From contig APJZ01000002.1 of the NCBI GenBank assembly GCA_000387965.1, positions 150,001 to 182,000 on the forward strand: a stretch of DNA of 32,000 nt, given 5' to 3'. Shown piece by piece: positions 1-32,000 of the stretch (positions are counted from its first letter, which is position 1; each line of letters opens with the position of its first letter). The notes under the pieces were generated by a model. That model made no database searches, was not told where the DNA came from, and worked only from the letters and a program-made list of their open reading frames with translations. Made by a program: the position numbers and the translations under genes. This DNA is from Candidatus Nanobsidianus stetteri. GTDB lineage: Archaea > Nanobdellota > Nanobdellia > Nanobdellales > Nanobdellaceae.

Positions 1-429
1 AATAATTTGGAAATATCAGAAGTTTTATCAAATATAAATAATGTTTTAAAAAGTGGTGGGGATTTAAGTAATTTATTAGATACATTATCAGAAAGTATAA
101 GAAATTTAGAAATGATTAAAAAGGATAGATTATCACAATTAAAGGTTACTACTTATACATATTATGGATTATTCTTTGGAGTCTTATTATCAATTATTGC
201 AGTATATTATTTAATAATTAATATAAAATCGTTTGGTCTTACATTTAATAAAGAAACATATTATGAATTAATAAATATTTATAGATTTTTATCATTTTTA
301 TTATTATTAATTAACGCGATTTTTACAGGTCTAGTTATTGGAAAACTTTCAAAGGGAACTATAAAGTCTGGTATAATTCATAGCATAATTTTAACAGCTA
401 TATCTATAGGATTTTTCTTTTTATTATAA
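1..429 (+). CDS. Type IV pilus/archaellum assembly membrane protein (FlaJ/TadC, GspF-like), C-terminal fragment; 5' end lies outside the window
   Basis: Frame 1 is open from nt 1, and the TTG at 7 is only the first possible start in the track. A helical soluble segment 'VLKSGGDLSNLLDTLSESIRN' is followed by three hydrophobic spans, like the repeated GspF/FlaJ unit. Motif memory only. Confidence 0.4.
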   Translation, partial: NNLEISEVLSNINNVLKSGGDLSNLLDTLSESIRNLEMIKKDRLSQLKVTTYTYYGLFFGVLLSIIAVYYLIINIKSFGLTFNKETYYELINIYRFLSFLLLLINAIFTGLVIGKLSKGTIKSGIIHSIILTAISIGFFFLL

Positions 430-459
430 TTTTAAAATTTTTTCATTTAAGGAATTATA

Positions 460-585
460 ATGGTATTCAAAAACTATAATGTTAAAATAAGAAAAATTAA
501 GGAATCAAAAAAATTTATGAGACCACCTTTCTGGGCGGCAATTAAAAAATTTGGTAGAATAGTTTCACTTTATAGGTTAAAATAA
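460..585 (+). CDS. Unlisted small basic ORF (41 aa, MVFKNYNVKIRKIKESKKFMRPPFWAAIKKFGRIVSLYRLK), possibly ribosomal protein L39e-like
   Basis: ATG at 460 and TAA at 583-585 exactly fill the gap between two genes. 'PPFWAAIKKFGRI' resembles the archaeal L39e core 'IPIWIVLKTRGRV'. The locally GC-rich codons (RPPFWAA) are unusual in this AT-rich background. The L39e C-terminal R.WRR motif is absent. Confidence 0.3.
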   Translation: MVFKNYNVKIRKIKESKKFMRPPFWAAIKKFGRIVSLYRLK

Positions 586-1614
586 TTATACATTAGGTTC
601 AACATTTTTTATTATAGGGTCTATATCCATTCCTTCTCTTCTATTTTTTATTAATACAATTCTTGAATCAACATCTTCTTTAAATATTTCATAACCAGGC
701 AATTTTTCTACTAATCCTTTTGCAAAATTTCTTATATCTTCCATACTTGGAACATTTTCAAATTTTAACTTTAATCTTGAATATCCTAAGAATGAATAAG
801 ATTTTACCTCTACAAAATGAGGATTATATATTTCAATTAATTTAGCCCATTCATCAAAATATTTAGGATCATCATTTACTCCTTTAATTAATGTTATTCT
901 TGCAACTCTCCTTGTTTTCATTTTTGATGCAATTTCTAATGATTTTATAAACCTCTCCCAATAATCTTTGTGTATAGGAACAGATATTTTTTTATACATT
1001 TCCTTATTTGGAGCTGTAAATGATATATATAATTGTGTTGGTAATGCATTCTTTTCAATTAATCTTTCTAATGCTTCTGGAACCTGTCCAGTTGTTACTA
1101 TAAATATTGATTTTATCCATGGCCAATTTTTCTTAATATATAATATACTCTCTGCAACATATGGATATAATAATGGTTCTCCAGATAATGAAAATGTAAC
1201 ATGTGTCGGTTTATCAATAAATTTATCTAATAGTTCTTTATTTGCCTTTGGATTTCCATAATATCCGATTAATAATTTCTTTCTTAATTCTCTTAATTTC
1301 TCCATTGTTTCTTCAGGTTTATCTACTAGATCTTCTGGTAATATATTATAGTAAGGTTCAAATTTTGTATTTGGTCTCCAGCAAAATATACATCTATTTG
1401 TACACCAGACAACAGATTGTGTCATTTCCATACATCCTGCAGTATCTATTCCATAGAATTTATTTTTATAACATGTTCTTCCATTTATAATTGATTCTTT
1501 TGTCCAATGACAAATTTCAACAGCAGAATGATTGTAAATTCCATATCCAGCTTTCTCTAATTGTTTTGAAGTTTTTAAATCATGTATCTTCCATTTTTCA
1601 ATATTTTCATTCAT
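586..1614 (-). CDS. taw1: tRNA 4-demethylwyosine synthase Taw1/TYW1 (radical SAM)
   Basis: Radical-SAM cluster motif 'CTNRCIFCWR'. An upstream second-cluster region 'HSAVEICHWTKESI..GRTCYKNKFYGI' is characteristic of TYW1/Taw1. The 342 aa length fits. Confidence 0.9.
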   Translation of the reverse strand: MNENIEKWKIHDLKTSKQLEKAGYGIYNHSAVEICHWTKESIINGRTCYKNKFYGIDTAGCMEMTQSVVWCTNRCIFCWRPNTKFEPYYNILPEDLVDKPEETMEKLRELRKKLLIGYYGNPKANKELLDKFIDKPTHVTFSLSGEPLLYPYVAESILYIKKNWPWIKSIFIVTTGQVPEALERLIEKNALPTQLYISFTAPNKEMYKKISVPIHKDYWERFIKSLEIASKMKTRRVARITLIKGVNDDPKYFDEWAKLIEIYNPHFVEVKSYSFLGYSRLKLKFENVPSMEDIRNFAKGLVEKLPGYEIFKEDVDSRIVLIKNRREGMDIDPIIKNVEPNV

Positions 1615-1675
1615 TGAATAGTATATTATATAACATGGTTATAAATCTATCAGTGAACTTGGCATTCATCATTTA

Positions 1676-2083
1676 TCAGCTGAGAAGGCTTTCTTCACCC
1701 AGATAATTATATATCTTAAAAGATTTTATTTCATAATTTTTAAAATATTTCTTAAGTAACTCTCCAAATTTTTCTTTATTTAAGTTTTCTCCACTACACC
1801 ATGCAGCATCTATATCTATATAAATCCCATCATCTTCAGTATAACTACTTATTACTATATGGGATGTTGATAAAATTCCAGTAAATGTTATATCCTTATT
1901 TCCCTCAAAATCTGCAGGAAATAGATAAATTTTATGATATAATAATTTACTATTTAAAATTTTTGCAAGATCGTTAGAAAATTCTCCAATAACATCTATA
2001 AAATTTTCATTTTTATTTATCTTTACTATTGCTATTAATCTCTTTACATCTTTTACAGATATTTTTTTATATTCCATATTCAT
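1676..2083 (-). CDS. Divergent S-adenosylmethionine decarboxylase-like (SpeH/class 1 AdoMetDC fold) protein
   Basis: 'YHKIYLFP..G..ITFTGILSTSHIVISSYTEDDGIYIDIDAAWCSG' parallels 'H.F.P.G.T....LAESHISIHTWPE.G...D.FTCG' of archaeal SpeH. The size (135 aa) fits. The processing dipeptide is T-S instead of E-S. Confidence 0.45.
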   Translation of the reverse strand: MNMEYKKISVKDVKRLIAIVKINKNENFIDVIGEFSNDLAKILNSKLLYHKIYLFPADFEGNKDITFTGILSTSHIVISSYTEDDGIYIDIDAAWCSGENLNKEKFGELLKKYFKNYEIKSFKIYNYLGEESLLS

Positions 2084-2132
2084 TTATGAATAAATCTATA
2101 TATTTTTATCTTTAAAAATTTATATTTAGGAA

Positions 2133-2205
2133 AGCCCCGTCGTCTAGTGGCCTAGGATTCAGGGCTCTGGTCCCTGAGACCGGGGTTCGAATCCCCGCGG
2201 GGCTA
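2133..2205 (+). tRNA. tRNA-Gln (anticodon CUG)
   Basis: Hand-folded cloverleaf. Acceptor AGCCCCG/CGGGGCT (A1-U72), anticodon stem CAGGG/CCCTG with loop CUCUGGU, T arm CGGGG-TTCGAAT-CCCCG, discriminator A. No encoded CCA. Confidence 0.9.
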
Positions 2206-2239
2206 TTTTTATAAAGATAATTATTTAACGATATTTTTA

Positions 2240-3088
2240 ATGACCAAAGATCTTGAAGCAATATTAAGTGATGCTAAATATATAATAAATAATGCTAATA
2301 ATTTACCAAATCCAGAAGATTATCTTCCAATAATTTCAAAATTTCCAGATATACTTTCTCAATCTGATGCAAGTTTTTATGAAGAGATAAAGAGGGAAAG
2401 ATTACCTTTTGGAGAAATAAAAGGATATATAGATTTAGATAGTATAATTATTGAAGGTTGTTCTACATTTGGGAATATAGAAATAACAAGAATATTAGAT
2501 CATCTTGAAAAACATGTAAGTAATGTAATTGATATAGCATGTAAAGATATAAAAGGAACTATAGAACAAAAAGATAAAATAATAAAATATTTTGAAATGA
2601 AAGGATACGAATATAAATTTCTACCAAATAATATTTATGGATATAAATTAAATTTAAATGGAGAAGAATTAAAAGTTCCAAACTTATATGGAATATACTT
2701 TTATATAGAAGTAAAGCTACCAAATAATAGAAAATTATATATAGTTATTGATACTGAGGGAAATATTCTTATTAGAAAATCTGGTTTGGAGCATACATTA
2801 TATTTTGAAAATTTTGAATTATTTTCTATAATTTATAAATTTTTTAGGTATAAAGAGAAGGATATAAAAGATTTAGAAGAATATGAAAAGTATAGAGATA
2901 AAATAAAAGAAATAATAAATAAAGGATTTAGTGAAAGAGATATTAATAATTCAAGATCTTTATTTGGTGAGAAATATACAAAGATAATAAGAAATTGGTA
3001 TAAATATCTTGAAAAACATCCAGGTTCTATTTATGAAAGTTTAAATAATGTATTTGATAAACTTTTTGGGAGAATTAATAATTATTGA
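2240..3088 (+). CDS. Hypothetical protein (282 aa), no recognisable motif
   Basis: Long ORF starting 34 nt after tRNA-Gln. Its composition resembles neighbouring genes. The 3' end overlaps the convergent trm10-like gene by 48 nt. Confidence 0.5.
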   Translation: MTKDLEAILSDAKYIINNANNLPNPEDYLPIISKFPDILSQSDASFYEEIKRERLPFGEIKGYIDLDSIIIEGCSTFGNIEITRILDHLEKHVSNVIDIACKDIKGTIEQKDKIIKYFEMKGYEYKFLPNNIYGYKLNLNGEELKVPNLYGIYFYIEVKLPNNRKLYIVIDTEGNILIRKSGLEHTLYFENFELFSIIYKFFRYKEKDIKDLEEYEKYRDKIKEIINKGFSERDINNSRSLFGEKYTKIIRNWYKYLEKHPGSIYESLNNVFDKLFGRINNY

Positions 3089-3799
3089 TTTTTCTAATGG
3101 CATATTTAAATAAATAGAATCTAACAAAATCTTTATTAATATGTTTATTCTATCTGGAACATTCTTTATGGATCCATATAATTCTATTCTTTTATGTGGT
3201 AAATCAACATTTCTAAACAAATATCGTGTTGCATATTGCCAATTTAGATCAATATCAACAATTCCCCCCAAAATAAATAAGTCATACCTCTCTAGATCTT
3301 TATCATTTAATATTTCATCTCCATAAGGATCTAGGATTATCGCTTTATATTTATAAAAATCGAAATCTTCTTGTTTTTTATATATATTTACAAGATTTTT
3401 ACCCAAAAAAGAATAATCAATATTACCAATTAGTATTAAATTACTATCAAATAAATATTCTCTTATAACTTTTAATGATTGGGAAATTTGTATTTTTAAA
3501 CTAATTTTTCCCTTATTTGGTAATAAATTATATAATGAATTATCTATTAGAAATTTCTTTTCATTTTCAATATCTTTTAATATTTTTTCTTTTGGTATAT
3601 CTATTTCTTCTTTTGCATCTTTATTATATTTTACCTCAATAAAATTTTTATATATTATTTCTCCATTATCTTTATACAATTTTTTTCTATTTAATAAATA
3701 TTTTACAATACAATCTTGTCCAATATATTTTTTGCTCTTATCATAATTTCTTACAGTTATATAATTAATATATTTCGAAGTAATTTTTTCTAATATCAT
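3041..3799 (-). CDS. trm10: SPOUT-class tRNA (purine-9 N1) methyltransferase, Trm10-like
   Basis: 'ILDPYGDEILNDKDLERYDLFILGGIVD...VDLPHKRIEL...KNVPDRINILIKILLD' aligns by eye with the Trm10 core 'YLTSDS.N.L.ELDE..AYIIGGLVDH...INHAQLPL...KVLAVNHVFEIILEYL'. Confidence 0.6.
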   Translation of the reverse strand: MILEKITSKYINYITVRNYDKSKKYIGQDCIVKYLLNRKKLYKDNGEIIYKNFIEVKYNKDAKEEIDIPKEKILKDIENEKKFLIDNSLYNLLPNKGKISLKIQISQSLKVIREYLFDSNLILIGNIDYSFLGKNLVNIYKKQEDFDFYKYKAIILDPYGDEILNDKDLERYDLFILGGIVDIDLNWQYATRYLFRNVDLPHKRIELYGSIKNVPDRINILIKILLDSIYLNMPLEKSIIINSPKKFIKYII

Positions 3800-3827
3800 A
3801 AAAAATATTTTTTATAAAAATATTTTA

Positions 3828-3899
3828 AGGCCCGTAGTCTAGGGGTATGATGCCGGACTCACTATCCGGAGGTCCCGGGTTCAAATCCCGGCGGGCCTA
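3828..3899 (+). tRNA. tRNA, anticodon CAC (Val by anticodon); A1-U72 and U at position 37
   Basis: Acceptor AGGCCCG/CGGGCCT, anticodon stem CCGGA/TCCGG with loop CUCACUA, variable AGGTC, T arm CCGGG-TTCAAAT-CCCGG, discriminator A. The D stem has only 3 pairs plus a U-U. Confidence 0.8.
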
Positions 3900-3989
3900 A
3901 TGAATAATTAATTATATCATTATTTGAATGGTAGAAAATTAATTAAAGTTTGATCAGTTTTATAAAATTGACCGTAGTAGGATTGGTTA

Positions 3990-5237
3990 ATGGATAATAA
4001 AAGAGATATTATTCTTATAATATTATCTGGAATTTTTAGAAGTATTGCAACTGGATCCCTTGGAATTATTACTGGATTATATCTATATAACGTGCTTCAT
4101 TTGTCTTTCACTTTGATAGGTGTATTCTTTGGTGTTGGAGCATTTTCAGTACCATTAATGAGTATTTACTTTGGTAGATTAGGTGATCGTTATGGTAGAA
4201 AGAAAATATTATTAATTGTTTTACTCTTTTTACCATTATCGATATTAATTCTTCTATCAACTTCAAGTTATCCTTTCCTTTTATTATCTGCCGCTTTAGG
4301 TGGTTTTGGTACAGCTGGTGCGTTAGCTAGTGGTAGTGCAGGTGCAATAGCAGCTCCAATTATGAATGCATTACTAGCGGATAAGACAAATGAAGAGAAT
4401 AGGACAAAGGTATATTCTTTATTTTTTCTTTCTTTAAGTTTAGCTGGAGCAGTCGGGGCTTTGTTATCTCACTTAAATTATAGAAATGTATTCATAATAG
4501 CTTTAATATTATCGATAGCTTCACCAATTATAATATTACCTGTTAAGGATGAATATAGTAATAATCTTAGGATAGCTAGGAATTCATCTATGTATAATTC
4601 GAATAATCTTAATAATCCTAACGAATCAGATAAAAAAGTTATTAAAAGGTTTATAGCTACTGGAGCATTGAATGGTCTTGGACAAGGATTGGTAACGCCA
4701 TTTTTACCTTTAATCTTTGAAGTATTGCTTAAAGTACCTAAGGGGGAGATAGGTAATATATTTTTCCTCGGCGGTATAGCAGCTGCATTTGTATCACTTC
4801 TAACTCCTTTAATTACTAGTAGATTGGGATTTGTTAAGACTGTTATTTTGACTAGATCTATATCTACTATAGCTCTAATATTATTACCATTTGTAAATAT
4901 GTTTTCTCCAATTTTAAGTTATGATCTTATGTTTGCATTAGCACTATACATAATCTATATTATGTTTAGAGTTATTTCATTACCGACGCAATCATCTTTA
5001 ATGATGAATTTGGTTAGTCAAGATTTAAGATCCACTGCAACAGGTATGAATCAAGCTGCCAGATTATTTCCCTCCGCTATTGCAACAATATCTAGTGGAT
5101 TTATAATAAATTACTTAGCTTTACCAATACCTTTCTTTTTAGCATTTATAGTTAATATTGCAAATATATATCTTTATAAAAAGTTCTTTAAAGATATTGA
5201 AACAAGCAAAGGTATGAAAAGTGTTTTAACTGAATGA
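3990..5237 (+). CDS. Major facilitator superfamily (MFS) transporter
   Basis: About 12 hydrophobic spans. MFS motif A 'GRLGDRYGRKKILL' lies after TM2, and a central hydrophilic loop is present. The codons are noticeably GC-richer than in neighbouring genes. Confidence 0.85.
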   Translation: MDNKRDIILIILSGIFRSIATGSLGIITGLYLYNVLHLSFTLIGVFFGVGAFSVPLMSIYFGRLGDRYGRKKILLIVLLFLPLSILILLSTSSYPFLLLSAALGGFGTAGALASGSAGAIAAPIMNALLADKTNEENRTKVYSLFFLSLSLAGAVGALLSHLNYRNVFIIALILSIASPIIILPVKDEYSNNLRIARNSSMYNSNNLNNPNESDKKVIKRFIATGALNGLGQGLVTPFLPLIFEVLLKVPKGEIGNIFFLGGIAAAFVSLLTPLITSRLGFVKTVILTRSISTIALILLPFVNMFSPILSYDLMFALALYIIYIMFRVISLPTQSSLMMNLVSQDLRSTATGMNQAARLFPSAIATISSGFIINYLALPIPFFLAFIVNIANIYLYKKFFKDIETSKGMKSVLTE

Positions 5238-5490
5238 AATTTTTAATATATAAATTATTATTCAGGATATTTGAATTTAAAATAATAAATTATATTTTTA
5301 AAAGTTCTGAAATATAAATTATATAAATTTTTGAGGCTACTTTATTCTTAAGAATTAATTTATTAATCATATTTATATTATTTTTCATTTTCTTATTAAT
5401 AATATTTCGTAATTTTTTCTTAATATTTCATTATTTTTATATTTAATGTTTATTTAGTTATTTTTAAATTTTATTATATAACATCATTAT

Positions 5491-5817
5491 ATGACACTGA
5501 GATGTGAGCTATTTGTAAAAGAACTGCTTCCTTCAATTAGAAAGGAATTGTCAAAAATATTGTATGATAATTATAAAATGTCTCAGGAAGAAATTGCAGA
5601 TAAATTATCAATAACTCAATCTGCAGTTTCTCAATATTTAAAGGGTATAAGAGGTAAATCTTATTTTGAATTTGATAAAGAAGATAAAATTATATTAATT
5701 AAGATGGCAGAATTATTAAAAAATGATAAAAATATTAAATTAATAGATCTACAATCTATGCTATGCCAATTATGTGAAAAAAGATATAAATATGTAAAAT
5801 GCTATATTAAAGTATGA
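5491..5817 (+). CDS. Small HTH (XRE-like) transcriptional regulator with a C-terminal Cys pair
   Basis: 'MSQEEIADKLSITQSAVSQYLKGIRG' is a typical helix-turn-helix. 'CQLCEKR' lies near the C-terminus. The stop overlaps the next start (ATGA at 5814-5817). Confidence 0.6.
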   Translation: MTLRCELFVKELLPSIRKELSKILYDNYKMSQEEIADKLSITQSAVSQYLKGIRGKSYFEFDKEDKIILIKMAELLKNDKNIKLIDLQSMLCQLCEKRYKYVKCYIKV

Positions 5818-6689
5818 GTATATTTGATATAAAATCTGTTGCAATTGTAGGAGCAAGTAATAAAGAAGGAAAGGTTGGAAATATAATATTAAAAAATTTT
5901 ATTAAAAGATTTCCTGGAAAAATATATCCTATAAATCCAAATTATGATAATTTATATAATTTAAAGTGTTATAAGAATATTTTAGAAATAAATGAAAATA
6001 TAGATGCTGTTGTAATAGCAATACCTGCAGAAGGTGTTCCTGAAGTTGTAAAACAAGCTGGAGAAAAGGGAGTAAAATTGGCAATAATAGTTTCTGCCGG
6101 ATTTTCTGAAGTTGGAAGAAAAGATCTTGAAGAAAAAATATTAGAATATTCAAAAAAATATGGGATAAGAATATTGGGACCGAATGGTATGGGTGTATAT
6201 GATCCATATAATGGTATAGATACATTTTTTGTAGATGATAAAAGGTTAATAAGACCAAAGAAAGGAAAAATTGTTTTATTATCGCAATCTGGCGCAATTG
6301 CTTTGGCAGTTATGGAATGGTTATCAAGCAAAAATATTGGTGTATCAAAGATAATTTCTTATGGGAATAAAATTGATTTAGATGAAGTTGAAATATTAAA
6401 AGAATTAAAGGATGATCAAAATTCTAAGGCGATATTTATATATATGGAAGGATTAAGAGAAGGAAGAGGTAAAGAATTTTTAGAAGTTGCAAGTCAGTTA
6501 AATAGACCAGTAATAGTATTAAAATCTGGAAAAACAAAGAGAGGTTCTGTTGCAGTTTCTTCTCATACAGCGTCTATGGCTGGGGATTATGAAGTATATA
6601 GAAACCTATTCAAACAATATAATATAATTGAAGCAAAAAGCATGGGAGATTTTATGATCTATTTAAAAACTCTGACATTTTATTTATAA
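5814..6689 (+). CDS. ADP-forming acetyl/acyl-CoA synthetase alpha subunit, N-terminal piece (CoA-binding plus CoA-ligase domains)
   Basis: 'SVAIVGASNKEGKVG', 'GIRILGPNGMGV', 'SQSGA' and the phosphohistidine loop 'VSSHTASMAGD' match COG1042/ACD alpha. The ORF stops (TAA TAA) just before the conserved 'TNGGG' segment. Confidence 0.8.
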   Translation: MSIFDIKSVAIVGASNKEGKVGNIILKNFIKRFPGKIYPINPNYDNLYNLKCYKNILEINENIDAVVIAIPAEGVPEVVKQAGEKGVKLAIIVSAGFSEVGRKDLEEKILEYSKKYGIRILGPNGMGVYDPYNGIDTFFVDDKRLIRPKKGKIVLLSQSGAIALAVMEWLSSKNIGVSKIISYGNKIDLDEVEILKELKDDQNSKAIFIYMEGLREGRGKEFLEVASQLNRPVIVLKSGKTKRGSVAVSSHTASMAGDYEVYRNLFKQYNIIEAKSMGDFMIYLKTLTFYL

Positions 6690-6691
6690 TA

Positions 6692-7156
6692 ATGGTAATT
6701 TATATATATACAAATGGTGGAGGTGAAGGCGTTTTAACAACAGATGCTTTAGAAGAAAATAATATCAAAATAGAAGAAACACCAGAAGATGTTAAAGAAA
6801 AATTAAAAAATATTTTGCCTTCCTTTGCTTCATTTCATAATCCAATAGATACTACAGCCCAGGCAAGTGAAGATCAATATATAGAGGGATTAAAGATTTT
6901 ATTAAATGATTCAAGAACCGAAGGTATAATTGCAATATTATTACCACAATTACCCTCTTTTACAGAGAAATTTCCTGAAAAATTATCAAAAATTATTAAT
7001 AAAAAAGTTCCTTTGGTATTTTTAATATATGGAGGAGGATTTACTGAACAAATAAAAATATATGTTGAGGAATATTTACCAGTATTTGAATCTCCAGAAG
7101 AAGCTGCTAAAGCATTATCTTTTTTATTAAGATTAAAGAGAAATAATTGGATATAA
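6692..7156 (+). CDS. ADP-forming acyl-CoA synthetase alpha subunit, C-terminal piece (flavodoxin-like SCS-type domain)
   Basis: It starts 'MVIYIYTNGGGEGVLTTDAL...LP.....NPIDTTA', matching the 'rvaIiTNaGGpGVla.D ... NP.D' part of ACD alpha. It is in a different frame from the N-terminal piece, and its ATG overlaps the second stop (TAATG). Confidence 0.7.
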   Translation: MVIYIYTNGGGEGVLTTDALEENNIKIEETPEDVKEKLKNILPSFASFHNPIDTTAQASEDQYIEGLKILLNDSRTEGIIAILLPQLPSFTEKFPEKLSKIINKKVPLVFLIYGGGFTEQIKIYVEEYLPVFESPEEAAKALSFLLRLKRNNWI

Positions 7157-7188
7157 ATTTTTATAAATATTTTCTTTAAGGATAATAT

Positions 7189-8394
7189 ATGAATAAGAAA
7201 ATATTATTGATTTTATTATCTTTTTTTATATTTTTATTAAGCAGAAATATTTTTTCTTATCAAATTTATTATTATAATCAAAGTTATATTCCGAATATTT
7301 CAATTACTCCATATTTATATAATAGTGAATTTTTAGCTGGACAAAATATTACAGGATATGTTTTGGTACAAAATAACGACCCATATTATTATCCTCAAAT
7401 ATTTTTGGGAATAATGTTAGTTAATGAAAATTCATCGTTTGGTACTCAAGTATTATTTGCAGAATTAAAGATGATATCAAATTTATTTCCATATGAAAAT
7501 TATACAGTAAATTTTTCATACCAAATTCCAGAAAACATATCTTCAGGAAATTATGAATTATTATTTTATTTATATACTGCTACAAAACATATAATAGGTA
7601 ATCCAAACAACTTTTCTACACCAATATATGAAAATATTTATTTAAGTAATCCAAATATTGGTAATTATCCATGGATTGCTATTGTAAGAAATCAAACAGA
7701 ATTAACAAATAATAATGGAATATTAAATTTAAACTTGAGTTTATATTCATTATATAATACTAATGCAACAATAAATATTAAACTTGCCGAGTGGGATGCT
7801 TTATTATATGGAGCAGCATACAATAATTCTCTTAATGTAGAATTAAATAAAGGATATAATTATATTTATGATAATATTAATGTATCAAATCTATATCCTG
7901 GAATATATTATATTTTAATTGAAGTATATTCTGATAATCTATTACAAGATCTATATATTATACCCTATTATGTTTATGGGAGAGCATTATTTTTTGATGG
8001 AATATACTTAAATAGTAATGGAACTCTATTGGTAATTTTATCTACATATCCAAATGATAATAAGAATCATAATTTATATAATGTTGGACTGACTATATAT
8101 TCTGATAATCAAAATTTTCAAGATTCAATTAATATAGGTAATTTACTGTACAATTCTACTGAATATATTTATATTTATGATGATGTTCCAATGATAAATG
8201 GAGAAGACCTATGTTTTAACCTAACATATCAAAAAGAAATAAATGGACTAACTTATCTTTCAAGTATATGTTATACATATTATTTAACAAATCAAACAAC
8301 AAGTTCCTATTCCAATTATAATACAGAAATAAAAGTTTTGATAGTTTTAGTAATAGTTGTCGGTTTAGTTATTTATTTGCTTATCAAAAAATAA
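7189..8394 (+). CDS. Asn/Tyr-rich surface protein with signal-like N-terminus and C-terminal membrane anchor
   Basis: N-terminal 'KKILLILLSFFIFLL' and C-terminal 'VLIVLVIVVGLVIYLLIKK'. The protein has repeated beta-sandwich-looking modules (e.g. 'NITGYVLVQNN...NYTVNFSYQIPENISSGNYELLFYLY') and many N-x-S/T sites. Confidence 0.6.
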   Translation: MNKKILLILLSFFIFLLSRNIFSYQIYYYNQSYIPNISITPYLYNSEFLAGQNITGYVLVQNNDPYYYPQIFLGIMLVNENSSFGTQVLFAELKMISNLFPYENYTVNFSYQIPENISSGNYELLFYLYTATKHIIGNPNNFSTPIYENIYLSNPNIGNYPWIAIVRNQTELTNNNGILNLNLSLYSLYNTNATINIKLAEWDALLYGAAYNNSLNVELNKGYNYIYDNINVSNLYPGIYYILIEVYSDNLLQDLYIIPYYVYGRALFFDGIYLNSNGTLLVILSTYPNDNKNHNLYNVGLTIYSDNQNFQDSINIGNLLYNSTEYIYIYDDVPMINGEDLCFNLTYQKEINGLTYLSSICYTYYLTNQTTSSYSNYNTEIKVLIVLVIVVGLVIYLLIKK

Positions 8395-8411
8395 TAAAAA
8401 TTTTATAAATT

Positions 8412-9089
8412 ATGCTATATAAAAATAATTTTATAATGCATAATAAAGGTAGAAATAAGGGAAGTATATTATATAAGTTATATAAGATTATAGTTGGGTT
8501 TATAATTGTTTTTGTTTATTTGCTGTCTTTATATTATATATATTCTCGAGATTTTGTTTGCCAATGTGTCTCCTATGAATATACTACTCAGACTATTGTC
8601 GTGGCAACCGTTACATCTACAGTTACAGTTACATCTACATATACAGATATTAGTACAGTTTATACAACGGTAACTAATACAGTCTATAATACAGTCACTT
8701 CCACAACCTATAATACAGTAACGGAGACAACAACAGTAACTAATACAGTCTATACAACAGCGACAAGTACAGTATATGTAACAAATGTCGTAACGCAAAC
8801 TGTATATGGTATATCAACTACAACTAGTACATTAACTACTACTTCAACTTCAACTGTTTCAGTAACAGCTACAAACACAATAACTACTACGTCAATAGTT
8901 TCGACTACGATTACTACAACAACAAGTTCTACAAGTACTGTGTGGAGTACGATATATACAACAACTACTAATACTATAACAACTACTAGTACAGTTACAA
9001 CCACATCAACTGTCTATACAACTACAACATCTACTATAACTTCAACTGTTACGGCCGATCAAACTTATTATACTTTAATACAATCATAA
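8412..9089 (+). CDS. Thr/Val alternating-repeat surface protein, paralog 1 (225 aa)
   Basis: A basic N-terminus and hydrophobic span are followed by 'CQC', then about 170 aa with Thr at roughly every second residue (TVTSTVTVTSTYT..., TVYNTVTSTTYNTVT). It shares near-identical DNA blocks with the next gene. Confidence 0.65.
   Translation: MLYKNNFIMHNKGRNKGSILYKLYKIIVGFIIVFVYLLSLYYIYSRDFVCQCVSYEYTTQTIVVATVTSTVTVTSTYTDISTVYTTVTNTVYNTVTSTTYNTVTETTTVTNTVYTTATSTVYVTNVVTQTVYGISTTTSTLTTTSTSTVSVTATNTITTTSIVSTTITTTTSSTSTVWSTIYTTTTNTITTTSTVTTTSTVYTTTTSTITSTVTADQTYYTLIQS
8679..8749 (+). repeat. Copy A of a 71-nt block shared between the two Thr-repeat genes
   Basis: Hand alignment with 9355-9425 shows 2 mismatches in 71 nt, with the first 45 nt identical. 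A second 18-nt identical block lies at 8605-8622 and 9305-9322. Confidence 0.85.
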
Positions 9090-9090
9090 G

Positions 9091-10209
9091 ATGAATACTA
9101 ATGCCAAAATAAAAAGGATTTTAAAATATATGTTAATTTTAATATTATTTATAAAAATATTCAATGTCACCTATAGTCAGTATGCTTGCGGTTGTTTTAC
9201 TTCGACAAATGGATGTAAATATTGTTATGTATTGCCGACTGTGTGTGCAGAGACATGTACAGTTACGCAAACTAATACAATATATGTCACCAATACTGTT
9301 ACAACAACCGTTACATCTACAGCTACTAGCACTATATTTACGACAGTCACATATACAGTCTATAATACAGTCACTTCCACAACCTATAATACAGTAACGA
9401 AGACAGCAACAGTAACTAATACAGTATCTACGGCAACTATTACATCAACAATTACAAATACAGCTACATCTATTATTTATACATCAACATCAAAAGCATA
9501 TACAACAGTAACTAATATACAAACAGTTACTTCAAGAGTTTCCACATTAACTGTTACATATACTGTAACTTCAACTTCAACAATTGCTAGTGGACAAACA
9601 TATACTATAACTTCAACAGTTACAACTACATCAACAATTTATTCAACTGTAACTAATACTCAATATACAACATCAACAGTTACAACTACATCTACCATTA
9701 CAAATTATGTAACTACTATGACAACTACTACTCTTATATATAATTCTATCATATATTTGCAAGGAATTTTGAATATCAATTCTATTAATCAAACTTTCTA
9801 TAGATCAATTAGTTTCCCTGTACAGTCTGGAAATACAATATTTTATTTAAATATAACAAATTCTGGTAACGCAACAATTAACAATATAACATTATCTTTT
9901 TCAGTTATAGGAAATAGTGTAATTTTATCATATAATAACTTACCTATAACAACTTTAAATAATATCACTATATCTTCTCCATTACAACCAAATAGTTCAT
10001 TAATAATACCATTTAAGATGCTCGTAATATCTCCAGGTTTAACGGATGTAGTTATAAAAGTTTATGTAAATGGACAATATATAGGATATGCAGATTATAA
10101 ATTTGATGTTGAATTAGGGTCTTCTTCATCATCTTTGGTAGTTTCTGAAAATATAAACTATATATTGATATCTCTAGCAGGAATTTTAGGCCTGTTACTA
10201 TTAATATAA
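9091..10209 (+). CDS. Thr/Val alternating-repeat surface protein, paralog 2, with an Ig/CARDB-like C-terminal domain and membrane anchor (372 aa)
   Basis: It starts 1 nt after paralog 1. A signal-like N-terminus and a Cys cluster (CGC..C..C....C...C) are followed by a Thr repeat region of about 190 aa. Then come 'YLNITNSGNATINNITLSFSV...' (CARDB-like look) and the terminal anchor 'YILISLAGILGLLLLI'. Confidence 0.7.
   Translation: MNTNAKIKRILKYMLILILFIKIFNVTYSQYACGCFTSTNGCKYCYVLPTVCAETCTVTQTNTIYVTNTVTTTVTSTATSTIFTTVTYTVYNTVTSTTYNTVTKTATVTNTVSTATITSTITNTATSIIYTSTSKAYTTVTNIQTVTSRVSTLTVTYTVTSTSTIASGQTYTITSTVTTTSTIYSTVTNTQYTTSTVTTTSTITNYVTTMTTTTLIYNSIIYLQGILNINSINQTFYRSISFPVQSGNTIFYLNITNSGNATINNITLSFSVIGNSVILSYNNLPITTLNNITISSPLQPNSSLIIPFKMLVISPGLTDVVIKVYVNGQYIGYADYKFDVELGSSSSSLVVSENINYILISLAGILGLLLLI
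9355..9425 (+). repeat. Copy B of the 71-nt shared block
   Basis: See copy A. It encodes 'TVYNTVTSTTYNTVT(K/E)T(A/T)TVTNTV' in both proteins. Confidence 0.85.
9613..9692 (+). repeat. Internal direct repeat with 60-nt (20-codon) period inside paralog 2
   Basis: 'tcaacagttacaactacatc' occurs identically at 9613-9632 and 9673-9692 (protein 'STVTTTST'). Confidence 0.8.
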
Positions 10210-10250
10210 AATAACAAATTGTTTAAAAAAATTATTATAATTATTAGTTT

Positions 10251-11444
10251 ATGAATGTAAAAGGTATACTTGCAGTATTAATAATTGTTTTAATAATTTT
10301 TGGAATAATACATTATTTAATTTATCAAAGTAAAACATATGGTAATGGAAATATATTAAAATTAGTAATATATAATCCAACAAACTGTACTGTTTATTCG
10401 CCATTTCAGCAAGAAATATATATAAATAGTTCTATAATGAAAGAATATAAAATAAATGAAAATGGCTCAAATGTTTTCTTCTTTATAAATTTAAGTAATA
10501 TTACAGGATCAATTTTATATTCCTGGTTTGCAGGATACTATAATAATTATTCCATTTGGTGGGTAAGATTGCCAACTCCAATCTCTCCTTATTCAAATAT
10601 TACAATATATATGTATATAGGACCTGTGGGAGAAAATTATTATGAAGAATATTCTCCTTATGTTGGTATTTCATCTTATGTATATAATAATTATAGCTGG
10701 GGACCCTTAAGTATTTATGATAATGGACAATTTGTATTTGATTTTTATGGTTGGTTTTATGATACAAGAGATAATTGGATCTTAAATGTTGAAAATGGAA
10801 ATTATTTCCCAACACCAACTATTAATGGAATTGAAATGATAAATTATTCATTATCTCAAGGATCTTACATAGAACCTCCAAATGATGGAAGTATTCCAAA
10901 TATACCAATAATTATAGAGGAAGGATGGTATTACAATGGAGAAGCTGACGCAAATGTAATTTCTATGTATGGTGGAAAATCAGTCACATATGCGGCAGGA
11001 GCAAATATGTTTGGCGGATATACACCAACATTATTAAATTCTATATTTGTACAATATGAATATTATAATTTACAACCCGCAATATATATTTCGTATGCTA
11101 ACGAAGAAGCTCCTATACAATTATATGAAGGGCCATTTATAAATAAAAATCAGTCATATATTTATTCATACTTTTTAGTTAACTTTTGCAATAATACATA
11201 TATACAGGCCGGATATCTTGCAGTGAATAATACTCCGCCAATTTCCCTATTAGGAACCTTAGAAAATACTAATCAAACTTTAAAAATAGGAATCGATAGA
11301 AACCTTTTATCAGGAGATTACTTTTCCATTAATTCTGGAAGTGGTCCCCAATCAACATCTTCGCAATCTATATATTGGGTTGTTGGAAGAACATATCCAC
11401 CAGATGGAATTATGCCAGAAGTTTATATAGAAAGTTTATCATAA
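10251..11444 (+). CDS. N-terminally anchored extracellular protein, DUF2341/concanavalin-like lectin-type (tentative)
   Basis: An N-terminal TM 'GILAVLIIVLIIFGIIHYLIY' is present. 'NGSNVFFF...ILYSWFAGYYNNYSIWWVRLPTPISPYSNITIYMYIG' resembles the DUF2341 signature (dG.D.rF...l.yWiE....vWVkvp.i....tiyiYYG). Confidence 0.45.
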   Translation: MNVKGILAVLIIVLIIFGIIHYLIYQSKTYGNGNILKLVIYNPTNCTVYSPFQQEIYINSSIMKEYKINENGSNVFFFINLSNITGSILYSWFAGYYNNYSIWWVRLPTPISPYSNITIYMYIGPVGENYYEEYSPYVGISSYVYNNYSWGPLSIYDNGQFVFDFYGWFYDTRDNWILNVENGNYFPTPTINGIEMINYSLSQGSYIEPPNDGSIPNIPIIIEEGWYYNGEADANVISMYGGKSVTYAAGANMFGGYTPTLLNSIFVQYEYYNLQPAIYISYANEEAPIQLYEGPFINKNQSYIYSYFLVNFCNNTYIQAGYLAVNNTPPISLLGTLENTNQTLKIGIDRNLLSGDYFSINSGSGPQSTSSQSIYWVVGRTYPPDGIMPEVYIESLS

Positions 11445-11483
11445 ATAATCTAGCTTTTTAAATCTTCTTAAGATAAATCAATA

Positions 11484-12680
11484 ATGAAAAATTTATTTAG
11501 GATTATTGATATTTTAAAGAAAAATAGGATAATAAATAAATTGTATGGGTTTATAAAAAAATATCCTTTTTATATAATTTTAGGTATTTTATTATTAATT
11601 TACACTTATCAGACAGTTTCTGTATTTTATCCAATAAATTCATATATTTCAGACGAAGTATGGTATGCTCCATCTTCATATAATATTATGACAAAAATAT
11701 TTCATTTAAATATAAATCAAACTGTTCCATTTCCTTCTGGAAAAGATTTGACCAATTATTTTAATCTTGAACATCCTCCTTTAGCAAAATATATAATTGG
11801 TGTCTTTATATATTTTTTAGGATATAATTATTGGGTTTGGAGGATTCCTAGTTGGATATTGGGTGATTTAATAATAATTTTATCGTTTTTAATAACTAGA
11901 AAAATTGTTGGTAATAGTATATTTGGAAATATTGCGGGAATAATTACTTCAGTTTTGATTATTTCTGATCCAAATATGTGGGTAATGCATGGTATAGCCA
12001 CGTTAGATATATATGTATCATTCTTTTCTTTATTATCATTGTATTACTTAATAAAAGACGATATATTAAAATCATCTATATCCTTTGGATTAGCATTTTC
12101 TTCAAAATTTCCTGGAGCATTTTTAATATTTCCTCTTTTATATTATATTAAAGGAATTAATATAAGTAGAATAAAAAGATTTCTCTATGTAGTTATATTA
12201 CCATTATTAGTATATCTATCTTTAAATCTTCCCTTAATTATATATTTTGGATTTTCTAGTTGGTTTAATCAAAGTTTTTTAGGTGCATTAGAATGGGATA
12301 TTACATCTGGTCATATTGTAAATGCCCCAAATCAAATTTCTTCACCATGGCAATGGTTGTTAAATATTCACCCATTTGATTTAGGAACATATTCTGGAAA
12401 TGATCTTTACTTAAATAGTTTTCATGCATTAGTAAATAATTATATTATGATACTCTGGCTAATTTTAACGCCTTTAATATTTATATTAAAAGATAAAAAA
12501 GTTACAGTTTCTTATTTATATCCCCTATCAATTTATTTAGGATTTTTCTTAGTATATTTCTTAGGTAATACAACAATATTTACATATTATATTACAGATT
12601 TTATGCCAATGGTTTATGTATATGTAGTTTCCTCTCTATTTTTACTGGGATTAAGATATTATAAAAATTTAAATCAATAA
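11484..12680 (+). CDS. GT-C glycosyltransferase of the PMT/GT39-like family (polyprenyl-phosphate-mannose:protein O-mannosyltransferase-like)
   Basis: A polytopic membrane protein. The 'DE' dipeptide lies in the first loop after TM1 ('YISDEVWYAP', nt 11652-11657). It is followed by 'EHPPLAKYIIG' (nt 11769-11792), matching yeast PMT 'FDEVHFGKF ... DVHPPLAKML'. At 398 aa it is shorter than eukaryotic PMTs and has no MIR domain. Confidence 0.7.
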   Translation: MKNLFRIIDILKKNRIINKLYGFIKKYPFYIILGILLLIYTYQTVSVFYPINSYISDEVWYAPSSYNIMTKIFHLNINQTVPFPSGKDLTNYFNLEHPPLAKYIIGVFIYFLGYNYWVWRIPSWILGDLIIILSFLITRKIVGNSIFGNIAGIITSVLIISDPNMWVMHGIATLDIYVSFFSLLSLYYLIKDDILKSSISFGLAFSSKFPGAFLIFPLLYYIKGINISRIKRFLYVVILPLLVYLSLNLPLIIYFGFSSWFNQSFLGALEWDITSGHIVNAPNQISSPWQWLLNIHPFDLGTYSGNDLYLNSFHALVNNYIMILWLILTPLIFILKDKKVTVSYLYPLSIYLGFFLVYFLGNTTIFTYYITDFMPMVYVYVVSSLFLLGLRYYKNLNQ

Positions 12681-12685
12681 TTAAG

Positions 12686-12760
12686 CGGACCCGGGGGGAT
12701 TCGAACCCCCGACCTACGGCTTAGGAGGCCGTCGCTCTATCCATGCTGAGCTACGGGTCC
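12686..12760 (-). tRNA. tRNA-Arg (anticodon CCU)
   Basis: The reverse complement folds with acceptor GGACCCG/CGGGTCC, D arm GCTC-AGCATGGATA-GAGC, anticodon stem ACGGC/GCCGT with loop CUCCUAA, T arm GGGGG-TTCGAAT-CCCCC, and discriminator G. Confidence 0.9.
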
Positions 12761-12874
12761 TTTCTAATTTACTTCAAATTATCTTTTATTAAATTTTGAA
12801 TTTTTCTTTATTATAATAAACTAAGTCTTTTAAAGTCAAAAATTTATAAATATCAATATTCTATTAGATTAGTT

Positions 12875-13342
12875 ATGAAGGGCATATCTCCAATTATTGC
12901 AACGATACTATTAATTGTAATGACAGTAGCAATAGCAGGATTAATGTATGCATGGTTATCTGGAATGTTTTCTTCATTAACAACATCTACTTCACAACAA
13001 GTTATTCAAGCTACGCAATTAACATCTTTTAATGTACCAAAGATGTTTATTTCTAATGGTAATATATATGCAATAATATATAATAATGGAAATGTGCCAA
13101 TTAATGCTAATAATATGACTATAACAGCCCAAGAATTTTGGGCTTCAAATAATACATACGATGGTATTACTTATGTTTGTTCAGCATCATCAGGTATAAT
13201 TACTTCAGGTCAACAAAGTACAATAACTTTATCATGTAATCCTACTAGTTTAGTCACTAACTGGAATTCTGGAATTTATTATTATTTATTTACATTTGTA
13301 TATAATGGGGTATCTGTTCAAGCAACATTACCTCCATCATAA
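12875..13342 (+). CDS. Archaeal type IV pilin-like protein (class III signal peptide, DUF361-type N-terminus)
   Basis: 'MKG/ISPIIATILLIVMTVAIAGLMYAWLSG' shows a short basic leader ending KG, then a conserved hydrophobic helix typical of PibD/FlaK substrates. The remainder is Ser/Thr/Asn-rich. Confidence 0.75.
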   Translation: MKGISPIIATILLIVMTVAIAGLMYAWLSGMFSSLTTSTSQQVIQATQLTSFNVPKMFISNGNIYAIIYNNGNVPINANNMTITAQEFWASNNTYDGITYVCSASSGIITSGQQSTITLSCNPTSLVTNWNSGIYYYLFTFVYNGVSVQATLPPS

Positions 13343-13594
13343 GTTTAAAGTTTTTATAATTAAATAAAAAATTTTTATAAAAATTACTTCTTTGAAATTT
13401 TGTGCTCATACAATTTCTAAAGCTTATATATTTCATTATAATATGTTATGATATTCTCTTTCAAGAAAAATTGCTTGAATTCATTATTTATATTTTAATT
13501 TAGGATTCTAAAATATGCAGAATATTTTAATGTAATTATTATATTATAGTAGATGCTAACGATATATCTAAAAATTTTTAACAGATAATTAAGT

Positions 13595-14281
13595 ATGGTT
13601 CCAAAAGATTCTACTGGAAAAATCGAAGATTTAATTCTAGGTCAATCTAAAGATATTACATATTATACTGTATGTAAAAAATTAGAACCAATAGAGAATT
13701 ATGAAAAAGAATTAAAATATGTTCGTAAAAAAGTAAAAGAATTTGTGCCAGAAGTTCTACCATCGTTAGAAAAATTATTAGATAGGATGAAAAAATTAGA
13801 CTATTCACTAATAAGTGAAGATATTATAAGAGAATATGGTCATTTAATATGTCCACTTACTCAAATGTTTTATGATGGTATATCGAAAGGCATTGACTCT
13901 AATATACAGAAAAGTATTGATAACTTAAAAACGACTTTAGAATATTTAGCATCTGGAGATATACTCGAAAGATTTTTTAAGGCTTATCTAAAAAGAGTGG
14001 AGGAAGGATTTCACAATGAGACTGGATATACAATTTCAAAATTATTAGAGATTGGATATAAAATTCCGGGATTCATACGCAATAAAGACATTAGAGACAG
14101 GAATGTTAGATATCTCCTAAATATCAAGATAAAAGATGAGGATAAGTATCTCGATACTTTTACAAACTTGTCTATGAAAGAATCTGAAAGGATTGTTGAT
14201 ATTGTAAAAAATCTAATAGAACATCCTGAACAATATAAAAAAGATTTTGAAGAATATATAGGGTATAAGGCAGAAAAATAA
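13595..14281 (+). CDS. Hypothetical helical protein (228 aa)
   Basis: A long ORF preceded by a 252-nt spacer. No motif recognised. It is somewhat GC-richer than the core genes. Confidence 0.5.
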   Translation: MVPKDSTGKIEDLILGQSKDITYYTVCKKLEPIENYEKELKYVRKKVKEFVPEVLPSLEKLLDRMKKLDYSLISEDIIREYGHLICPLTQMFYDGISKGIDSNIQKSIDNLKTTLEYLASGDILERFFKAYLKRVEEGFHNETGYTISKLLEIGYKIPGFIRNKDIRDRNVRYLLNIKIKDEDKYLDTFTNLSMKESERIVDIVKNLIEHPEQYKKDFEEYIGYKAEK

Positions 14282-14343
14282 AAGAAGACAAAAATTTTAA
14301 ATTTTTTATTTGATAATTAAATAAAAAATAACAAAAATTATCT

Positions 14344-14772
14344 TTATTTGAATTTTATTCTGTGCTTGTACCAATTATCTGCAATTATTTCCAAGGAGCC
14401 ATGAGGAATTATTACATCGAGTCTTTTCTCAGCTGCTTTTAGTGTATTAAGATATAATCTAAGATAGTGTTCCACCCATCCGAGCTCTGGAAAATTATTT
14501 GGTCTAGAACCATATAACTCATGCAGGGATTTCTTATGTTCTTCTATTTCTTTTAAAATTTTTTCTATTAGTTTTATATATTCTTCAATTCTCTTTGGGT
14601 CACGATTATATGGATGCTTTTCAAATTCTTCTAAAAGCTTTTTAATATCTTCATCTATTCTTTCTACTTCTTCTTTTAATTTTTTATTTTTAGCATTTCC
14701 TCCTCCTCCAAATAACGATGACATAAACTTTAGAAGTATCTTGGTGATTATAAATTTTATAAGTTTAGGCAA
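14344..14772 (-). CDS. Hypothetical coiled-coil protein; likely true start at Met17 (nt 14724)
   Basis: The ORF reads 'MSSLFGGGGNAKNKKLKEEVERIDEDIKK...'. A TATA-like 'tttataat' lies about 28 nt upstream of the internal ATG at 14722-14724. The C-terminal 'RLDVIIPH' is a weak R-x6-H (HEPN-like) pattern, not relied upon. Confidence 0.5.
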   Translation of the reverse strand: MPKLIKFIITKILLKFMSSLFGGGGNAKNKKLKEEVERIDEDIKKLLEEFEKHPYNRDPKRIEEYIKLIEKILKEIEEHKKSLHELYGSRPNNFPELGWVEHYLRLYLNTLKAAEKRLDVIIPHGSLEIIADNWYKHRIKFK

Positions 14773-14991
14773 GCCTATTCAAATTATAAAATATATCAAA
14801 AACTCTAAATATTGTTATGAGCCTTCTATTGATGACGGATAATCTTGGTTATGCGACATGGATCTTAGGGTAGTGAGCACGTATTTTGACATAATTTTTT
14901 GATATAAGTTTTAATAGGATTAAGCAAGGTTATTTATAAATCAAAAACTAGATTTTCATAACACTTGATCATATATAAGGGATGCTTATAT

Positions 14992-15888
14992 TCAATTGTA
15001 TAAAGACATCCTAAGAATATTCTCATAAAGATTAATTATATTTATAGCCTTTTCTTTATCTAAACGTACAATGCCTTCTATTATATTGTATATATTTTCC
15101 TTTAATAGTTCTTTATTTGTAGCTACAATAATATTTCCATAACAATATCCTAAGTCATAAAGAATATGGTCATTTTTTTCTATTTTGTCTATTTTTTCAA
15201 TATAGTTTCTACATTCAGGTATATTTTTATATGCAGCCATATATCCTTTTTCATCTTTATAAAAACCATTTACTAAATAATACATTATAAATCCAAAAGC
15301 AGAAGCTCTTAATTCAAAATTCTTTAAAAAAGTAGAATAGTCATTATCTTTAATAGCAGAATCATTTTTCAACTTATTTAAGATATTCAAATCAATAGAA
15401 TGCCAAATTTCATGAAGTATTGTTAAAAGAATAATGACTTCCGCTATAGTTTTTCTTATATTTCTCTTATTTACATAAAATGGAAATAAGAATTTTGATT
15501 TATATGATATATTTAAGTAGTCTATATCTGGTATATCACTAATAGATCTTTTTTTATAACCTAAAAATTCTAGATAATTATCTATCTCTCTTTCAATGGA
15601 TTTTTTTGAAATTCTAATTTTATTTTCAAGTGGTAAATACTTTCCAATAATTGAAGGATCATCTTCAACTATTTCTAATTCCGGTATTTTATAATTTATT
15701 CCATACTTTCTTTTTATATATTCTATTATCTTAAATTTGCGTAGACTTTCAATAACTTTTTTATACTCTCTTTTTATAATTTCATCTAAATTAATTTTAT
15801 CTAAATCATCATTTAAAGAAAACACTTCTTTTACATTATAGACAACATCATTCATATACTCCATAATTCTATCTAAAAGATTAGTCAT
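14992..15888 (-). CDS. Uncharacterised HExxH (gluzincin-like) putative metallopeptidase, intact paralog (298 aa)
   Basis: 'LTILHEIWHSID' is followed by 'ELRASAFGF', a possible third-ligand Glu in an ExxA-type helix. It is a paralog of the adjacent interrupted gene. Confidence 0.55.
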   Translation of the reverse strand: MTNLLDRIMEYMNDVVYNVKEVFSLNDDLDKINLDEIIKREYKKVIESLRKFKIIEYIKRKYGINYKIPELEIVEDDPSIIGKYLPLENKIRISKKSIEREIDNYLEFLGYKKRSISDIPDIDYLNISYKSKFLFPFYVNKRNIRKTIAEVIILLTILHEIWHSIDLNILNKLKNDSAIKDNDYSTFLKNFELRASAFGFIMYYLVNGFYKDEKGYMAAYKNIPECRNYIEKIDKIEKNDHILYDLGYCYGNIIVATNKELLKENIYNIIEGIVRLDKEKAINIINLYENILRMSLYN

Positions 15889-15998
15889 TACTATATAATG
15901 GTAACGTAAAATTTATAAATTTTTATCCTTTATAATTAACAATACAAAATAAATAAATAATTAAAAAATAAAAATAAAGTTCTAATCTAGCCTAGATA

Positions 15999-16747
15999 TT
16001 ATTTATATAATAGCATTAGAATTTTAGTTAATGTATTAATCATTTTGGTTGCATCTATTTCATCATCTTTAGAGAAATATTTGAGTTTTTCTATTGTATC
16101 TTTTATATTTAGTTTTGGTGATTGTTTATCCTTATTTAATAGATTTTCATAAATATATACAAAATCGTTTGCAAGACATGATCCCAGAGAATATGGTGAT
16201 GGATATTTTTCTTGTATAAATCTTTCGCATATTTTCATATTTCTTTCCATAATTTCGTATACTTCCGGATATTTATATAATTCATTTTTGTAAAAATATA
16301 CTAAAAATTCAAATACAGAAGCTTTCCATTCATTATTAGAACGAAATACAGTATGTCCAATTTCATGAGTTACCATTAAATCTGTATAAGCTTTTGCTAT
16401 AATCTTTTCTACATCATCATCATTTTTATATACTGGCCATAGTATTCCATTGTGTGTTATAGTAAATAGATTACCAATAAAAATCTTATTTTTATCATTA
16501 ATCCTTTCATTTATTTTTTTATTAACTCACTTTTTATAATATGAACCTCATTTGCTTGTCCCTCATACTCTCCAACACCAAATCCTCTAAATAATTCTGT
16601 TGATTCAAATATTCTCAATTTTGGCCATTCAATTTTTATACCAATTTTATCAAGATATTCTATAGCCTCTTCAAAGCTATTTTTTATAAAAAGATCTAAA
16701 TTGTATCTATCTTCTGGCATTATTAAATAGTAGTAATAAATTTTCAT
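15999..16747 (-). pseudogene. HExxH putative metallopeptidase paralog interrupted by a frame change at an A7 run (pseudogene, homopolymer error, or -1 recoding)
   Basis: ORF 16511-16747 (78 aa) ends 'SELIKK*'. A second frame is open from 16526 down to 15999 with no ATG before 'MVTHEIGH'. The joined product (249 aa) aligns along its length with the 298-aa neighbour. Confidence 0.6.
16514..16520 (-). other. A7 homopolymer (mRNA sense) at the junction of the two frames, immediately before the 0-frame stop
   Basis: The mRNA reads AUA AAA AAA UAA. The -1 frame continues AAA AAA AUA AAU GAA (K K I N E). An A8 run would give one continuous frame. Confidence 0.7.
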
Positions 16748-16855
16748 AAGTTTTTATTATTTTACCTCTAAATTTCATGGATATAATAAAATTATAATTT
16801 TAATTAATATAGTTTAATTAATGTAGTAAAAATTTTAATTACATCTGATAATTGC

Positions 16856-17251
16856 TTATACTAATATAGCATTTACTCCTTCATTCTTTGCAATTTCATA
16901 TTGCTTTTTATCAGATGTTACTAACTCAAGGTTCTTTGATTTGGCTAATGCAATGAACAAAGAGTCATAAATAGTTATTTTATTTCTATTAGCGATTTTA
17001 AATGCTTCAATCAAATATTCATCTTGGTTTACAATTATTATAGCTTCACCTTTTAATAAGTCATAAAGTATTTTAGTTGCAATGTCTTCTTTCATTTCTT
17101 CCATAAGGATCTTTTTCCATAAAGCATTGGCAACTTCTTTTATTGATAAATCTAGAGTTATAACTCCTTCTTCTATTATTTGAGCCACTTTTTCCCAGCC
17201 TTCCTCTTTAGAGAAAAATTTTATTAGGGAAGATGAATCAATGACTCTCAC
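16856..17251 (-). CDS. vapC: PIN-domain ribonuclease toxin VapC
   Basis: The N-terminal 'MRVIDSSSLIKFF' carries the first acidic residue. Later come 'IYDSLFIALA' and 'LVTSDKKQ', typical PIN acidic motifs. It is 131 aa and overlaps the upstream antitoxin gene by 14 nt. Confidence 0.8.
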   Translation of the reverse strand: MRVIDSSSLIKFFSKEEGWEKVAQIIEEGVITLDLSIKEVANALWKKILMEEMKEDIATKILYDLLKGEAIIIVNQDEYLIEAFKIANRNKITIYDSLFIALAKSKNLELVTSDKKQYEIAKNEGVNAILV

Positions 17252-17462
17252 GGTCCTCTCTTATTGATTTTGTAGAGAAACCTTCTTCGCTAGGTTTAAT
17301 ATCTTTCAATTCTTCAATCCATTTATTTACATACTCTTTAGCTTTAACCTTTATATAAAGTTCTTCTAAAAATTTTTTTACTTCTTGACTAATATTTATT
17401 CCATGTTTTTCTAATTCTTCCTTTATTTTTTCATTTATCCTAACGCTAATGACTGTAGACAT
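17238..17462 (-). CDS. vapB: VapB-type antitoxin (ribbon-helix-helix-like)
   Basis: 74 aa. 'TVISVRINEKIKEELEKHGINISQEVKKFLEEL' fits an RHH beta-strand plus two helices. Its position and overlap with vapC support the call. Confidence 0.6.
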   Translation of the reverse strand: MSTVISVRINEKIKEELEKHGINISQEVKKFLEELYIKVKAKEYVNKWIEELKDIKPSEEGFSTKSIREDRESH

Positions 17463-17739
17463 AATTGTTTATTATTTGTAGACATTTATAAAGATTTTCA
17501 TAAAAATTAATGTAAACTATTGAAGAGCTTAAATTCTTCTTTATTTTAATGAATATCATTTGCAAAATGATCTCGACTATTCAATAATAGAATAAATAAA
17601 CAAACCATTTATACTTATAATATATTGATTTAAAGACAAATAAAATATTATTTATTGGTCAGGTTGTAAATCCTCAGTCTTAAAATTCTTGATAAATACA
17701 TAATAAAAAGGTTAAAATTTAAAATTAAATATTAATATT

Positions 17740-18048
17740 ATGGAATATTGTGAAGAATTTTTAAGTAAAATAATAAAAAGCGAATATCTTCAAATTTATG
17801 ATAATTTAGATCTAGAAAAAATGAAAAAAATTATTAATGAAAATATAGATTATTTAATAAAATTAAAAGGTGAAAAAGCTATTGAAGAAATGATTAATAA
17901 TGATAAGTTAATTGAATATTTTCAATGGTTAGTTAAGGAAAAAACTATTTTATATATTCAAAAAGAATTCCTAACTTATATTTATTCAATTAAAGAAAGA
18001 TTTGGCGGAAAAGTTTTAGAAAATTTGATAAGTATGTTAATAAAATAG
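17740..18048 (+). CDS. Hypothetical helical protein whose C-terminus looks like the first helix of a minimal nucleotidyltransferase
   Basis: The C-terminal 'IKERFGGKV' resembles the 'LKEKYGDKV' helix that normally sits directly before the '(I/L)FGS.ARG' motif of MNT-type NTases. The ORF ends at TAG 18046-18048. Confidence 0.4.
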   Translation: MEYCEEFLSKIIKSEYLQIYDNLDLEKMKKIINENIDYLIKLKGEKAIEEMINNDKLIEYFQWLVKEKTILYIQKEFLTYIYSIKERFGGKVLENLISMLIK

Positions 18049-18062
18049 ATAAAAACTGTAGA

Positions 18063-18287
18063 GTGATATTATTTGGATCAATTGTTAGAGGAAATTATAG
18101 AATCGATAGTGATATAGATGTATTAATAATATTACCAAATATCAATGATAATTTTGAAAGAGCAGAAATTGCTGCAAAAATATATAAAAAATTAGGTATG
18201 GAAGATCCTATAGAATTACATATAATATCAGAAGAAGAATATAAAAATTGGTATTCTAAATTTATTGATAAATATGGAGAATATTGA
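18063..18287 (+). CDS. Minimal nucleotidyltransferase (MNT/Pol-beta superfamily) core, N-terminally truncated or interrupted
   Basis: 'ILFGSIVRGNYRIDSDIDVLIILP' is the GS...DxD catalytic signature. The only available start is GTG, and the frame differs from the upstream ORF. Confidence 0.6.
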   Translation: MILFGSIVRGNYRIDSDIDVLIILPNINDNFERAEIAAKIYKKLGMEDPIELHIISEEEYKNWYSKFIDKYGEY

Positions 18288-18711
18288 GTTTTAGATTAAA
18301 AGTATTTAAAAGTTTTTATTATTTTTATTACATAGAGATTTCTTAATCTTACAATTGGAAAAATATCTTTGCAACTTAATATTTAATAATTTAGGTTTTT
18401 TAACTTAGTAGTCAGTATAAGAAATCTATAACATATTTTAAATTTACAATATTCTATGGTTTTTCAGGTTATTATTTATTCATTAATCGTTATATAAAAT
18501 TTTTCTATATTCTACTGGAAAAACTGTTATTTTTAAGTTGGCTTATAGTAGATTAGAAAAAGATTAAAGTATATTTAATTCTTTTTTTATTTTTGTTATG
18601 TTTAAATGTCTAGAATAGCAGAAAAATATCCGACAAGATTTATTTTATAGAACTTTATATAATAGAAAAGAAACAGAAAAACTTTTAAGAAAAATTGATA
18701 AAATTATAAAA

Positions 18712-19707
18712 GTGGGTGAAGCAATAAAGGCAATAAATCTTACTAAATCTTTTGGCAAATTTGTAGCTGTTGATCATATAAATTTTGAAGTTAAGGAAGG
18801 AGAAATATTTGGTTTTCTAGGACCCAATGGTGCTGGAAAATCAACTACTATAAAAATGTTAACTACTGTATTAAAACCTACTGAAGGAACTGCTATAGTT
18901 AATGGTTATGATATAATTAAAGAACCAGCAAAAGTAAGGAACTCTATTGGAGTAGTACCTCAAGAGTTTACTGCTGATGAAGATTTGACAGGATGGGAAA
19001 ATATGATGTTAATGGCTGGGCTTTATGGTATAAAGAAAGATATAGCTAGAGAAAGAGCTAAGGAATTATTAGATATGGTTGAATTAACTCAAGCAATGAA
19101 TAGAAAGGTACAAACATATAGTGGAGGAATGAGGAGGAGATTAGAAATAGCAATGTCTTTAATTAGTAGGCCAAAGATTTTATTCTTAGATGAACCAACC
19201 ATAGGTTTGGATGCTCAGACTAGAAGTGCAATTTGGAATTATATTATGAAGCTTAAGAAAGAATATGGTATGACAATATTTGTTACTACGCATTATTTAG
19301 AGGAGGCTGATCTTTATGCTGATAGAATAGCTATAATTGATCATGGTAAGATACTTGCTATAGGATCACCTAAAGAATTAAAAGAAAGTATAGGAGGTGA
19401 TGTAATTACTTTAAATACTTCAAATGATGATGAAGCTATAAAATTATTACAGAATCTTGATGGTATAATTGATATAAAGAAAGTTGAAAATATGTTAAGG
19501 ATAAAAGTAAAGGATGGAGAAGAAATGGCTCCTAAAATTCTTGAAAGATTAATAAAGAGTGGTTTAAAAGTATTAAAAATGTCAATAACAGAACCTACAA
19601 TGGATGAAGTTTATATGGAATATACAGGTAGAAAAATGAGAGATGAAGAAGCAGATTCGAAAGAAATATTTGCAATGAGAAGAACTTTAAGAAGAGCTAG
19701 AGAATAA
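18712..19707 (+). CDS. ABC transporter ATP-binding protein (ABC-2/DrrA-like exporter type)
   Basis: Walker A 'GPNGAGKST', Q-loop 'VVPQE', signature 'YSGGMRRRL', Walker B 'ILFLDEPT' and H-loop 'TTHYLEEA'. GTG start. Confidence 0.9.
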   Translation: MGEAIKAINLTKSFGKFVAVDHINFEVKEGEIFGFLGPNGAGKSTTIKMLTTVLKPTEGTAIVNGYDIIKEPAKVRNSIGVVPQEFTADEDLTGWENMMLMAGLYGIKKDIARERAKELLDMVELTQAMNRKVQTYSGGMRRRLEIAMSLISRPKILFLDEPTIGLDAQTRSAIWNYIMKLKKEYGMTIFVTTHYLEEADLYADRIAIIDHGKILAIGSPKELKESIGGDVITLNTSNDDEAIKLLQNLDGIIDIKKVENMLRIKVKDGEEMAPKILERLIKSGLKVLKMSITEPTMDEVYMEYTGRKMRDEEADSKEIFAMRRTLRRARE

Positions 19708-19709
19708 AG

Positions 19710-20597
19710 ATGGTTACAGAAATAAAAAAGAAAGAAGAGGATATAGATAGGTCTCCTTTTCATGGTTTGTGGACTTTAACAAATAGAGAGTTAAAGAAAT
19801 GGTATAAAGCTCCAGTAATCCTTCTATTATCCATTATACAACCAATACTTTGGATAGCACTCTTTGGGAAAGCAATGAACTTACAGGCTCTTTTCTCAGG
19901 TACAACTATTTCAATACCTGGGTTGAATATACCGAAAGAAATAATTGATCAAATTGGGCAAGAAATATTAAAACAAACTTTTGGAACAACAGATTATTTT
20001 TCTTACTTAGCTGCTGGGATGTTGTCTTTTATAACGTTGTTTACTTCAATGCAAAGTGGTATGTCAATGGTATGGGATAGAAGGTTAGGTGTATTAGATA
20101 GGCTTTTAACAACCCCTGTATCAAGGAGTAGTATAATTATAAGCAAAGTATTATCTTCAGTAATTAGATCTTTAGTACAAGCTACCATTGTTCTAATTGT
20201 AGCAGTATTATTGGGAATGTCCTTTTATCCTGGAATAAATATCTTTGACTTTCTTGGAGCTTATGCTGCTCTATTTTTAATGTCATTTGGACTTTCTTCT
20301 CTATTTTTGATGATAGCTATTAGAGCAAGTTCGTGGCAGTCACAAATGGCAGTTATGAATTTAGTAAATTTACCATTACTATTTACTAGCAATGCATTTT
20401 ATCCTATAAATTCAATGCCTTCCTGGTTAAAACCGATTGCTGAAATAAATCCATTAACTTATTCGAATGCAGTAATAAGAGGAATGTTACTCGGTATACA
20501 AACAAACTTAATAATAGATTTTACATATCTTATAATATTTGCTACAGTTCTTTCTATAGCTGGTATAATTTTATCATGGAAGTATATTAGTTCTTAA
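19710..20597 (+). CDS. ABC-2 type transporter permease
   Basis: It starts 2 nt after the ATPase gene. It has six hydrophobic spans, and 'RELKKWYKAP' at the N-terminus is typical of ABC-2 permeases. Confidence 0.8.
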   Translation: MVTEIKKKEEDIDRSPFHGLWTLTNRELKKWYKAPVILLLSIIQPILWIALFGKAMNLQALFSGTTISIPGLNIPKEIIDQIGQEILKQTFGTTDYFSYLAAGMLSFITLFTSMQSGMSMVWDRRLGVLDRLLTTPVSRSSIIISKVLSSVIRSLVQATIVLIVAVLLGMSFYPGINIFDFLGAYAALFLMSFGLSSLFLMIAIRASSWQSQMAVMNLVNLPLLFTSNAFYPINSMPSWLKPIAEINPLTYSNAVIRGMLLGIQTNLIIDFTYLIIFATVLSIAGIILSWKYISS

Positions 20598-20633
20598 AAA
20601 ACATTTAAGCACAAAATGATTTAAAAATTTCAA

Positions 20634-21197
20634 TTATTCAGAACTCCACCTTTCTATTATTTCTTTGTTGTCTAGAACTAACATCAGTTTACTCATGTTA
20701 GCTAAAGATCTTTCATGAGCCTGTTTGTCAGATGATGATACAGCTTCTCTAGCTATTACTGGTAAGAATCCTAAAGCTTGTGCATGTCTTGCCGATGTTT
20801 CTACTCCAATATCTGTAGCAATTCCTGTGAAAACAATTACATTGATCCCAGCATTTCTTAACATAAGCTCAAAGTTAGTTCCTACAAATATAGAAGTCGT
20901 ATTTTTATTTAGTATTATATCACTTTCTTTGGGATATACCTCTTTGACTATGTCTCCCGGATTAAATCTCCTTTTTAAATATGGAGGCTGAAATCTTTCT
21001 GGTAAGGGTGTTATCTTAGTGTAAACTATTGGAATATTATATTGTCTTGCAGAGTTAATTAATTCTTTAAGTTTGGTAAGAAATTCATCTTTATTAAATA
21101 TTGAGTTAACTAAAGCCTCTTGTACATCCCATACTACAAGAACAGAGTTTTTCTTATTTATCAACTTTTTCATTTCATCTTTATTATACCATTCCAT
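20634..21197 (-). CDS. Isochorismatase-family (cysteine hydrolase fold) protein with Gly at the nucleophile position
   Basis: '[11 protein letters not shown]' carries the Asp and 'PIVYTKI' the Lys. '[23 protein letters not shown]' aligns with family 'tGiaTd.CVe.Ta..A', but the Cys is replaced by Gly. Confidence 0.75.
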
Positions 21198-21251
21198 AAA
21201 CTATATATTAATTCATAAGTTAAAAAATTATCATCAAACAAAAATAGAACC

Positions 21252-22169
21252 TTATTTAATATTCTTTAAAAATGCTTTTAGTCCCGCAATATTTTTACTA
21301 TGATAAGGATCTACATTATTCTTTTCTGCTAATTTTAATGTAAAAGTTCTTAATGATAATGTGCCTAAAACTAATTCTTCCATTAAATTTCTATATCTTA
21401 AATCAAATAAAAGAACATTATTTCCATACATTTCCAATAAATCTTTCATATAATTTATCCTATATTCAATTCTTTGATAATAATTAAATTTCAATAAAAT
21501 AAAATCTATATTTAATTTTGATATACCTTCTAAATCATGATGATTATATTCAGAAATTATTCCATATTCAGAGAACCATTTTGCATCTTCATTTAGATGC
21601 ATCTTCAATGCTAGAGCAACAGGTTCATGTTTTATATCAGTATAGATCATTATTGGATTTTTTACGTCATTTACAAATATTGATAAATCTTTTAATCTTT
21701 CTCTATAATTTTTTAATATTTCTAATAGTTCATAATATTTTTTCTTATCTAATATTGATAAAATTATTCCTAAAATTACTGGAAATGTATATCTTGTTGC
21801 TGGATAATTATTATCGATTTTTATATAATATAAATTTTTTTCTTTAGCTATTTTTTCCATTTCTCCTCCAGAAGAAATTGTTATAATTTTATTTCCATTA
21901 TTTATTGCTTCATTCATACAATTTAATGTTTCTTCAGTATCTCCAGAATATGAGACAAATATTGTTAACCAATCTTTATCAATAAATTTTGGTAAAAAAT
22001 AATCTTTACAAACAACTATTTCTCTATCATTTAATATTTGTTTTGTATAATCTCCATAAATCCCAGAACCTCCCATTCCAGATATTAATACCTTTTTATA
22101 ATCTAATTCTTCAAGATTTTCATATTTTTTAATTATTGAATAATAATCCAAATAAAATGGGTCATACAT
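21252..22169 (-). CDS. Bifunctional phosphoglucose/phosphomannose isomerase (SIS-domain PGI/PMI, crenarchaeal type)
   Basis: 'ISGMGGSGIYGD' and 'VSYSGDTEETL' are SIS motifs. The length of about 300 aa is typical of archaeal PGI/PMI. Confidence 0.7.
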   Translation of the reverse strand: MYDPFYLDYYSIIKKYENLEELDYKKVLISGMGGSGIYGDYTKQILNDREIVVCKDYFLPKFIDKDWLTIFVSYSGDTEETLNCMNEAINNGNKIITISSGGEMEKIAKEKNLYYIKIDNNYPATRYTFPVILGIILSILDKKKYYELLEILKNYRERLKDLSIFVNDVKNPIMIYTDIKHEPVALALKMHLNEDAKWFSEYGIISEYNHHDLEGISKLNIDFILLKFNYYQRIEYRINYMKDLLEMYGNNVLLFDLRYRNLMEELVLGTLSLRTFTLKLAEKNNVDPYHSKNIAGLKAFLKNIK

Positions 22170-22200
22170 AAAATAGAGGAATATTTTAGATATTATAAAT

Positions 22201-22407
22201 TTATCCTCCAGAAACGGAATCTAATATTTTTATATAATCTCCATCATTTATTATATCATCCTCTGTTACAATTTCTCCATTTTTTACAACAATAAATCTT
22301 GAAGGATCTAAGTTTAACATATTTAATAAATCTTTTACAGTATTTCCGTTAAATTCAATATTATTTTCAGTATAATATCTTTCAATAAATACTCTTATTT
22401 TTTTCAT
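22201..22407 (-). CDS. ThiS/MoaD/SAMP-type ubiquitin-fold sulfur carrier ending in Gly-Gly
   Basis: 68 aa, with C-terminus '...ILDSVSGG*'. 'VVKNGEIV..DD.I.DGD.I.IL' is typical of the beta-grasp ThiS family. Confidence 0.65.
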   Translation of the reverse strand: MKKIRVFIERYYTENNIEFNGNTVKDLLNMLNLDPSRFIVVKNGEIVTEDDIINDGDYIKILDSVSGG

Positions 22408-22442
22408 TAATATTTTTTAAGCTTTATTCTTAAAAATCTTAA

Positions 22443-22850
22443 ATGAAAAAAGAGGATATAATAATATTTATTGTACTTACAGTAATATTTTTTGTAATAT
22501 TTTATATAGCCTTTTATAAATTATTTGGCAAAAATATAGGAACTTCAAAAAATATGCCAATAAATATAACATTTTATCCAAATCCATATCAATATAATGC
22601 AAATTATGTAAATAATACTTTATATTTAAATATAACTGATTATCAATTGCCATATATAAATACTTCCAATTTTATATTAAATATAACTGAGAATATATAC
22701 AATTTAACATGTGGAAAAGAAATAATATATACAAATCAATCAGTATTATGCTATGTAAAAAATATAATTATTGAGAATAATACAATGATTCAATTATTAT
22801 ATCCTTTCAATAATGTTTTATATAATATAGAATATAATATCACGACTTAA
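22443..22850 (+). CDS. Small N-terminally anchored Asn/Tyr-rich extracellular protein
   Basis: N-terminal TM 'IIIFIVLTVIFFVIFYIAFY'. The rest is hydrophilic with several N-x-S/T sites. Confidence 0.45.
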   Translation: MKKEDIIIFIVLTVIFFVIFYIAFYKLFGKNIGTSKNMPINITFYPNPYQYNANYVNNTLYLNITDYQLPYINTSNFILNITENIYNLTCGKEIIYTNQSVLCYVKNIIIENNTMIQLLYPFNNVLYNIEYNITT

Positions 22851-22883
22851 AGTTATAAATAATAATTTTTAAAAATTTAATAT

Positions 22884-22967
22884 GCCGCGGTGCCCGAGTG
22901 GCCCAAGGGGATGGATTGCTAATCCATTCCCCGAAAGGGGGCGTGGGTTCAAATCCCACCCGCGGCG
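22884..22967 (+). tRNA. tRNA-Ser (anticodon GCU), long variable arm
   Basis: Acceptor GCCGCGG/CCGCGGC, anticodon stem ATGGA/TCCAT with loop UUGCUAA, variable arm CCCCGAAAGGGG, T arm GTGGG-TTCAAAT-CCCAC, discriminator G. Confidence 0.9.
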
Positions 22968-23005
22968 TTTATTTTATAAGTAAATTTTACTAAATTACTA
23001 TAATT

Positions 23006-23878
23006 ATGTACCATCATCACGGAGTATCAATATTAGAAATTTTAATAGGAGACTTAGAAACAAAGAAAAATAAACCTAATTATGATAGTTCATATCTAAA
23101 GAGATTAGAAGATTTTTTGGAAAATAAAATAAAAGAGGAATATGGAAATATACCTGTAGTAGCTGCAAGTCTTCTTGTTAAACTTAATAAAAAAGAAAAC
23201 AATGAAATATCTAAAGAAAATCGTTGGTATGTTAGTAATAAAGTATTTGCAAAGTATTTTGAAGAATTGTTAAGATCGAAAACAAAATCTAAAATATATC
23301 CTCTAATATCAGTTGAATACTTTAATGGATATCCTATATTAATAGTTGGGGAACCTGATGGATTAAGTTTTGAAGGTAATAAAGCAAAGATTTACGAAGT
23401 AAAGTCTTTTAATCTTACTGACTTTATCGATCATGTAAGAGAATCAAGGGAAGATATTTTAAATAGAGAAATTTTCAAACTAATAAAAATAAATTCAATT
23501 CAATTAATGTTATATCAATATTTATTAAAGAGGACACAAGAATTTGGCTTATTTAATAATATAGATAAAATTAATCTTTACGAAAAAATTTATATTTATT
23601 CTGAGAATATAGAATATCTGGATTGGGCAAGAGAAACAATAGAACAGAATTTTAATACAATTAAAATGATTGCAAAAGGATATAATACTTATAATTTAAG
23701 TTTAAAAGATAATTTAAGTTTAGAATATATAGGAACTATAAATATAAACAATAAAAGAATATATTATTTTGAAATTGATTCAAGAGTGGGGTATAATCAA
23801 AAAATAGTAAAATATTATCTAAAAAATCTAGATGGAATAATTAAATCTTCAAATCGAGTGGATAATAGAAATTTATAA
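23006..23878 (+). CDS. RecB/Cas4-like PD-(D/E)xK nuclease-fold protein without Fe-S cysteines
   Basis: 'ILIVGEPDGLSFEGNKAKIYEVKSF' gives the D...E-x-K core on two hydrophobic strands. A downstream 'IQLMLYQYLL' matches the QxxxY motif of the RecB/Cas4 family. The protein contains no Cys. Confidence 0.5.
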   Translation: MYHHHGVSILEILIGDLETKKNKPNYDSSYLKRLEDFLENKIKEEYGNIPVVAASLLVKLNKKENNEISKENRWYVSNKVFAKYFEELLRSKTKSKIYPLISVEYFNGYPILIVGEPDGLSFEGNKAKIYEVKSFNLTDFIDHVRESREDILNREIFKLIKINSIQLMLYQYLLKRTQEFGLFNNIDKINLYEKIYIYSENIEYLDWARETIEQNFNTIKMIAKGYNTYNLSLKDNLSLEYIGTININNKRIYYFEIDSRVGYNQKIVKYYLKNLDGIIKSSNRVDNRNL

Positions 23879-23892
23879 AGATTTCCTATATT

Positions 23893-25224
23893 TTGAATAA
23901 AATGAACAAAAGAATTATATTATATTACCTAATTGTATTATCTATAATATTATTAGGATTTCTACTAATATTATATAGTGAAAGATCTAATTTTTCATAT
24001 AGTAATGAATATTCAGTATATATTCCTGCAGTTCTAAATCAATCAAATAATTTATCTGGAGAAGTTACACAGTTTTTCTTAAGAACATCTCCAGGTTCTG
24101 GAAATGTATATGTAAGCATTCCTCCAATATCATATGAAGACTATGATTTATCATATTTATTTGCAAAGGTTGCTGCATGTAATATATATCCCAATAAATG
24201 TAACAATTATGATTATTATTTTAGTTCAAATGATGTATTGTTTGCAGAAGGATTTTCAGGTACTGCAGGATTAACATTACTTGTTTTAGAAGCCTTATCA
24301 AATAAAACCGCAATAGTTAATTATCCAGTCACTGGTTTTATGTTACCAAATGGTATAATAGCACCTGTTGAAGGTATTAGATATAAACTAAATGCAACTT
24401 TACAATATTTTCCATATATGGTAGCTCCATATTATAATAATTCTAACATAGTTCCTGTATATACAATACTCGATTTAGAAAAAATATATTTTGGAGAGCA
24501 ATTTAATAGTACATATAATGTTCCTCAAGATTATATAGATGTTATGAAAAATATAACATATCAAATATGTAGTGGAATAAATAATAATACTGTAAATTAT
24601 TATATTTCTTTAGGAGATTATTATACAGCAGCAAGTTTATGTTTTGAACAAAAAGTTACTAATCCAAAATTTTATCCAAATATAACTAGAGAAGAATTGG
24701 AAAAAGATATAAATGATTTTTACAATTATATAAATAATTATCAATGTTTTGGAAATTATGAATGCGAAGAAATAAAATATCAAGTTATATCAAGGTTAGA
24801 AAATGCTAATGAAACTTTGGATAATTTACAAGAATCATATTGGAGATATTATTCGGCAATAGGTTGGGCTCAATTTTTATCAATAACAAATAATATATAT
24901 AAAGAAAATGAATGTTCATTAATAGATCAACAATATACGCTAATGCAATATTTATATCAATATCAATTGCCATTAAATCTATCATGTTTTGAAAAAATAG
25001 ATTATTTATCCGATTTATATTATTTATATATAACAAATAGTACAAATTATGTTAGTAATGATACTATAAAATCGATAGAACAGTTAGATTATTATTATTA
25101 TAATAAATATGGATTTTCTATAACTTCCTATAATTATTTACAATTTGGAAAAGATTTAATAAATATGGGCAATATAAATTCTGGTTTGTATTATTTAATA
25201 TTATCAACAGAATATGCAATATGA
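23893..25224 (+). CDS. Membrane-anchored Lon-like (S16-type) serine protease domain protein with an unknown Asn/Tyr/Cys-containing C-terminal half
   Basis: An N-terminal TM is present. 'LRTSPGSGNVYVSIPP' and 'GFSGTAGLTLLVLEALSNKTAIVNYPVTGFMLPNGIIAPVEGIRYKLNA' parallel Lon 'GPSAG......AL.G......vAmTGEi.l.G.V.piGG...K..aA', including the Ser and Lys dyad positions. The true start is probably ATG 23902. Confidence 0.5.
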   Translation: MNKMNKRIILYYLIVLSIILLGFLLILYSERSNFSYSNEYSVYIPAVLNQSNNLSGEVTQFFLRTSPGSGNVYVSIPPISYEDYDLSYLFAKVAACNIYPNKCNNYDYYFSSNDVLFAEGFSGTAGLTLLVLEALSNKTAIVNYPVTGFMLPNGIIAPVEGIRYKLNATLQYFPYMVAPYYNNSNIVPVYTILDLEKIYFGEQFNSTYNVPQDYIDVMKNITYQICSGINNNTVNYYISLGDYYTAASLCFEQKVTNPKFYPNITREELEKDINDFYNYINNYQCFGNYECEEIKYQVISRLENANETLDNLQESYWRYYSAIGWAQFLSITNNIYKENECSLIDQQYTLMQYLYQYQLPLNLSCFEKIDYLSDLYYLYITNSTNYVSNDTIKSIEQLDYYYYNKYGFSITSYNYLQFGKDLINMGNINSGLYYLILSTEYAI

Positions 25225-26362
25225 AATTGAAGTTGGAGAAAGAGTAAAAAGGGAAATAAAAAAGGGAAGGCAGGTTTTTTCTGTAAATTGGATTAAAAAA
25301 ATTGAGGCAGAACCTGGTGAATTGGTTAAATTAAAATATAATAATAATTTTTTAGCTTGGGGGATAATAAATCCAAAGGATCAATATCATTATATTAGAA
25401 TATTTTCATATAATGAAGATGTAGATATACATAATGATATAAAAGAAAAAATAAAGAAAGCAAAAGAATATAGAGAAAAAACAATAAATTATAAAAATCA
25501 TTATAGATTGATATATTCTGAATCAGATTTTTTATCAGGTTTAATTATAGATAAATATAATGATATATTTGTAATACAAAATTCAAATGCTTTTTTTGAT
25601 AAAAACATTAATATAATTAAAGATGCATTAATAGATGTATATGGAAAAGATATTACAATTTATGAAAAAAGTATTGGAAAACAAAGAGAAAGATCTTATT
25701 TAAAACCTATAGAGAGATTTATATATGGAAATAAATATGAAACCGAAATAGAGGAAGTAAATAAGAAATTTTATATAAATATATTAAAGGGGCAAAAGAC
25801 TGGATGGTTTTTAGATCAAAGGGAAAATAGAAAGATTGTTAACCAATTATATGGGGATAGAATTTTAGATGTATTTTCATATTCAGGATCTTTCGGCATA
25901 ATTATTAATGGAGAAGAAAAATATTTCATTGAAAAAAGTAAAGAATCGATTAGCATGTTATATAAAAATTTGAAATTAAATAATATAGAAAATTATAATG
26001 TAATAAATGGTAATGCATATAGAATATTAAAACAATTTTATTTAGAAAAAAGAAAATTTGATATAATTATATTAGATCCTCCAGATCTATTAGCAGAAAA
26101 TTATGAAAAAGGAATTAGGAGCTTTATATTAATAAATTCCATTGCCTTAGATTTAATTGATGAAGGATATTTGATAACATTTTCATGTTCTCAAGATTTA
26201 AATGAAAGGAAATTTTATTCATTAATTAGAACATTAATAAGAAGAAAAAATAAGAAATTTGAAATATTATACAAATTTAATCAAGCTTTAGATCACAAAG
26301 TTATATTTCCACATAAGGAATTATCATATCTTAAAGGATTTCTAATAGAAATTAAAAAATAA
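25214..26362 (+). CDS. PUA-domain class I SAM-dependent RNA (m5C) methyltransferase, RlmI/PH1915-like
   Basis: 'GQKTGWFLDQRENR', 'DVFSYSGSFG' and 'IIILDPP' are the family hallmarks. The start overlaps the preceding gene by 11 nt. Confidence 0.8.
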   Translation: MQYEIEVGERVKREIKKGRQVFSVNWIKKIEAEPGELVKLKYNNNFLAWGIINPKDQYHYIRIFSYNEDVDIHNDIKEKIKKAKEYREKTINYKNHYRLIYSESDFLSGLIIDKYNDIFVIQNSNAFFDKNINIIKDALIDVYGKDITIYEKSIGKQRERSYLKPIERFIYGNKYETEIEEVNKKFYINILKGQKTGWFLDQRENRKIVNQLYGDRILDVFSYSGSFGIIINGEEKYFIEKSKESISMLYKNLKLNNIENYNVINGNAYRILKQFYLEKRKFDIIILDPPDLLAENYEKGIRSFILINSIALDLIDEGYLITFSCSQDLNERKFYSLIRTLIRRKNKKFEILYKFNQALDHKVIFPHKELSYLKGFLIEIKK

Positions 26363-26980
26363 TTATTTATTTTCTAATGTTTGTTGGATTTTCTGTTTAA
26401 CTTGATTTATTTTTGTTATTCTCTTTATTTCAACGTTACTAACAGGAAATATTTTATTTAATGTCGGCTTTATTTCATTTTGTAAATCATAGTTTATCAC
26501 TTTCTCAATTAGTTCATAATATTTTAATGAAGAAACTTTCTCTTCTAAATATTTTCTATATACTTTTTTTATTTCAGTTCTTTGTGATCTATGTGCTTTA
26601 AATTTTGTAATAACCAATGGTTTTATCCTTACATCATATCCATCACTTGTTTTTACTATAAATGAATCTTCTATTTTTGATGTTCCCTTCATAGTTATTC
26701 TCCTTATATATGATGGATATAACATTACCTCTTTTACTTCTGTATAAGCTTTTAGCCCTGATATTTTATTTATTTGAAATATAACCTTATAGTTCTGGTA
26801 CTTAAAATTATTCAATATAAATGCAAGATTTAAATCTACAGTCCTTCCAACAACATTTTCAATATTATCCTTATTTACTGGTGTTTCCCCAATTTTATTT
26901 TCATTAAATATTTCTACAGGTGCATATATATCTACCCATACTTTTTTACCCCAATCAGCATACTTTTTATTATATGCCAT
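26363..26980 (-). CDS. rps3ae: 30S ribosomal protein S3Ae (eS1)
   Basis: 'KKVWVDIYAP..F....IGET', 'VGRTVDLNL', 'VKTSDGYDVRIKP' and 'KIFPVSNVEIKRITKI' match the eS1 pattern. Confidence 0.85.
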   Translation of the reverse strand: MAYNKKYADWGKKVWVDIYAPVEIFNENKIGETPVNKDNIENVVGRTVDLNLAFILNNFKYQNYKVIFQINKISGLKAYTEVKEVMLYPSYIRRITMKGTSKIEDSFIVKTSDGYDVRIKPLVITKFKAHRSQRTEIKKVYRKYLEEKVSSLKYYELIEKVINYDLQNEIKPTLNKIFPVSNVEIKRITKINQVKQKIQQTLENK

Positions 26981-27034
26981 TTAATAAAATCATAAAAAAT
27001 AATTTTAAAAGTATTTTTATATTTAAATTACTTT

Positions 27035-29848
27035 ATGAATGAAAATAATATAGAATTCTTTAAAGAGATAGAGAAAAAATGGCAAAAGATATGGGATGAA
27101 AAAAATATATATTATTCGAATCCTGATAAAGAAAAACCAAAGTTTTTTGTTACATTTCCATATCCATATGTGAGTGGATTTCTTCATATTGGTACTGCCT
27201 TATCTTTAACTAGATTAGATATTATTGCTAGATATAAAAGATTAAAGGGTTATAATGTATTATTTCCCCAAGGTTTTCATCTAACTGGATCACCAATTGT
27301 CGCAAAATCGTGGAGATTAAGAAATGGAGATCAAAAAATTATAAAGGAATTAAAAGATGAGGGAGTTTCCGATGAAGATATAGAAAAACTAAAAGATCCA
27401 GCAGGATGGGCTTTATACTTTGTAAAAAAAGCTGAGGAAGATATAAAAAATTTGGGATGTTCAATAGATTGGAGAAGGGAATTTTATACAACATATTTAC
27501 ATCCATGGTATAATAAATTTATAGAATGGCAATATAGAAAATTGAAAGAAAAAGGTTTGGTTATAACTGGGAAGCATCCTGTGGTATATGATCCAGTTGC
27601 AAATATACCTGTTGGAGATCATGATAGACCGGATGAATATGCTGGAATAGGTCCTACAGAAGGTTATATAATTTTATTTAGATTAAAAGATGAGGATATA
27701 ATATTATCAGCATTTACATTAAGACCAGAAACATTATATGGAGTAACTAATATATGGATAAATCCAAATGGAAAATATTCAATATATTTAGATAAAGAAA
27801 GTGGTAATAAATATATATTACCAGATACAATAGTTGTTAAGGAATTTAATGCGCAAGGATATAAATTAGAGAAAATTAGAGATATTGATGTTAAAGAATT
27901 GATTGGAAAAGAATCCATAAATCCATTAACAAATGAAGCAGTACCGATATTGCCTGCAGAATTTGTTGATATAAAAACAGGAACTGGTATTGTTATGAGT
28001 GTTCCTTCTCATGCTCCATACGATTATATTGGATTAAGAGATTTATTAAATACAGAATATAAAGAAATAGCAAAGAAATGTTTAGATAGTATGAAAGTTT
28101 TATTTAGGGTTCCTGGATATAATATACCAGCAAAAGAGATTGTTGAAAAAATGAAAATAAATAATCAAAAAGATGTACAAAAATTAGAAGATGCAACAAA
28201 AGAAGTATATTCTTTAGAATATTATAATGGAATATTAACAGATATTTTTGGAAAATATAGTGGTATGAAAATATATGAAGCAAAGGATAATATTGCTAAA
28301 GATTTTATAGAGAAAAATATAGCAAAGATATATTATACATTAAAGCCAAGATTTGAATCTAGGTATGGTAATCAATGTATTATAAAAATTATAGATAATC
28401 AATGGTTCTTAAAATATTCAGATCCTGAATGGAAAAAACTTGCCCATGAATGTATAGATAGTATGAACTTTTATCCAGATTATGTAAGACAAGATTTCCA
28501 TCAAAAAATAGATTGGTTAAAGGATTGGGCATGTGCACATAATAAGGATGAATTGGGAACACCCTTACCCTGGGATAAATCCTGGGTTATAGAATCATTA
28601 TCAGATTCTACAATATATATGGCATTTTATACAATTGCTCATCTAATAAAAAATATAGATCCGGATAAAATTGAAGATGATTTATTTGATTATATATTTT
28701 TGAATAAAGGAAATGGGGAGGAAATAATAAGAAAATATGGTGATATTGTAAAGAAGATGAAAGAAGAATTTGAATATTGGTATCCCGTAGATTTAAGAAG
28801 TTCAGGAAAAGATTTAATTCCAAATCACTTATCATTTTTCATATTTCATCATGTTGCAATATTTGATAGAAAATATTGGCCAAGGGGTATTGCTATAAAT
28901 GGATATGCTGTAGATGCATTGGGAAGAAAAATGTCAAAATCTTTGGGAAATTATATATCATTAAGAGATGCTTTAAGAAAATATTCTGCAGATATATTAA
29001 GATTTATTATTGCAGGGTCAGCAAATTCATCCTATGATGATGCAAAGATAGATTTAGAAAAATCGGAATTTGTAATGAAATATTTAATATCATTTTATAA
29101 TTATTCGATAGAAAATTATAATAAATATAAAGAATATGAAAAAAGTTATATAGATCTATGGTTTGAAAATAAATTAAATAAATTAGCAAAAGAAATTGAA
29201 GACGAATATGAGAAATTAAATTATATGAATGTAATTAATAAAATATTTGAATTGGATAATTCTTTTGAATGGTATCTAAAGAGAGCTTCTGGTAAGATAA
29301 ATGGAAAAGTTATAAATAAATATATTGAATATAAGGCGATATTTTTATATCCAATTGTTCCCCATATTATTTCTGAAATATTTGAAAAAATTGGTCTAGA
29401 TCCTTTTAATGTAAGATATCCAGAAAATTTAAGTTATACGGATGAATATGAAAAATATGAAAAATATGTAAAATCTGTAAGGGATGATTTAATAAAATTA
29501 AAAATATTAATGAATAATAAAAAATTTAATAAAATAAAAATAATAATTGCAAGTAAGGAGAAATATGAATTATTTAACGAATTGAAAAATAATAAAAACA
29601 AAATTGATGAATTTTTAAATAATTATCCAAACTATAAGGATATAATATCGTTTGTAAAGAAAAATATATATATACTTGACGAATTTTTAGATAGAGAAAA
29701 GGAATATGAGCTATTAAAATCTTCTATTGATTTATTTAAATCAGAATTAAATGTTAAAGATATAATTATAGAATATGAGGAAGAATCAAAAGAATCTAAA
29801 AAAAGTAGGGCGATGCCATATAAACCAGCTATCGTATTTTTAGAATAA
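27035..29848 (+). CDS. leuS: Leucyl-tRNA synthetase, archaeal type
   Basis: The N-terminus 'FFVTFPYPYVSGFLHIGTALS..D..ARYKRLKGYNVLFPQGFHLTGSPI' parallels Pyrococcus LeuRS. The KMSKS loop is 'GRKMSKSLGN'. 937 aa. Confidence 0.92.
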   Translation: MNENNIEFFKEIEKKWQKIWDEKNIYYSNPDKEKPKFFVTFPYPYVSGFLHIGTALSLTRLDIIARYKRLKGYNVLFPQGFHLTGSPIVAKSWRLRNGDQKIIKELKDEGVSDEDIEKLKDPAGWALYFVKKAEEDIKNLGCSIDWRREFYTTYLHPWYNKFIEWQYRKLKEKGLVITGKHPVVYDPVANIPVGDHDRPDEYAGIGPTEGYIILFRLKDEDIILSAFTLRPETLYGVTNIWINPNGKYSIYLDKESGNKYILPDTIVVKEFNAQGYKLEKIRDIDVKELIGKESINPLTNEAVPILPAEFVDIKTGTGIVMSVPSHAPYDYIGLRDLLNTEYKEIAKKCLDSMKVLFRVPGYNIPAKEIVEKMKINNQKDVQKLEDATKEVYSLEYYNGILTDIFGKYSGMKIYEAKDNIAKDFIEKNIAKIYYTLKPRFESRYGNQCIIKIIDNQWFLKYSDPEWKKLAHECIDSMNFYPDYVRQDFHQKIDWLKDWACAHNKDELGTPLPWDKSWVIESLSDSTIYMAFYTIAHLIKNIDPDKIEDDLFDYIFLNKGNGEEIIRKYGDIVKKMKEEFEYWYPVDLRSSGKDLIPNHLSFFIFHHVAIFDRKYWPRGIAINGYAVDALGRKMSKSLGNYISLRDALRKYSADILRFIIAGSANSSYDDAKIDLEKSEFVMKYLISFYNYSIENYNKYKEYEKSYIDLWFENKLNKLAKEIEDEYEKLNYMNVINKIFELDNSFEWYLKRASGKINGKVINKYIEYKAIFLYPIVPHIISEIFEKIGLDPFNVRYPENLSYTDEYEKYEKYVKSVRDDLIKLKILMNNKKFNKIKIIIASKEKYELFNELKNNKNKIDEFLNNYPNYKDIISFVKKNIYILDEFLDREKEYELLKSSIDLFKSELNVKDIIIEYEEESKESKKSRAMPYKPAIVFLE

Positions 29849-29884
29849 TAAGATTTATATTTTATGACTTGTTAATTATATTAT

Positions 29885-30544
29885 ATGGTAATAAGTTTAT
29901 TTAAGAAAAAGAATAAGAATGAAGAGGACTTTTATGGAGACCTAGACAATCTAAAAAACCAACTCGGAGGAATGGGTGGTATGTCAGCAGATATGGGTAA
30001 TAATTATAATATTCTAGGAACTGGCCAAAATCTTTATGATTATAATAACAACCCGGGTAGTTTTGGCGTATTAGGAAACCAAAACCAGCAACCAACATTC
30101 GGATCTCAAGGATTTGGTCAACAACCACAATTTTCGGGAATGGGTCAACAAAATATGAGTGGAGTTCAAAATATTAATAACCAACAATTTGGAGGATTTG
30201 GAAATCAGCAATCAATGTTAGGATCTCAAGGATTAAGTCAGAAATTATCTTTAGAGGAAAATAAACCATTATTAAAGGAAAAAGTTAAAGAAGGTGTCCA
30301 TAAAAAACATCTAAAAGAAGAAAAACCATTAGAAGTAAGAAAGGAATTATTAATAAAGATAGAAGATTATAAAAGGGTTAGAGAACTATTGCAGCAATTA
30401 AAGGAAAAAATGTCTGAAGTAGAAAAAATAGTTAGTGAATTGAAGGAAGATGAAAATAAAAGATTAGAAAGTATAAAAGGATTAAAAGAAAAATTGGAAG
30501 AATCGAAAAGTAATATAAATAGTGTGTTGGATATATTTAGATAG
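29885..30544 (+). CDS. Gln/Gly/Asn-rich 'FG'-type low-complexity protein with C-terminal coiled coil
   Basis: Residues of about 28-110 read 'GGMGGMSADMGNNYNILGTGQ...SFGVLGNQNQQPTFGSQGFGQQPQFSGMGQQNMSG...QQFGGFGNQQSMLGSQG'. A Lys/Glu heptad-like region follows. Confidence 0.55.
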   Translation: MVISLFKKKNKNEEDFYGDLDNLKNQLGGMGGMSADMGNNYNILGTGQNLYDYNNNPGSFGVLGNQNQQPTFGSQGFGQQPQFSGMGQQNMSGVQNINNQQFGGFGNQQSMLGSQGLSQKLSLEENKPLLKEKVKEGVHKKHLKEEKPLEVRKELLIKIEDYKRVRELLQQLKEKMSEVEKIVSELKEDENKRLESIKGLKEKLEESKSNINSVLDIFR

Positions 30545-30552
30545 AGTGGAGA

Positions 30553-30623
30553 GCGCCGGTAGTCTAGTGGTAGGACGTAGGCCTGCCTAGCCTAAGACCC
30601 GGGTTCGAATCCCGGCCGGCGCA
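30553..30623 (+). tRNA. tRNA-Gly (anticodon GCC), U at position 37
   Basis: Acceptor GCGCCGG/CCGGCGC, D arm GTCT-AGTGGTA-GGAC, anticodon stem TAGGC/GCCTA with loop CUGCCUA, 4-nt variable loop, T arm CCGGG-TTCGAAT-CCCGG, discriminator A. Confidence 0.9.
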
Positions 30624-30627
30624 TAAA

Positions 30628-31068
30628 ATGGTCCATACAATGTCCCTAGATGATTTATATGTTGGAATAAAATCTGAGAAAGATATATTGGGAGTAATTA
30701 AGAAAGTAAAAAGAAATATATATCTGCAACTATATGATGTATTGCACGATATAAAGAATCACGAAATTAAGGTTCAGAGATTAGATAAATTATTAGAAAA
30801 TGCAAAATCTATAAAGGATATAATAGACGAACTATTAAATTTATTACCAGAAATAAAAGATATAGAAGAATTATATAAGGAAATTAATTCTGAAGAATTA
30901 AATAAAGTAGAAATTAAAGAAAAAAAGAAAGTAAGAAAGAAACCAAAAGTTGAAGTAGCAAAAGAAGAAAATAAAGAAGGCAATAATCAAATTAGAAAAG
31001 AACTAGACGATATATCTGTAGAATTAGAAGAATTAAAAGAGGAATTGAAAAAGTTAATTGAGTCTTAA
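30628..31068 (+). CDS. Hypothetical coiled-coil protein (Lys/Glu-rich)
   Basis: The ORF begins 4 nt after tRNA-Gly, with an alternative ATG at 30640. The sequence is heptad-like throughout. The 3' end overlaps the convergent rnz gene by 15 nt. Confidence 0.5.
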   Translation: MVHTMSLDDLYVGIKSEKDILGVIKKVKRNIYLQLYDVLHDIKNHEIKVQRLDKLLENAKSIKDIIDELLNLLPEIKDIEELYKEINSEELNKVEIKEKKKVRKKPKVEVAKEENKEGNNQIRKELDDISVELEELKEELKKLIES

Positions 31069-32000
31069 TAAATTTCCAGTTTTTTCATCATATTTATAAA
31101 TAATTTCCTTTCTCTTTAATTTTAATTCTATTTTATCTTTGTAGATATATATTTCATCAAAATCATCCAATATATAAGTATTTTCATTTTTCTCTTCAAT
31201 ATCTTTTCTTATATTTTCCATTTCTTCCTCATATCTTTGGCTAAAGTGAGTTAATAATAATATTTTGCTATTACTTCTATTAAATATCTCTCTAACTTCT
31301 AAAAAATCCATATGCATATTTTTCTTTGCCAGATCTGGTTGGAAGAAATATGTAGATTCGGATATTAATATTGTACTATCCTTTGCAAAATCAATCAATT
31401 TATCAAAAAACATTGTATCAGTGATATATGTAATTTTAATTCCTTTCTTTATATATCCTATATCTTTATAAGATATTTTTTTGCCATTTATTTCTATCTC
31501 CTTTCCTTCTTTTAATTTTTTAATTAATTCTTTATTTTTTATATTATATTTATTTAGAAGATCTTTATCTAGTTTAATATAATCTTTTTCTATAATATAA
31601 TATGAATAAGATATTGTAGAATGTTTAGTTTTTATCCCATATATTTGGAAATCTTCTTCATCAACTATTAAACCCTCCTTTGCTTCTATTATATTTATAT
31701 CAAAGTTTATTGGAATAATAAAATCTTCAATTATTCCTTTTAAATTTTCTATATTTTCTTTTGGAATTATTATATTTAATTTTTTATTATAATTCATGCT
31801 AGATAAGCTTTGAAAAATACCCGGTAATCCCAAAATATGATCTCCATGCCAATGTGTAATTAATATATAATCTATGTCTGTTGGTGAGATTTTCATTATT
31901 CTTAACTGTCTTTGTATATTTTCCCCACAATCTAGTAAAATTCCTCTCTTATTGAATTTTATAAAGATTCCCGGATGATTTCTACTCTTAGTAGGCATTG
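31054..32000 (-). CDS. rnz: Ribonuclease Z (tRNA 3' endonuclease, metallo-beta-lactamase fold); N-terminus probably beyond the window
   Basis: 'ILLDCGENIQRQL', 'ITHWHGDHILGLPG' (HxHxDH) and C-terminal 'LTHFSQRY' are present. The sequence before 'PTKSRN' normally includes an 'FLGT' strand that is missing here. Confidence 0.85.
   Translation of the reverse strand, partial: MPTKSRNHPGIFIKFNKRGILLDCGENIQRQLRIMKISPTDIDYILITHWHGDHILGLPGIFQSLSSMNYNKKLNIIIPKENIENLKGIIEDFIIPINFDINIIEAKEGLIVDEEDFQIYGIKTKHSTISYSYYIIEKDYIKLDKDLLNKYNIKNKELIKKLKEGKEIEINGKKISYKDIGYIKKGIKITYITDTMFFDKLIDFAKDSTILISESTYFFQPDLAKKNMHMDFLEVREIFNRSNSKILLLTHFSQRYEEEMENIRKDIEEKNENTYILDDFDEIYIYKDKIELKLKRKEIIYKYDEKTGNLLRLN

Follow-up and report, generated by a model that had tools for sequence, protein, structure and literature searches.

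Positions 7189-13342 of the window, by which we mean the whole 32,000-nucleotide stretch analysed, constitute a conserved cell-surface gene block. Its glycosyltransferase (GT) is a PMT/GT39-type GT-C enzyme rather than one of the ArnT/GT83 type, as judged from a confidently modelled GT-C fold and from profile comparison. Since this PMT-type enzyme is related to Agl1 of the Sulfolobales and has two Thr-rich neighbours, we regard it as a plausible but unproven candidate for an archaeal protein O-mannosyltransferase. The window (~25% GC) comes from a Nanopusillus-like nanoarchaeon, and such organisms are ectosymbionts of thermoacidophilic Crenarchaeota. At least one Sulfolobus protein has been reported to carry a single O-linked mannose, and the transferase has been termed 'elusive'; papers of 2021-2024 still call it so, in line with the earlier statement that an archaeal O-glycosyltransferase has never been assigned.

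The surface-protein genes

Five ORFs of 401, 225, 372, 397 and 398 aa follow one another on the forward strand with gaps of 17, 1, 41 and 39 nt, and all coordinates and spacers given in the preliminary description were reproduced. The N-terminal hydrophobic segments it saw in the first four lie at residues 5-23 (ORF1), 26-44 (ORF2), 10-28 (ORF3) and 6-24 (ORF4), and the two C-terminal anchors at residues 381-399 of ORF1 and 354-372 of ORF3. Past the stop codon of GT (11484-12680) by 4 nt lies a convergent tRNA-Arg (CCT), found by ARAGORN on the reverse strand (12685-12760), and beyond it, again on the forward strand, a gene (12875-13342) for a 155-aa type IV pilin of the UpsA/UpsB family. The pilin's class III signal peptide (MKG/ISPII...), also noticed beforehand, agrees with a match of its N-terminus to TIGR02537 (E 8e-10), and the full-length protein matches NCBIfam UpsA NF046073 (E 4e-29) at 101 bits, the cutoff of 130 not being reached. 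The pilin is fast-evolving (median identity 70%); it is found 3' of GT in all close relatives and is absent there in a relative whose GT is 63% identical.

ORF2 (8412-9089), an N-terminally anchored protein, and ORF3 (9091-10209) are the only Thr-rich ORFs within the 32 kb, with 35.6% and 23.7% Thr compared to 3.5% in the 26 other ORFs of the window. The Thr/Ser-rich ectodomain of ORF2 spans residues 58-215 (nt 8583-9056), is 62% Ser plus Thr and contains no Pro. ORF3 runs from a signal peptide through a Cys motif, a Thr-rich region (about residues 48-216, nt 9232-9738) and a beta-rich domain to its C-terminal TM anchor. In both proteins the ectodomain is about half Thr and Ser, and the Thr-rich segments are placed outside the cell, since they lie downstream of signal or anchor helices. 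The two proteins are paralogues, because a 138-nt stretch of ORF3 (9294-9431) is 83% identical to one of ORF2 (8618-8755). They had been described as Thr-repeat proteins; the Thr richness is clear, but in place of crisp tandem repeats we find degenerate, low-complexity T-x-T sequence with periods of 6, 12, 18 and 24 nt.

Comparison of loci indicates that ORF2 and ORF3 are real genes. Their frames are open in 17 further metagenome loci, with length changes in frame, and the 1-nt spacer between them is kept in all loci. Homologues of ORF2 at the 17 loci are 155-411 aa long with 33-47% Thr, and those of ORF3 are 306-557 aa with 21-38% Thr. The pair evolves much faster than GT across the nanoarchaeal loci, ORF2 being the fastest gene of the block (median identity 68% where GT has 94%); the C-terminal half of ORF3 retains 54% identity in a distant relative.

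The outer two surface proteins have a different character. ORF1 (7189-8394), a predicted type I surface protein with a signal peptide, an ectodomain and a C-terminal TM anchor, holds 17 N-X-S/T sequons (4.2 per 100 aa), and ORF4 (10251-11444), which has an N-terminal anchor, holds 13 (3.3 per 100 aa), or 5-7 times the background of 0.64. ORF1 shows 90-94% identity to its counterparts in close relatives, falling to 55% in the distant relative; its other relatives are only N-terminal parts of 1100-1400-aa hypothetical proteins without a Pfam family. The AF2 model of ORF4 (pLDDT 74) predicts a lectin-fold surface protein with a ConA-like/L-type-lectin beta-sandwich, its top Foldseek matches in the PDB being VIP36, pea lectin, ERGIC-53 and Emp46/47 (E 5e-8 to 1e-6, TMt 0.55-0.67). 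The ORF4 family is restricted to Nanopusillus/Nanobsidianus, and many paralogues bear class III pilin signals.

The glycosyltransferase and its family

The final ORF encodes a protein without a MIR domain, and its AF2 model (pLDDT 93) has a GT-C fold. It scores 36.1 bits against Pfam PMT_2 (GA 26.1) and 21.7 against PMT, 1 bit short of the GA of 22.7. Its sole NCBIfam match is the actinobacterial Pmt model, an equivalog, at 45 bits against a cutoff of 800, and the same search gave no ArnT match even at E<1. When a profile of the GT family was run against 177,635 PDB sequences, fungal PMTs were the only matches (CtPmt4 2e-8, ScPmt1 6e-4, ScPmt4 5e-3, ScPmt2 6e-3); ArnT was not recovered there even at E<=10. 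Alignment of the family with MIR-less PMT plus PMT_4TMC proteins by hhalign gave Prob 100 and E 5e-46 over 335 columns (residues 21-385, nearly the whole protein), whereas Escherichia coli ArnT gave Prob 17 and E 1.4e-3 over 145 N-terminal columns only. The choice between GT39 and GT83, on which the earlier PMT assignment depended, thus falls to GT39.

The motifs point the same way. The DE and EHPPLAKY motifs noted earlier are located at D57-E58 (codons 11652-11657) and E96-Y103 (codons 11769-11792). Among 42 family members D57-E58, P98, P99, L100 and K102 are invariant, and E96, H97 and R120 (codon 11841-11843) are nearly so. D57-E58, which includes the candidate catalytic base, aligns with the DE of CtPmt4 and with that of PMT-type proteins from prokaryotes, and in the profile alignment HPPLAK is identical to residues 98-103 of ScPmt1. 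R120 is aligned with ScPmt1 R138, which we take to be essential in Pmt1. As eight Lys/Arg residues within residues 1-27 and then TM1 precede the acidic pair, the positive-inside rule places it in the first extracytoplasmic loop, in agreement with the loop-1 DE noted earlier.

Structure comparison draws a less sharp line. CtPmt4 is the best Foldseek match of the GT model in the PDB (E 3e-6, TMq 0.63), and ArnT, nearly equal to it, is second (E 6e-6, TMq 0.56-0.59). GT could instead act on the head group of a membrane lipid or on some polymer other than protein, in the manner of ArnT and of RgtA-D in the PMT_2 family, and its adjacency to surface-protein genes would then be incidental to its chemistry. 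The UniRef label 'RgtA/B/C/D-like' on one Saccharolobus orthologue fits such an activity, and deletion of Saci_0421, the Sulfolobus acidocaldarius counterpart, led to fewer cyclopentane rings in tetraether lipids and not to an O-glycan defect. That lipid phenotype, however, could be an indirect response to envelope stress, and nanoarchaea do not synthesise lipids themselves (Podar 2013). With the profile results also weighing against ArnT, we consider a lipid or other glycoconjugate acceptor improbable.

Agl1, gene context and candidate acceptors

GT is the orthologue of Sulfolobales Agl1 (Saci_0421), to which it is 46-51% identical over more than 88% of its length. In a neighbour-joining tree with limited sampling, the nanoarchaeal and Sulfolobales clades join at 100% bootstrap, and the joint group falls within Thermoproteota sequences. 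An ancient exchange of the gene between the Sulfolobales lineage and the nanoarchaea in symbiosis with it is probable; which way the gene went we can only infer, because the two clades are sisters and the nanoarchaeal one is not nested inside the other. A PMT-like role for this gene family is not a new idea: Lombard (2016) drew attention to a PMT domain in Agl1, and Podar (2013) included a PMT homologue among the genes listed for a nanoarchaeon. Sulfolobales orthologues are annotated as 'glycosyltransferase family 39 protein', and the JGI name of Agl1 is 'predicted membrane-bound dolichyl-phosphate-mannose-protein mannosyltransferase'.

Agl1 itself has been proposed to act on the N-glycan, using UDP-sulfoquinovose, and in the Sulfolobales its gene belongs to the agl1-4 N-glycan cluster, where agl2 encodes an NTP transferase and agl3 UDP-sulfoquinovose synthase. 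A serious rival, possible though on balance unlikely, is accordingly that GT resembles AglS and adds a late sugar from a Dol-P-hexose at the outer face to N-glycans on proteins or to their lipid-linked precursor. The relevant clients would then not be the Thr-rich proteins but ORF1, ORF4 and the pilin; since ORF1 and ORF4 are rich in sequons, the adjacency of GT fits an N-glycan role equally well. AglS is moreover the only characterised archaeal PMT-related enzyme, and it adds mannose to an N-linked glycan. Yet the agl2-4 partners are missing from the nanoarchaeal block, and GT is nearest, among solved and modelled families, to protein O-mannosyltransferases. UDP-sulfoquinovose is also a poor fit for Agl1, because enzymes of the GT-C fold use lipid-phosphate donors, and we found no N-glycan phenotype for an agl1 mutant in the accessible literature.

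Gene order bears on whether GT has dedicated partners at all. The order ORF1-ORF2-ORF3-ORF4-GT is retained in every metagenome locus with enough upstream DNA, and linkage of GT to Thr-rich genes, as the preliminary description expected, holds throughout the Nanopusillus clade; it does not extend to the Sulfolobales orthologues, which have N-glycan sugar-nucleotide neighbours instead. It is unlikely, in our view, that GT is simply a general housekeeping surface glycosyltransferase whose position reflects conserved order in related small genomes, although several observations would suit this. The syntenic loci are, save for one lineage, close relatives (GT identity 85-98%), and every spacer contains an A/T box ~25 nt before the start codon, so each gene could have its own promoter. 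Thr-rich neighbours were not significantly enriched at 81 non-nanoarchaeal loci (3/144 adjacent genes versus 5/699 others). Against this, the ORF1-ORF4-GT block has stayed whole in the lineage with 63% GT identity despite different, rearranged sequence on both flanks, and similar pairings occur in two unrelated archaeal phyla: two tandem secreted proteins with 38-40% Thr adjoin a PMT_2 GT in Bathyarchaeia, and in Aenigmatarchaeota the gene directly upstream of one encodes a surface protein whose stalk is Thr-rich.

Our leading reading, held tentatively and at somewhat less than even confidence, is that GT takes a lipid-linked hexose and O-mannosylates its Thr-rich neighbours. The hexose, most likely mannose, would be drawn from dolichyl phosphate on the outside of the membrane; with D57 as the base, an inverting transfer would place it on Ser/Thr hydroxyls of proteins as they leave the Sec translocon. 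The enzyme would serve chiefly the Thr-rich ectodomains of ORF2 and ORF3, and the outcome may be a dense, variable O-mannosyl coat on the symbiont. Against this reading, cells of the related N. acidilobi were stained by WGA, whereas ConA, a mannose/glucose lectin, did not stain them. The pairing of an O-mannosyltransferase with its own Thr-rich substrates, as originally put forward, is thus favoured by the enzyme type, the outer DE and the clade-wide adjacency, but not by Sulfolobales synteny or by enrichment outside the nanoarchaea.

Comparison with known enzymes

The GT39 PMTs (fungal Pmt1/2/4 and actinobacterial Pmt) share with GT the fold, the loop-1 DE, HPPLAK and the arginine aligned with ScPmt1 R138; the C-terminal segment of GT is collinear with PMT_4TMC, and they are the only solved family that its sequence profile finds. 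Bacterial PMTs likewise have no MIR domain, but GT is ~100 aa shorter than these and only 16-18% identical to the fungal enzymes, and the Ser/Thr activity of archaeal members, GT included, is a predicted one.

ArnT, the lipid A aminoarabinosyltransferase, is likewise a GT-C enzyme that bears an acidic pair in its first periplasmic loop and takes its sugar from a polyprenyl phosphate, but it acts on a lipid acceptor and has a large C-terminal periplasmic domain (E. coli ArnT is 550 aa) that is missing in GT. AglS of Haloferax volcanii is, like GT, an archaeal polytopic enzyme, and it has been described as distantly related to PMTs; with Dol-P-Man as its donor it modifies surface glycoproteins at the outer face, its acceptor being an Asn-linked tetrasaccharide and not the Ser/Thr proposed for GT.

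Agl1 of S. acidocaldarius and its Sulfolobales orthologues are closest to GT, with a similar size (370-400 aa) and the invariant DE, N-x-EHPPL-x-K, WR, D162, D175 and K208 positions in common. Agl1 sits in DeoC-agl1-agl2-agl3-agl4 among sugar-nucleotide genes and without Thr-rich neighbours, whereas GT is located behind four surface-protein genes, and the nanoarchaeal enzyme thereby adds an informative new gene context to a family that is itself uncharacterised.

A PMT-type enzyme with an extracytoplasmic acidic loop

The fifth open reading frame of the block (GT; 11484-12680, forward strand, 398 aa) encodes a PMT-type GT-C enzyme whose acidic loop lies outside, and the gene is embedded in a conserved surface-protein block. 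In Pfam the protein matches PMT_2 at 36.1 bits (GA 26.1) and scores 21.7 bits against PMT (PF02366; GA 22.7), just under the threshold; precomputed PF02366 matches are present in two nanoarchaeal relatives and in most crenarchaeal relatives. Its sole NCBIfam match is the actinobacterial Pmt model (44.7 bits against a cutoff of 800), with no match to ArnT, a pattern shared by the archaeal family as a whole. An AlphaFold (AF2) model built on 42 homologues (pLDDT 93, pTM 0.91), together with Foldseek, bore out a GT-C fold in which the N-terminal catalytic module spans the membrane several times. The best PDB match was Chaetomium Pmt4 (CtPmt4; E 3e-6, TMq 0.63), followed by ArnT (E 6e-6 to 1e-5, TMq 0.56-0.59), yeast Pmt1, Pmt2 and Pmt4 (E 6e-5 to 6e-4, TMq 0.36-0.41), ALG12 (E 2e-3, TMq 0.57) and AglB (E 5e-3, TMq 0.49), the last a remote structural match only. 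Foldseek probability was 1.00 for the top matches CtPmt4, ArnT and yeast (Sc) Pmt1 and Pmt2. Pmt4 and ArnT are ranked so closely that the fold alone cannot part GT39 from GT83.

Sequence profiles do separate these two families, and by that measure the transferase sits with GT39. A family profile was required because a phmmer search with the single protein against PDB sequences returned no matches. Run against all PDB sequences, the profile recovered PMTs only (CtPmt4 2e-8, ScPmt1 6e-4, ScPmt4 5e-3, ScPmt2 6e-3) and did not find ArnT even at E<=10. With hhalign, the family matched five MIR-less prokaryotic proteins of PMT+PMT_4TMC+PMT_2 composition at a probability of 100% (E 5e-46) over 335 columns, spanning GT residues 21-385, and one such protein alone at 99.5% (E 3e-23); E. 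coli K-12 ArnT reached 17% (E 1.4e-3) over the N-terminal 145 columns only. The profile and hhalign results thus sustain the view that the enzyme is nearer to GT39 than to GT83, STT3 or AglB, and the protein does not cluster with GT83.

The C-terminal four-helix region (PMT_4TMC, PF16192) is collinear with the N-terminal module in the hhalign comparison with proteins carrying PF02366, PF16192 and PF13231, and GT residues 244-310 pair with CtPmt4 550-616 in the profile alignment; a direct Pfam search found no PF16192 match in the protein. The MIR domain is absent, the alignment jumping from CtPmt4 301 to 550 in a protein of only 398 aa. To our knowledge bacterial PMTs likewise have no MIR domain, so its absence rules out the eukaryotic subtype only. 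The enzyme is best viewed as the PMT core in minimal form, lacking MIR.

Both motifs of the preliminary description, D57-E58 and E96-HPPLAKY-103, are present in the protein. D57-E58 is invariant in 42 sequences and lines up with the DE of both CtPmt4 and prokaryotic PMT-type proteins; in the profile alignment, HPPLAK is identical to ScPmt1 98-103 and R120 pairs with ScPmt1 R138. Eight Lys/Arg residues precede the first transmembrane segment, which by the positive-inside rule puts the DE in the first extracytoplasmic loop and not in the cytoplasm. Clustering with GT83 and a cytoplasmic DE had both been named in the preliminary description as results that would tell against it, and both checks come out in its favour.

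The surface-protein block

ORF1 (7189-8394), ORF2 (8412-9089), ORF3 (9091-10209) and ORF4 (10251-11444) precede the transferase gene on the forward strand, and the ORF listing reproduces the arrangement first described, with spacers of 17, 1, 41 and 39 nt. A Kyte-Doolittle scan likewise recovered a hydrophobic segment at the N-terminus of each of ORF1-4 and a C-terminal anchor in two of them, ORF1 and ORF3, and ARAGORN placed the expected tRNA-Arg(CCT) at 12685-12760 on the minus strand, ahead of a 155-aa pilin (12875-13342, forward strand) in which an archaeal class III signal peptide was found. The window (GC ~25%) also holds chromosomal genes, among them those for wyosine synthesis, an ADP-forming acyl-CoA ligase, an ABC transporter, ribosomal protein S3Ae and a class I aminoacyl-tRNA synthetase. 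At its 5' edge, an ORF at 7-429 has a weak, sub-threshold match (E 4e-4) to T2SSF, the FlaJ/TadC-type pilus platform protein, and a pilus assembly gene may therefore sit just upstream of the window.

A TATA-like A/T box lies ~20-30 nt before the next start codon in each of four spacers (7157-7188, 8395-8411, 10210-10250 and 11445-11483), for example TTTTTATAAAT ahead of ORF1 and TTTTTAAAT ahead of the transferase gene. This spacing would suit separate leaderless transcripts, and in DNA that is 75% AT such boxes are indistinguishable from chance. ORF2 and ORF3 are the only pair that must be co-transcribed.

Threonine makes up 35.6% of ORF2 and 23.7% of ORF3, compared with 3.5% in 26 further ORFs of the window, and no other ORF of at least 80 aa across the 32 kb has a Thr-rich stretch. 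The Thr-rich character described earlier therefore stands, with one refinement: the DNA is a degenerate repeat with periods of 6, 12, 18 and 24 nt rather than an orderly tandem array. The genes share a 138-nt segment (8618-8755 in ORF2, 9294-9431 in ORF3) at 83% identity, which makes them paralogues, and their Thr-rich ectodomains have neither Pro nor charged residues. Exactly two Thr-rich ORFs, with the 1-nt spacer conserved, occur in 17/17 complete loci, where ORF2 ranges from 155 to 411 aa (33-47% Thr) and ORF3 from 306 to 557 aa (21-38% Thr), always in frame. They are real genes with in-frame length polymorphism, and the range of lengths suggests that repeats have expanded and contracted, or that the two paralogues have recombined with each other. 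A number of metagenome contigs (among loci L093-L123) stop within these genes.

Two other explanations of the Thr-rich regions were considered and ruled out. An (ACN)n DNA artefact would not be expected to stay open and in frame, with its ends and spacing conserved, in 17 other loci. A membrane-proximal, mucin-like linker does not fit ectodomains devoid of Pro, nor the ORF3 region, which is distal to the membrane anchor.

None of ORF1-4 has a family match in Pfam or NCBIfam, and an exhaustive homologue search with ORF1 returned hypothetical proteins only, none with a Pfam family. ORF1 and ORF4 are rich in N-X-S/T sequons (4.2 and 3.3 per 100 aa, against a background of 0.64). The ORF4 model (pLDDT 74) has a ConA-like beta-sandwich, and its best Foldseek matches in the PDB are mannose-binding lectins of the L-type, namely VIP36, pea lectin, ERGIC-53 and Emp46/47, with E 5e-8 to 1e-6 and TMt 0.55-0.67. 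As modelled, ORF4 is a predicted ConA-like beta-sandwich protein with the fold of L-type (legume-like) lectins. Its family was found solely in Nanopusillus/Nanobsidianus, including N. acidilobi and Nanobsidianus stetteri proteins, and many of the paralogues open with class III pilin signal peptides.

The pilin matches the NCBIfam UpsA model over its full length (E 4e-29) at 101 bits, below the equivalog cutoff of 130, and so belongs to the same pilin family without being an equivalog. The UpsA of Sulfolobales serves to recognise S-layer glycans in a species-specific manner (PMC7064770). The nanoarchaeal pilin may serve the symbiont as a host-recognition pilus, and its gene may be a second one of crenarchaeal origin. 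It evolves fast, with 67-87% identity where the transferase has 91-95%. The stretch beyond it (13343-16800), up to a conserved PIN-domain gene (16856-17251, minus strand), is unlike the same stretch in close relatives: here it contains genes for 228, 142, 298 and 125 aa, none with a family, and in those relatives (L088-L092) genes for 151 and 83 aa and a 408-aa aminotransferase. This is a variable island adjoining the surface block.

Conservation of the block and its limits

A metagenome scan with an alignment of the nanoarchaeal clade gave 31 loci, and the order ligA-ligB-ORF1-ORF2-ORF3-ORF4-GT is kept in every one with enough upstream DNA; close relatives also retain the pilin. In a lineage with 63% transferase identity the five-gene block is kept and both flanks differ, the upstream one by an insertion of ~3 kb that contains a Thy1 gene, the downstream one in its gene content. 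Across the 17 loci in which the transferase is at least 91% identical to that of the window, median identities are 98% for ligA, 96% for ligB, 94% for the transferase, 92% for ORF1, 88% for ORF4, 74% for ORF3, 70% for the pilin and 68% for ORF2. The Thr-rich proteins and the pilin are thus the fast-evolving members, in line with the raised non-synonymous diversity reported for surface proteins of nanoarchaea (Jarett 2018).

The proposed linkage of the transferase to Thr-rich genes therefore holds within the nanoarchaeal clade; beyond it, the association is weaker. Sulfolobales orthologues have no Thr-rich neighbours, and among 81 non-nanoarchaeal loci Thr-rich genes account for 3/144 adjacent genes against 5/699 others, a difference that is not significant; we make no claim of a general co-occurrence. 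A scan of genome contigs, which served solely for outgroup synteny, gave at least 80 loci, none nanoarchaeal among the matches listed. Two unrelated archaea nevertheless offer striking resemblances to the nanoarchaeal pairing. A Bathyarchaeia MAG (L059 5312-9080) has two tandem signal-peptide proteins with 38-40% Thr, divergent from a 488-aa PMT_2 glycosyltransferase, and an Aenigmatarchaeota MAG (L069 2698-5729) has a surface protein with a beta-propeller, a Thr-rich stalk and a TM anchor, encoded immediately ahead of a 423-aa PMT_2 glycosyltransferase. That the genes are simply adjacent, with no dedicated pairing of enzyme and substrate, is a separate doubt, to which we attach a small probability.

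Candidate acceptors, Agl1 and archaeal O-mannosylation

We propose, tentatively and at somewhat under an even chance, that the enzyme O-mannosylates its Thr-rich neighbours. It would take a hexose from dolichyl phosphate and attach it to Ser/Thr on secreted proteins, with ORF2 and ORF3 as chief acceptors. Cytochrome b558/566 of Sulfolobus is reported to bear a single O-linked mannose, as putatively does thread T195, and the transferase is called 'elusive'. Archaeal O-glycosylation has been known for decades, and the preliminary description was right that its transferase had not been assigned: papers up to 2024 still describe no identified enzyme, and an S. acidocaldarius review of 2026 mentions none.

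The closest relatives of the transferase (63-92% identity) are found in hot-spring metagenomes and in MAGs under the name Candidatus Nanopusillus sp.; these, with the relatives of ORF4, are why we regard the window as that of a Nanopusillus-like nanoarchaeon. Beyond that clade the best matches are from Sulfolobales, at 46-51% identity over 88-96% of the query, with other Thermoproteota homologues at ~30%. In a neighbour-joining tree (40 sequences, 351 columns, 200 bootstraps), the nanoarchaeal and Sulfolobales clades are united at 100% bootstrap, and the joint clade is nested among Thermoproteota sequences. Behind the S. acidocaldarius orthologue come an NTP-transferase gene, one of the epimerase family (393 aa) and one of BadF type; these neighbours match the published agl1(saci0421)-agl2-agl3-agl4 cluster and so identify it as agl1. 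Full-length similarity and monophyly thus mark the nanoarchaeal enzyme as an orthologue of Sulfolobales Agl1. We infer an old transfer of the gene between the Sulfolobales lineage and nanoarchaeal symbionts, probably from host to symbiont, since the family is widely distributed in crenarchaea. On one contig (L086 2949-5150; GC 45%), the gene after a transferase of the Sulfolobales-type clade (P0018) encodes 733 aa, with a pilin-like N-terminus (QSAMEY motif), weak Flg_new_2 matches and a long poly-Ser C-terminal tail.

The evidence bears on the O-mannosylation reading from both sides. Lombard (2016) noted the PMT domain of Agl1 and raised archaeal O-mannosylation, and in the nanoarchaeon Nst1 Podar (2013) recorded a homologue of 'dolichyl-phosphate mannose protein mannosyltransferase'. 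However, AglS, the one characterised archaeal PMT-related enzyme, acts on an N-glycan, and Sulfolobales agl1 lies in an N-glycan gene neighbourhood, Agl1 having been proposed, according to secondary citations, as the enzyme that adds sulfoquinovose to the N-glycan. The sequon-rich neighbours ORF1 and ORF4 point the same way, and N. acidilobi cells are reported to be unstained by ConA. A search from a haloarchaeal relative (not AglS itself) gave just six weak PMT-type matches, and no NTP-transferase, epimerase or BadF-type kinase gene adjoins the transferase gene in the window or in related nanoarchaeal loci. We regard an AglS-like role in N-glycan assembly as somewhat unlikely. The agl1 deletion, for its part, is reported to leave fewer cyclopentane rings in tetraether lipids; this lipid phenotype also counts against O-mannosylation, and action on a lipid or other acceptor seems to us quite improbable.

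A further-reaching reading is that the Agl1/COG4346-type family may be the long-sought archaeal protein O-mannosyltransferase, gained by the Nanopusillus lineage from its Sulfolobales hosts and then dedicated to coating two hypervariable Thr-rich host-contact proteins beside a lectin-fold adhesin and a UpsA-type glycan-recognition pilin. We think this unlikely as a whole; if true, the symbiont would have here a compact module for host recognition and surface disguise. Within ~6 kb the block brings together fast-evolving surface proteins, a lectin-fold protein, an apparently crenarchaeal glycosyltransferase and a UpsA-family pilin, a grouping that one would seek in nanoarchaeal host recognition.

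The locus does not solve the problem of the missing archaeal O-glycosylation enzyme. It is the clearest natural pairing we found of a PMT-type enzyme with obvious candidate substrates, and its main value is a sharpened, cheaply testable hypothesis on the missing O-glycosyltransferase. Orthology leads to a tractable test organism, S. acidocaldarius, in which an agl1 (Saci_0421) deletion strain and O-mannose sites have already been reported.

The family is already annotated as GT39 or predicted PMT, and the possibility that it is an archaeal O-mannosyltransferase has been raised before. Two aspects appear to be new: the conserved association of the transferase, in a symbiotic nanoarchaeon, with a pair of hypervariable Thr-rich proteins, one lectin-fold protein and one UpsA-type pilin, and the apparent crenarchaeal origin of the gene; neither was found described in the accessible literature, which does not prove their absence from it. 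Agl1 of Sulfolobales sits inside the agl1-agl4 sugar-nucleotide cluster, whereas the nanoarchaeal transferase stands outside such a cluster.
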